From Patellaria atrata CBS 101060 (taxonomy: Eukaryota), in contig MU006106.1 in NCBI GenBank assembly GCA_010093705.1, forward strand, positions 1 through 64,000: a stretch of DNA of 64,000 nt, written 5' to 3'. This document shows positions 1 through 64,000 of the stretch, piece by piece. Under the pieces are notes generated by a model. The model was not told where the DNA came from and ran no database searches. It was given only the letters and a program-made list of their open reading frames with translations. The position numbers and the translations under genes are program-made. The first letter of the stretch is position 1; each line of letters starts with the position of its first letter.

Positions 1-593
1 GAAGCGACTACATTCAGTTACCCACAATCTCACATCGATGCGTATTTCCATATTCTTGAGGGGATTGAAAACTTGAGAGATATGTATTCATCGCTTTTCA
101 GCCATTTCAATCCAACGTGATACCTCGGGAAAAGAGGGCTGTGTATCAAAAGATGGGGTGGAAAGGGAAATTTTGACGGATTGAGGTTCAAAGGGGTTGC
201 AGCAGAAATCAGAGATCTCCTCCTAAGAGCCTACTAACCCAAACATGGGATTATACTGCGCTCCGAGTTTCTGCCGGGGGCATACCCAGCCAACATCGGT
301 TGGTGAACTTCATGCGACTTCTTTGTATTATTTTCATCAGCAACGTCAGCCTCATTATACAGTACTATCGTACGTCAGCTTTGACACCAAGTTCAGCCGA
401 ATTCGAGATCATATCTACCGAAGTGATACTATTTACGCTTTGCCCAAATCTGCAATGGGTAGCGGCTTGTGTCAGGCTGTCAGCCATGTTCCTTTAGGAC
501 ATCGAACGTGGTTATTGAGAGACGATGCTCCAAGTTCGGTCATTCACCTTTACAATTGTCCTCATTTTGGGAAACAGCTACTTTCTGAAGATC

Positions 594-2145
594 ATGCCGG
601 GCGTACCTTCCAGCCGAGCATGTGACGCATGTCGCAAACAGAGGAAAAGGGCAAGTCTATCTTTTCATATTAGAGAGCGATTATTTACGAAATGGGTATC
701 AGTGTGACCTATCGAAACCATCCTGCTCGCGGTGCAGTCGCCTCCGGATTGTATGCATAGGGTCTGGCCAACAGCGGTACAAATTCAAAGAAGACGCGAG
801 GTCTTTCCATGCTTTGGCTCGGCCGGAAGCTGACCCTGAATGGAAGCATCCCCACTGGCTTCGCACCGAAACAATCACAACGCAAATGGTACAGATCTCG
901 CGTATACGAAGCAATGAAAAGACTCTATTAGCCAATGCTCTGATCGAGAAGTTGACCCCTTCCGAAGATCTAAGATACCAATTAGCTTGGACCTTTGGTG
1001 ACCTCCTTGCACATATTCCCCGTCGAATCGGTTCGAATCAAGCATTAGACGCTTCTGTGGCCGCTCTGATAGCGGCTCATTCGCACTTCTCCACACCTCT
1101 TGATTGTTCCGCTACGTACAAAAGTTTGGTTACCTACTCCCATGCACTTAAGGCTCTTAGGGCATGTTTAGATAATCCAGTTACGGCATTAGAATCAAAC
1201 ACAGTTTGCGCAGTCATGCTTCTATTGATATGTCAGGTGAGTGGAAACCTTCCAATACGTCAACTGATTCTCATGTAAGTCAGTCTTTCAACGGCCCCCA
1301 CCAGGGTATGTGGACCGGCTCGACCGGCCATGGTCAAGGTGCAGCACAGATTCTAAAAGCTCGAGGTCATTATGACACACGAGACGAGTTTGAACGGATA
1401 TTATTCCGAACTCTAAGTACAGCAGTGGTAAGGGGACGCTCCTTTTCTCTCATTCGGTCACTGATCTGTGAAGCTCTTTGAGGCCCTCGTCAATCCCAGT
1501 ATTTCCTTCAGTCCCGAAGAATGGAAAACAATTGTAGGAAACGAGCTAGTCAGCACTAACCACCCCGGTGGCAGGATGATACAATGTCTGTCGTACATTC
1601 CCAGTATTATGCAACGAGTAAGGGTGGCGATCGAAGAGAGAAACAGCCTAAATGATCTAGTCGCAGAGACCAGAATCCAATATCGGATAGCGAAGACCAC
1701 TTTGGTAGCACTCCAAGGTCTTCTCTATGCTGATCCTGATCAGATTAACGCCTGGACACCCGCCACGGCATCATCTAAACTCATCCATGCTCATTATCAA
1801 CGGTTGTACAGTACCGGTCTTACTATTACAATTGTCCTCAACTGCATTCTCAAGGCTATTAGTGGGTCCGATGGCGACCTGGTGGTGGAATCAACTCACT
1901 TTTGCAAAGATGTTCTTTTACTAGCCGAGGCTGCGGCGATATACAGGCCTTTGGGATCCAGTTATATGATTGTCTGCCTTGTGGCCGCCTGGTGTAATAC
2001 TAGCGATGAAGGATCGAAGGCCAATGTTGAGGACATGCTGTGCGAATATTGGTCGGCCTTTGTTGGACAAGATACGCAAGTCCCACGCAAGGAGCTTGAG
2101 CGGACCTCACAACTCCTCTCAAGCCTCCAGCTACAAAAAGGCTAG
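594..2145 (+). CDS. Zn(II)2Cys6 fungal transcription factor, 4 exons (introns ~651-702, 1237-1283, 1428-1473)
   Basis: Spliced N-terminus MPGVPSSRACDACRKQRKR|CDLSKPSCSRCSRLRIVC is a full C-x2-C-x6-C-x6-C-x2-C-x6-C cluster. Introns join ORFs 622-1278, 1206-1481 and 1468-2145 in frame. Confidence 0.9.
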
Positions 2146-2681
2146 CAGATTGATCATAGGGCTGCGACGCAAATCTCTCTATGTGTAATTAAAAGTTTGG
2201 GTAGTCTCGACACGCTCCTCTCATTAGGCTATCTTTATTCGAGGATCCTATACAAGAATTACCGAGACGCTGTTCCATTTCGAAATGCAGTGTCTCCGTC
2301 TAATAACTATACCAGCGAAGAGTGGTCTAGAAATGCATCCCGTGCTAACTACAACAAATATGAACGCGTTCCGCGTAGATAATAAGTTCCGTCACTGAGC
2401 AATCTAGGAGTGAGTTGCTTCCCAATTTCAATGTATGTTGATGATCTATATACGTGAATAGAATTCTGGACTCACGCTCAACATTACACCCGCTGAATGC
2501 CGTGATGGTGGTCACTTGTTCACGAGGGTCCTCATAGTGATACCGACAGTATGAATTCCATAACACTATAAACTATAACCAAATGGAAGGATAATCTGAA
2601 GGGAACATCCTTAGCGCCCTTCAGGTTGGACACCTTGAATCCATCACCAAATCTAAAATTTGTCCGTGGTTTCTTCTATAT

Positions 2682-3928
2682 CTACTGGTACGTCAACGGC
2701 ATTCCCCCAGGCAGTTCATCGAGCCCTAAATTCACGGTCGTTAGATTTTATCCACATACTTAAATCAGTACTGAACACTCACAGCCTTCCACCGGCTCGT
2801 TCACATCGGTTCTCTTAGTGCATGCCACCGCGGCATCAGTGGACTGTGATTGGAGTTGACTGCACTTATCGTTCATGCATCTCGCATCGAGGGCTCTCTG
2901 CAGTGAGTCACCCTTCCAGCCAAAGACATAGTCACCATGTTGCCCAAAGCCAGTACTTTGTGGTAAGAGTTAGTTGGAATGCAAAACTTCTTGGGGATGA
3001 CTTACGGGTCGCCCATGCTGTAGACGAGAGGTTGGGAGCCATCAGTTGGCCAGAGTTCCTGTTTGTTAAACTCTCTGGTATCCCACATGACTTCATACAT
3101 GACCTGGGGCAGTCTAACAGGGTGACTTGCTGGGCAGGGCCCAGTTGACTCGAAGGTACCGCTGCTGGGATATGCTACATGGCTCATATGATCTGGACTA
3201 TCGGTATTTTTGCCGTCCCAGCAACTAACGAACGCCCATGTGAGTAGGAAAATCAAACAAAGTATTTCAACAAAAACTCACGTTGGGAAAGTAATGGTTG
3301 TCCGAATACCTCCGGGACAAAACTTATTAGGTAGAGTTTGAGTATCATCCCCGGTGCAAGGCGCACCTCCGAAAGGAACCTGTTGGATTGTACTGAAGCA
3401 TCGGTGGCAAAGCTGGCGCTGCTGGCCCTGAGCTTTTCGTAACATTGCATTACCAACGAGCATACGGAAACCCTGATCTGGTTACTGAGTCGTCCTTCGA
3501 CTTCCCTTGACTTGACTTACTGGCTTAAATGCTGTAACCTTTGTCTTCCCATCGTATGGAGGGATATAGTAAACTGTCAATCCGGCATTTCCTTTAAGGC
3601 CCTGGTTTACCATCTGTGGAACACGCTTATATGTTCCATTACGCGCCCTGAAGAACAAACTTGCAGTCCAATAGTTGGAAAAGTCTTCACTGAAGGTACA
3701 ACTAGTGCACGTCGACTTCTCGACCAGATCGTGATTTGCTGGATCCATCGAAGGATTAAATGAGTTTCCACCGGCGATTTGATGAAGATGTGGGGATGGA
3801 GTAAGACCAGGATTGACCAAAGGATCGAGACGCTCGACAACTAGCTGATTGCATTGAAACCGCAGCATTTGCTGGGCCAGGCCATGGTGAACGAATAGTG
3901 TAGCGGTGACGAGCGACTTCCACTGCAT
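2682..3928 (-). CDS. Secreted DUF1996-domain protein, multi-exon
   Basis: Signal peptide [18 protein letters not shown], then family motifs [60 protein letters not shown] and [20 protein letters not shown]. Last exon [13 protein letters not shown]. Confidence 0.88.
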
Positions 3929-5991
3929 CTTGAGAGTGAGAGAAGTGCAACGAGCAAAATTCACGAAGAACAGGACAAGATGTTAAAGCAGGAAGAGAAC
4001 AAAACTAAACGCCCGTGAACGACGATATTTGTATATCTCATGGGTTTCGCACCAATTGATCCATGTTACAATGCGAAATGATGTACAGTGTGGATCGGAT
4101 GTCGTTTTAAGATTTCATCCTGGTTCGCTAATGCAACTGCCGGCAATTCAAGCTTCATTGTTAATTAATATCTATTCTGGGGTAATGGAAATCCTCTGAT
4201 TGGGCTCAGCGTAAGTGATTACCTTCGTCTCCGAATTGATTGCTCAACATCCATAGATCTTACAGCTCAAGGGGTTCCAAATGTACATGAAGTTAACCGC
4301 AATAGTTGACCCCGCAAATTGCAATACGCACGAGCGATATACGCAGCAACGAAATATCTTTCTAATCTATATACAGTGCAATCCGCAACTGGGGTGTACA
4401 TTACTGCACTGTAAACATCAACCTAGATTCCCGAGACTCCATTATCACCACAACGCTTCATAAACGCGGGGATTTGTCAACGTCTAGAACCAGAACGTGG
4501 CAATTCCGAAGCGAAGATTCGGTTTTTGTGTCTTATTGAGATAAGGCTTTTACATCGCTACGTTAGTATTGCTACACGAATAACCCTAACGTTAGTTGTC
4601 CTAAACTCTGTTTGAGAACATGTGAAAATCATTAGAGGATTCATGCACACGAGTATATTCTTAACTGGTTGGAATCATTGGAAGAACGGCGATTACCGAC
4701 ATCATCTTTTGAACCAGATGGTCGTATTATTGTTAAAGTATTTCCGGCAGATCTTATCTCGGTCAACATAAACACTTCACCCACGCCCGTCCAAGCCTAT
4801 CATTCAACGCCCAGAACTCATAGAAGATTACCATATTAGGAGTACACGCGACCTTAATCAATATAATCAGCCCGAAGCGTGGCTGTTATATCCTGGTCCC
4901 TTGCATCCGCGTGGGTTTACCAATACGCATATGACGACTACTTGACTTGGATTATCACAAATCTTTAACATCTACAAGAGTGTCAAAAACATGTTCTGCA
5001 ATTTCCTTAAACTATACCACCCGGTTCATTCCTTTTAGACCGCCATTCAATTTGAACCATGCCAGCTGAGATACTTTTCAGGACAAGACGTTTTCTTATT
5101 TGGGAGAACCTTCTACTGGTAGTCTCACTTACAGTTCTGCTTGGTCCTTCCACCGAAGACCTCGGCCGCAGTGGCTACCTTGGGCTATACCATAACCAAC
5201 GTCACCAAATCTGTCATTTCAGTCCACATGTGAACTTCTGCCCGAACATAAGGTCTGTGTGACTCGGGTACACTACTAAGGGGTTCTAGGAGTATGTATA
5301 CCTCTTATTCTTGTATGTTACTCATTCGTTCATATACGGTGGGTGTACCCTTGAATCAGTGCCGGGTTTATTGTTCTAACCGGATCAAACAAGCACCGTG
5401 CCCACAATCTAGATACCGATGGGTACTCGATCAGAAAATTACGAGATGACCCCTAAGGTAGAAAGAACTTTCAAGAGGGCCTTATTAGAGCACCATGTGT
5501 ATATCCCTTTACCGACGAAGACTTCAATAACCGGGATGTTCTTCATCACATACACAGCTTAGGACTGAATGTCAAAGAGTTCGTTCTAGAAGCCAAAACT
5601 CAGGGTTCAGTATTCCCTTCGTTTTTAGGAGGCATAAGGTCTGGACGAGTGATTGGAAAGTGCATTGCATGACCGAAAGCAATGGTCTTCAGTTCCGGAC
5701 TATACCGAACCAGTCCTCGCTGAGCGACAGTCAAAATTGTCACTGGATTATGGAAGAAAAATATCTCCTTAACCCGCTCAGGATGGGATGAAGCAACTCT
5801 CGACGTATATCTGAAGCCCATTGTTTCTTAAATCATGAGGATATAGTACTTATGGAATATATGGGTCTAAGTGCCCACCTACAGTTGTCCTCCGCCCACC
5901 CACCATCACCATCTCAGGAGTATTGCCCCTTCAATTCCGGAATGCAGGATTCAACGTCAGTAGTAACTTAATCGGACCATGCTCACTCAAC

Positions 5992-6354
5992 GCTTTTACA
6001 GCATACTCACACCTTTATAGCATACTCACACTCTTATAATATACTGATACCCTTATTGTATCTTTACACCCTTTTTAGTATCCTTGCACCCTTATAGCAT
6101 ACTTACACCCTTATAGCATAGCAGTATTGTAGATAATGCAATACAATGGATTAAAAAAAACACCCTTATAGCATACTGTAACAGGCTAGAGCCTAGTGGT
6201 ATGGGATGCCCTGCATCCGAAGATCAGCCAGTAATATTTCCCTCAAACCTTCCCTCAGACTTTTCTCTTCTTCTTCATCTTAATTGTAGATAGCATCTGG
6301 ACTAGACAGCTGGAACACAAATAATAGAGGCTGCCCACACATACTCATACCCTT
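5992..6354. repeat. Degenerate ~19-bp minisatellite (consensus CACACCCTTATAGCATACT), interrupted by insertions
   Basis: About 7 tandem degenerate copies at 5992-6120, another at 6161-6176 and a partial copy at 6340-6354. Confidence 0.85.
6177..6339. mobile_element. Probable solo LTR (163 bp)
   Basis: Starts TGTAAC and ends CCACA (TG...CA). Flanked by a 5-bp direct repeat CATAC (6172-6176 and 6340-6344) that splits a minisatellite unit. Confidence 0.7.
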
Positions 6355-6704
6355 GCAGAGTATGGCGTACTCTACTATCGCTTACATTGCGTCCTTTTAA
6401 ATAAGGCTCGAATTCTCGAATTCTATAGCGGGTGAAGAGCGCCTCCTCTTTCTCACATGATTGTCGTGAATGTTCTTCTATTCAATCAGTCAATGCAGCT
6501 GAAATTCGAGTGAAAGGACGGCTGTATTGTGAGAATTTTACAAAAGGCCATTAAATTGTGGCTGGAGAATCTTAGAAAGCAGGGTGAGAATCTACTCGTA
6601 TTTCTGTTAGATATACTGTAGGTCTAGCTCACGTATGTACTCGTAGGCCTACTGCTTCTTTAACAAAGTCGACATTGATTTGTGGTCTCAAATGATATCT
6701 TACA

Positions 6705-8516
6705 TCAATTCAATCGCCATTGGACAGAGGCGATATGCTTTGCGGCAATGTATGCAAAAGTCAGAGCAGGACCCAGTGTACTTCCTGCACCGATGTATTC
6801 TCTCCCCATGATTGCGGCTGAGCTATTACCCACAGCATATAGCCCTTGAATCACGCTTCCATCTTCCCGCAATGCTCTAGCAAACTCGTCCGTCAACACG
6901 CCACCCTTTGTCCCTAGATCGCCGGGGTAGATTTTAAGGGCGTAGAACGGGCTCTTCTCAATTGTACCCAAATTTGGGTTTCCACTGTATTTGGGATCTC
7001 CAAAGAATCGGTCATATGAACTAGACCCTCGGTGGAAGTCTCCGTCAACACCCTTAGCAACCATTGTGTTGAAACGGTCAACCGTCGCGTGAAGGGCATC
7101 GTCGTCAATCCCAAGCTTTTGAGCAAGTCCTAATAGCGTATCCTCTTTCACTATCAACCCGTTGTCCAGTAGTGCTTGAGAAGTTGCGCCAGGCATCATA
7201 CCAGCACATATGTATTGATTGCGGTGATTGGAGTCAAGGATCAGGAATGCCGGGATTGACGAGATTCTCCTGTTCCGCTTGAACTGATCGTTTACGAAAG
7301 CAGTGTACGACTGAGCTTCATTGGCGAACCTGTTTCCAGATTTATCAACTACCATTGCATGAGGCAGACCACGCTCAAATTGAGCCCAATAAACCCTCTT
7401 AGTCCTAGGATCTATAAACGTTGGGCCCCACCAGCCTTCGTCCATCAGTTCTGTTGCAGTACCTATCTTCACCGCAGCCAATATTGCATCCCCTTTGTCT
7501 TCCGGAGCTGCTAATGAATGTGATACTGCGCCCTCTTGTTTTTGATGCTGTTTCCGCATCTCTTCATTCTTTGCGAAACCTCCTGCCGCTAAAATCACGC
7601 CTTGAGCCGCTTCTATTGCAATACTCTTACCTCCCTTCTCAATGATAGCCCCTGTGACAATGCCATCTTTTTCAATGAGCTCTTTCATCGGTGAATTGGT
7701 CCATATAGGGACCTTTTTTTTAACATTCATGAGTAACAGTTGGCCAACCAAAGACATGCCCATCGTGACTGGAGCCCTACCGAGGAGTCTATTTCTCCAA
7801 AATCTCCATCTAACAACCCTCGCGGCCGTGAGAAACCCGTCTAGTGAACTTTTCGCTCGAAACAGTTTAGGACCTTCAAACGTGTAAAAGGGAAGGTTAG
7901 GCACACGTGGCGACATTCGCATCTTTTTTTGCCACCGTCCCAATTTACTAAGATCAAATACCTGTCCCTCGATACTCCGTCCATTATCTTTCCCACCCGG
8001 TTTATTTGGATAATAATCTGGGTATCCAACAGATGGTTGCTACTGGAATTCTTCACTCTGCAAAAACTTCACCATATCAGACCCTTCTTTCAGAAACGTT
8101 TCCTTACGCGCCGTGGTCGCAGCTCGCGACTCGTTTCCAACGGTTACCTCCATATACTTGAGTGCTTCGGAGATGCTGTCGTTAGCGTCAGGATGGATGC
8201 CAGAATTGGGGATCCAGAGACCGCCACCTGAATAGGAGGAGGTCCCGCCGATTAGTGAGCTCTTTTCGACAATCAGGGGAGATAAGCCGCTGGATTTTGC
8301 TTTTATGGCAGCAGTTAGGGCTGCGGCTCCGCTTCCGATGATGAGAATATCTGTTTTAACTACATTATGGGCTAAGAGTGAAGTATTCGTGCTTAAGGGG
8401 TGAGCAAAATGGTCTCTGGATGGACGTAGAAATTCTTGAGTAGCCCTTGTTCGATGCTGAAGTATGTATGAGTTTAGAAATCCTCGAGGACTTTGAGAGA
8501 GAGTCGTCGATTTCAT
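6705..8516 (-). CDS. FAD-dependent 3-ketosteroid-delta1-dehydrogenase (KstD)-like flavoprotein, intronless, one in-frame TAG at 8040-8042 (recoded gene or young pseudogene)
   Basis: Motifs DILIIGSGAAALTAA, GGTSSYSGGGLWIPN, YPDYYP, GVILAAGGF, RFANEAQSY, PGDLGTKGGVLTD and GLYAVGNSSAAIMGREYIGAGSTLG. ORFs 8040-8516 and 6705-7943 are in the same frame, joined by 32 open codons. Confidence 0.85.
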
Positions 8517-9420
8517 ATTAGATATGACCTCTTGTTGTGATCTCTAATGTGAGTATCTTTCTCCGAGTCACATTCCAATGATCGCAAGCTTGCAAACTTA
8601 AATAGCTAGAAGCGCTAGATATATAGAACTTTCCTCCATCGTGGAACGCCCCTATAGTATAAAGCCAAGTCGATGAGTCAGCTTATGTTCGAAAGCACTC
8701 AATTGACGGAAAAGGTCTGGAAGTTGTTTTCCTTTCATCCGACCATCCTAGACACTTTATTTCGTGTATAACTCTGGTAGTCAACGCTGCTCTTACTATT
8801 TAGTTTGTTTATAACTACCCATCTTGCTTTCTTTCATATTTTTTGATTTCGTTCTTCGAACTAGGGAAACCACTTCTTAGTAAAGAATATAGCTAAACAA
8901 CTCTCATGTTTCAAAAAGGTATAATGGAGCTTTTGCAGTCTTTCTTCAATCCACACAATGGGTTTCAAATAGACTGGAAACAACTTAAGTGCAACGGTTG
9001 TCAGAGTGCACCACGCTGATGAAATGATGTTAGCGTTAGCCTCGTACAGTCCAACCTTTATTTGTGCTCTCCATAGCAATAGATCCAGAACCTAACCCCG
9101 GCGAGTTGTCTGTAAGGAGCGATCATATTAAAGATGTTTGATGTTTAGTCATTTACCTCAAGTATGGAGTGCACCAGTTTAACTAGAGCATAGAACGAAA
9201 GAGAATCACCTCAACAAATAGATTCTGATTCTTATTACACTATAGACTCGTTTCAACGAAAAGGGAAGTATTTTGTAGCAACAATATTATATGAGATCAG
9301 AGAATGAAAGTGTGGCAGAATGTAAGAAATCTCAAGTTCAGTAACTGATCCCAAGGTCATCACCCATAACGCCTAACGACATCCAAGATCGTAAAGTTTC
9401 ACACCACGATAAAAAGAGGA

Positions 9421-10422
9421 TCACATCGGCGCGACAGGCGCAACAGGCGCGACTTGCAGGGAAACCGCAGTCAGGGAAACATCCCCATTCGGAAGCTCTT
9501 CAGCGACGACCTCATCCACATGAACCGCCTCAACGTACTCATCAGGGTCAAAGTCTGCCAGATCGTCTTCCTCGGCGGTAGTCTGCTCAACATGCATCTG
9601 ATGCTTGTTGCCTTCACTCCGTTCTTCTGGTGACTCCGACGATTGCGGCTGAGGAGTCGCCTCCGATTTCTTCGGCCTACCGGGACGGCCAGCCACTTTA
9701 GGACCATTCACAGCTTGTTTGAGTTGTTCGCTCAAACTGGTTCTGCCGTGTGGTCTCTTCACGACACTGGTGGTAGATTGTCCAGCACTTTTGGGTCTAC
9801 CACGTGGTTTCTTCGCAATACCAGTGCTAGCTTCTGCAGTACTCTTAGGTCTTCCGAGTAGTCTCTTCGCGACACCAGTGGTAGCTTGTTCAGTACCTTT
9901 AGGCCTTCTACGACCTTTCTTCGACGCGTTTGGCTCTGCGCTCCTTCTGGGTCTACCCGGAGATTTTTTAGTATCGTTAGGAGTTCCATCGACATTTCTA
10001 GGTCTTCCACGTGGTTTCTTGTTGACTCCGTCAGTAGCTTGTTCTGACTTCTTAGGTCTGCCGCGGCCTTTTGAGACTACACCGTTGGCAGGTTGTTCAC
10101 TTTTCTTAGGCCTCCCGCGATGCTTTCTAGACACATCGGATGCTTTGATTGCAGTAGTAGGTTCAGTAACGATCTTCTTTGGTCTGCCTCGAGAGCGCGT
10201 TGGAGCATCGGTGTCGCGAGACGCTAGCACAGCGGCATTGGGGTCTCTCTTAGGTCGCCCACGACCCCTTTTCACAAGTATACCGTCTTTAGTAGCTGCT
10301 ACAGTAGAAAGTCTTGCTCTTTTGTTGGGGGCACTAGCAGTTTCGGTCTGTTCAGCTTTGCGCTTCGCAGCGCGGCTGGGTGTCGAGGCGGAAATAGTAT
10401 TCGCTTGGGAAGGGGGACCCAT
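9421..10422 (-). CDS. Multi-AT-hook DNA-binding protein with acidic C-terminal tail (HMGA-like architecture)
   Basis: About 11 repeats of (R/P)GRP(K/R) or close variants, many spaced ~18-19 aa apart. Tail EEDDLADFDPDEYVEAVHVDEVVAEE. Confidence 0.8.
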   Translation of the reverse strand: MGPPSQANTISASTPSRAAKRKAEQTETASAPNKRARLSTVAATKDGILVKRGRGRPKRDPNAAVLASRDTDAPTRSRGRPKKIVTEPTTAIKASDVSRKHRGRPKKSEQPANGVVSKGRGRPKKSEQATDGVNKKPRGRPRNVDGTPNDTKKSPGRPRRSAEPNASKKGRRRPKGTEQATTGVAKRLLGRPKSTAEASTGIAKKPRGRPKSAGQSTTSVVKRPHGRTSLSEQLKQAVNGPKVAGRPGRPKKSEATPQPQSSESPEERSEGNKHQMHVEQTTAEEDDLADFDPDEYVEAVHVDEVVAEELPNGDVSLTAVSLQVAPVAPVAPM

Positions 10423-13168
10423 CTTCGTGAGGGTATGCGAACGGCACGATAGCGTACGGCTTTCGATATCTGCGATATATGAATAGCTAATTGAACGTGA
10501 GAACGCGCCTTTTGACGGATAGCATAACCGGAAACGTGGGGATGTGCTCTCGTTTACATTTTACAGATCTTATGGAACACGTTACAGGTCGGGTGCCAAG
10601 ACCGGATCAGGGCATAGATTCTGCACGGCTGATAGCAGACAATAAAGATAATTCCATATCGAAACTGGTATGAACAGTAATTCTGCAACTCTTCAATAAG
10701 AATTCAACCTTCTCTGAGCACTCTATAGAAATGAAGTGGACAGAAATGATGACAAAGCTACCCGGTGAATTTTTCACTCAGTTCCGAGCTCCATCCCTTG
10801 GCACCTCAAGTTACTCCCAACTCCTTTCCATTAGAAATCAGGTCTTCAACGCTTCCCTTTCTTCAATTTTTGAAACCATAGTTCCCTTCAGATGAAAAAT
10901 TCGTGTTTCGAGGAGATCTTTTCGAGCGCGAGTGAGGACAATGTCTCTTATTAATGTTCAATTAGAACTCTCACTGGAGTCTTGATCCGTCCTATTGACA
11001 CCTTGTGCACCCTAGGCCGCACTCGAGTTTTCCATAATGGAACACATGATGAGGTACTGTTCCTGAACGCCAACTTCTGCACCGAAACCACGTGACCAGG
11101 CGAACTCATTAACACCGTCTGAATAGGTTGGGCTCATTTTGGCAGGGTTGACTTGCTTGATAGGGGGAGAGAGTATTTCAGTTTAATTTTAGTCTTGTAA
11201 TCCGCGGTAAGTTCTTCATACAGATAACGAAGATGATGAGTGGTTAGTCATCGAAAGAAAGCTGGTGGTTCTGATGACTGTTACGGGCTGAGGATTCGAG
11301 ACTGAAGTAGTCCCGTTGGATGTTTGGTTGGTAGCTTAATTTAAGACTTCATTAATTAAGAATAGGCTGTTGGGTTCCCGCCTTGAGGAATATATATACT
11401 ATAAAATGCCAATATTAAATTTGTGTTGTTGTACGAAGTCAGCCTTAGTATCACCACCTTTAGTGTCATTGTTAGAAATACTGCCAACGTCATAACTTAA
11501 CTTTCAGTGTATGTGATGTCAAGTGTCGTCTTCATCTTAGCTGAGTACGCTGGCTATTTAATGACCCGAGTGTTTGGTCTGGCCACGGCCCAAATACGGC
11601 TGAATTGTAAAATCTGGGAAAGTTTGGCCATGTGGGTAGTCAAGGTAAAGCTTAGGGCAGAAATATGCTATCGAAAGCCACGTGCGGTGTTTACCGCAAA
11701 GGATCAGCTAGGATAAAGAAGGTCCCTAGGGAAAACAATATCTGTAGGATGTTATCATAAAACCTTGTGAAAAAGGGATGACAGAATAACTCTACAAGAG
11801 AAAGTCCAACTTGAGCAAATGACCGAAGAAGTTATATCTCGATTTGAAGTTAGTTCACATTATGAAAAATCAGTGGAGAGTAGGCCTTCATCGCTACATA
11901 TTCAGATGTTTCCCCAGTGAGGTAGAACCAAAACTACGCCCGGTAACTCTGATGTGTTGCTGGTGATAGCTTCAGAGTATAGTCATGATCTAAGGTTGTG
12001 AGATGAAGTTAGGAAAGGAAACAGGGAAAAAGCTAATTTTTGCCAGAGCCGTAAGGTGGAGGTACAAGAAAGGCGGAGCACACTTACGTACGGTAATAGC
12101 TATGGGTCATGTGAAGAAGAAGCAGGTTGTAAACTACGAACACGAAAGGTGTTGTGGAACAGATATGAAAGATACAGTAAGAACGTCTAGTGAACTCAGG
12201 TCTGATAGAATCGCGCAACCGCATCTGGAGAATATATGCATTATGACATTAATCTGATCACTCTTCAGGTATCGAATGGAAGAAAAGTAATAAGACATAG
12301 AATGACAGAGTGATATATACAGAAAGCATGGGAAAGTTAAAACTACAAGCAAGTGTGGCAAGGAGCTGAAAATGGAAGTCTCGGCAATTCTTAGTCAGCG
12401 GGGATAGTCCTATAAATCGGCGGAGGAGTCCAAATGGGTCCAAAATCGACGAATAAAAACCTTACTATTACAAAAAATCTTACGCTTGGATGTTCAGCTC
12501 TTCAAAATCTTTAATTACATCCTAGGGGGCGACGAAGCTTTAAAGCTCCTCGTTAAGATCCAGAGAGAGCGGGTTGTTGAATTCTACGTTCGGGGGGGAT
12601 GTTTCATTGCGATATAACGGATCCCAACGGTACGGTTGGACACATCTCTTCGGCTTTGATGGCTCAATAAAACACTGTAGCTTGCCGCTTTATGAACACT
12701 GTTGTACTGTACGAAGTAGTTCTGCTTCATTCGTGCGCTTTCTATAGTCCGACAATTTATGAAGAATCGAGATCAAGACCCAAGGTAACAATACCTAGTT
12801 CATTTTCAGTTACTGAGCGTTGGGTTCTTTTGAATTGCTAAGTTATATTCTCCACGAGGTCTTTTCAGTCAATGTTGAAAACCCTCAGTTTAAATAGTGT
12901 CAGATTTGTGATGCACAAATCGATCGGGGGATATCGCTTGATTGTTTAATGACTGTTCTAACGAGCGTTTAAATACATGAGAACATGCAGGCAACAGCGT
13001 TGATACCTACTAGGCAGCTGTGTCAAAGGAATGGTGCTAATAGCTAGCGTAAGGCAGTAGGAAATATACTTGATTATCCGTTACTACTAACTTCTTCAGT
13101 CTGACAAATAGGAAGCTGTTGAAATTATATCACTCAGGCCGTACGTTTCCCACTCTGATTATGAACGG

Positions 13169-14347
13169 CTATGCCGCTATCTTCAAATTCTTACTTGGAC
13201 CCCAATCAAGATATCCCTCTTGTCCTTTATGCTTGATTTTAGTCGGTAATTGGAATTCTGGGTGCGACTGCTTGTAAAACTTTAGATCCATGGCCAGCTT
13301 CATATCAACCTTTGTGGCTTGAATTTCCCTCCCTAAGTATCTAATAAGGGATTTATACACAGTCTCTGCAAGAGCCGGTTGTTCAGATATTAACGGCGTA
13401 GAGCCCCATAAGAAGGTTTCCAGAGGTTTTACAGACTGTGCTTCTTGGAGACGTCGGGAAATCTGCTCGAGTAGAGTCTCGATGTTGAGTAGATTACTAG
13501 TAGCCGTCTGGATACTGTTTCTAACTTCTGCAGCTGTAGAATAAGTGAAATTGTATGTATCTGTTCCCTGGAGCATTCCTTCTTTTGCTTGGTTTAGATT
13601 TGTATCAAGGTCATCAGACTTATTATGAATATTGCATTCATACCCCTTCTTGAACGTGGTTCTGCAAGAAGCAACCAATTTCCCAAATATAGTCGTCAAT
13701 AGCAATTGGATTCGGGCGTTGAGGGAGCAACTGCATGTTAATATGTTTGAGAGAAGATCCACAACGTCTTGGTTGGTCTGAATACCGTCGGTGTCTCGCC
13801 TTCGCGGCGAAGACCCCATGTACGGTTGATCACACAAACTGAGACAAATATTGGGAGGGGTGTGTAACTTTTGCAGGATGTTCAGAGCGATATCGAAACA
13901 ACTTCTAGGCTGGTATGAGCAACTATTACGGCTGAAGGAGTGATGCTCGTTCCCGCGGGATCTGACGGGTGATAAGCTCTGTGCTAAATCGTCTTCTAGT
14001 CTTGTGTCCATTGGTGTAGGTAACTGAACAGGAGACATGGGGGCCGAGAGAGGAACGCAGAAGTCGTCGAAATCAAACTCTTCATGCGTGTCGTTCCCCA
14101 TTATGGGAGAGTGTATCCTATCTAACGGAGGAAAGTCGCTAATAGGTGGATAGTCGGATTGCTCTTGCTCATAACTGTTCCACGAAGCTATATTGGAATT
14201 CAGCTCAGGTAATGTATTGCCGTAAACGGATTGTTCGATATCATGGCAGCCACATTCCATACTTTCTAAGCCCTCGACTTGGCGTAATGATACTGTGGCA
14301 GTTGAGGGTGGAATATTTGAGGTATCTCTGTAAAGGAAAGCTTCCAT
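13169..14347 (-). CDS. AflR-like C-terminal regulatory-domain protein lacking a visible Zn cluster
   Basis: 392-aa ORF with SCFDIALNILQKLH...NQDVVDLLSNILTCSCSLNARIQLLLTTIFGKLV, resembling the AflR C-terminal domain. No CxxC cluster in the ORF. Confidence 0.65.
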   Translation of the reverse strand: MEAFLYRDTSNIPPSTATVSLRQVEGLESMECGCHDIEQSVYGNTLPELNSNIASWNSYEQEQSDYPPISDFPPLDRIHSPIMGNDTHEEFDFDDFCVPLSAPMSPVQLPTPMDTRLEDDLAQSLSPVRSRGNEHHSFSRNSCSYQPRSCFDIALNILQKLHTPPNICLSLCDQPYMGSSPRRRDTDGIQTNQDVVDLLSNILTCSCSLNARIQLLLTTIFGKLVASCRTTFKKGYECNIHNKSDDLDTNLNQAKEGMLQGTDTYNFTYSTAAEVRNSIQTATSNLLNIETLLEQISRRLQEAQSVKPLETFLWGSTPLISEQPALAETVYKSLIRYLGREIQATKVDMKLAMDLKFYKQSHPEFQLPTKIKHKGQEGYLDWGPSKNLKIAA

Positions 14348-15118
14348 TCTCAGCTAACTAGAAGCGAAACGTGGTATTTCTCTAGGCGACGCCTGAAGGA
14401 ATAAAGGATTTCAGATTTGCCAGAACTTACTCATTAAGATATCCACGTGGGATTATACTTATCAGTTAAGACGAGATATGCAAGCGACAGATATTGATAA
14501 ATCGGACTTGCATGTGAATGATAGAATAAGAGCAGGGTCTGGAAGCCAAGCGGGTGACACTTAAAATGAGACCTGATTTCTATTTCGAGGCAGGCAGGCA
14601 ATAGACTCTCTTGCTTCATGTGCAACTCTTACGCAGCAGCTAGTTGGTATGAAGAATTACTGCTCGGAAAGGTGATATGGGGTTTCTCCGAGCTGGATTG
14701 AACGGTGAAAGCGAAAGAGATATACTTTATGCACGATTCTTATACGTGAATGCACAGAAAAAGGTTGCTTCTACTTATCCAAACTCCATCCACTTGGGCG
14801 GAGATGATTGTAAGATGCGGAAAAGAAAGAATGGTGGTGACGGTGGTATGAAAGAGTGACCGAGTAAGGCCCGCGGTGTGGGGACCGGAGTTCTGGGGTT
14901 TGTTACCTTTCCTGGGTGGTTAAACCTACCTTGAAGTCCTGAAGAGCGAATACATACAAACCCCGAGACTCCATTGAGAATGCGCCATCAAATATTTTTA
15001 TGATGGAAGGCTGCTTGTCCTAGCAGCAGACATGTTATTCTTCCCATCCTTTTCAATATCCTTCTTGGCCCATGTCTCATAATACAACCGCTATTCCATT
15101 GTTACGAGACAAAGAAAT

Positions 15119-16423
15119 ATGTCTGCGTTTGGTTGTAATGGAAAAAGCATTTCCAAGAAGATTCAGAAACTAAAGGATACCTGTGACATGTGCTCAGTGT
15201 CAAAAGTTAAATGCAGCAAAGAAAAACCGCATTGCGCTCGATGTGAGAAATTGGATTTTCCATGTGTTTACAGTCCTGCAAGACGAATGGGAAGGCCACA
15301 TCCACATAGAGACAAAGACAGAAAAGCGAAGGTCAAGGACCAGGAACTGCAATTTTGCTCAAAGAGGGCCACGAGTGAGACCGTTGACCCTGGATTCAGT
15401 GTTCTGGAAAACGAAACATATAATAGTTCTACTCGGAGTAGCTCATCTAAGCCTCACAATATTACTTGCGGTTTTATAAACCATGATCTCAACTCTCTAC
15501 CACTAGGACAGCAAGTGAGTAACCAGATGGATGAAAAATCAGAGTTATTTAAAAATCCAGACAAGGCAAACAACACAACACTTTCCCGCGAATCTTCTTG
15601 CAGATCGAGCCGACTGAGTAAAGCTGAATCAAGACCTGCAGACGGGCGTAAAAGTCCAATATCTGGATTGGGCGATGTCCACTCAGAATCAGAGTATACC
15701 AGCAGTATCCGGAGCTCCTACGACCCGATATCGGGTGTTTTTACTCTCTGTAATACATCTATCCATACCAAGAGCCATTCGAGCACAGTTGGTCCATTTT
15801 CGGGAATGCGTACTCCTCTAAACGTAACCAACGATGAGGGAAGTCCTCGTGGGACCGGCAAGCCCCAAGTTCCGAAATCCCCGTCATACATGGAAGAATT
15901 TGATTTAGGCCTCGATTGTGCCACTACTGTTATGCTGATGCTTCAAGACCTTAATATGATGGACGGAATACCAAAAAAGTGCAACAAGGGAGCAGATCCA
16001 CCGAGCGTACACGTCATTTTAAACCTAGCATCAGTGTGTATTAGACGAATCTCCAAAATTTTGATATGTCCGTGCTCCCAGAAGACGGAAGTAGGACTCT
16101 TAGTGGCAGTGGTCTGCAATGCTATTCTTGACGTTTACACTGCGAGCCTTCGTGCACCGAGACAGCAACTTACTAGCAGAGGTTATGACGGTCGGAATAT
16201 GATCGATTTGGGAACCTGGGATATTTCGGGGGAAAAGACGAGCATAATGTCAGTACTAGAGGAGCTTCCAAAGATTGCCAACTTGATAGTACAATTTACC
16301 AAACGGTACCAGGATATCGAACACCATTTGGTACTGGACTTTTTACCTGCGTTAGCAGTATCGCTGAAGGTTAGGCTGAAGTCTGTTATCAGCGAAGCAA
16401 TTGATAGCGTAGTCAAGGGCTGA
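15119..16423 (+). CDS. AflR-like Zn(II)2Cys6 transcription factor
   Basis: KLKDTCDMCSVSKVKCSKEKPHCARCEKLDFPCVYSPARRMGRP, plus a C-terminal DCATTV...ILICPCS domain. Confidence 0.9.
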   Translation: MSAFGCNGKSISKKIQKLKDTCDMCSVSKVKCSKEKPHCARCEKLDFPCVYSPARRMGRPHPHRDKDRKAKVKDQELQFCSKRATSETVDPGFSVLENETYNSSTRSSSSKPHNITCGFINHDLNSLPLGQQVSNQMDEKSELFKNPDKANNTTLSRESSCRSSRLSKAESRPADGRKSPISGLGDVHSESEYTSSIRSSYDPISGVFTLCNTSIHTKSHSSTVGPFSGMRTPLNVTNDEGSPRGTGKPQVPKSPSYMEEFDLGLDCATTVMLMLQDLNMMDGIPKKCNKGADPPSVHVILNLASVCIRRISKILICPCSQKTEVGLLVAVVCNAILDVYTASLRAPRQQLTSRGYDGRNMIDLGTWDISGEKTSIMSVLEELPKIANLIVQFTKRYQDIEHHLVLDFLPALAVSLKVRLKSVISEAIDSVVKG

Positions 16424-17402
16424 ACTAAGGAGAATGGCTTTTTCTAATCGATGTTATACACCAATGGTTATCAATGACATAAAGCGTCGGCTCACAGTTT
16501 ACTATACGCGTACGAAAAGAAGCCATAAAGATTGGCAAACGGCTAATTGCTTTACTGAAAGCTTTTGAATCGCGAAAATGAAGTCTCTCATTGCTAATAA
16601 AGGCATGTTGTTGTATAGTGCTCGATAATAGCTGAATGATTCTCCGGAACTCCGGTCACCGTCTGACTAGACTTTGCCGGCAGATCGGCATAAGCTTACT
16701 TGCATCGACTTTGGTAAAGCTAAAACCAAAATGGGAGGATGAGACGTAGTGCGACTAATATCCGGACCTTTCTTTGTAAATATGATGACGATTTCGCACC
16801 GAGTATCCATCTTGATCGTGGCGGGTTGGTAAAAGGGAAATGTGTAACCTTCGACTGGCTTATTGACGCGAAACCAGATTCATCAAAATCCTAAACGAAT
16901 TCTTAATAATAATTTCGTATTCATGTTACTAGAGATTAGTAGGACATCTGGTGTGTAGGACTACCTTAGTAAAACCTTTCATACCACCGGATCGTTCGAG
17001 TTCAGGCCAGAGAGCACACCTTCCCATATACAGTAACAAGGAAAGGTGGAGTCTTCACTCCCATTTCTACCTGAATCTTTTTTCTTCACTTCATCATCGT
17101 ACCTGGTTCATATCAGTGATTCCCTAAGCATGTCGTATGGCGAACATGAAAGATCCACTGTCCACTCCGTAATTTGTCACTTTCAGTTCCGCTGCCATAA
17201 TGGTTGATTGCGGAGCAGTATTTAATTTAGCGATCGTGAAGATTATCTAGTTAGTATTTCGAGATATCAGTCAATTCTCCTATGAACTGTAACCTTAGTG
17301 AAAGTTCTTCTGGTCGGTGAAGTTTCCACTCTTTAGGGTGATTCCACTATAATTTATAGTTTTTGGCTCCTGCTAGCGATCAGAGAATGCATGATTCGGT
17401 TT

Positions 17403-18667
17403 TTACTCGGCTAACGCCGTTGTGATATCCTCCTCTACCGTGTCCCACAGACTCGGTGCAGAAGGTTTATATCCAAGCCATTTGGTGGCTCGATCAGCAG
17501 TGGTTCGCGAGTTCGAAGCGAAGAGATACCTTCCGAGAAGTGGATATTGCGGATATACCTTGATCATCGTATCTATCTCTGCGGTAGGCAGACTTAATGG
17601 CTCCGCATTCGTGATCACGCCAAGCTTCTCCAGAACCTTTCCGGTTGTGGTAGCAATCTCTTTTTGCGAAGCTTCTTGACTTGAGGCAAAGTAATATCCC
17701 TTCCCGTTGTCAGCCATTACTCACGACCGAGTATTATCAAAGTTCAGAATATACCTGGGTTCCCCAGTCAGCATTTTTTCCACCAGCTACCGCATCCTCA
17801 ACCAAGCCAAGGTACACTTGCATTAGATCCTCAATGTGCACCCAGCCTCTCCTGTTTTCGCCTTCACCAGCATAGAATGCTCGCCCAGTCTCCTTGATCT
17901 TACTTACATACAGAGGGATAAAGATGCTCGCAACTTTGCCTGGACCACTGCCTTTTCCATAGATGTCCGGTGGGCATATGACCGCAATTTTAACGCCAGT
18001 TTTCTCTTCTTCCGCTGCAGCTGCAGCTAGGATGGCTTCCGTATTCTGATGAAGCTCACCTCTGGGACGGGAGCGGATCTCTACAAGATCACCAATGTCT
18101 GACCAGGTCTTGGAGTTGCGTGTGCCAGGTGTTCTGTCCTCCCGCCAGTCGGCAACAAGTCCGCTACCGCTCAGGTGGATTAGGAAAGCAGGGGAATACC
18201 GGGATGCACGTCGCTTCAATCCAGCAATTAAAGCTTTGAGACTGGGTTCATGGTCGGAGTTTCCATTATCTGTACTGAATCAGTCATTCCTGTCTTCCGT
18301 AAAATTCATAAGTGTGAATTAATTAGAAAGAAATCGACTTCAGTCTAGTTTGCTGTAGACTCGCCTAAGGGTTGATACTTACGCACGACAACGTCTGAAT
18401 TTTCTGCAGCTTCGGCGATGATATCATAGCTATCATAGTCCCCATTGATAACTTTAATATTGGGATAGCGAGAAGCGAAACCCTCAGGTAGCCGACGAAG
18501 TAATGCCGCGATTTCGTATTCAGGATGTTTGGTAGCGAGAGTATTAAGAACGCTTCCTCCGATATAACCTGTACCCCCAGTTCTGCTTTTATGTCAGTTG
18601 CTTTTTACTTCCTTATTAAGACAATATGGTGACGGTTATGAGCGTACACGAGGATTGTAGGTGCCAT
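17403..18667 (-). CDS. NAD(P)-dependent epimerase/dehydratase (extended SDR), 4 exons
   Basis: Spliced MAPTILVTGGTGYIGGSVL Rossmann motif, then LIHLSGSG, ICPPDIYGKGSG, GWVHIEDL, GYYFASS and SNSRTTADRATKWLGY. GT..AG introns connect the pieces. Confidence 0.88.
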
Positions 18668-19311
18668 GATCGCTTAAATCTCACTTGATTCTGTCTACAG
18701 CTCCTTCAAAGTGAACTGATAAAGAATATTATCGTCAGCTTTTCATCACCCGGTGTTTCTCAAATCTCTATAAGTAGGTGTTCGCTTAACAAATTGATGT
18801 TGAATGAGATTAACTAGGGAAGACTTTATTTGTCAGCCGATGAGGGATATCATAGTTCCGTACGGATGAAGTAAATTTTAGTTCCAACCTAAAGTAGTTC
18901 TAGAACTAGTCCTAGTTCTAATGGTCCGAGCTGCGACTTCAGGGTAGAACTTAGACAGATGAAAGCAAGCTTGGTAAGAATAGAATATCAATAGTTATAG
19001 AAGTATCACTTCAAATCATTTTCTTGTCAGTCACCGGACTTCCTTACTTCAACGTCTGGTCCCTTTCCTTCTCCAGTCACAGATGGCTCTGTTCAATTGC
19101 TGGACGTCCACCCACCGACAGGTGGTTCTGCTAGAACCAAAATCTTCCACGGCTGTACTAGAAATTTGCGATTAGGGTAGAAGTAAAGTTTGCGACAATC
19201 TGTGCAGCCTATTACAAGATATATGAGAAATTCAGAAAGAATCATTTAGATCAAGCGTAATCCGCACATGACTTTAGCAGTCATACCAGTAATGGAACGG
19301 AACAACTGTTA

Positions 19312-22300
19312 TCATCTGAGTTGCCCATCGACTAAGCTGTCATATACCTTCTGGCTTGGATTGTTCGCATCGTACTTGTCCTTTTGAAGCTCTTTACGAA
19401 TTCTCCCTACTCTCTCGAGTAACTTTGCAGCCCTTGTTTCGTTAACCTCAACAACAGACAGGGCATACAGGACGCGTGCTTCTTCACATAGTGCGGTTTG
19501 GAGAAGAATATTGATGTCTAAGCTTTCACGAAGCGTCGACCTGGATCAAACCGTGTAAGAAAGATGTCTCTAAGAAGGGTAAGGTGTATCCCACCTAGCA
19601 TGGGCTCTAAGGTCCTTCTCGGCAGCAATAAGACCCTGCTCGAACAGACAGCAAGCGTGTAGAAGGTTCCGGACGTCCTTGAGCTTCTCTAAATCCTCGA
19701 TAGCGGCTTGACACGCTTCTATAGCAGGATCGAGCTTATTCTGCGATCGGAGCATCTGACCACGGTTTTGTTTGATACTAATATGTCAGCTTCAAGGCCA
19801 TCAATATGTTCCTTCCTTTAACATGCGATAGTGTTCCTAACCTGCCGTACATTTGGTTTCTAGCATTCTTCGACTCTGATGTACGGGGAGTGGACAAAGT
19901 AGAGGATTGCTAGTTGTTCCGTACCACTTGACCATAGAGGATAGAAATCAACCTAGTACCCGGATATAGCAGCCCCCAATAGTGCTTGAACAGAACGTAC
20001 AGAGGTTCGGAATAGCTAAAACAACAGTGGAGAGGATAGGATTGGGGGGAGCGTGTCTTACTGGACTGCCATGTATATATCTTTGTTTTTCAAACCTGCA
20101 CTGTCAATCTTCTGTTTGGCTTCATCGAATCTGCCAAGAATGGTGCATATACTTCCTAAGTTGAGCTCGTAGGTTGCCCTAGTAATAATTTAGTCGCTTC
20201 ACGGTACTTATCTAGTGCTTATTGTGGCAGGTCCATGCCCAAATACAGATTACCTAAATTTTCTGTGACAGAGAATAAGTCGAGGTTCAAGTCTTCACGA
20301 ATCATCCTAAATTCCTTCATGAGAGCTAACGCGCCGACGAAATCTTCGCATTGAGCGTGAACGCGGGCAGCGTTGTTGCACAGGCGGGCTTATGAAGCCA
20401 GGTGCCGATCTTCAAACCCAGATTTGTGCATTGCTTCCATTGTAGATTCAATCATAGGCACCGCTTCTTTGATCTGATGAACTTGGACACAATATCAAGT
20501 GGCATTGCACATGAGCAAGCAATAATCGTCTGACGGACGCGGCGCTAGCTTCGCAGCAATCCCAGAGTGATAATGGTCTCGTAAAGAATCCACCTGTTGG
20601 GCACGCGTATGACATTCTAAAAGTCGATTTCTATATCTTTCGTCGCCCCACTTTTTTAGGAAACCACTCGTACAGAACTTTTAATGCGGCATCGAAGTAT
20701 CGCTGGCGATCTGAATCACCTATAGAGGTCTCACACGCCAATTAAACCAAGCGATTTATAGAGTATTGTGCTTTTGTCTGGTTATAATCGATTAGCGCAA
20801 GGTCGGTTAAGGCCTTGACTTGTTCGGAAAAGCTGAGTTATATCAACAAAAGATACCTTTTATAATGTGCAAGGAATACTAACTCAATATCATCATGGAA
20901 GAAGCCCAACCAATCTCGCTGTTCGATATCTTCGTCAATGACGAGCATATCCTTATCAATACTATCAGGTGAAATAAACCCCATGACTCCCAAGACCAAT
21001 AATGCTTCATTATTGAGAGATTTTATAGAGGACAAAAAGAGACCCGTCATTAAAGTAGTATATCCAGCATGTAGTAGTTCCGGTGTTGAGACCTCTAGGA
21101 CTTTCCGGGGTCGTATTTGGAAAACCTGTGACATTCTTTAGATAGTCATGGAGCGGGTCGTGATGAATGCAGCTAACTGCGTGAGCGCCAGCGGATATCC
21201 ATGTAATCCTTCCGTAAATACTCTTGCTGCACGTAACTCTGCATTTTGATCTTCCTGAATAATATGGTCTTTCTGTTTGGACTAGATGTAAAAGGGATAT
21301 AGCCGCGTTCTCGGTCTCGAACATGTCTAACCCGCGTTTCGCCGGCTGCTTAGCAAAGGTATGTTTTCGGGTCGTCAGAATGATATGGCCTCTTTCCGAT
21401 ACCGGCCAGTGTCTAAGAAGTACATCGGCTCTATCGACGTTATCATATATGAGCAGCCATCTCACCCCTATCGAGGTTAGTTGACTGCTTTTTATCTCTA
21501 ATAATATACTTACTGTTTGTTGGAGCCAACTGAGGACCTCTATATGGTTTTGGGCACGTTGGTTCCACTTGATATTGGGTAATTTCAATTGAACAGCTGC
21601 TTCGCCAAAGATGGCCTCGAGGCTCGATTCTGTTTCGGCATTGGACCATAAAATAGCGTCATATTGATCCCTTTTACTCAGGGCGTAGTGAAGTGCGAGC
21701 TGAGACTTGCCTAGGCCACCAAGAGAGTAGATCGCAATAGACGCTATATCATCTACGCTGAATTGCTCCGCAAAAAGGATTTGCAATTTAGCAATCTCAC
21801 CTTCGCGTCCAAAGAAAAGGGGTTTTTACTAGCCAGTATATAGTGACATGGTAGACTAGCAGCATCCTGATATGTTTCACTGGCCGCGGGATTCCAACGC
21901 TGGAGTTGAGATGCTTCGGCTTGGACCGATGCCCTGATGGCAAACGAAACAAACTGATTGATTTAAGATACGGATTCTTCAAGCCAATCTATCACTTCGT
22001 TGAACTTGTTCGAGATCTCGCACAAGGTATTTTCTTCGAGAACTTACGAATGTTCATATCAGCAAAATCTTGTCAGGGATATATACCTCTCGTCCGTTGC
22101 CGCATATCTCGCCTACAGTACGCTCGCTCCGTTGAAAAAGATACGGGTGTTGTGCACACGTACGTAGAAGGCAAGGATACAAAAAAGAGAGATCGGTTGA
22201 TGCTGGAGGTCAAACAGTCACCCCAGTAGTTGTTCCACAAGCGTAAGGAGTCGAGGAAGGCGATAAGGAAAAGAGTTACCCACCTTCCGGGCTATCGCGA

Positions 22301-22989
22301 AAAATGGTTATAACTTTTAGTTAGAGACGTACAAGATCGATGTGAGTATTAATAGCGATTTCCTTGAAGGTCTCTGCCGCATGGGTGGTGGAACTCCAGC
22401 CATAGTCATACTCGTTCAAGTACTCTAGCTTATGGGCAATCTTCCGCAAAAGGACGGAGATACGATTGCGTGCATAGTCAACTTTGAGTGATCTCTATTC
22501 GAGACGTTAAAATTGATCGTTAAAGAGACTTTGATTAAGGAAGAGTTGGAAGATGAGACTCCGAACGAAAACGACGGTGTCACATGACAAACAGCACGTG
22601 ATCTAAAACGGAACAAATATGATCACGTGACTAACCCTAAACATCAAGGCCAAAAGTCCCCACATCATTGAAACTCTTCATCAGCTTGACAAAAGTATCA
22701 GCGAACGCTCGGTAGTGATCTAAAATAGGGATCAGGATCTTATAGCTTCTTTTGACTCCCTTTCGTCATTCTCAGCCTCCATGTTTGGCAGTTCATTTCT
22801 AAAATCATCGATCGACTTGATCTTTATAGCGTCCGCATAATCTGGTTCATCAGGTTCTTTTCCGCAATCCATCATTACAGATTTCCAAGCTTCAACATAT
22901 ATTATGTCGCTATGTCCCTTGTTAGTCTGAAGAAATATAACAGCAATCCCTTCAGGTGTAAGGTCGTGCTCCGATATCGAGTCACTCAC
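19312..22989 (-). pseudogene. Degraded NLR-like gene (N-terminal helical domain + NB-ARC + TPR-like C-terminus)
   Basis: FFGREGEIAKL, P-loop SLGGLGKSQLALHYA, Walker B WLLIYDNVD, HIILTTR, and GYPLALTQLAAFI in another frame. C-terminal EARVLYALS...YDSLVDGQLR*. Many stops and frameshifts. Confidence 0.8.
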
Positions 22990-23299
22990 TAATTTGCCCC
23001 CTTTATTACCTCGCTCTATTGTCCTTGGTCAAGAGACTCTACAGAAACATACTCCATATCAGGAGTCGTCCCGAAGGTATTAAGCCTCATTTCGGTTTCG
23101 AGGATTTTGGGAGTTTAGTCCAAAATGTACAAGAAATATTTCCAGGGACCTCCTTCTCCCTATTTATCTGTCTTATGCGACGCCGCTGCGCAGTAGCTCA
23201 AGCCTCGCACATTGACCCCTCACTCGTTACCCTATGAGCTATTGCGTAAATATCTTTACTCTAGCCTCGCTATACCCTCCTTATAAGTAGATCTCAATG

Positions 23300-24330
23300 T
23301 TCAAGCACGCAACAAGCAGCATGCACTCGATCTTGTAAGACTTTATCAAAGATAATGATAGATCCGTTACCGAGAAGGCTTACAGCATTGTACCCACAAG
23401 AGAGCTTGTGAACGAAGTCTGCGAGAATCTGACACTCGAAAGTCGCGATATATTTACATCGTTAGAGGATATGAGGGGAATGGAATCGGGTTTGACGATT
23501 GAAGAGCACGGTCTATGCTTCTTGAAGCACAATCAAACACCGCGATTGTTCCAGAAGAAGACATGATGGTTCCATACGCCAAAGAAACCAATAAGTATTT
23601 TACGAGAGCATTTTGCAACAGAGGATGTGATATGCTACGATTTACGCGTTAGGATGGCCTAACACCGGCCGATACTGAACTAATCATTTCCGCCAGTGGA
23701 GATGTAATGCAGAGTTCACTGATGAAGAACGCTTTATCAACAGTGGTTCAATCCCTTCACCACCGGTCAAGATTGCCAATATCGGTAAGCAAAGTAGCAT
23801 TGCTCTCTTCCGATATCCCGAAACCATTAACTCTCACCGTTTTACATATCACATTTTGCAAGGAGGATGGTCGCGTATCTCACGCTATCTGAGTGATGAA
23901 GAGATCAAGAAGTACTTTTCTGGATAATACCGTGTCCGTATAGTCAAGTACAGTTCCCTTCAACATTGATGGCGTACTACTGTTGATAACTAGGCAGTTT
24001 TTGGATGCTTCTGAATCGACCCGTCGAAGACAACCCCATACCCTTTTGTGATCCACGGACGATTTCACTTGATGACATGATTGATGTTGATCCAGTTACC
24101 AATATATCGCTCACAGAAGTCTATTACCTAAAATATCGAGAGTCCTACTGATGGTATTGGCTTTCAAGACAAGCCCCCGATAAACTTGTGAGGAAAGTAT
24201 GCACACGGTTTATGCAAAACAGCCATCTAACTGGATATTAGGTGTCCTTGACCTCCGAATCTTCTCTATCACAATCTAAAACATAGCTGCGAGTTTCTCA
24301 GCTTGGTGAGAGTACGATAATTAGGAAATG
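23300..24330 (+). pseudogene. Degraded AsaB/CmcJ-like oxidoreductase gene
   Basis: Fragments in the expected order: EKAY...NLTLE...EDMRGMESGLTIEEHGLCFLKH (~23370-23530), VICYDLRVR (~23630-23653), NRPVEDNP..FCDPRTISLDDMIDVD (~24015-24092) and EVYYLKYRESY*WYWLSRQAPD (~24116-24181). Broken by stops and frameshifts. Confidence 0.7.
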
Positions 24331-24429
24331 ATGCGTTTACAACTGATTCGGCTTGCCTGCTTTTATCGTGACTACTAGCTGTGCGATAGAAAGAGCACAT
24401 TGGATTATCGATAGAAGGATCGATAACAG

Positions 24430-25570
24430 GCCTACGGTTATTACGGCCCGGAAAGTGTAGAAGTTGAATGGATTACGCCTGTTGCTCCAAAAATCTTAGA
24501 GCGTAGTAGAACTTGATCGCATGTTGTATATCTGCAGGCGCAAAAACCTATCTCCCAGCAATGGAAAATCATCTATAAGTCCATAGACAGACCGAGTTGT
24601 GAGAGAACAGATCAAGTTCTCGTCTTCCAGCCTCAGGTTTTTCTTGCCACACAGCACCTCCAGGTATGGGTCGTATATGCCATCAATGGTTGCAGAGTGC
24701 TGCTCCTGCGCTTGGAATAACTTTCATGATTTCCTGTCTTGCGCAAGGATAGACTGATATGAGAGCAACATCTCATCCAAAAGCGCAGTCGTTCATTGAG
24801 TGCTAGTCTCTCTCTCGGTTTTAGGATCTGGAGATAGACTGCGGGTTTATTAACATATGTAGACAACGCGATCACTTCAAGTGTGTGTAATAGAGCAAAG
24901 GTGCATACCTATGGAGAACAGATGTACTTAGTCCTTGCCTACTTTGCAAGATGCAGAATGATGGTAGTCGGAAGAGTATCAGGGTCTTTGCATTTGCGTC
25001 GAAATTCAAATGCTTGCTCAGAATGTCAACCAATATGATTTTAATTTTGGACAGGTGGGATAAGGAGAAATAATTCAACTGTGAAGGATATATAACATCC
25101 GCAGCACCCTCATTATGCTCAAACCTAGGGAGGATTTGTCCAAATCTACTAAGAGTAAATATACCACGCGAAGAATCATTTAAGGGGACGCAAGATGTTT
25201 TAACCAGAGGAGGAGTAGGAGAGGTAATACACAACTGTTGGCATGTCATATCATTGAAATCCTCACATGGGAGGTATAGGAGCGTCAATAACCCGATTAT
25301 AGCAAAGACAGCTTGCTTTCACGTATCCAGATCGTTACTATCTTTTGGAAACCCAATATCATTAGCGATGGCCATCACTATGTCATCGATAGCAAGAGTT
25401 TGCGCGTTCTGGTGCTTCCTAATGACCGAAGCGACCGCAGCAAGAGATAGATACCTAGATTCTTGTGCTGCTTGTCCAAGACGGGATAGCGAATTTCCAT
25501 AGTTCGAGTGAAACCCCATTTTACTCTGAGCTTGTAATGATGCCGTACAAATTTGTTGTATGTTGTTCAC
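24430..25570 (-). pseudogene. Degraded member of a widespread uncharacterised Pezizomycotina protein family
   Basis: SQLNYFSLSHLSKIKIILVDILSKHLNFDANAKTLILFRLPSFC and DDFPLLGDRFLRLQ...L*DFWSNRRNPFNFYTF. Frames are discontinuous. Confidence 0.6.
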
Positions 25571-27439
25571 GCTTGATCACTAGAGTTCGGTCTGTAGCCA
25601 AGTGTGCACTCGCATAACGGCGGCTGTTGTTCTTCCATGGGAGAAAAAAGAAGAATGGAAGAGCATATTAGCTTAAGATGAAGGGGATTCTATGATTCTA
25701 GTATCCAAACTTTTCAAAAGGTGGAATGTAGTAGCCCGCATCACCCCAACGCGACCACCCAGGGACCGAAGTCTACCTCGCGCCTGGTTCCGGTAAGAAT
25801 ACTGTACAGGCGCCTTATGGGGAAAATTTTTGGTACGACTGGCCGTTCGTTTGTTTCTTGCGGAACTGTCGGGCCCTATGCACAATTTGTTGAAAGTCCG
25901 AGCGTAGCATCCTGTGAGGCTGCGAAAGCTTTCTCTCTCTTTCTATTGGGACTCTTGGAAAGTTTCAGACTCGCAGCCTCATCTTGCAACTCCGCTCAGA
26001 ACGGAAGTCAAAGAGTTCACAGCGTCGCGGATTAACTTGGAATTGGAGTATGAATGCCAGCCTATTCGAACGGCAAAGTAGACTGACACAGTGCCATGTT
26101 TGCCTATTTGACGATGATAAGCGCTCTGAAGTGCGTAAAACTAGTAAAGAAGTAATTATAATATGTAGTACCGATAAGGTAGAACTAGTTCTATGCAAAA
26201 ACTGAAGTTATTAACGCCTAGATATATTATAAATACGGGACCTTAACACCGTCGCGTTTTCATATCTATGCATCTGAAAAGGGATTATTACTGGAGTCAG
26301 AAAGGAGGGTAGTTCAGCGAGAGTTACCGTAATATCTGACTATATTTGCTCATCCAACGATACCAAATAGTTGTATTCAATCTACTTCCCACAATGTACA
26401 CGAGAAAGTTACATATTGTGTCTGTTTCGACTAGACATATGACAAGATATCCTGCTGACTGTATACTTTCAAATTCATCTCTTATGCAGTAGGAGTCTCG
26501 AAGGAAACAGTGCGCAATCCTTTTCGTTATGTTAGGATTGAAAATATTTCGACAAACAAGAGAAGTGGTACCACGGGATAGTAGTCTATACTTACTAATT
26601 CTCAAGGATTTACAGTAGTCGACAAACAAGTAGGTTAAACAGGGGAATTTCAAATCACAGATGTCCGCGGTCCACGTTTGATCTATCCCGGTGAAAAATG
26701 AACCTACTAAAGGCCAATACCGCTTGAAGAGTAAAGTTGAGTAATGATAGGTAGGATGGAAAACTTCGATTTGAGGAACTATAGAATCACTTTATCATAG
26801 ATGTTGGGTCATCTAAGATGGGGGTGGATCATATATTTTCAGGTTGTGACAAAAGGCGGGAGACTGGCCGAACAAACGACCGAGTATTGGTCAAGGTGAT
26901 AGCATGTGGATTCTTATTCCTGTTAGAAGAAAGTCAGGATAGTATCACGACAACACTCAATGCTCACGACGAGTCCCTCAGTATTTGATATGTGGTGAGT
27001 GTGAAAATGAACAAGTCTGAAGTTCCAAATCGTTCATTTTTTTTTACATTTGCCCAGCTTGCTTCATACATCCACAAAATATTTCAACATTGTTGTCAAG
27101 AAAATAGAGAATAATAATCTAAAGGACTATCCTTGCTATACTTACGATGGCTTTATTACTTGGAGCGTGAGAAGAACTCACTGTTCACCCCATTGTGTCC
27201 GTTGCGCATGTGACTATCATGTGGACGAAAACAACAGCGTTCGATTCTGAATGACGTTTGAATTCAGATAACCAGTGACTGTCCATCAGATTCACTATCA
27301 GAGCTCAAAGAGGTCTGCTGACCGCAGACGATTTCCTGGAAACCTCAACCACAAACTCTCCCTTAACGTTTAATCCGTATGGCCCGGATCACTGCGTAAC
27401 TGTAATCGAACAACACACTGATACCTATCTGAAATATCA

Positions 27440-29260
27440 ATGGTGCCTCGCAGCGGATCATCAAAGCTAAAGCTCACTATAGCAAATTCCCCACGAGAAG
27501 TAGTAGGATGGAGCGGGTTCGTTCCTAGAGCATCAGCAATCCACGCGGCGGATCAGAAGAATGATAAGAAGCGCGGTCAGGCATTTTCATTGATTACCTT
27601 GGCAGACAAGCATACTGACAAACTCCCAGGTACGCCAAAGCAAAGCCGAAGGCGGAATATCCCATCTGCTCGTCTAGAATCCACTCCTTCACGCTCAGGA
27701 CGTGCAACGCGGTTCCACGGAACTTACTCTGAGGATATAGGTAACGACGAGTCACCGGGTAACAAGCTCTCCGGCCATTCGGAGGAGGACTTTGAAGACT
27801 TTAAAACGAGTGAAGAGGAAACGGACGATGACTTGGATGAGTCAGATGTTCCGGTTTCTCAATCCTTTACGGCCGGGACTGCGGTCGGGAAAACCGGGGA
27901 GGTATATAGGGATAGCTCACCCTCGTCTCCGTCAACTCCAGTACCGGAGCTGCCATCTCCGAATGCACAAATCACCCCCGAGATCCTCGCAATGGTGATC
28001 GTGATTAACAATCCTCCGCCCGAGGCATACCAAAATCGCGATCATAGTAAACTAAAAGCCTATTTCTTCCGCGAAAAGTTCCCGGATCACTTTCGTTCTC
28101 GAGACTCCCGCGTCTTGAAGAGTTCGCCCCTCTGGATAATCGGGAGAGAACGATTAGGTATCGAAGAAGCTCACTGGAATTGGATAACGGGGAACAAGAA
28201 CGGGCCGAACCACTTCGGAACCTATCTCGGCAAGGACGTCGGTGGTAAGACAGTTGTAGCACTTACGCAGGCTAATGACCACGGAGGTGGCAATAAGCTT
28301 GCCATAGCACAAACGCAGACACAAAACGACGATCACAGAAATGTCGCTGCAAAGAAAGAAAAGAAGCAATCTCTGATGGTTGTGCTGAAGATGAAGCGGA
28401 AGGAATTTGTTTCACAGATGCCTGAGAATCCCGACTCGGGTCCTGGCCAGGTGAATACTGATCGTACTCCTATATCTGCGCAGGTTTTACGAGATCCTCT
28501 TCTCAACACACTTCTCCAAGCGAGTGCGCCTTTGGCGCAGAGATTGAACGGTCTTCAGACGCCTGAGTTGCTTGTCTGCACAAACATCTTCATCAAGAGC
28601 CATCATTCTAACGTATTTGTATGCGAGAGCGAGCACCACGACCCAAGTGACAAGTATGGCATCTGCTTTTCGTGCCGCATTCTCGAACTTAGCCGACTGG
28701 ACGAAGATTTGCGCAGCACATGGATGAACGGTGCTCTAATGCCCGTTTGCCACGGGTGTGCTCAACGAGTCATTACTTCTCAACGTCAGAGGTTCGACAG
28801 GACAGGTTACAACGGTTGTCTATGCGATATGACATGGTCGTGCCCTAGCTGTAGGGTACATGAGCTAAGGACCATGGCCGTTGCGAAGTCTAATGCGAGA
28901 AAGAGTCGTTCATTTACCACCCATACCTTAACAGCGGAAGGTTACCAGAACAGAGAGCATCTCTATTGCTCCTGTACCAAACTTCCGAATACAGTTGCGC
29001 CAGGAGTTGGGAATGAGAACGGAGAGGTGATGCAATGTGCCCGTTGTGAGGGATTTGTCATATGGCCTGACAAGGAGGGATGGCGTAAGGGGACGTATGT
29101 ACAGAGATTTTTAGCCGCGGACAACGGCGAATGGGATGAAGATGGCGGGTTTGCTGAGGATAGTGGACTTCCAGCCAGGAAGACCTGGAATGGAGGCCGG
29201 TCGGGCTATCTCTTCGGTCTTACACCTCAGCATTTTATGTCTCCACGTCTGCAAGGCTGA
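27440..29260 (+). CDS. Hypothetical protein: disordered acidic/Ser-Pro N-terminus and Cys-rich, putatively Zn-binding C-terminus
   Basis: 606-aa ORF. CFSC, CHGC, CLC, CPSC, CSC and CARC motifs in the last third. Possible in-frame 54-nt intron at 27576-27629. Confidence 0.7.
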   Translation: MVPRSGSSKLKLTIANSPREVVGWSGFVPRASAIHAADQKNDKKRGQAFSLITLADKHTDKLPGTPKQSRRRNIPSARLESTPSRSGRATRFHGTYSEDIGNDESPGNKLSGHSEEDFEDFKTSEEETDDDLDESDVPVSQSFTAGTAVGKTGEVYRDSSPSSPSTPVPELPSPNAQITPEILAMVIVINNPPPEAYQNRDHSKLKAYFFREKFPDHFRSRDSRVLKSSPLWIIGRERLGIEEAHWNWITGNKNGPNHFGTYLGKDVGGKTVVALTQANDHGGGNKLAIAQTQTQNDDHRNVAAKKEKKQSLMVVLKMKRKEFVSQMPENPDSGPGQVNTDRTPISAQVLRDPLLNTLLQASAPLAQRLNGLQTPELLVCTNIFIKSHHSNVFVCESEHHDPSDKYGICFSCRILELSRLDEDLRSTWMNGALMPVCHGCAQRVITSQRQRFDRTGYNGCLCDMTWSCPSCRVHELRTMAVAKSNARKSRSFTTHTLTAEGYQNREHLYCSCTKLPNTVAPGVGNENGEVMQCARCEGFVIWPDKEGWRKGTYVQRFLAADNGEWDEDGGFAEDSGLPARKTWNGGRSGYLFGLTPQHFMSPRLQG

Positions 29261-29462
29261 TGCTAGTCGCTGAATTCGAGGCCAAGCTTCTAGAGTTCGG
29301 TCGCCATGGATATCAAGAGATTAAGATCTATGGGAAGTCAGCCGGTCTCATTGTTGATTAATGTAGAAGCATATGGATCAGAGAAAAGTACAAATTCCCA
29401 GATAGTTGATAATCAGGAATCACTCGACTTTATAAATAAGATTAGCATTATGAAATCACTTT

Positions 29463-31757
29463 CTACCTCCTTCTATCACCTCTTCGCCTTCCGCCCGCTC
29501 CACCAATCCTTCCGAATACTCCATTCATTGCGAAACCGCCCTTCACCATCGGTTTTGCAGGTGGTGGTTCGTTTAACCTGGCCCATAACTCCCCGATCCC
29601 GACTCTCTTAGCTGGTAACATACTATACTGAAGGCTATACAAGTTCTTGCGGTGAATTGGGGGTACAAACCGACCCGTGACAAAACAAAGAAAAACTCCA
29701 AGCGAGATATAGTGTTTTTTGATTCGATTACCTAGTTGGAAATATTCATTGAAAGTCGCCTGGAGTGGAAGTGGGATGGACTGCAAATCCAATCAGATAC
29801 GCGTATACTTAATGAGATGTCTAGGAAATCGAACCTTGAGTTTAATGTATGATGTAGGCATTGAATCATTCAATTGCGGCTGTGTAGTATATTGATAATC
29901 ATCGAGTTCGAATCTAATGCCACCTAGGTCCAACATAAGTCAACTGTGGAAACAACACAAGGGTTGAAAGGTGCAAACCTGGTAAACGCCGAGAATCTTT
30001 GATGCGCAGCATCAGTGCAAAAAGTGGAAAGTGATTTAGAAAAGCAAGCAGGGTATCAAGAATAGCTTTGATGGAGATAATAGCCATTCGTGCTGATGCA
30101 AACGTTAAATAGAAAACAAAAACAGTAGGTAGCAGAAAAAAGAGTAAAGTGAATAGGATCGTGCCCAAAAGAAGTTGATCTAAGTCGTAATCACAGGAGT
30201 CGATACGGTTGCGTAGGACGTTTCTCTTCTTACCACGGAAGAGGTGGAAGAGGGAGATGATAATCGTAAGCTGCCAATTGAAAATCCGGGCCGACGCAAC
30301 GTAGAAGGAATAAATGTGTAATGTCAGGATAGATATCAGATCCGAGAAGAGTGAGATAGGCATACTAGCACCAGCAAAGCTAGAGAACCCGATGAAATGT
30401 ACTATTCCGGGTAGGAAAGGCCGTAGAGTGGAAAGACATCCTGCCCAGTAATCAATTACCCAGAGGAAAAGGTCGCCTAGGAACAATGCTAGCTCAGTGT
30501 TCAGCTTCAGTCCAGCAGGCCAGTCCATTAGCCACGATATCATCCGTTGTAAGCCATCTATTGACCAATCTGTCAGGAGCTTGTCGGCTTGGATAGCGAG
30601 AAAATTTGCATTCTCAATGATATATGAGCCAACTGCTATGCCTATGATAACATCATTCGCTACCAACCATAGGCTGTTGAAAAAGCGTATGTATTCAGGA
30701 TGATTGTTGGTAACGCTTTCCCAATCGTTCTTTCGCTGGCGTAAAGTCATATATTGAATGGGCCAATAGCAGAATTGTTGCAGGCGTATATCAACCTGCT
30801 GTGCGGTCGCAGAAATATCCTTGAGAGCAGCAGAATCGGGCAGCAAGCGCCAGTCCAATACCTGTAGCAGGACCTCACCAGCAACACGGTGAGCTATTAA
30901 GCCGAAAACTAAGAGTCTAGACATGACAGGGAAGATCCAGAGTATAGAAATATGCCAGAGAGCGAGCAGGATATAATCCCAAAGATTGCTAGCAGACTTG
31001 ACAACACGCTCGCTGACACTCAACGTCCTCTTCATCCGTGTACCGACAAGGCCTATGTTTTTCTGCATTAGGGCCTCAAGTTCGAAGGAGCAGTTGATCT
31101 GATCAATGATAATTGGGAGGCATGATTCTTTCTGGGTCGCAGGGTGTTTTATAACAGTATGAAGACGAAGCTTTTCGACGAGTTCTCGTTTTCTGTTGCG
31201 TTCCTGTTCCTCCTCAGCATCGATCCCGTCAAGAGGTGGAATACCCCTTCCCGCTTTATCGGGTTTATCTCCTAGTGCAAGCGAAATAGGCACCAATGAC
31301 AAGTATTGCATACGGGTAGGATGGGGTCGGTCGAAAAGAATAATCTGTATACTGCTGATAAGGCCAGTCAAGCAGTATATGCGTGGAAAGCGAGATGACG
31401 GATCGGAATATACAGCGACAGTACCAGGAGTTAATGATGGAGGGTCACCTTTCGGATTAAAAGTGCCCAGAACTTGGAGGGGTGACCTTCCGCAACGCTC
31501 GAAAATGTGTTCCGTGGGGTGGGGACTGCTGCGGTATAGAATACCCGTACGAAGGGCATTGTCAACACTCCGCGCCTAACACATTCAGTTCCGTAAAATA
31601 CCAAAGGCCGTTAGGAACCCACCTCTACATCACTGAGTACGGTGACGACTAACAAGTCGGAATCTGAATTCCGCCATCCAACAACTACTCCTGATCTGTT
31701 GTCTTTGGACGTGTCAGACGGCCAGAATACCCGCATTAAGCCATTGTGTGTGACCAT
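29463..31757 (-). CDS. GPI1: GPI-GlcNAc transferase subunit Gpi1/PIG-Q, multi-exon
   Basis: MVTHNGLMRVFWPSD start, QQVDIRLQQFCYWP, WLMDWPAGLKLNTEL, LFHLFRGKKRNVLRNRIDSCDYDLDQLLLGT. Confidence 0.95.
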
Positions 31758-32728
31758 ATCCCCATATCGGGATCCCTTAGAAGGAGCCGCGACGTTTTAA
31801 TTGCTCTCTAGCGGAGATCCCGCCACCTGCGATTCGAGGATGCTATAGAGCGGATTTATCAGGTCTCTTGGATAAAGCTACGCGAACATGTGTAAACTCA
31901 CCAGTTCTGCTTCTCGCGCAGCGATACGTTCGATAGGTAGGATGAACAAGAAGAAAAAAACCGAAAGAATTGCAAACCCTTTCGCTGCCCTTGTCTGAAA
32001 AAAGACCATCAGTATGTAGTATTTTAAAATGTAACAATAGCTCCATCACATACGACGACTCCGTGATCCCACGCGAAGATGGCAAGCTCATACAAGCGGG
32101 TAACAAGATCCCAGCGCGCAGTGATGTATCCAGCTATGAATATACCAAGTGTAAGGACTGAGAATGGATGTACCATTGACTAACCGTCGACGTGCGACGA
32201 GCTCTGCTGTAGATATTGAATTTCTCAAATGACCGTGGAAAAGGGAACAGTGTCGTTGGAACGATGTTTTTGGGGCTTGTCGTCTTTCATGTAGCGTTCC
32301 GGAGATATCAGCATTCTAGAGAGGTCAGTCTGAGCTGTCAGGAGGATTTGTAGAAACAGATTCCGCATATACACAGCGCTACCTACATAATTATCGCGTC
32401 CTGAGGTGGTAGTAGTCTGCTTCATGGAGATGGAAGGAGCTTGAAGCCGAAGTAATCCCGCCTGACCTCACAATGAATAGTCCAAGGGTCTAGGAGAAAG
32501 GGGGAGAAAGGGAGATGCAGTACATGTTGGAAGCCAGAGACATTTGAAATATTATCATTCTGCTATGCTAATGCAGAGACTGTTAATTCTTGCTCAGTTT
32601 GGAAATTCACAAGCATACACAATACGACTTATTGTCCCCTGATGAGTGACAAACCATACTATACATTTCGTCTCTCTATCCGATCTTCCCTCCGCTGGAA
32701 TAGCCCATCTTACGCACACGCCGGTCTT

Positions 32729-35700
32729 CTATTTCATTTCCACATCCCTAGCTCCTCTCTCCAATACAACAGCCTTCAGGCTCTCACCGAATCTCTTCCT
32801 CCTCGCCTTGGCTTCCCTAAACTTCTTGACCTCTTCCTCTGACGGTCTGAATACCGCTTTGCAGAGCAATGAGCTAGCAACCATGCTACTTCCAAGTAGC
32901 CTACTTTGCGCGGGGCTTGCATCAGGCGTATAAACTAATCCATAGCCCTGACTGTGACCGAATCCTCGTCGACTAAGTGGTGGAGTAGCAAATGGACTTG
33001 CTTCCCTACTCGCACGGCTACCCAGCAGCGAACTCCGCATGAGGCTACCACTCAGACTATTTGGACCTGGGGTCGTAGAAGCCATCCTTAATTTCCGCAT
33101 TTGTGTCTCCAAGACGTCAATATCACCGCTCTTCTCCTCAACCATCCTGGTCATCTTCAGAATTGTGTTCGTGACTGCTTCAACCGTGGGCTGCTGCTGT
33201 CCTCTCCCGCCATTATTTGTACCACATTGTCCAGCGGCAAACTTAACCTTTAGCACGCTAATATCTTCTTCAACTTGCGCGAGGAGCTTCATGTGGTCCG
33301 CATATTTCTGTCGTAAATCTGCTTGCTGGGCACTCTGATCAGCGGACAATGGAGCCGCCTTGATCAGTGCCAACCTGTGTTCATCTGTGTGCGCTGATAT
33401 AACGTTACGATCAGCACTGAAGCGCTGGCGGAGGTTGCGAACTGCCTTGAAGAGCTTGCGGAGAGCGTCTAACTTTTCTTTGACGTTTTTGACGCGACCA
33501 ACTTCCAGTTCAGTTCCTAGCTCCTCCTTAAGTATATTACCGAGTGCCTCAACCTCTTCAAGAGCCCAACCGTCCTCGTACTCGAGGTCATCCTTGGTGC
33601 GCTCGATGTTTCGGGTTTCCTCAGTGTGGCCGAGAACAAAAGCGTCAAGAGTGCGCGCATTCAGCCCCAGGGTATCAATCATGCTCTGGATGTCCCGGTA
33701 TACGCGTTCGATCTGCAATGTGACCTTCGTGCTTTTTGGTATCGGATTGACATAGTCCTGATACGAGAGAAACGAATCCAGTTTCTTTGTGCCGATAACT
33801 GGCTCCTGCAGCTCTTCCCTATTCCTCTTGGCTGTATCATCAGCTTCAAAGCTAGGCTCTTCCTCGATTGGGGGCGGGGTAGGTGGCACAACCGATTTAG
33901 ACGTTGGACGTGAAACAGGCTTCGCCGGGGGGACTGATATCGGACGACCAGGAATCGGGGTAGAAGTGGACCGCACGGGACTGGGTGAACGAGGGCTCTC
34001 GGGGATGGCAGGCTGTGGTGGAGGGAATTGGCCACCCTTCGGGAAGCCGGCAGGGGTATGGGATATTGCTTGCTGTGGAGGTTGGGCTAGGCGGATTGGT
34101 GAGCGGGAGGTACTACGAGCCTTAGGAGTGCGCATTGGTCGGTGAGGTACTGAAGACACCGTGTCAAATGACCAGCTTGGGTGTTGTTGATGCTGAAGAC
34201 CAAAAGAAGGTTTTTGACTAGCATCAGTAGCCCTTGGCTTAGCGGGTGTAATGGTAGAAGCGAAATCGGGGGAAAGAGGGGAATCTTCAGTTTGTACTTT
34301 TCCCGGAGTGGAGATAAAGTCAGGAGGAAGAGGAGCATCATCGGGGGGTCCTTGAGCTGCGTCACTTCGTGATGAAGAGAGAGGAGATGAAGGCGCCTGC
34401 ACAGAAATCGGAGGGCTTCCCGCAAGAGGAGGAGCCTCATCATCCGTCGCTGAAGGCTTAGACACCTTCGGCGATGGTGGGAGAGGAGCGGGTTCCGGCT
34501 CGAGTGGAGGAGTCTCAGCTCTGTCAATATGAGCGGGCATTGGGTTCGGCGTCTCTTCCCTATGTACCGTAGGAAGAAATGGTTCAGGCTTCCTGACATC
34601 TACGAAACCTCCATTGACTGGGGCCACTCCCGGTCCCCCTACAGGAGTCTTAGGCGTTGTGGATATATCTTGAAACCTTGGCTCGTCCGTTATCTCCTGC
34701 TCCTTTTTGATAGGACTAGCGGTCGGTGTAGTAGAAGCTACCTCTCCAAGCGCATTTCCAAATGAATTTCCAAACATTGACTTTCCGGTTGTACTGGGTT
34801 TCGGTAGATCATCTTTAGCAGTGCCATCACCCTTGAATGTAGAGCCAAGTTTGAATCCGCTCGGAGGAGCTCCAAACAAGGTAGCAGGTTTCTCTTTAGG
34901 TGTTGCAGAAGCTTCCCTTTCCGGCTTTTCCTCTATGTCATTCATATCTGACTCTTGCGCTTGAGGTAGATTTTGTATTGGTTTTCCGAAAACGGATGTT
35001 GATTGTTGCGCGGGCGCATTACCAAATGATGGAGTGGGCGTAGAGTTAAACAGAGAATTACTACTTGCTAAAGTTGATCCTCCTGTAGTAGATCCGAAGC
35101 TTGTTTCCTTACTAAGGGTACCGAAACTTGAACCTGAGGGCGTTGTAGCAAATGCAGGTTGTCCCGGCTTCGTCTGTGAACCTAGACTTGCAAAACCGGA
35201 TGTTCCTGAGCCATTGCTAAAGGAAGCGAATGGAGAACCCAGTCCCGAACTACTGTTCGCCCCAACGCTCGCGAAGGATGAAGTAGTTGTACCACCCCCA
35301 AAAACACTTGTAGCCTTACTGGCTGTAGGAGGCATTTGTTGAGCTGTTGGTGCACCCCAAATCGATGGTTTACTCCCAATCATACTTGTGCCGCCGAAAG
35401 TGGTATTTCCTGAACTGGCCGCTAGAGGAGTTGACTGTCCAAACTTTAAACCGCCTCCTAACGGGCTTGCGCTACCAAACGATGGCTTTCCAAAGGTAGC
35501 ACCGCCAGTTTGAGGAGCAGTATTGTTAGCCGGTGAGCCCCCCCATGAAAAGCGATTGCCTCCACCCAAAGCGCTCGCAGATCCAAATGCTGAGAAACTA
35601 CCAGGCCGCGTAGGAGAGCCGAATGCAGGCGTAGTGGGTTTGGGGATGTTCCCAGACTGCGACCCTGCTAGACTAGGAGCACCGAAAGAAGGTGTTGCGT

Positions 35701-37301
35701 GCTGGGAAACTGGACCTGCGAAACTGTTTGCTGGTGTTGCCGGAACAGGGATGGAGGCATCGGCAGAGTTCGACTGTGAGGATATGGTTGATTCACCAGA
35801 ACCCTGGACCACCAGCCCAGGATATCTCTTACCCTGGCGGATAGATGCATTATGTATTATCCACCATGAGCTAAGAATGCCTTCGTGATTGAGAACCATG
35901 AGAGCAGGCACAGGTGTAGGTGATTCATCCATTTCATCTGAGGGGATAGGCCGGAGCACTCTCTCCTTGGCGGACAAGTCTAGGTCCATACCAATCGCCG
36001 AGGAGTCCATACCTTCGTCGGTAATTGGAAGGGCCGCCCGTCGAGAATCAATGGCCATGGCGGTAGTAGTGTATACCTGTGTAATCTCTGACCCCGGGAC
36101 GTCCGCGGATAGAGCACTGCTAGACTTCGTGATCATACCAATATTCCCATCAGAAGTGGACGATACAACGAGAAGATCATCGATATTCGGGGGGAATTCC
36201 CCAAGACGATTTATGAAATGGCCGGGTGGAGAGCGAGGCATGCCGAAAATGCCACATGGATCTGGTAATGCTCGAAACCCGCAGAAATTGCCTTCACGGT
36301 GAGCGTATAAAAAGGTAGATTGAGGTATCTCACCCGGTGGTGAAGTGGACGGGGTATATATAAGAAGGAACTCATTGGCAGCCTTTATGCTTGATTTGAG
36401 CCAGCAGACTGTTGATACTATATTTAATCAGTAAGTATTCTAAGCGATCAATAGCTGATGAAATACCATGTTGATCTCCTTGAATTTGAGGAGGTCTTGG
36501 AATCATCCCTTTGACCTCCCCAATTTGATCTAGTTGAAGTGCTGTCGCATTGCCTAATCCCGCAATGAGATGAGTCCCCTTGGGCGCCCAAGTCACGCAA
36601 CTCACGCCCTGCGCCAGGACTGGTCCATTATTTCCGCTGACCAGACTCCGACTCTGAAGATCTGCGAGCATCAGATTGCCTGTACCTGAAAGTACGGCAA
36701 ATATATGCGACTTTCCCGGGATAGGGTTCCGTACCAAAGACCTCACATTTCCATTCGTACTCATTTGAAACGCAGATTCCTTTCCGCCTTGCATAAGGGC
36801 ATTAATATCATATACCGCCAGTCCTCCTCCCTCCTCCGCTGCTATGACGAGGGAGCTTTCGTCTGAAGAGAATACGACGTGAGAAATTCGTACATTGGGC
36901 AAGACAAGCTGGGGCGTAAACGGTTTGATGTTGTTCTCGACGGTAACATCTGCTTTGAAAGCTTGTCTTACAGCCTCTGTGGAAGCTATGATAAGTCCTT
37001 CGGGGCCTGCGGCGGCAATCAGGCCTCGGCGAGAAGCTATACTCAGTAGTGATGATGTAGGAGGAGGTAAAGCATTTGATGGCCATGGCGTAGGTAACAA
37101 TCGAATTTTTGACTCTCCAGCCAGGGCATGGAATCCAAGTTGCTATACACGCACGCATCAGTCACTCTACACCAAAAGATCAATAGTTAGAAATGCGCGA
37201 TATCATACCTCTGTTTGTATTTCTTGTAGCTCTGGACCAGCTTGGGCCTGCATATTTACGCCTCCAACAGCGCCTGTAGTATTTGCAAAGCTGAATGCCA
37301 T
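32729..37301 (-). CDS. NUP159: Nucleoporin Nup159/Nup214 homolog
   Basis: MAFSF...GPELQEIQTE|QLGF, beta-propeller region (SLLSIASRRGLIAAAGP), central FG repeats (PSFG, AFG, GFKLGSTFKGD), C-terminal coiled coil (PTVEAVTNTILKMT). Confidence 0.92.
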
Positions 37302-37832
37302 CTTCGCCTTCAGATACTCAGATTTGATCTCGCGCGGCGGAGTGGTAACTTCTATCGATTTGCGCTGAGAGTCGACATGGGAGAAGGAGCTTAAAGAACG
37401 TGAGGCCCGCTGTCGAGGTGGGCTCGCGCGAAATAAATCAAAGCTTTTGGTGAATATCTTGAATGTAGTGGTATATTAGCCCAGTGCTCTTCGTGTTGTG
37501 TGAAGAGCTGCCAGGCAGTCAATGGGTTGAATATCTACCTCGTCACTGATGCTGCCGTTGCCTCTCATTCCTGCGGCGCGTCGGGTCGATGAGGTTGCAG
37601 CCAACAATTGCAGCCAAGACTTCGCGCTTGGAGCTCACGAAGCTCTTCGGAGCCTAGATACGACAAAACAACACCTTACACCTCAGTACTATAGTCAAAG
37701 TTAACCGTTTCTTCTTACCTCAGCTCTACAAGAGCGGAGTTTCCGACCCGTCACTTCCTTTGCACTGAACTGGGGTTTCAATAGCATCACTGCATCCTCT
37801 ACAAACTCTCCGCAAACAAGGTCACTATCGTC

Positions 37833-38746
37833 ATGCCTGGCTTCGACTTCTCAAATTACAATCGTAATGCAGCCTTACATGCTCAGGGTGTACCTCTTCC
37901 AAAAGCGACAAGTACCGGAACAACGATCGTAGGATGTATATACGATGGTGGAGTGGTGATAGCGGCAGATACCAGAGCCACCAGTGGACCCATAGTAGCT
38001 GACAAGGTGAGCTCGCACTCAATTATTATTGTTGTAGTCAAATAATTATTGTTTCCTTATCAGGACGGCAGACTGACAATTGAACCTAGAACTGTGAGAA
38101 ACTGCACTACATTACCCCCAATATCTGGTGTGCAGGTGCAGGTACCGCTGCAGATACCGAATTTACCACCGCCCTCATATCTTCCAACCTCGAGCTACAT
38201 GCCCTCTCTACCGGCCGCAAACCCCGTGTCGTGACATGCATGACGATGCTCAAGCAGCACCTATTCCGCTATCAAGGACATATTGGCGCCTACCTTGTCG
38301 TCGCGGGCGTGGATCCTACCGGCTATCACCTCTTTACCGTACACGCTCACGGCAGCACAGACAAGCTTCCTTATGTAACGATGGGTTCCGGATCGCTGGC
38401 TGCTATGTCGGTGTTTGAAACGCAATGGACGAAGAAATTGACCAAGGACGATGCTGTGAAGCTCTGCAGTGATGCAATCCAAGCCGGTATCTTCAACGAT
38501 TTAGGCTCAGGTAGCAACGTCGACGTGTGCGTAATCACGGACGAGAAGACCACGTTGATGAGGAATTATATCACGCCCAATGTAAGGGAGCAGAAACAGC
38601 GGAATTACAGGTTCAAGCGGGGAACGACCGCCGTGTTGAATGAAAAGATCATCACAAGGGAAGAAATCAGCAAATATGTTACTGTGCATGAGCTTGACGA
38701 CCCAAGCGTTTCCGCTGCGGCAGAGAAAATGGATGTGGATTCATAG
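37833..38746 (+). CDS. PUP1: 20S proteasome subunit beta-2, intron ~38007-38089
   Basis: Propeptide [12 protein letters not shown]...[55 protein letters not shown]. Confidence 0.97.
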
Positions 38747-39071
38747 AAGAGAGCTTGCGGCGCCGATGATTGTCTGCGTTTCCCACGGTTGGGACGGCTT
38801 ACATGTACAGTGTTAGATCTAAATATTACCACATGTCATGGCATCACATGAGTTACTAGCGCTGATCGTGTGTACACGTGCTCCTGCGGAACTCGCAGGT
38901 ATACTTTTGGATCTGTTTTTGGGATCTACCAAGTGAAATATTTTTCTCTTATCCGAACTCGCGTTCAAAATCCCCGCTCCGTCTCCAGTGCTGCGAACTC
39001 AACATACGTACATCATACAGTACTCTTCTCACCCAGAGCGCGCCATAATCCGCTCATTACCGAGAGATATA

Positions 39072-40660
39072 CTACTTGCATCTCTTCTCGACCAGACCCG
39101 CTCCATGCTCCTCATACTCTTTTCTACTTATCCACATTTGGTGGAAAGTACCTAAACTGGCCAAAATGCTGCCTCCAATCCAGCTCGCAAATTTCCTCTC
39201 CACTGGGTTGCCAGGCGCGTGCAGCCTAACCCTAACATTTGGGTAGGCCGCTTCAAGCTCTCTCTTCACTCTTTCATGAAGATGGGTTATGAGCGTTGAA
39301 CCACCAACTAAGACAACATTTGCAAGAAGAGCTGGTCTAGTATCAACATCTACAGAATTGAGGGACGCGATGATAAGATTCGGGATGGTATGCTCCAATT
39401 TTGGGGCGCGATTCTCCGCATCCGTATATGCACCTTCGTGGTCGAACATGCCCTCGATGACCTTGAACCTTTCCACCTGAAAAATCTGGTTCCAGCCATC
39501 GGGCATCTCAAAAGGTCGAGCACCCGGTGCAGCCTTTGCACGCTCTTCATTGGTCATCCCCTGAGAAGACGTACTTAATCTTCCAAACTCGTGGTACCAA
39601 GTCGTCACGACAGATTCTTTGAATTCGGTGAGAACGCGCTCTTCTTCAAGACGGCGGAAAGAGTCAGTTGGAGGGATTTCGTACTTCTTATAGGTGGCAT
39701 TTGAAGGAGCGCCAGCATCAACGGGTACTTTGGACGTTACCATGTAGTGGGGTGTTAAGGGGACAGGAGGCTGAGATTGGGCGAACATGAGCCGGATTTG
39801 CTGCGAAATCCAGTTCCCTGCTAGAGGGGATTTTCGCACACCTGAGTGTATGTTAGCCAAATGTTGTATATGAATCCGAATGATACATACTCTTTTTGAG
39901 AATCATACCATCTACAACTGGACTCACAGACAACTGTGAAGCTCCAATATCGATAACCAGCGCTGTCGGTTTACCCGCTGAAAAACTACGTAGCATTTAG
40001 TAATTTGATGAGTGGCTATTTTGATGCTCCCCACCTACGCCGCCAAAACTCCTGATCGTTGTAAATAAAAGCCTGGAGTACCCCATTCTTCCATAGCAGC
40101 TTCCAAGCTTTTTTCCCTCCACTTGACTGGATTCCAAGCCGGTTCAGTCATCAACAATGGGTTATCGACTAGGGGCTTCTCCAAGTCATCCAATTCTTCC
40201 ATATCGACGTCCATCACATCACCATCAACGGGGTCATTGAGTCCATTCCTGATTGCTGGAGTGGGTTTCGCGCCCAGTAATCGAGAGGTTAGTGAGTATT
40301 CCCACAGCTTCCATGCGGCATCCCAATCTTCAACGATACCGTCCTGAGACATTGGATTTTTGATATGAAGGTGAGGTATAGGATTGTGGATCGCATTTTC
40401 ACCATAAAGCACTTGAGTCGCTCCACCGGGAGGTTCAAGGCCACCGTAGTATGTAGGGACCACAGATTTGGGAACGTCCTCACCAGCGAAGCCCGCGCGG
40501 ACGGTGGAGTATCCAGGATCAAGAACGATCGCGGAGACCTCATCTAAAGTTGATGGCAAGTATTAGCTACTGATTCGGAGAATGCGACGTGTTAGACCAC
40601 TTTACCTCCAGCGTACTCTGCAGCTGACGGCGCGTTCAGCGAAGACATTAGGCTAGCCAT
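39072..40660 (-). CDS. ARP4: Actin-related protein 4, multi-exon (start 40660 or 40648)
   Basis: [76 protein letters not shown]. Confidence 0.93.
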
Positions 40661-40989
40661 GCTTCAAGGACAGGCTAGAAGCTCTAAAGTGTGATAATTC
40701 TATTCATTCAGCAGCATTGACGCGTGAAACAAAGTTTCAAAAGCGAGAAGGGTGCGTTGTCACGGAAGAGAGTATGGATTGTTTTTTCATTTTGCGGTCC
40801 TGGATTGAGCTCTATCCATACTTTCCCTTGGCGAAATGGTGGGACTTCAGCTTCTCCTGCAACACTGTAAGTCTCCATTTCTCTCGCTCTCTACATACTT
40901 CTGAAGTGCAATACTGAATGAACTGGGTCGCATGAGCTCAGAACACTCGTTTATAGGGGTTTGAAATGGTCTGAAGTCTTCCAAGCGCC

Positions 40990-43084
40990 ATGTCGTGGAT
41001 GCACTACCTCCAGAGGCTCTACTCTCTCGACACTCTCGACACCCGTTTCACCATATCGACCAAAACACCTACCAAACCAGCTGCAGTCGAGCTTCAAGTA
41101 GATCCAGCGAGACATTCTTCTGATGAATTGCGGGAAAGGGACGCGACGCGAAAATCTACTGCTAACACTCAGTCTTCAAGATGGAACACACCCGAATTCT
41201 ATTTCTATTTCTTTGTAATATTAATTATTATACCTTTGATGTTCAAAGCCGTCATCGAGGTATCACAGGGTCAGCAATGTCCTACTCATTAATCAGTCAA
41301 GGTAGCTCATGGTCTATATCACTCAGAATCCCATCCCGTATATCCTAGATACGCCCATCTCCTATCCGAAGGGTGGATACCTGGCCGCAAAGTTGTACGC
41401 ATTTGAAACGACCAAATGCTCAATACATACTGATGGGATTGATAGGACAATTCAGACGCACAGTATGCATCGTTCAGAGATAATATACCTCATATGATTC
41501 TTGTTGTCGCTTTACATCCTCTCCTCCGCAAAACGTACGACTATATTTGCCGTGCTGATACTTATACACGCGTTCCCCAACCCGACTCGCGCCCTAATGG
41601 GCACCTAACCCAAGGATTATCTGCTCTAGCAGCAGCCGATGCTCGCATGGAGCAACGGATCTCTTTCGACATCTTCTTTACTTCCGTCTTTTTGGCTGCT
41701 TTGCATGGCTTTTCAGCTCCAAAGGTAGTCCTCATTTTGTATCTTAACTACAAAATGGCGAAAACACTTCCGAAGTCCTACATCCCATTCTGTACTTGGA
41801 TTTTCAATATCTCAGTTCTGTTTGCGAATGAAATTTATAGAGGGTATTCGTATGCGAAATTTGCGGGCTTCTTCTTCCCTTCTATACCCTCTACTGAGGC
41901 TAAAGACCAAGACGCTACGTTTCATTGGGCATCGACGCTGGATAAATATGGTGGCCTAGTTCCACGGTGGGAGGTTCTTTTCAATCTCACTGTTTTGCGG
42001 TTGATCAGCTTCAACATGGATTATTACTGGAGCTTTAACCAGAGTGGTGGTAGTCCCATTGAGGTACGGCATCATTGCTTCTTTCAAATCCAGAATAATC
42101 ACTCACGCGCACAAGAAGAAACAACTTGACCCTTCGAATCTGTCTGAACGGGATCGTATATGTATTCCAGCGAAGAGTGCCGACTTCTCATTCCGGAACT
42201 ACTTCGCCTACATTCTTTATTCCCCCTTATATCTCACTGGTCCGATCATTACGTTCAACGATTTCATGTCTCAATCCCGCTACCGTCCCGGGAGTATCAC
42301 CCGCTCCCGCACCGCCCTATATGGTATCCGGTTCTTAATCTGCCTCCTCGCTATGGAACTGATAATTCACTTCATGTACGCCATCGCTATCTCGAAATCA
42401 GACCCGGATTGGTCAGTCTACACTCCTTTCCAGCTCAGCATGCTAGGCTTCTTCAACCTCCACCATATCTGGCTCAAACTCCTGCTTCCCTGGCGGTTCT
42501 TTCGTTTTTGGTCTCTCCTCGACGGCATTGACCCGCCGGAAAATATGGTACGGTGCATGAGTAATAATTACTCGATGCTTTCGTTCTGGCGGGGTTGGCA
42601 TCGTAGCTTCAATCGATGGATTGTACGGTATCTCTATATACCGCTTGGTGGCAGTGGTACGACAGGGGCCTGGGGGACCGTGAGAAGCATTGCGAATTAC
42701 CTCGCTGTGTTTACCTTCGTGGCATTGTGGCACGATCTCCAGTTGAGACTCCTAATGTGGGGATGGCTCATAACTTTCTTCGTTGTCCCAGAGATTGTTG
42801 CGAAGATGCTGTTTCCCCGCCGGAAGTTCAAGGGCAGACCCACTCTTTATCGGATGTTAGGTGGTATAGGCGCGGTGGGTAACATTCTACCCATGATGGC
42901 GGCGAATTTGGTAGGGTTTGCGGTTGGATTAGATGGCTTGCAGGGTCTGGTGCATGGCATTGTAGGGAGTTATTACGGGGTCGCCTTTTTGGTCGCTTCT
43001 TGTGCTACTTTGTTTGTCGGGGCTCAAGTCATGTTCGAACTTAGAGAGGAGGAGCTGCGGCGTGGGATAAACTTGAAGTGCTAG
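40990..43084 (+). CDS. GUP1: MBOAT acyltransferase / glycerol uptake protein, 4 exons
   Basis: LYSLDTLDTRF, RWNTPEFY, GWIPGRKV|DNSDAQY, DGIDPPENMVRCMSNNYS, FWRGWHRSFNRW, FVALWHD. Confidence 0.95.
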
Positions 43085-44419
43085 GGAAATATGGTCTGTA
43101 AGTAAGGTAAACATTTACATTTTATAAAAAGGAACGCCATATATTTTTTCACTACATCCAGCCAACATGGAAATAACATATATCTGAGCGGTATATAGCA
43201 AGTCTTAAATGAGGTTCACCGCAGGAGATCTGTTTTCAGAATTCAATTAAGGTCCTTCCAGGTTAGAGTATATGTAAAGTGTCATCGAGAAGTTGAAACG
43301 CTCCGAAAGTGGGACTAGTGGAAAAGGAAGTGTTCCAACCCATCAGAAGAGCAAGATACAATGAAAATTTAGTTGAATCAGATATGGAAAGACTGGAGAA
43401 CCCTAAGATGAAATATTATCAAGGAAGGAGAAAAAAAGAAAAAAGACTCTGGATTGAACCAGCAATGTTGTGTTTCCAAATATTTTGTGAATGGAGTTTG
43501 CTGGGCGCTTCAAGGTCACTTCTGGTAAAAGGCAAGAAATGAGTTCTGTAGAGCGTCCCACTCCGTTATTTTTTTCAACAATCTAAAATATATAATCAAT
43601 AAATTAAAAGACCCGAAGGGGAATCATAATGAGCCAATGAAAACATCTACATGAGTTGCACCGAAGTTATCCCGGTATATTCAGCGACTTCAGGCGGCCA
43701 CGTCAACCCCGCCATAGTCAGGTTTATCGTCAGAAGCACATATATTAGGTATAACTACCGAAACATTAGAATTACACCTCGACTTTATCACAACCAAATC
43801 TTCAGCATCACCAAAGCTACAGCTGATTTTTTTTACATCGTTCAAAGAACCGTATTAGAGAGCTGATAAGGCTTAAGTATCAGACCAAGTCATGTAAAGA
43901 TACATCGACTTGCTAATTCCTTTGAAACCAAAAGTCTCGAAACCAACCAAAGCTTTCCAGGCGATATTAGGTATAGCTTGTATAGATACCTTACCCAGAG
44001 TGCGGCCGAGGGCAGTACCCAAGTAAGTTGGGTGGTAAACGGATGGTTGGAGTTTCATTCTCTAAGCAGGAAAGCACCCTCACAAACATGATTATTTAAG
44101 ATACTCGTTCTTTTTTTTTTTTGAAAAAAAAACAAAAAAAGAACTCTGCTAATTGGAAAAGTGTTCAGTGGTGCACGTGTGAACGCTGACTACCAAGGCC
44201 ATATGTCAGATATAAGCCTTACTGCCAAACTCGGCATTAAGGTCGGCCTTTTGCCGTAGTGGTATAATCTCACACCATAGTCATGAGGTTTACAGGTAGA
44301 GGATCTCGTAAAGACTCTGATACAGAACATAGAGACCTTATGTGATCTGTATGAGTTGATCCCATAAACCTTTCTGCAACAACGGCGTTTTTATAGCATC
44401 TCACAACAGGCCCCGCCAC

Positions 44420-46415
44420 GTCCTTTCTCCTAGGCAAGAAGTCTAGACACAAGCTTTCCTGGTCGAAAGACCACACCAAAATGATCCTGTCCAGATGATT
44501 CGAAGCTCTGCGGTTCCTGTCCCTTTCATAGCTGCCGCGTGAAGTTGTGGACCAAATGTGCCATCACCAGCGAAATTTCAGCTAATTCCAGAGGCCTTCC
44601 GACACAGTTGTACGGACCTAATCAATATTAGAGAATATCATTAAGATGCCATAGATACCAACGAACCAATAGAGAAAGGGAGGAATGCCAATCTGTTCTT
44701 GACCAGATCTGTTTGTGTGGTCCAACGCTCTGGAATCCATTCATCTAGCCGTGCAAAATACCTTTCGTCTATTATGCATCTTCGTTAACCAGAAGACTTT
44801 TTTTTCCTCGAAAAAATTAACTCTGGGATATAAATCACCGCGGAAAATAGTGTAACTCGGTACTTTTATCACACAGTTACCAGGAATGGACGTCTCTCCA
44901 ATTTGGAAACCTTGTAGTAGGCTTACCCTTTCGCCGCCGTTCGGGACGAGAGGTTGAAGACGGAATGTTTCGAACATGACAGAGTTCAGAACTGGATGAT
45001 ATTCTCTTGGATTAAAGGAACCCGATTCCAGTAATGGATCGACTTCTTCTTGGAGCCGCTTAAGGGCTTCGGGGCGCGTAGCAAGGTAAAACGAGAGCGA
45101 TATCACAGCCGAGGAGACGTTTCCACCTTTCCAATTAATGATCAAAGGGAAAGGCAATGTAAGCCAGCGTCACAACTCACCTGCCCGCTACCATGGCCAA
45201 TCTAGCTTCCCATGACATCGGAAATCCCGCGCCTCTACCATCCTTTTCTGAAGGGAGCAAATAAGAAAAGGGGTCAGATACATCTGAATGTATCTGCTTC
45301 AATTTAAACTAGACAGACATTGTAGATTACATTGCAATCACTTACCTTCCTGCGTTCATCAATCATGCGAGTTGCAAGACGCGTAAAGATGTCATTCTCC
45401 GCAATCAGAAATGGAAATATCTGCGCTACAGAATAGAGCCAAGGTACATGGCTATAGGTGCCGATGGGCCGTTAGCTCTTACGAAGTTGTTCATAAGACT
45501 TCGAAACTTCGTTATTCCAATGTACTTCTTTATCGCTGTCTTGCGAAAAAAAGACAAAAAGATAAACGCCATGAGCTTAAACGCAAACAGCTCAAATACT
45601 GTCACGATGTCAACGTTTAGGGCGGCAATTCGGAGCGACTGTACAAGATCTGTGGTTTTCAGTTGGATCTTTAGTATGTGGTTCGCCATTTCTGAGAGCG
45701 GTAAGCAAAATTTTAGACAGCATTACATACAACACACCAAGGAAGCCTCGCTCCCACATTAGTCTTTGTTTTGCGTGCAGCACAGGACCTCGCGTTCGGT
45801 GTGGATCGTAACCTGTGCCTCCCATATCGTACCATGGACCTTTGAGACACTCTGAGGAAGTCCCATAGATCTCCTTGATAGCATGGACGTTGTTTATTGA
45901 AAGTTCCTGAGGACCTGTCAATTTCAAATTAGTCCGTGGGAATCCTCAGATCCAGCAGCACATGCACCTCAAGGCTCACTTCACTCACCCGTGCGAACGA
46001 CATGTCCATATTTTGAGTGAAGATGATGCAGTACTGCATGGTACCTCTGCGTCTTATGTGCGATATATGCGCTTCGCCCATTTTGTCAAAGCAACCTACT
46101 CCCGAGAAAGTTGCGGCATCGATGGAACAATAATCGGTATGTGGCAATGCTGAAGGTCAGTGCAAGCTGGTATGATGCAAACAATATCGTTGCTACGAAC
46201 GAAGCTTCAAAAACGGAGGTACACAGAAGCACACATAACAATAGAAGGGTCGAATAAGCCGTGATAAAGAAGATGATGATTGCCCCGGCCTGTTTATTCA
46301 GCTCTCCACGAATGAAGTACAGGAGGTGAGAAGGAACGCCGAACGCAGCGAAAACAGACACAGCGGAGGATAAGCTGGCCAGGCAGCCTAAACCGAATGT
46401 CATTCCCATTATCAT
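44420..46415 (-). pseudogene. Cytochrome P450 pseudogene
   Basis: TM N-terminus, YRLLFH, KYGHVVRTG|PQELS, CLKGPWYD, ETFRLQP (ExxR), PERW, heme loop FLPFSIG|PYNCVG. Several frameshifts and stops, e.g. near 46086. Confidence 0.85.
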
Positions 46416-46718
46416 CGCGAGGCTGGAACCTACCTTACGGTACCTTCCGTTAATGAGAGGTGAATACCTTAAGGAAAGGTAATCTAGGTAAGGCTTCCAT
46501 TTGATGCGACGCGCCGGGGAGTTTGCCTTCTATACATACGAGTAATAATGAGGCGAAATGGACTGAGCGAACACTGCCCGAATAGGCAATGGCGGTTCAC
46601 TGCCCGGTTTACACGCGACTTCCCGCCGTGGACGGCTTACCGTCGGGTATGTTTGCCCCTGGATCCTATTTTCTTCTTTGAGAAATTCTGCGGCTGTGCT
46701 GTCTCCCGGCCCGTTGTC

Positions 46719-48712
46719 ATGGCCCCTCCCTTCCCTTCCTCCTCACCCTTTTGCAATGTCTTAGAACTAATCCCTCCCGATGATACCGGCAACAATCAAG
46801 GTTGTCCAGCACATGGGCAAACTGCGCAAGGGCCTGAAACTGAGGATCTTGAGGATAGTTCTGATACCGGTCCTAAGAAGACGGGTGACCAAACTATAGC
46901 CCAAAGCGCTGAAAGCAGTGAGACACTACTCCAGAGCAGTCCTAACGACGGAACACATCAGACACATCAGAATATCGAACCACTATCTCTTACTACCACC
47001 TTTCAAGATCAAAGCTCCCTTTACCACAACACTTCGTCTAACTCCAACTCGAGCAGCAATCGACAAGCAAATAGTGAGTTGCACAAATCATCCAAGTTGC
47101 TGTTACCGAAAGCTCAAGTACTGCAAACTGTTCGGAATGATCATGTGGCGAAAGATGAACGGCAAGTTCGAGGAGACGAATGGAGGAAATTAAGCCGGAA
47201 AACTTTACTACCTGGGTGTGCAGTATATGCCCCGAATGAGCGCAACCCAAAGAGACGACGTAAAGAAACTCCACCCGCCGATATTACTCCTGCTCGTGCT
47301 TCGAAGTTCCAGAAGAAATCTGGCCAAGCTTGTGCGAGATGCAAGCTTCCTGTGAAAGGTGCACGTCCCTACCGCATTGGCGACCTCTCTGCGCTCGTGC
47401 TATGTTTTCGAACGAGACCGCTTCCAACAATGGTAAGATAAGCAGTACTACTTCTACTTCTCAAGTTTCTGAAGCCCAGGTTTATATAAAGCTCGTGCGA
47501 CCATCTTGTTGCGCAACGTGAAACGATGGCATCCGCAGGCCACTCATCCTCAAATTGACATCAAGGTCGTCATCGGATTTCCTCCAGCTCTACATATACA
47601 GGTAAATGCTTTCGAAACCATAGATGCGAAGCTACTTGAGCATGTGAACTTTCCAACCTTAACGAGCACCTTTCTTGGGACGACCAGAACACAACCGTTC
47701 AGTTTGTATAATTTTTGTCGTGAAGACTGTAGCATTAGACAGTTTCTTCGATCAACTTCTACCTTATCTTATGGTGGATCAATTCAAAGTGTGTTCAGAT
47801 GGTTTCTCGAGAAAAGTGTTTCAAACCGTTTATCACTTCAGCCGCGAATCTGAGAGACCGGAGGTATACATCAACCTGGCCTGTCTTCAATCAATGAGAC
47901 AAACTCACTAACAAGATCAGGCTCCTATGTTAAAAAGTATCCTAAGGGTATGAACCGCTCAGAACATGTTCTTCGGTCGTATTTAGCGATTGAGCGAAGG
48001 TGGAGAACGCGTAGGCGCCATCATACATCCCGAGATCGGTGCCTATGACGTCCCTCGGTCTCTCTATTGGCAACTCGACTGCATAGCTGAGAGATATGTG
48101 TACGAATAGGAGCTCGCCGTTCTGAAAGATTTGGAGAGTTTTAGGTTTGCCCGCAAGAAGTCGGCCTGGCCTTCCGTCATCCTCACTACGTACATTTATC
48201 TCACCGTCCTGGAGCGGGACAGTTGGAATTTGGAGAACTGGAAGGTGAAGTCGCGACGGTGTGCTTCTGGTACAAAAGTGACAAATAATCCCGTAAGTGC
48301 TGTAGATTGTATACCTGGTTTTCTGCACTAATTGTCTCCCAGACAACGGTGTGGCCTCTTACGGAATTACCCCAGTCATTGCTAGGGAAGAATGAGGCTA
48401 GAGTTCGATTAATATCATCTCATATCCGAACAATTTCGCGCGGAAGTGCGCCCTTCTTCAAAGATATTTCTGAAAACGTGAAAGCGAGAGTGAAGAGCAA
48501 CATGCAGGATGTTGACTTATTTACTGATATGTTGACAGATGACTTCGATGCCTTTTGTGAGTTCCCTATAGTTTTGGTGGTATTCACTGTACTCACTGGA
48601 ATACAGGTCAGCACCTGCTTCTGAGCAGATCCTGCACTTATTCAGAAGACGATTGGAGTTCTTTTGATTATAAGTTCTCAAGTATGATGAATATGGACGA
48701 GATCGATGGATG
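46719..48712 (+). pseudogene. Zn-cluster-like transcription factor pseudogene
   Basis: ACARCK followed, in a shifted frame, by CERC..W..LCARA (cluster with internal deletion). In-frame TGA at 47951 and TAG at 47984 in the downstream domain. KSAWPSVILTTYIYLTVLERDSWNLENW. Confidence 0.6.
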
Positions 48713-49556
48713 AATTATCCAAGTGTTTGCATGCATAGCGCTTGCAGTAAAGCGATGTGACTGAGCCTCTCTATAGAAGGAAGGTTCATGTTTTTTTCAA
48801 TTATGATTCGCCTAGAGGATAGAAGTAGGGTGTGATACTGGTACGAAGGACGTTGACTCGAGGTATCAGGACGTACTGCACCTAAGACTCATGCAATTAT
48901 CGTAGGGTTTTTAGCCTTAGCAAATACCAGTCCAGTTGCTATTTTTCTAAGGCTAGAGTCACCTTTTTAATCAACATAAACCTCTACCCGACTAGGAATT
49001 ATTCAACGAGTAGGGTACCATTTGTTGATAACGAATGCTCTACTCATTGATATCGATCTGAGTCAACTCCATGGGAAACTGCTCATATCCCGGGTATAGA
49101 TTTATGACGACGTCGGAGATGGGTGGGATGAAAAAGCCCCAAATCTGCCAGATGACTCTGTGGAGAAGCTACATGACTTGTTAAGGGAATATGGCTTGGT
49201 GTCAAGGTACGGAATTGCTCTTCTCTTAGAGGGTGCGCACGATGCGTCCAAGCCGCCGCGCCTGGACTATATGGCTGGGAGGGCAAGCGTGACAGTGCCG
49301 TATACGAGATTCATTCAAGATGACCTAAGCTAGCATAGAAGATGATGATCTCTTCCCATGCGTTGATTCACTCTAAGAAGGGGACGGGAGCATGATGGCT
49401 CGCGGATGTGTCACTGTATTGTGTGCATTAGCACTGAGCGATATGTTTACTTCAGCATGTGGCACCCAAGGTTATAAGCATTCACACCTGAGTATAGCTT
49501 TCTAATTCAAATTCTTGATCTACCTCGTGAAATTCCGCTTTGATATTACTACCGGA

Positions 49557-51614
49557 CTATCTCACATTCAAGCCTTCAAGTAATGGGCAGGGATATAGAT
49601 GATGAAGTAAAACAACTATAACTTCGTCAGTTGATGAAAATATGATTGAGGGTGGAGATGAATTACCGCCCTCACCCACCAAGGTAAGGCCAGTTCCCAA
49701 CCACCAATTCTGATCCCTTGCACCCAAGCTGCCGTCAATATAGGAACCCTTATAAAGTGGCCAGCGGTCTCTAATAGGGCTGCGACCGAGTACGTACGCG
49801 CAAACGTGTTTTTCATCGAATACTCTAATGGTCAAGTCGGTGATGAACGATAATGTGAATACCCCTAAGGCGTAGCCTAAAGTGGATATACTAAGTGCTA
49901 TCGCACGAGGTGAGTAGATGATCAGATGGATTTATAGGATGGATGTAGGGTTCATACAGACCGCTAGCATCCATAGCCTCGTTAAGAGTGATATGAGTAT
50001 CGTTCCACAGAAGAGAATGATGATGCTAGATCGAAGCCCAATAAGATTTGCGCAAGTAGAGGAATAAGCTAACTTCTTTGTTAAAACATGCAAACTCCCA
50101 GGAATTATGAAAGTATAGAGTACAACACTTGCAGCGGCTTTGACAGAGAATAGGATAACCCGCCTAGAAGACACGCGTCAGGACATCCTCACTCTGCAAT
50201 GACTTTCCGATGGTTACCTCCGCAAAAGACACGCATATCTTTTTGACGTATACTGTAGCAATATATTGATTGATTGCTTAGATAAAGTGGTCACGAGAAA
50301 GATTGCAAAGCACGAATAGAACGAGGGATTGGTCGTGGTAAGTTCCTTCAAGTGGTGAAAAGATTGCTTTGCGCGTCTCAATCGACCACGAGCGTACTGC
50401 CCTAGACGAGAGTCCTCGACCGCGGAGCCATATTGAGCGGAATTTCGCTCTGGTCCTCTAGTTGTTACGTTTGATGACAGCAATGGGCTGCTTTCGGACG
50501 GCCCACTCTCACCTTGTTCGGCAGCTCTTCCGGATGTCGCAGGTTTTGGACTTGTAAGACCTCGGGAAAGTGGTCGTGTCTCCGGAAGAACAAAAACACA
50601 AGGGATGATCAGAGCTAGACAACCTGATTCAAGCCCGAAAGAAAACATATGCTGCGAGACAATGCAGTGGCGCTGATCGCTGGGGCTATGAGCGATGTCA
50701 CTTGTGAACCACACATGGTCCACGAGAAAATTGCGGTTCTGAACTTGTGAGTGAGATATATAATCAAGTCTTTTAATGAGCTACCGCTGCGCAGGTGTTT
50801 CAGTTGTGTCGGCAAGGAGTGTGTTCAAGTTTGCTTGAAGTACATTATTAAAACTCCGTGAACAAAAAAAAGGAACGGACCAGCGACAACCGCCTGTATA
50901 GGAAATGTGCGGTAAAAAGTGCGCTTACACTTGTTAGCGACGATCATCCTAGGAATTAACGAGAGTGGATAACGCTTTCATTATGGTGTTCGCACTCGTT
51001 GATTTTCCGGATCTAAGCATAAGGATTATGGCATCCGTCCATGAACGATATGACGCGCGCTATCTAATGGTCCTCGCTGTTCACAATAAAAGCTCGAAGC
51101 CAAAGGTGAGATCAAGACAAGGAGAGCGAGAGGTCTTACCAACACAAATATACCAGACAATAGCAAAGACTGCGGATACGGAATTAAACAATAGCACCGG
51201 TTTCCGTCCTAGCTTGTCAGATATGTATCCCATGGGTATCGTGGCTATCAGCTTTGTCCAGCATTAGAACACTTTGGCTATAATAATATGAAAGATAAGG
51301 CCACACCGCAGACAAGTTCGAGTGTGTATATGAGGCCTAGGTAGAATGTGAGTCGTTCCTGAATGGTATCCAACTTGTAAAAGCGTTCCTCGACATTCCC
51401 ATCCGGGTCAATGGATGAGGGATCATACTTGAGATAATGGGCTCGACAGAAGTTGAGTTCTAATAGTCGATTAAGCGGAATGTTGTTCAGCCAGTAACCC
51501 CAGACTTACGAGGATCAGAATTGTGCCAACACCCCATGGAGCTGGGCGCATGAGCAAGCCGGTGTGTGGTCGCTGCCGAGCTTGTGAGGTTTTGATGTGC
51601 GCTCGATCATCCAT
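49557..51614 (-). pseudogene. MFS transporter pseudogene
   Basis: IPLNRLLELNFCRAHYLKYDPSSIDPDGNVEERFYKLDTIQERL, GYISDKLGRKPVL, FVLPET, ILLQYTSKRY, and C-terminal ARTYSVAALLETAGHFI. Reading frames fragmented. Confidence 0.75.
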
Positions 51615-53271
51615 ATTCCGCAATCCGATTGTATCTTACGCTTTTCTGTTGAAATGTTGAAGATGTTGTCTGAAAGAGTGAAGCGTACAATAAGGTTCAG
51701 TACCTCGAGGTAGGTGCCCGAATTCTACGCTAAGCCCTTTTAAGTAGTTCTAATGGCATCGGTCGACGGTCCGCTCTAAAGACAAGGCGGGATATAACCT
51801 CGATGGAAGAGGTGGTCTAAACCTCATCCAGGGTGCTGAACTGGCCCCTTTGGATCGATTTTTGGGCGGTTGAAGACATGCCGTTTGGGCGGGGTGTGAG
51901 GTGGTGTTGTATTTTTGAAGACTCAAAAATGAGAGGCTCGAGGACTCGAAAGACTGAAAGAAAATAAAGCGGACATTGTCACCTATTGAACTAAGCAAAG
52001 GTACACAGCTAACGGAAAAGTGAGAAAACCAATCCTGGAGGTGAAATTGGTTTCACAAAAGGGCACAGATCTGACTATACTTCTAATACGTGTCCTCGCA
52101 CTGCATCTGTAAGGCGAAAATCAGCGCATTGTATTTGCTACGTTTCATCAATCGTCCCGACATGCTTATACTAAAGAAAAGAAGAATAGAAACACTTTTC
52201 TAGAGCAAGTTGAAGAAGTTTGTTTTTGGAACTGGAAAGCGCTTAGGTTCCTCAGGTATCTTAACAGGCTAAGATAATTTTACCTACTCTACGGCGGCAA
52301 TCTCATTTTAATAAATTGTTACGGTACCTTAGGTATCACGATAGCAAGTAGCTCAGCTCCCTTTAAAAAGAGAGAGTGTGTTTTTAATTATACCTCCCGT
52401 AAGGTAATTTTAGTTGAAAGGGCCGTGAACACAAAAGTGACCTAGGCGTAGGGCTAGGTAAGGTACCCTTGTACTCTCTACCTCCACTTACGGTAAGGTA
52501 TGCGGGTAAAATTGTACCTTAGTTACAAGCACTTGTAAAGTTGCTGACTGGCTAATAAGGGAAATATGTATATGCAGGAACGGACATATCTCAGCCAATA
52601 GAAAGTGCCATCATCTCGCTAAAACCATGCCGACGGGTTTTGATGCACCACTTGCGGCAGGAAGTTAGGAACACGTCCTCCCCTCCGCTCCTTCCATAGA
52701 TCGTTCCCTTTTTTTCTCTCCTTCCCTTCCAGGTGTTCACACATTCTACTGTCCTTTATCAAGCAGGCACGTTTCATACAAAACTCTTCTTGCCAAATTC
52801 GCTTCCTACTTTCCCTATCGTCGACCCTCACGCTCCTTCTACTGCCAGGCGCAACATCGTCTTGCGCTCAACGACATTCCTTTGCGCTTCCCATCCCGCT
52901 CCCTCACCTCTTTATGCTTCGTCAATCGTCAGTGCATCAGCTTCCATTCCTCGCTAGAATCGACGACCAAATTCCTTTGGCATTCCAGTCGCGAAGACTT
53001 GTTCTGTGAGTAATCCAGTTGTCTTCGAATCGCGCTTTGTCTGTTCTATAATCGGTTACTCGATAATGGAACATTCACTTCGTTCAGCCTTTCTTCCATG
53101 ACTTGCAGCCATTTCTTTTAAGCCACCTCAATTTCACCGCGCCTGTTCGCTCACATCCTCCACCACATTGTTTCCTCACTAACGCCGCTGGTCGGCCATT
53201 CAGAACTTCAGTTTCTTGTAAACTCGTGAACACTATCGCCTTGAGCATCATATCGAGATCGACTCTCAAAA

Positions 53272-54577
53272 ATGAAGACTGGTATCTTCGGCGCCTCTGT
53301 GCTTTGCCTTCTGCAGCTGGCTGCTGCTCAACCCCATCGTAAGTCACATTATATCATCAAACTTATCAGAAAAACGTCTAACCATGCTCATAGGTCATCG
53401 CGAACATCGTCACCTTGGTAAACGTGCGTATACTACCGAGGTCGTCACAGTAACCCAAGATCTTGTCGATGCCATCATCTTCGTCGACCATAACGGCAAT
53501 GTCGTCTCGACGTCCTACATCGGAGTGACTGTGCCCACACCTCAACCCGAGGTACCTGCAATCTCGGTGCCAGAACCGACTACGACATCCGCCGAGCCTG
53601 TGATCCAGGAGGCTGCTGTGAAACCCACAACGGCTGCCGTGGAGAGTCCGGTTCCTATAATCGCTGAAACTCCTGCTGCGGAACCCTCAACCACGCAAAC
53701 ACCCCCTCCGCCTGTAGAGAGCTCATCGCTTGTTGTCGAAGCCCAATTTGAAGAAACGCCTGCAACTAGTCCCCCGGCTGACGAGGGGTTCATTGGATCA
53801 AATGCTGGACTCGGTGTTACTTATTCGGTGTACACTACTGCGGGTGCTCCATGCAAGAGCAAACAACGAGTCCTCTCGGATTTCCAAATGCTCGGCGCTT
53901 TTTCACTCATCCGTATTCACGGAACCGATTGTGAGCAAGTCGATAACGTTGTGGCTGCTGCCAGATCAACTGGGAAGAAGGTCATGCTCGGTGTCTTCAA
54001 TATTGCGGATCTGGATGGTGAAATCCAGGCCATCATCAATGGGGTTGGTAATGATTGGGGTGTGGTAGACACTGTCTCCATCGGAAACGAAGTTCTTTTT
54101 AAGGGTGAAGCTTCTGTCGGTGAACTTGTCAACGCTATAAATGCCGGTCGCACCAAATTGAGAGCAGCCGGATACAAGGGACCCGTTGTTTCTGTTGATG
54201 AGACCCAGCAAGTCCTGGATAACCCGGAGGTCTGCCAAGCTTCCGACTATGCTGCCATCAATTGTCATGCCTATTTTGCGACGCACGTCAACGCTCCAGA
54301 GGCTGGCTCGTACGTTCGGGATCGAGTGGAAGCGGTGAGTAGGGCCTGCGGTGGAAAACGGGTCGTCGTCACCGAGTCTGGTTGGCCCAGAGCTGGGGAT
54401 GCCAGGGCAACAGTCCAGAACCATCAAGCAGCCATTTCTTCCCTCAAGGAAGCTTTCAGCTCCGACATGTATCTCTTCTCCGCTTTCGACGCCAAGTGGC
54501 GATTACCCAACCCGGCTTTGGGTTTCGCAAGCGCTGATAACGGAGGAGTTGAGCCCTGGTTCGGGTTGATCTTCTAG
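53272..54577 (+). CDS. Secreted GH17 cell-wall beta-glucanase/transglycosylase (Scw4/Scw10/Scw11-like), intron ~53339-53393
   Basis: Signal MKTGIFGASVLCLLQLAAAQP, KR site, Ser/Thr/Pro/Glu linker, IRIHGTDC, VSIGNE, AINCHAYF, VVTESGWP. Confidence 0.9.
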
Positions 54578-55120
54578 TGACTCGCTCACTTTCAACGAAA
54601 AAGCAATATCTTTCACTAGGTCCTTCACCACCTTGAACACAGCGTTTAGCCAGGGGCATTAATGAGTTTTCTTTCCTTTAGATATATCGCCCTCATCAGG
54701 GCATCGGGACTAGTGGGTATATGCAAGCAAGAGTGGCCATTTGGAATTGTGGTAAATGAGACAGTTCTCAGGATATGCGTCGGAGCCATGGATCTCTGCA
54801 CGCTGGATTTTCACGATGTGCAACGCTGGGATGTCAACGGGGCAGGTGGGTAAGGCATTTTGCGCTTGTCTCAATCTTTCATGCTTCTTCTAAACATCTT
54901 AGAATGGGCTTTCTGTGTACATATATTTGAATGATGCATGTTGATCTGATCACGGAGTGGTGAACAATAACCTAGGTGTGCGATGTAATATAATAGACAC
55001 CATTTACTCTTTCAGTTTCTCTATCATGAAGGTCTTCCGGATCCTTTCCTGTACGGAGTACTTCTCACCCCGTCATCTTATTATTCCTTCCCGAGCCTTG
55101 TCAATCTCCCTCAGATCCCC

Positions 55121-56011
55121 TCACCCCCTACAACGAACCAACTGAACCAACAACCCTTCCCTTCTCCCCTTGAGCGCCTCCAGCTCAGACTCCATCTTCC
55201 CAATCATCCTTCTTAAACCCTCCCTATCCCCAGCCAACCCTCCAAACGCTTTAACTCTTTGTTCTAGCTCTTCTATCCTTGTCCGTAGAGCCCGTACCTC
55301 GGCTTCGGCATCAATCAGGGCAGTTATACTGACGTTTGGATGCGTTGATGGAGGCAACGATGATAAGCGGCTATTATACTCCGCAATTTTAGTCCGTAAT
55401 AGTTTTGTGGCGCGGGCGTATGATTGTGTTTCTGTTGCTGAGGGTGCGGGAGGGAGGGATGAAGGGAAATCTTGGAGGTCCTGGCGCAGGGCTTCGAGGG
55501 TGGTGGTTAGGTGGTCGTGGAGAGCAGAGAGGTGTCTGATGTGCATGGAGAGGGTGGCGATATGAGATTGGAGAGATATGAGGGATTCCGCGATGACAGT
55601 AGGACTTGTCGAGGGTAGGGCGAGCTCAGTCCCTAAACCAGCTAAAGCCGTGAGCGCCGTCTCCCCAGCTGGCGTCAAGGCTTCCCTCAGCGTTCCCAGT
55701 AGCCCAGAGGGGTCGCTATCCTCATCCCCTACCCTCAATTTCTGCACCACCTCGCTCTCCACCGCGCGCAACATCCGCCCCTCCTCATCCGCTCGTTCAT
55801 TTACTTTTGTAAGCGCCAGTAGAGCTTTTAAAGTCTCTTCGTTGCGTTCGAAAGGGGGTATGGAGCGTCCGGGGTAATGTGATGAGAGCCAGGTTTCGAC
55901 GTGTGCCCAGTCCTGCGCGAGGACGCGCTGTTGGCGGGCTTTGGAAGGGGAGAAGAGGGCTGTGGGCGTTAGGTCAGTGGAGGCGGGTTCGAGGGAGGGT
56001 ATGGGTGGCAT
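55121..56011 (-). CDS. HAUS augmin-like complex subunit 1-like protein
   Basis: LFSPSKARQQ..AQDWAHVETWL...PPFERNEETLKALLAL..VNERADEE, followed by coiled coils. Confidence 0.75.
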   Translation of the reverse strand: MPPIPSLEPASTDLTPTALFSPSKARQQRVLAQDWAHVETWLSSHYPGRSIPPFERNEETLKALLALTKVNERADEEGRMLRAVESEVVQKLRVGDEDSDPSGLLGTLREALTPAGETALTALAGLGTELALPSTSPTVIAESLISLQSHIATLSMHIRHLSALHDHLTTTLEALRQDLQDFPSSLPPAPSATETQSYARATKLLRTKIAEYNSRLSSLPPSTHPNVSITALIDAEAEVRALRTRIEELEQRVKAFGGLAGDREGLRRMIGKMESELEALKGRREGLLVQLVRCRG

Positions 56012-56150
56012 TTGAGGTTCAGAGATGATGTAGGGAGGTATCTGATATGAGTACAGGATTGCGGTGTTTCTTTGTGTAGTTCTGGTGTAGATCCCCTCAG
56101 TTCCCCCCGCATTGCCTGCCCACGCTACCTTCCAAGTACCTTAGACTATT

Positions 56151-56210
56151 TTGCGTTTAGTTGCGTTTAATTGCGTTTAGTTGCGCTTAGTTGCGTTTAC
56201 TTGCGTTTAG
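56151..56210. repeat. Six tandem 10-bp repeats (TTGCGTTTAG)
   Basis: ttgcgtttag ttgcgtttaa ttgcgtttag ttgcgcttag ttgcgtttac ttgcgtttag. Confidence 0.95.
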
Positions 56211-56476
56211 TTCCCGTCTGCACCTCAGTACCGTAACGGTGACGTTTATTGCCTCTCACCTCATCTGTAGGTAGCTCATTACCTGAGGTATCTATACCTA
56301 CCTCACCTCAAAAAGATCACTTTGCAAATAGAAAGGCAAAATTTAAGCTGTGATACTTTAAAAACAACACGGCTTCGCTCAGAAACTACGCTTTTCAAAC
56401 ACTCCTAGCCACTGCCGCCACCCTGTGCCTCCCCTCTATCCTACGGGGCTTCTCTGGAAGCAGAAACGTCACTAGA

Positions 56477-57229
56477 ATGGCGTGGCGCAGTTCAGGAACC
56501 AGTAACTCTGGTCTGATTGAGAATATGGTTCGAAACGGCCTGATCAAGGACGAGAATATCAAGAAAGCTATGTTGAATGTATAGCCCTCTCCTAGTTTCT
56601 TATACTGATTCTTTTGACATCGGTTGCATCCTATCTATGTTACTGAACACGAACAACAGGTCGATCGAGCACACTACGCCCCTTGTATGGCATATGAAGA
56701 CTCTCCCCAACCCATCGGTCACAGCGCCACCATCTCCGCTCCGCACATGCATGCCTCAGCATGCGAGCATCTTCTCGATTTCCTAAACCCGGGTGCCAAA
56801 GTGCTTGACATCGGAAGTGGATCTGGCTATCTAACACATGTCATAGCTGAGCTTGTCAAGCCTGATGGCACAGTAGTGGGAGTGGACCATATCCAACCCT
56901 TGGTTGACCTGGCGGAGAAGAATATGGGGAAGAGCAAGGAGGGTAGAGGTTTATTAGAGAGCGGTGCAGTGAAGTTCATAAAGGCGGATGGGAGGAAGGG
57001 ATGGCCAGCAGACGCACCGTATGATGCCATTCATGTCGGAGCAGCGGCGGCGGTGCATCATAAGGAACTGGAAGATCAATTGAAGACCCCTGGTAGGTTG
57101 TTCGTCCCGGTTGAGGAGGGATATCAGCAGTATATTTTCGTCGTTGACAAAGACGAGAACGGCAAGGTTGAGAGAAAGAAACTGTTCGGGGTTCAATACG
57201 TGCCCCTGACGGATGCTCCAGCTTCATGA
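56477..57229 (+). CDS. PCM1: Protein-L-isoaspartate(D-aspartate) O-methyltransferase, intron ~56579-56659
   Basis: MAWRSSGTSNSGLIENM...AMLN|VDRAHY, AYEDSPQPIGHSATISAPHMHA, VLDIGSGSGYL, APYDAIHVGAAA, VQYVPLTD. Confidence 0.95.
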
Positions 57230-57684
57230 GGAACTCTTTCTATTGATGGAATTTTATTTCAAAGATCCAACGTCTACGAATAACAATATTTCAGCAACAA
57301 AATTTGCTCCGGAGCGTGGGTCATCTCAACAGTTCGTAGAGAGTCTAATAACTGAGGTAAAGCGTGGGGAGGATAACCGACTTAGTTTTGGCGAGGGCAT
57401 GGTATTGCAGAAGTATATACCCCGTAAGGTGTTTTTGTAGTGTTTTAGCTTTGATATTTTCAAACCTATCGACATTGAGAAGACGTGGGTGACTTGGATT
57501 GTTCGTTCTTCTTCCATCTAATGTTGAGGTGTTCCACTACGGCCTGTGTTTACAGTACCTTATTGCCAAGCCCGACTATGTTTACCAAACATCCCGCCAC
57601 ACGCCCTCTATCGTTTTCCGAGCAACAACGCAAAATCACAGCAATCCCGTCCACCGAACTTTTGGAACGCGTCAGTAGATCAAA

Positions 57685-60600
57685 ATGTCGGCGGCTTCCC
57701 CCACGCGACCCTCTCGAAGAGCGGCGACGCGTCGCAAGGCTATTGTTGAATCCTCAGACGAAGATGAACCTGTCCAAAGGTCCCAAATACACGAAGATGA
57801 CGAGGAGGAATTTACACCAGCGCCCCAGAAGAGCCCCAGACGGCAAATAAAGCGAAAACCAGTTGAGCCCGCAGAGACGCCCAAGACTGCGACGCGAACT
57901 CGGCGGATAAAAACAGAATCTGTTGAACCATCCCAGAGATTCAGCCCTACAGAAAGCGGACCAGCAGAGCCTGTGTCGCCCACGAAGAACGTTTCTCCCG
58001 TGAAGAGACAGAGTATACGAGCTGCAAGACGAACTACTAAAAGTAGAGCATCAATCGCAAAAGGTGCGCCCACGTTACCTCCTCCATTGCCTACACCACA
58101 ACCTTCCGCCTCACCCGAACCCGCAGCCGTGTCACCGACCCCATCAAGAAATGGAACTCCCCTTGCGGATATTACGGAGTCTACGATAAACGAGCAAATT
58201 CCTGTTTCTGATTCTCCTAATAAGGAGGTAAACGCCGATGACGAGCATACACCTATTCCGGAATCTCCTAAGAAGGAGCTAAAGCTCGATGAGGAAATGC
58301 ATGTTCTGGAGAAACCTAAGAACGGGATTAAGGACGCCCCTAAAGTGACGGATGCGCGACGACCGGTAATGGAGAAACCAATGGATATTGTTGTAAGGAC
58401 ACGCGCGAACGCGATGCCATTGTCTCAAGAGCCGGATGTACCGAAGGCGCGGATAGTGATTACGTATCTCATCCTAGTGAACTTTAAGAGTTATGCGGGA
58501 AGACAGGAAGTAGGCCCGTTCCATGCTTCCTTCTCCTCCGTAGTCGGACCAAACGGATCTGGAAAGTCTAATGTGATCGATTCCTTACTATTTGTCTTCG
58601 GTTTCCGCGCAAGCAAGATGAGACAGGGGAAAATTTCAGCACTTATTCATAACTCTGCGGCGTTCCCGGACCTGGATTACTGTGAGGTTGAGGTTCATTT
58701 CCAAGAGGTTATGGATATGCCGCGTGGAGGTAGCCAGCCAGTACCAGATTCAACACTCATAATATCGCGCAGAGCATTCAAGAACAACAGTAGCAAGTAC
58801 TACATCAACGGGAAAGAGTCAAGTTTTACCATAGTCACGACGCTCCTGAAGGATAAAGGAGTGGATCTCGACCACAAACGATTCCTAATTCTACAGGGTG
58901 AAGTTGAGTCTATCGCACAGATGAAACCCAAAGCTGCGAATGAGCATGATGATGGACTTCTCGAATATCTGGAGGACATCATAGGGACATCGAAGTATAA
59001 AACCCCTATCGAAGAGTCCGCGGCGCGAACAGAAACGCTCAACGAAGTTTGTTTGGAAAAAAGTAGCAGAGTACAGCACGTTGAGAAGGAGAAAAACGGA
59101 CTAGAAGATAAGAAGAACAAGGCAATTGCTTTCATCCGTGATGAAAATGAATTAGCGACGAAACAGTCTGCGCTATATCAAATCTTCATCGACGAGTGCG
59201 GAGACAATTTACAGGCTACAACAGAAACCATCGGTCAGGTCCAAGCGGAACTTGATGAAGAGCTACGGAAGCATCAAGGAAGCGAGGAAGAGATCAAGGC
59301 TCTGCAGAAACAGTATAAAACTGGGTCTAAAGAATACGAGAGTCTTGAGAAACAGACTCAAGCTGTTATCAAGGAGATGGCTAAGCTTGATAAAGAAAAC
59401 GTCAAGTTCGACGAGAAGAAGAAATTCCTGGCCAACAAGCAAAAAAAGCTCGACAAGTCTCTAGAGAGTAGCAAATTCGCAACATCAGAAGCCGAGACGA
59501 CCATTAGACAATCATCTGATGATATCGAGAGAAATTGTCAGGAGATCTCGGATTTAGAGAAAGAAATGAAAACTGAAGAGAAAGAGCTAGCTTCTATCAG
59601 AGAATCTCTCAAGGGGAAGACCCAGGGACTGTCAGACCAGATTGCCACCAAACAGAAATCACTCGAACCATGGAACGAGAAGATAAACGAGAAAAAATCA
59701 GCCATCAAGCTAGCTCAGAGTGAGCTTGACATGCTAAGAGAGAAGGATAGCGCGGGTGCTGTGGCAATTACGGAAGCGGAAACTAAAATCGCTGGATTTG
59801 TAGAAGCCAAAGCATCTAAGGAAGGGGAGCTACGAGAATGTCATACCGAAAAGAAGAAGCTGGAAAAGGAATCCCAGTCACTTCAAACGCAGATCCAAGA
59901 GCATGCAAAGCAAGAACCTACCGTTCGATCCAAGCTTTCATCAGCCAGACAAAAAGCTGACGAAGCAAGAGCTAGTCTCTCAGCAACTCAAACTCAAGGC
60001 AATGTCTTGACAGGATTGATGCGTCTCAAGGAGTCTGGTCGGATCAACGGTTTCCACGGACGTCTGGGGAACCTTGGAGCCATTGACCAGAAATACGATG
60101 TAGCAATCTCCACGGCCTGTCCTTCATTAGACAATCTCGTCGTAGACTCGGTCGAGGTCGGTCAGCAGTGCATTGATTACTTAAGAAAGAACAATCTCGG
60201 ACGTGCGAACTTCATCCTTCTTGATCGATTACCTCAGCGCGATTTGTCCGCCATAGAGACGCCCGAAAACGTGCCTCGACTCTTCGACCTTGTCAAATCG
60301 AAGCAAGACATCTTCAAGCCAGCTTTCTTCAGTGTCCTTCAGAACACTCTTGTTGCAAAGGACTTGGATCAAGCGAACCGAATTGCGTATGGTGCTAAAC
60401 GATGGAGAGTCGTGACTCTTGATGGCCAACTTATAGACAAATCCGGTACCATGAGTGGTGGTGGCACTCGAGTAGCGAAGGGGGCTATGTCTTCCAAGTT
60501 ATCCGCAGATTTCACCAAAGAGCAAGTTGCGAAGCTCGAGGTAGACCGAGAGAGTATGGAAAGGTCATATCAGGAGTTCCAACAGCAACACCGTGAGCTT

Positions 60601-62127
60601 GAGAGTGCTTTGAGGGAAGTCAATGACCAGATTCCAAAGCTCGAGACCAAGATTCAGAAGCTTGCTCTTGAGCTAGGAACGTTCGATCGCAATATTACTG
60701 ATACCCAACGACGTATCCAGGAGCTGAATGCGGAACAAGGTTCATCGAAGACCGACAAGGCCAAAATGAAATCTCTTGAGAAGAGTATCACTGGTCTAGA
60801 ACAAGACGTCGCAAACCTACACACTGAGACAGTTGGTGTTGAAGGGGAGATTAAGGCTCTACAGGACAAGATCATGGAGGTCGGTGGTCTTAAACTACGT
60901 ACTCAGAAAGCTAAGGTCGACGGTCTTCAAGAGCAGATTGATTCTCTCTCAAATCAGATGTCAAACGCAGAAGTCAACATGGCCAAGGCCGAAAAGCAGA
61001 AGGCGAAGCACCAGAAAGCTCAAGTCGAAGCATCGAAAGAACTTGAGAGCGTGGCAGCAGAATTGGACAAGTTAAATGAGGACATCAAAGCCCAGAATAC
61101 CAATGCTTCGGGTTCAAGGAAAGAGGCCGAAGAAGCTCAAGAGGCTCTTGAGATCAAAAAGGAGGAACTTCAGGCGCTCAAAACTGAACTCGATGCAAGA
61201 ACCGCAGAGCTCAATGAAACGAAGAGCGTCGAAATTGAAATGCGGAACAAGCTTGAAGAGAAACAGAAAGTGCTGAACGAGAACCAAAAGCGTCTACGGC
61301 ACTGGCAAGACAAGCTCAGCAAGTTAACAATCCAAAACGTGAGTGATCTAGGAGAGGAGCAGGAGGCCGAAGCCATCCCAACCTACACTAAAGACGAGCT
61401 CCTCGACATGGATAAGGAGCAACTCAAAGCCGAAATCGCCGCATTAGAGGAGAAGACTCAGAATGTCAATGTCGAACTTGGCGTTCTCGCAGAATACCGC
61501 CGTCGAGTTGAAGAACACGCGGCCCGCAGCCAGGATCTCGCAGGTGCAGTCGCCGAGCGAGACACAGCAAAGAAGCTCTGTGATGATCTGCGCCGGTTAC
61601 GTCTCGAGGGCTTCATGGAGGGGTTCAGCACTATTTCCATGCGCCTGAAGGAGATGTACCAGATGATCACCATGGGTGGTAACGCTGAGCTGGAGCTCGT
61701 CGACTCCTTGGACCCGTTCTCAGAAGGCATCCTGTTCAGCGTCATGCCACCGAAGAAGAGCTGGAAGAACATTTCGAACCTCTCTGGTGGGGAGAAGACG
61801 TTGAGTAGTTTGGCATTGGTGTTTGCGCTGCATCATTATAAGCCAACACCGTTGTATGTTATGGATGAGATTGATGCGGCGCTAGATTTCAGGAACGTCT
61901 CGATTGTTGCGAGTTACATCAAAGAGCGGACGAAGAATGCACAATTCATCGTCATCTCTTTGAGAAACAATATGTTTGAGCTTGCGTCACGGTTGGTGGG
62001 TGTGTACAAGGTAGGTCGAAACGAACAGTCTCAACCAACGCAGAGAAATGGCTAATCAACCGTATAGGTAAATCATATGACGAAGAGTGTAACGATTGAA
62101 AATAACGACTATATTGTTGGGAGATGA
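57685..62127 (+). CDS. SMC4: Condensin ATPase subunit Smc4/Cut3, terminal intron 62011-62067
   Basis: NFKSYAG, Walker A VGPNGSGKSN, hinge (GRLGNLG, RWRVVTLDGQLIDKSGTMSGGG), LSGGEKTL, MDEIDAALD. Last exon VNHMTKSVTIENNDYIVGR*. Confidence 0.98.
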
Positions 62128-62320
62128 TGATTCTACGGTCATCTCTGTTTTGAATGTAATATTGGGTCGTAAGGGAGCATCAAGAATATGTTACTTGTAT
62201 GGGTTCTGGCATGTCTGCATCGGGTCTGGCGCACAAACCTAAAATGTTGGTATTGCTCCCTCGGGGTGGTTCAGGATAGGTAGCATAAGGGACATGATAA
62301 TATGAGGTTCTCCGATTGCA

Positions 62321-62324
<4 letters not shown>

Positions 62325-62380
<56 letters not shown>
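62325..62380. repeat. (TC)28 microsatellite
   Basis: Perfect dinucleotide run. Confidence 0.98.
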
Positions 62381-62384
<4 letters not shown>

Positions 62385-63382
62385 CCTCCCTTCAACTCTT
62401 CCATTGTCGTATTGTCACAAAGGTGGACAGACAAGTCTCCATCGGAGCAATTCTTTCCCGCTCCCGGCCACTCGCAAGCGTTGCCCAATACGAACAATAA
62501 GGTAATTGAGGGGATTGTTCTCGTATATGGATTTGAACTGCTACCTTACTGCTAAGGCCAAGGTATGCTCAAGTGCTGAATTCATTCTTAGCCGAGGAGA
62601 AGGGATGTGATGCCTCGGTAACTCACGAGCAAGGTAACAGCAGAATTATCTTATGTAGTACTACACTCTGTTGCTCCTTCTCCTAATACCGTAAACCGAT
62701 GTCTGATATAGAGTGAATCGGGCAACATCGGATTCAACTTTAAGTTAGCGTTCCCTTCTCAGAAGATCAGATAATAAGGTAATAATGCAACCAGTTCCTA
62801 TTAGCTTAATAAAGTAAAGGATCCTGCCTCGTCTAATTGACAAGCACGTGCAACTTACGAGGTACGCACAATCAACCTCATGCACGCTTGTGGGGAGGAA
62901 AGAGGAAGTGGAGGCCCGACAGGCTCTCCTCTCCTCTTTCCTTATCCATGCAAATGGTCAGACTTGGAAAGGGCTTTTGGAGGAGCGCTTTCCATTTTCC
63001 ATTTTCCACTTTCTAACTTTCCATCTACCCATACCTTAAGGTTAGCTACTTCCGTGCGCACATACCACCTCCCACATCTACCTTAGTACTAGTAGATCAC
63101 ACCCACTTCATACTGCACTTTACCTTATTACTCCTGGATCCCTTGGATCCTACCCGGACCTTACTAAGTTGCTGTAAATAATACCCGCGTGGATGGATAA
63201 TCCCGACATCTCAAGCTAAGGTAAGGTATCCATCCCAAGGTAAGGTATTTATAAGGCTTGTATCCCATCCACGGTCTCCTTCAAAATGTTTTATAAAGGT
63301 AAGGTAACTACCGTAATTAGTCTTAGTTTTCCATAAACTTTATTTTTCTATTCCATACCTTATCTTGAATAAAATAAAGTCA

Positions 63383-64000
63383 ATGGCCACCTCCCTCCTC
63401 ATCCTCCTTTCCTTACTTCCATCATATATCCTTTACCTCTATATCAATCGCCTCCTGCGTCTGCGCCGAGAACGGCTCGCAGCGAAAAGACTCCATTGCC
63501 AGCACCCGCCATTCATTCGCAACAGATGGCCCTTTGGTCTCGAAGGAATCGGCGAGTTGAAAGCAGCAGACGAAGGTAAATACCTTCCCGACTGCTTCTT
63601 GGAGCGGCACTATGCCGTCGCCCGTCAAGAGGGAAAGGACTACGTTGCCACCATCGCCAAGTGGTTTTGCGGCCAGTATTTGCTGCAGACGACAGACCCC
63701 GAACTGATCAAAGCCGTCCTGGCCACGCAGTTCAAGGAGTTTGGCTTGGGAGAGGCGAGGATTGGGAACTTCAAGCCCTTGTTGGGGAATGGGATTGTGA
63801 GTTTTCTTTCGATCGTTGGTTTCATTTCGATTCAGATGTTCTCCCGTTGCTTCATCCTCATGTGAGTGAACCGAGAAAACCTATTCTGCACTTTGATTAG
63901 ACTCCTTGCTGTCATCTCATCTCTTCTTCAAACCTGTCTTCTTGATACATCGACTATCAATTCCGATTAACTGGTTGCAGATGCTGATTATCACACGCAG
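63383..64000 (+). CDS. CYP52-like cytochrome P450, 5' part (runs off window)
   Basis: N-terminal TM anchor, RWPFGL, TTDPELIKAVLATQFKEFGLG..R...FKPLLGNGI, followed by a GTGAGT donor at ~63797. Confidence 0.85.

Follow-up and report, generated by a model that had tools for sequence, protein, structure and literature searches.

The 3-ketosteroid-delta1-dehydrogenases (KstDs) are known from KstD1 of Rhodococcus erythropolis SQ1 (structures 4c3x and 4c3y), from the AcmB-like structure 7p18 and, in fungi, from homologues such as helE. For KstD1 of strain SQ1, the residues listed in PMC5348764 as key to the active site are Tyr119, Tyr318, Tyr487 and Gly491. Here we describe a KstD-like gene frame of Patellaria atrata that is interrupted by an in-frame TAG codon, and we compare it with the described systems that it resembles.

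One such system is formed by the premature-stop-corrected (PSC) pseudogenes of Fusarium graminearum, of which PUK1 is an example; they have a single TAG derived from TGG, an otherwise intact gene and a history of mishandled annotation, as described in passages of PMC10776026 (Qi et al. 2024) and of the review PMC11156358. According to PMC10776026, PSC sites originate mainly by TGG>TAG changes at ancestral Trp codons, expression is raised in perithecia for 55 of the 71 PSC genes, and disordered regions occur in the protein products of 50 of these 71. The preferred base at position -1 of the edited A is U, and placement of this A in a hairpin loop is a preference and no strict rule (PMC11156358). 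In the relevant passages of PMC11087585, PMC11156358 and PMC10776026, sexual-stage mRNA editing is reported in Sordariomycetes and Pyronema only. The editing system and the Tad3-Ame1 interaction are said there to have arisen with the Sordariomycetes, with a separate origin in the Pezizomycetes (PMC11087585, PMC10776026), and a passage of PMC11156358 states that neither Aspergillus nidulans nor Botrytis cinerea was found to show genome-wide editing.

A stop codon can also be leaky. In plants, yeast and mammalian cells, readthrough is enhanced by a context of the CARYYA type, known from TMV; readthrough of a CARYYA construct reached about 15% in mammalian cells, where UAG and UGA performed about equally, as reported in the part of PMC4132726 that deals with this context. 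Finally, there are young unitary pseudogenes or nonsense alleles that are hidden because a gene model places a very short intron over them, i.e. one nonsense change, little other decay and a lesion that is excised in frame.

Results

The window, i.e. the whole stretch of DNA analysed, comprises 64,000 nucleotides. On its minus strand a frame of 603 sense positions (6705..8516) runs from an ATG at 8516 to a TGA at 6707-6705 with one internal stop. When the stop is read as X, the translation matches the FAD_binding_2 family (PF00890) at 1.6e-68 over residues 56-581 and over the full length of the profile (1-414 of 414), and this end-to-end match marks it as a genuine gene frame and no chance ORF. 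A dinucleotide-binding GxGxxA/G motif is present in the N-terminal part (IIGSGAAA, residues 58-65). Among proteins of solved structure, the best relatives are 3-oxosteroid 1-dehydrogenases, namely 7p18 (1.1e-104, residues 55-597) and 4c3x (7.7e-85), which bears out the KstD-like identity that had been proposed from the letters alone. In the alignment to 4c3x all four KstD key residues have counterparts: Tyr168 (TAT, 8013..8015, minus strand), Tyr404 (TAC, 7305..7307, minus strand), and Tyr574 (6797-6795) together with Gly578 (6785-6783), both within 6783..6797 on the minus strand. They correspond to Tyr119, Tyr318, Tyr487 and Gly491 of KstD1, i.e. to positions 139, 338, 507 and 511 of the 4c3x chain; the numbering offset of 20 was verified by the F116/Y119 pattern in the residue table of PMC5348764. 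The motifs YPDY, NEAxSY and GxxYxGAG, which to the first-pass annotation appeared to hold the catalytic tyrosines, thus hold these four counterparts in the alignment.

These sequence comparisons identify the locus as a flavoprotein gene of the 3-ketosteroid-delta1-dehydrogenase-like kind, with delta1-dehydrogenation as its putative activity. It shares the whole length of PF00890 and the four key residues with the described KstDs, but its frame is broken at codon 159 and it has a Glu where its clade has an invariant Gly. Next to the gene lie a DUF1996 gene, an AT-hook ORF and AflR-like regulators, and its surroundings showed neither a steroid nor a fusidane cluster.

The TAG is codon 159 of the frame (8040..8042, minus strand) and is found both in the window and in contigs of DNA reads. 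Its surroundings on the minus strand are ttc cag TAG caa cca, and the re-reading at 8042-8040 reproduced both the single stop in the 603-codon frame and the context that had been reported for it. The codon-159 column holds Trp in all 30 closest homologues and in 88 of the 119 homologues overall; other residues among the 119 include Phe (19), Leu (4) and Ala (3), and the AcmB-like 7p18 has Tyr at this place. The alignment indicates that the ancestral residue is Trp, as had been supposed, and the prevalence of Trp makes a TGG>TAG change likely, i.e. a probable G>A transition at 8041.

The stop had been regarded as the only lesion of the gene, which is not correct. Three codons upstream, GAA encodes Glu156 (8049..8051, minus strand) in a column where 118 of the 119 aligned homologues have Gly and the remaining one has a gap. 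This second departure, 9 nt from the TAG, is also of the G>A type and probably reflects a GGA>GAA change.

The reading of both codons was compared with Logan contigs of two sequencing runs. The runs belong to one sample of one study, are rated 'probably DNA' and possibly come from the assembly's own sample, so that they are not independent of it. The contigs span 6414-12955 and 6252-12881, contain 0 differing letters and 0 gaps and have mean word depths of 330 and 470, respectively. Since the contigs of both runs cross intergenic DNA, the runs behave as DNA. High-depth stretches are seen at approximately 6150-6410 and 12900-13000; they have no repeat family in common, and the idea that the gene is a mobile unit between repeats was dropped.

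The public protein of this locus (Patellaria atrata CBS 101060) has 580 amino acids and is named 3-ketosteroid dehydrogenase. Comparison with the frame reveals how the public model passes the stop: a segment of 39 nt (GTGAAG...CCCAG, 8018..8056, minus strand) is removed in frame as an intron, and with it both the TAG and the GAA, so that SEEFQ*QPSVGYPD (the asterisk is the stop) becomes N. The first-pass annotation saw no intron signals around the stop; this was nearly right, although a weak GT..AG segment does span it and is the one that the public model uses. All 13 positions of the segment are occupied in 117 of the 119 homologues, and they are wholly missing only in one fragment of 404 amino acids. 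Seven of the 13 match the consensus of their columns, GYPD is unchanged, and the segment also contains Tyr165 (8024-8022, minus strand), the counterpart of the active-site Phe116 of KstD1 in the 4c3x alignment. By homology, in other words, the segment is conserved coding sequence. Its donor, GTGAAG, is weak and a YTRAY branch motif is absent. The four frame-restoring introns that were recognised in the window measure 48, 49, 53 and 57 nt, i.e. the segment is 9 nt below the shortest of them.

Other introns over the TAG were considered. Among 76 GT..AG spans of 30-200 nt, those listed below 150 nt include none with a suitably placed YTRAY. A 90-nt in-frame alternative (8107-8018) with the donor GTAAGG was rejected, as it would remove 31 conserved codons. 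The public model also has an unusual 5' end (8483..8822, minus strand), which probably consists of ATGG at 8822-8819 followed by a GT..AG intron of about 336 nt that ends at 8483. This structure, deduced from the protein sequence and from the sole ATGG|GT fit upstream, skips the in-frame ATG at 8516, so that the protein starts with M-GFLNSY.

The state of the frame was assessed in several ways. Measured against its 40 closest homologues, the frame shows departures in 6 of the 127 columns with a conservation of at least 95%, and a leave-one-out control gave 0-3 departures in 38 of the 40 homologues; this comparison puts a sequence at a disadvantage if none of the others is closely related to it. 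Residues 133-159 hold four of these six departures. At a conservation of at least 97% the departures number 1 in 63 columns and at one of at least 90% they number 5 in 119, which is a middle rank among 120 sequences. The root-to-tip length in the tree is 0.907 where the median is 0.908, which places the frame at rank 58 among 116, and its path measured from the node in common with the sister clade is 0.444, versus 0.60-0.77 in nine sisters. No long decay of the frame is visible by these measures. Outside residues 133-159 the frame is kept as well as in working homologues, which would also fit selection that is still acting.

The protein search for a close orthologue returned the locus's own model (98%) and, as the next homologue, a protein with 61% identity; a metagenome scan gave 4 loci with 33-38% identity. 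Repeat-induced point mutation (RIP) was considered as a cause of the changes and was rejected. RIP would give a high TpA/ApT and a low (CpA+TpG)/(ApC+GpT); for the gene, these ratios are 0.69 and 1.30, and the composite index is positive in 0 of the 2-kb bins of the window.

Discussion

We think that the locus is probably a young nonsense allele or pseudogene of a KstD-like gene. A G>A transition would have converted TGG, the codon of the conserved Trp159, into TAG, and the clade-invariant Gly codon three codons upstream would have become GAA (Glu). Translation from the ATG at 8516 would then break off inside the FAD-binding part, with 158 residues made and before all four catalytic counterparts, so that the function would presumably be lost. 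The remaining frame still looks healthy, and we propose that the knock-out may be too recent for more decay to have accumulated. The deposited protein of 580 amino acids would in this case be a workaround of the annotation, in which 39 nt of in-frame sequence with GT..AG ends were called an intron to pass the stop. We assign the locus to the young unitary pseudogenes or nonsense alleles covered by very short introns and note no substantial difference from them. If, as is probable, the DNA runs come from the sample of the assembly, the mutation may also have arisen in culture.

We regard each of the other explanations as less likely. The hexamer CAACCA downstream of the stop (Gln160-Pro161, 8034..8039, minus strand) fits both the TMV-type CARYYA consensus and the CARNBA consensus of yeast (PMC4132726), which makes a certain amount of full-length protein physically plausible: the UAG could be read through at a low percentage with insertion of a near-cognate residue, and a little full-length enzyme might still be useful or be regulated. 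The codon-159 column tolerates residues other than Trp in the wider family and the frame downstream of the TAG is undecayed, both of which speak for this possibility. The canonical readthrough context noted by the first-pass annotation is thus present, but CAACCA also encodes a conserved Gln-Pro, which that annotation itself had named as grounds for abandoning the idea. Trp-Gln-Pro is found in 6 of 8 among the sister-clade members listed, and of the 30 closest homologues 23 have Pro at the +2 position; across ten long ORFs in the window CCA makes up 27% of the codons for Pro, and the hexamer is then roughly a one-in-four coincidence. Coding explains it, with no sign of selection for a readthrough context. 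The known TMV-type stops are conserved and end functional upstream ORFs, whereas the stop described here replaces a conserved Trp in the middle of a domain, and the 30 closest relatives all carry Trp and none a stop. A readthrough product would moreover retain Glu at the invariant Gly156, and with a stop as early as codon 159 in a frame of 603, the mRNA would be expected to become a target of nonsense-mediated decay. ARAGORN, run with a suppressor tRNA in mind, found 0 tRNA genes in the window. Readthrough as the explanation of the locus is, in our judgment, unlikely. Restorative A-to-I editing, i.e. a UAG to UGG (Trp) change in the fruiting body that acts as a stage-specific switch as in the PSC pseudogenes of F. 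graminearum, is very unlikely. The locus does share with these genes the probable TGG>TAG change at an ancestral Trp, the U at -1 of the A, the intact remainder of the frame and a stop that is concealed by the annotation, and single species in other classes of the Pezizomycotina carry premature stops for which editing is 'yet to be determined', according to a passage of PMC10776026. On the other hand, the best database match names a Dothideomycete, a class without reported editing, and in three papers that mention A-to-I, mRNA editing and Dothideomycetes, the passages on this class do not concern editing there. The A is base-paired in both the MFE and the centroid fold and does not lie in a hairpin loop, and the local fold is no more stable than 200 shuffled sequences (z = -0.15). 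Restoration of Gly156 would need a second edit, in GAA with G at -1, a base that is disfavoured in fungal A-to-I editing. The editing idea of the first-pass annotation is therefore disfavoured by the taxonomic range reported for the mechanism, Sordariomycetes and one Pezizomycete, and by the pairing of the A. The locus further differs from the PSC pseudogenes in that it encodes a metabolic enzyme of the housekeeping type.

That the segment 8056-8018 is truly spliced, through intronization of a damaged coding stretch, and that the cell makes the 580-amino-acid protein without the 13 residues, appears quite improbable to us. In its favour are the GT..AG ends, a length divisible by three and the disappearance of both lesions at once, and two lesions within 13 codons, with few elsewhere, are what one expects of a stretch freed from coding constraint. 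The odd 5' end of the public model, with a coding start of 4 nt before the intron of about 336 nt, hints at a transcript basis, and if the model was built from transcripts the 39-nt splice might be real. However, the segment is short in comparison to the 48-57 nt of the local introns (four comparators only), its signals are poor, and the near-universal occupancy of its 13 positions together with the unchanged GYPD points to coding sequence. The splice would delete the counterpart of Phe116 and turn the Asp just before the catalytic Tyr168 into Asn, and it is doubtful whether such a product would work as an enzyme. The placing of small introns over stops is, moreover, a frequent behaviour of gene callers. 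Annotation errors have also led to the mislabelling of premature-stop genes in Fusarium, as described in a passage of PMC10776026. A sequencing or assembly error, with an organism that truly carries TGG, is the remaining explanation, and a most improbable one. The codon is one base away from the expected one and the data come from a single strain, which would agree with an error. Yet the contigs, rebuilt independently from the two runs, read TAG as well as GAA at high word depth and without a difference over more than 6 kb, the read consensus at 8041 gives TAG and no TGG, and a second departure of the same type lies 9 nt away. The agreement of the two runs makes an error, earlier called fully plausible, unlikely.

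A broader proposal is that the UAG is a conditional switch, with the gene silent in the mycelium and restored by sexual-stage editing or by context-driven readthrough, or, in a variant, that the damaged 39-nt stretch has turned into a new and exceptionally short intron. We consider this proposal unlikely. Editing, if true, would mean that a metabolic enzyme gene of a Dothideomycete is restored by recoding, for the first time and beyond the two classes in which fungal mRNA editing is known. Passages of PMC11156358 and PMC10776026 list the spread of editing beyond the Sordariomycetes as undetermined. The young-pseudogene reading, which we prefer, is mostly a point of curation: the public protein of 580 amino acids exists only if 39 nt of conserved coding sequence are spliced, and if they are not, the count of KstD-like enzymes in this fungus is too high by one. 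The locus is also an inexpensive, well-defined test site for UAG to UGG editing in a Dothideomycete, for the splicing of a 39-nt mini-intron, or for neither. No second TAG at a recognisable conserved Trp was found among 11 further single-stop junctions in the window, most of which lie opposite long genes.

The KstD-like frame and its homologues

The KstD-like frame runs on the minus strand from the ATG at 8516 to the TGA at 6707-6705, i.e. 603 sense positions with a single internal stop, the TAG at 8042-8040 (context ttc cag TAG caa cca) that was reported in the first-pass annotation. The family label given there is borne out: the product, with X at the stop, covers the entire Pfam profile FAD_binding_2 (1.6e-68), and among solved structures its closest matches are 3-oxosteroid 1-dehydrogenases (PDB 7p18, 1.1e-104, residues 55-597); KstD1 of Rhodococcus erythropolis SQ1 (4c3x) matches at 7.7e-85. 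The excerpted text of PMC5348764 names Tyr119, Tyr318, Tyr487 and Gly491 as key residues of KstD1. All four have counterparts in the alignment to 4c3x (Y168, Y404, Y574 and G578; the chain offset of 20 residues was checked by the F116-P-D-Y119 pattern in a table of that excerpt), and these lie in the supposed catalytic motifs YPDY, NEAQSY and GREYIGAG.

Homologues were taken as the best 120 of 1205 protein-search matches. The top match, P0002 (580 aa, "3-ketosteroid dehydrogenase [Patellaria atrata CBS 101060]"), is the publicly deposited model of the locus, since it is identical to the KstD-like frame save for the first residue and a 13-residue gap; it was set aside, and the other 119 were aligned with the frame. 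The match after P0002 has just 61% identity. At the stop column, 88 of these 119 homologues have Trp (F in 19, L in 4, A in 3, G in 2), as do all 30 of the closest. The proposed ancestral Trp is thus well supported, and a single G>A transition, TGG>TAG, is the likely event at codon 159.

The TAG had been regarded as the only lesion. This is not the case: three codons upstream, Glu156 (GAA, 8051-8049, minus strand) stands at a column with Gly in 118 of the 119 homologues and a gap in the other one. Compared with the 40 closest homologues among the best 120, the frame deviates at 2 of 74 invariant columns and, where conservation reaches 95% or more, at 6 of 127 (S133A, P146S, G156E, W159*, A353T, V569I), and four of the six fall within residues 133-159. 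A leave-one-out comparison gives 0-3 deviations for 38 of the same 40 homologues and 8 and 11 for the other two; it does, however, put any sequence at a disadvantage whose near relatives are missing from the set. In the wider set the frame deviates at 1 of 63 columns conserved to at least 97% and at 5 of 119 conserved to at least 90%, a middle rank among the 120 sequences. The tree (FastTree LG+gamma, midpoint root, 550 columns, 116 of the 120 sequences, the other four falling outside the 520-700 aa length limits) gives a root-to-tip length of 0.907 (median 0.908; rank 58 of 116), and the path from the node joining the sister clade is 0.444 as against 0.60-0.77 for the nine sisters. Since column deviations and tree path are ordinary outside the damaged stretch, the frame has no long history of relaxed constraint. 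The damage is either recent or tolerated.

The 39-nt intron of the public model

P0002 reads ...FLQ-N-YYPNK..., with SEEFQ*QPSVGYPD taken out as a 39-nt intron (8056-8018, minus strand, GTGAAG...CCCAG); A8057 and AT at 8017-8016 form the Asn codon. The excision eliminates both lesions. Judged by its sequence, the segment is a poor intron, because it is short, lacks a YTRAY branch motif anywhere in 8056-8018, is conserved coding sequence and carries active-site content. The four frame-restoring introns of the window, in a DUF1996 gene and an actin-like gene, measure 48, 57, 53 and 49 nt and have the donors GTAAGT, GTGAGT, GTAGGT and GTATGT; their removal reduces the stops in these genes from 2 and 4 to 0. 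Among the 119 homologues from the best 120 matches, 117 have a residue at each position of the segment, which is wholly missing just in P0099, a 404-aa fragment. The frame matches the column consensus at 7 of the 13 positions, and the segment includes Tyr165, which corresponds to active-site Phe116, as well as the Asp that precedes catalytic Tyr168. At its 5' end P0002 appears to begin at an odd start, ATGG at 8822-8819, followed by a span with GT..AG ends, roughly 336 nt long and ending at 8483, so that the in-frame ATG at 8516 is skipped.

Explanations of the in-frame stop

With moderate confidence we favour a young nonsense allele or pseudogene of the KstD-like flavoprotein: a G>A transition would have turned the Trp159 codon TGG into TAG, and an artificial 39-nt intron would mask it in the public annotation. 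Real splicing of this mini-intron, to which transcript backing for P0002, if any, would add weight, is quite improbable given its length below the 48-57 nt of the local introns, the missing YTRAY and the conserved coding. A base-calling or assembly error is unlikely, and a sequencing error at the TAG most improbable, since Logan contigs of two runs, spanning 6414-12955 and 6252-12881, show no differing letters and no gaps against the window at mean word depths of 330 and 470, although the two runs come from one sample of one study, may be the assembly's own data, and rare variants are lost in contigs. Both runs are DNA, as the contigs cross genes and spacers alike. Functional readthrough is unlikely. 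The bases after the stop agree with CARYYA and with the CARNBA consensus of yeast (PMC4132726), and some physical leakiness of UAG-CAA-CCA is plausible, but CAACCA encodes a conserved Gln-Pro: W-Q-P occurs in 6 of the 8 sister-clade members listed, and of the 30 closest homologues among the best 120, 23 have Pro at +2. The first-pass annotation had itself named such plain Gln-Pro coding as speaking against its reading. Every Gln codon is CAR and CCA makes up 27% of the Pro codons in ten long ORFs of the window, so the "canonical context" would be roughly a one-in-four coincidence given the protein. The readthrough product would, moreover, retain Glu156.

Restorative A-to-I editing of UAG to UGG is very improbable. 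In its favour, the premature-stop-corrected pseudogenes of Fusarium graminearum described in PMC10776026 and PMC11156358 are marked by just this pattern, an ancestral Trp codon TGG changed to TAG with U, the -1 base preferred in fungi, before the edited A. Against this, the editing system and its Tad3-Ame1 interaction are traced, in excerpts of PMC11087585 and PMC10776026, to the Sordariomycetes, with an independent origin in Pyronema; PMC11156358 states that no genome-wide editing was found in Aspergillus nidulans or Botrytis cinerea, that other classes are undetermined, and that edited sites prefer hairpin loops. Literature passages sought for A-to-I mRNA editing in Dothideomycetes name the class but do not concern editing there. 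In the 81-nt local fold around the TAG, which has no added stability (z = -0.15 vs shuffles), the A forms a base pair, in the MFE structure and the centroid structure alike. To bring back Gly156, a further A would have to be edited, this one with G at -1, a base disfavoured at edited sites in fungi. The finding is of an ordinary kind; what still makes the locus interesting is that mRNA editing outside Sordariomycetes could readily be tested at it.

RIP is not indicated as a cause: the gene has TpA/ApT of 0.69 and (CpA+TpG)/(ApC+GpT) of 1.30, and the composite RIP index is positive in no 2-kb bin of the 64-kb window.

Neighbourhood of the gene

Decay of the neighbours, as originally suggested, holds only in part. 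The NLR-like gene at about 19500-21825 (minus strand; NB-ARC 2.5e-6, weak DUF7779, one TPR) is broken into many short frames and is likely a multi-lesion pseudogene, whereas the genes next to the KstD-like one seem undamaged. Upstream of the KstD-like gene there is an intact 379-aa frame (9424-10560, minus strand). It has a weak AT-hook match (E = 1.5e-4) and contains a 28-nt unit five times (9786-10020, spaced 48-54 nt), and its product resembles a repetitive DNA-binding protein of the AT-hook type. Just 3' of the gene, the interval 5995-6410 holds a run of tandem-like units of about 19 nt of the TTTAYAGCATACTCACACC type (five copies listed). In the stretch beside this run, at about 6150-6410, the long contigs of both runs break and the summed word depth leaps to about 18,900 and 23,300, hence this is a high-copy genomic repeat. 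The long DNA contigs end at a second high-depth stretch (12898-13000, about 5,300-5,400), and no repeat family common to the two stretches was found.

Two AflR-like regulator frames form a divergently oriented pair, one of 394 aa in which no Zn(2)Cys(6) domain is seen (13172-14353, minus strand) and one with this domain (15083-16420, plus strand); they are possible signs of a secondary-metabolite cluster or of what is left of one. No tRNA genes were found in the 64-kb window. Another TAG, at 2143-2145 on the plus strand, has CAGATT after it and lies between open stretches of 226 and 78 codons in the same frame. Neither stretch has a Pfam match, and the site is probably just the end of a gene, with the frame beyond it open by chance.
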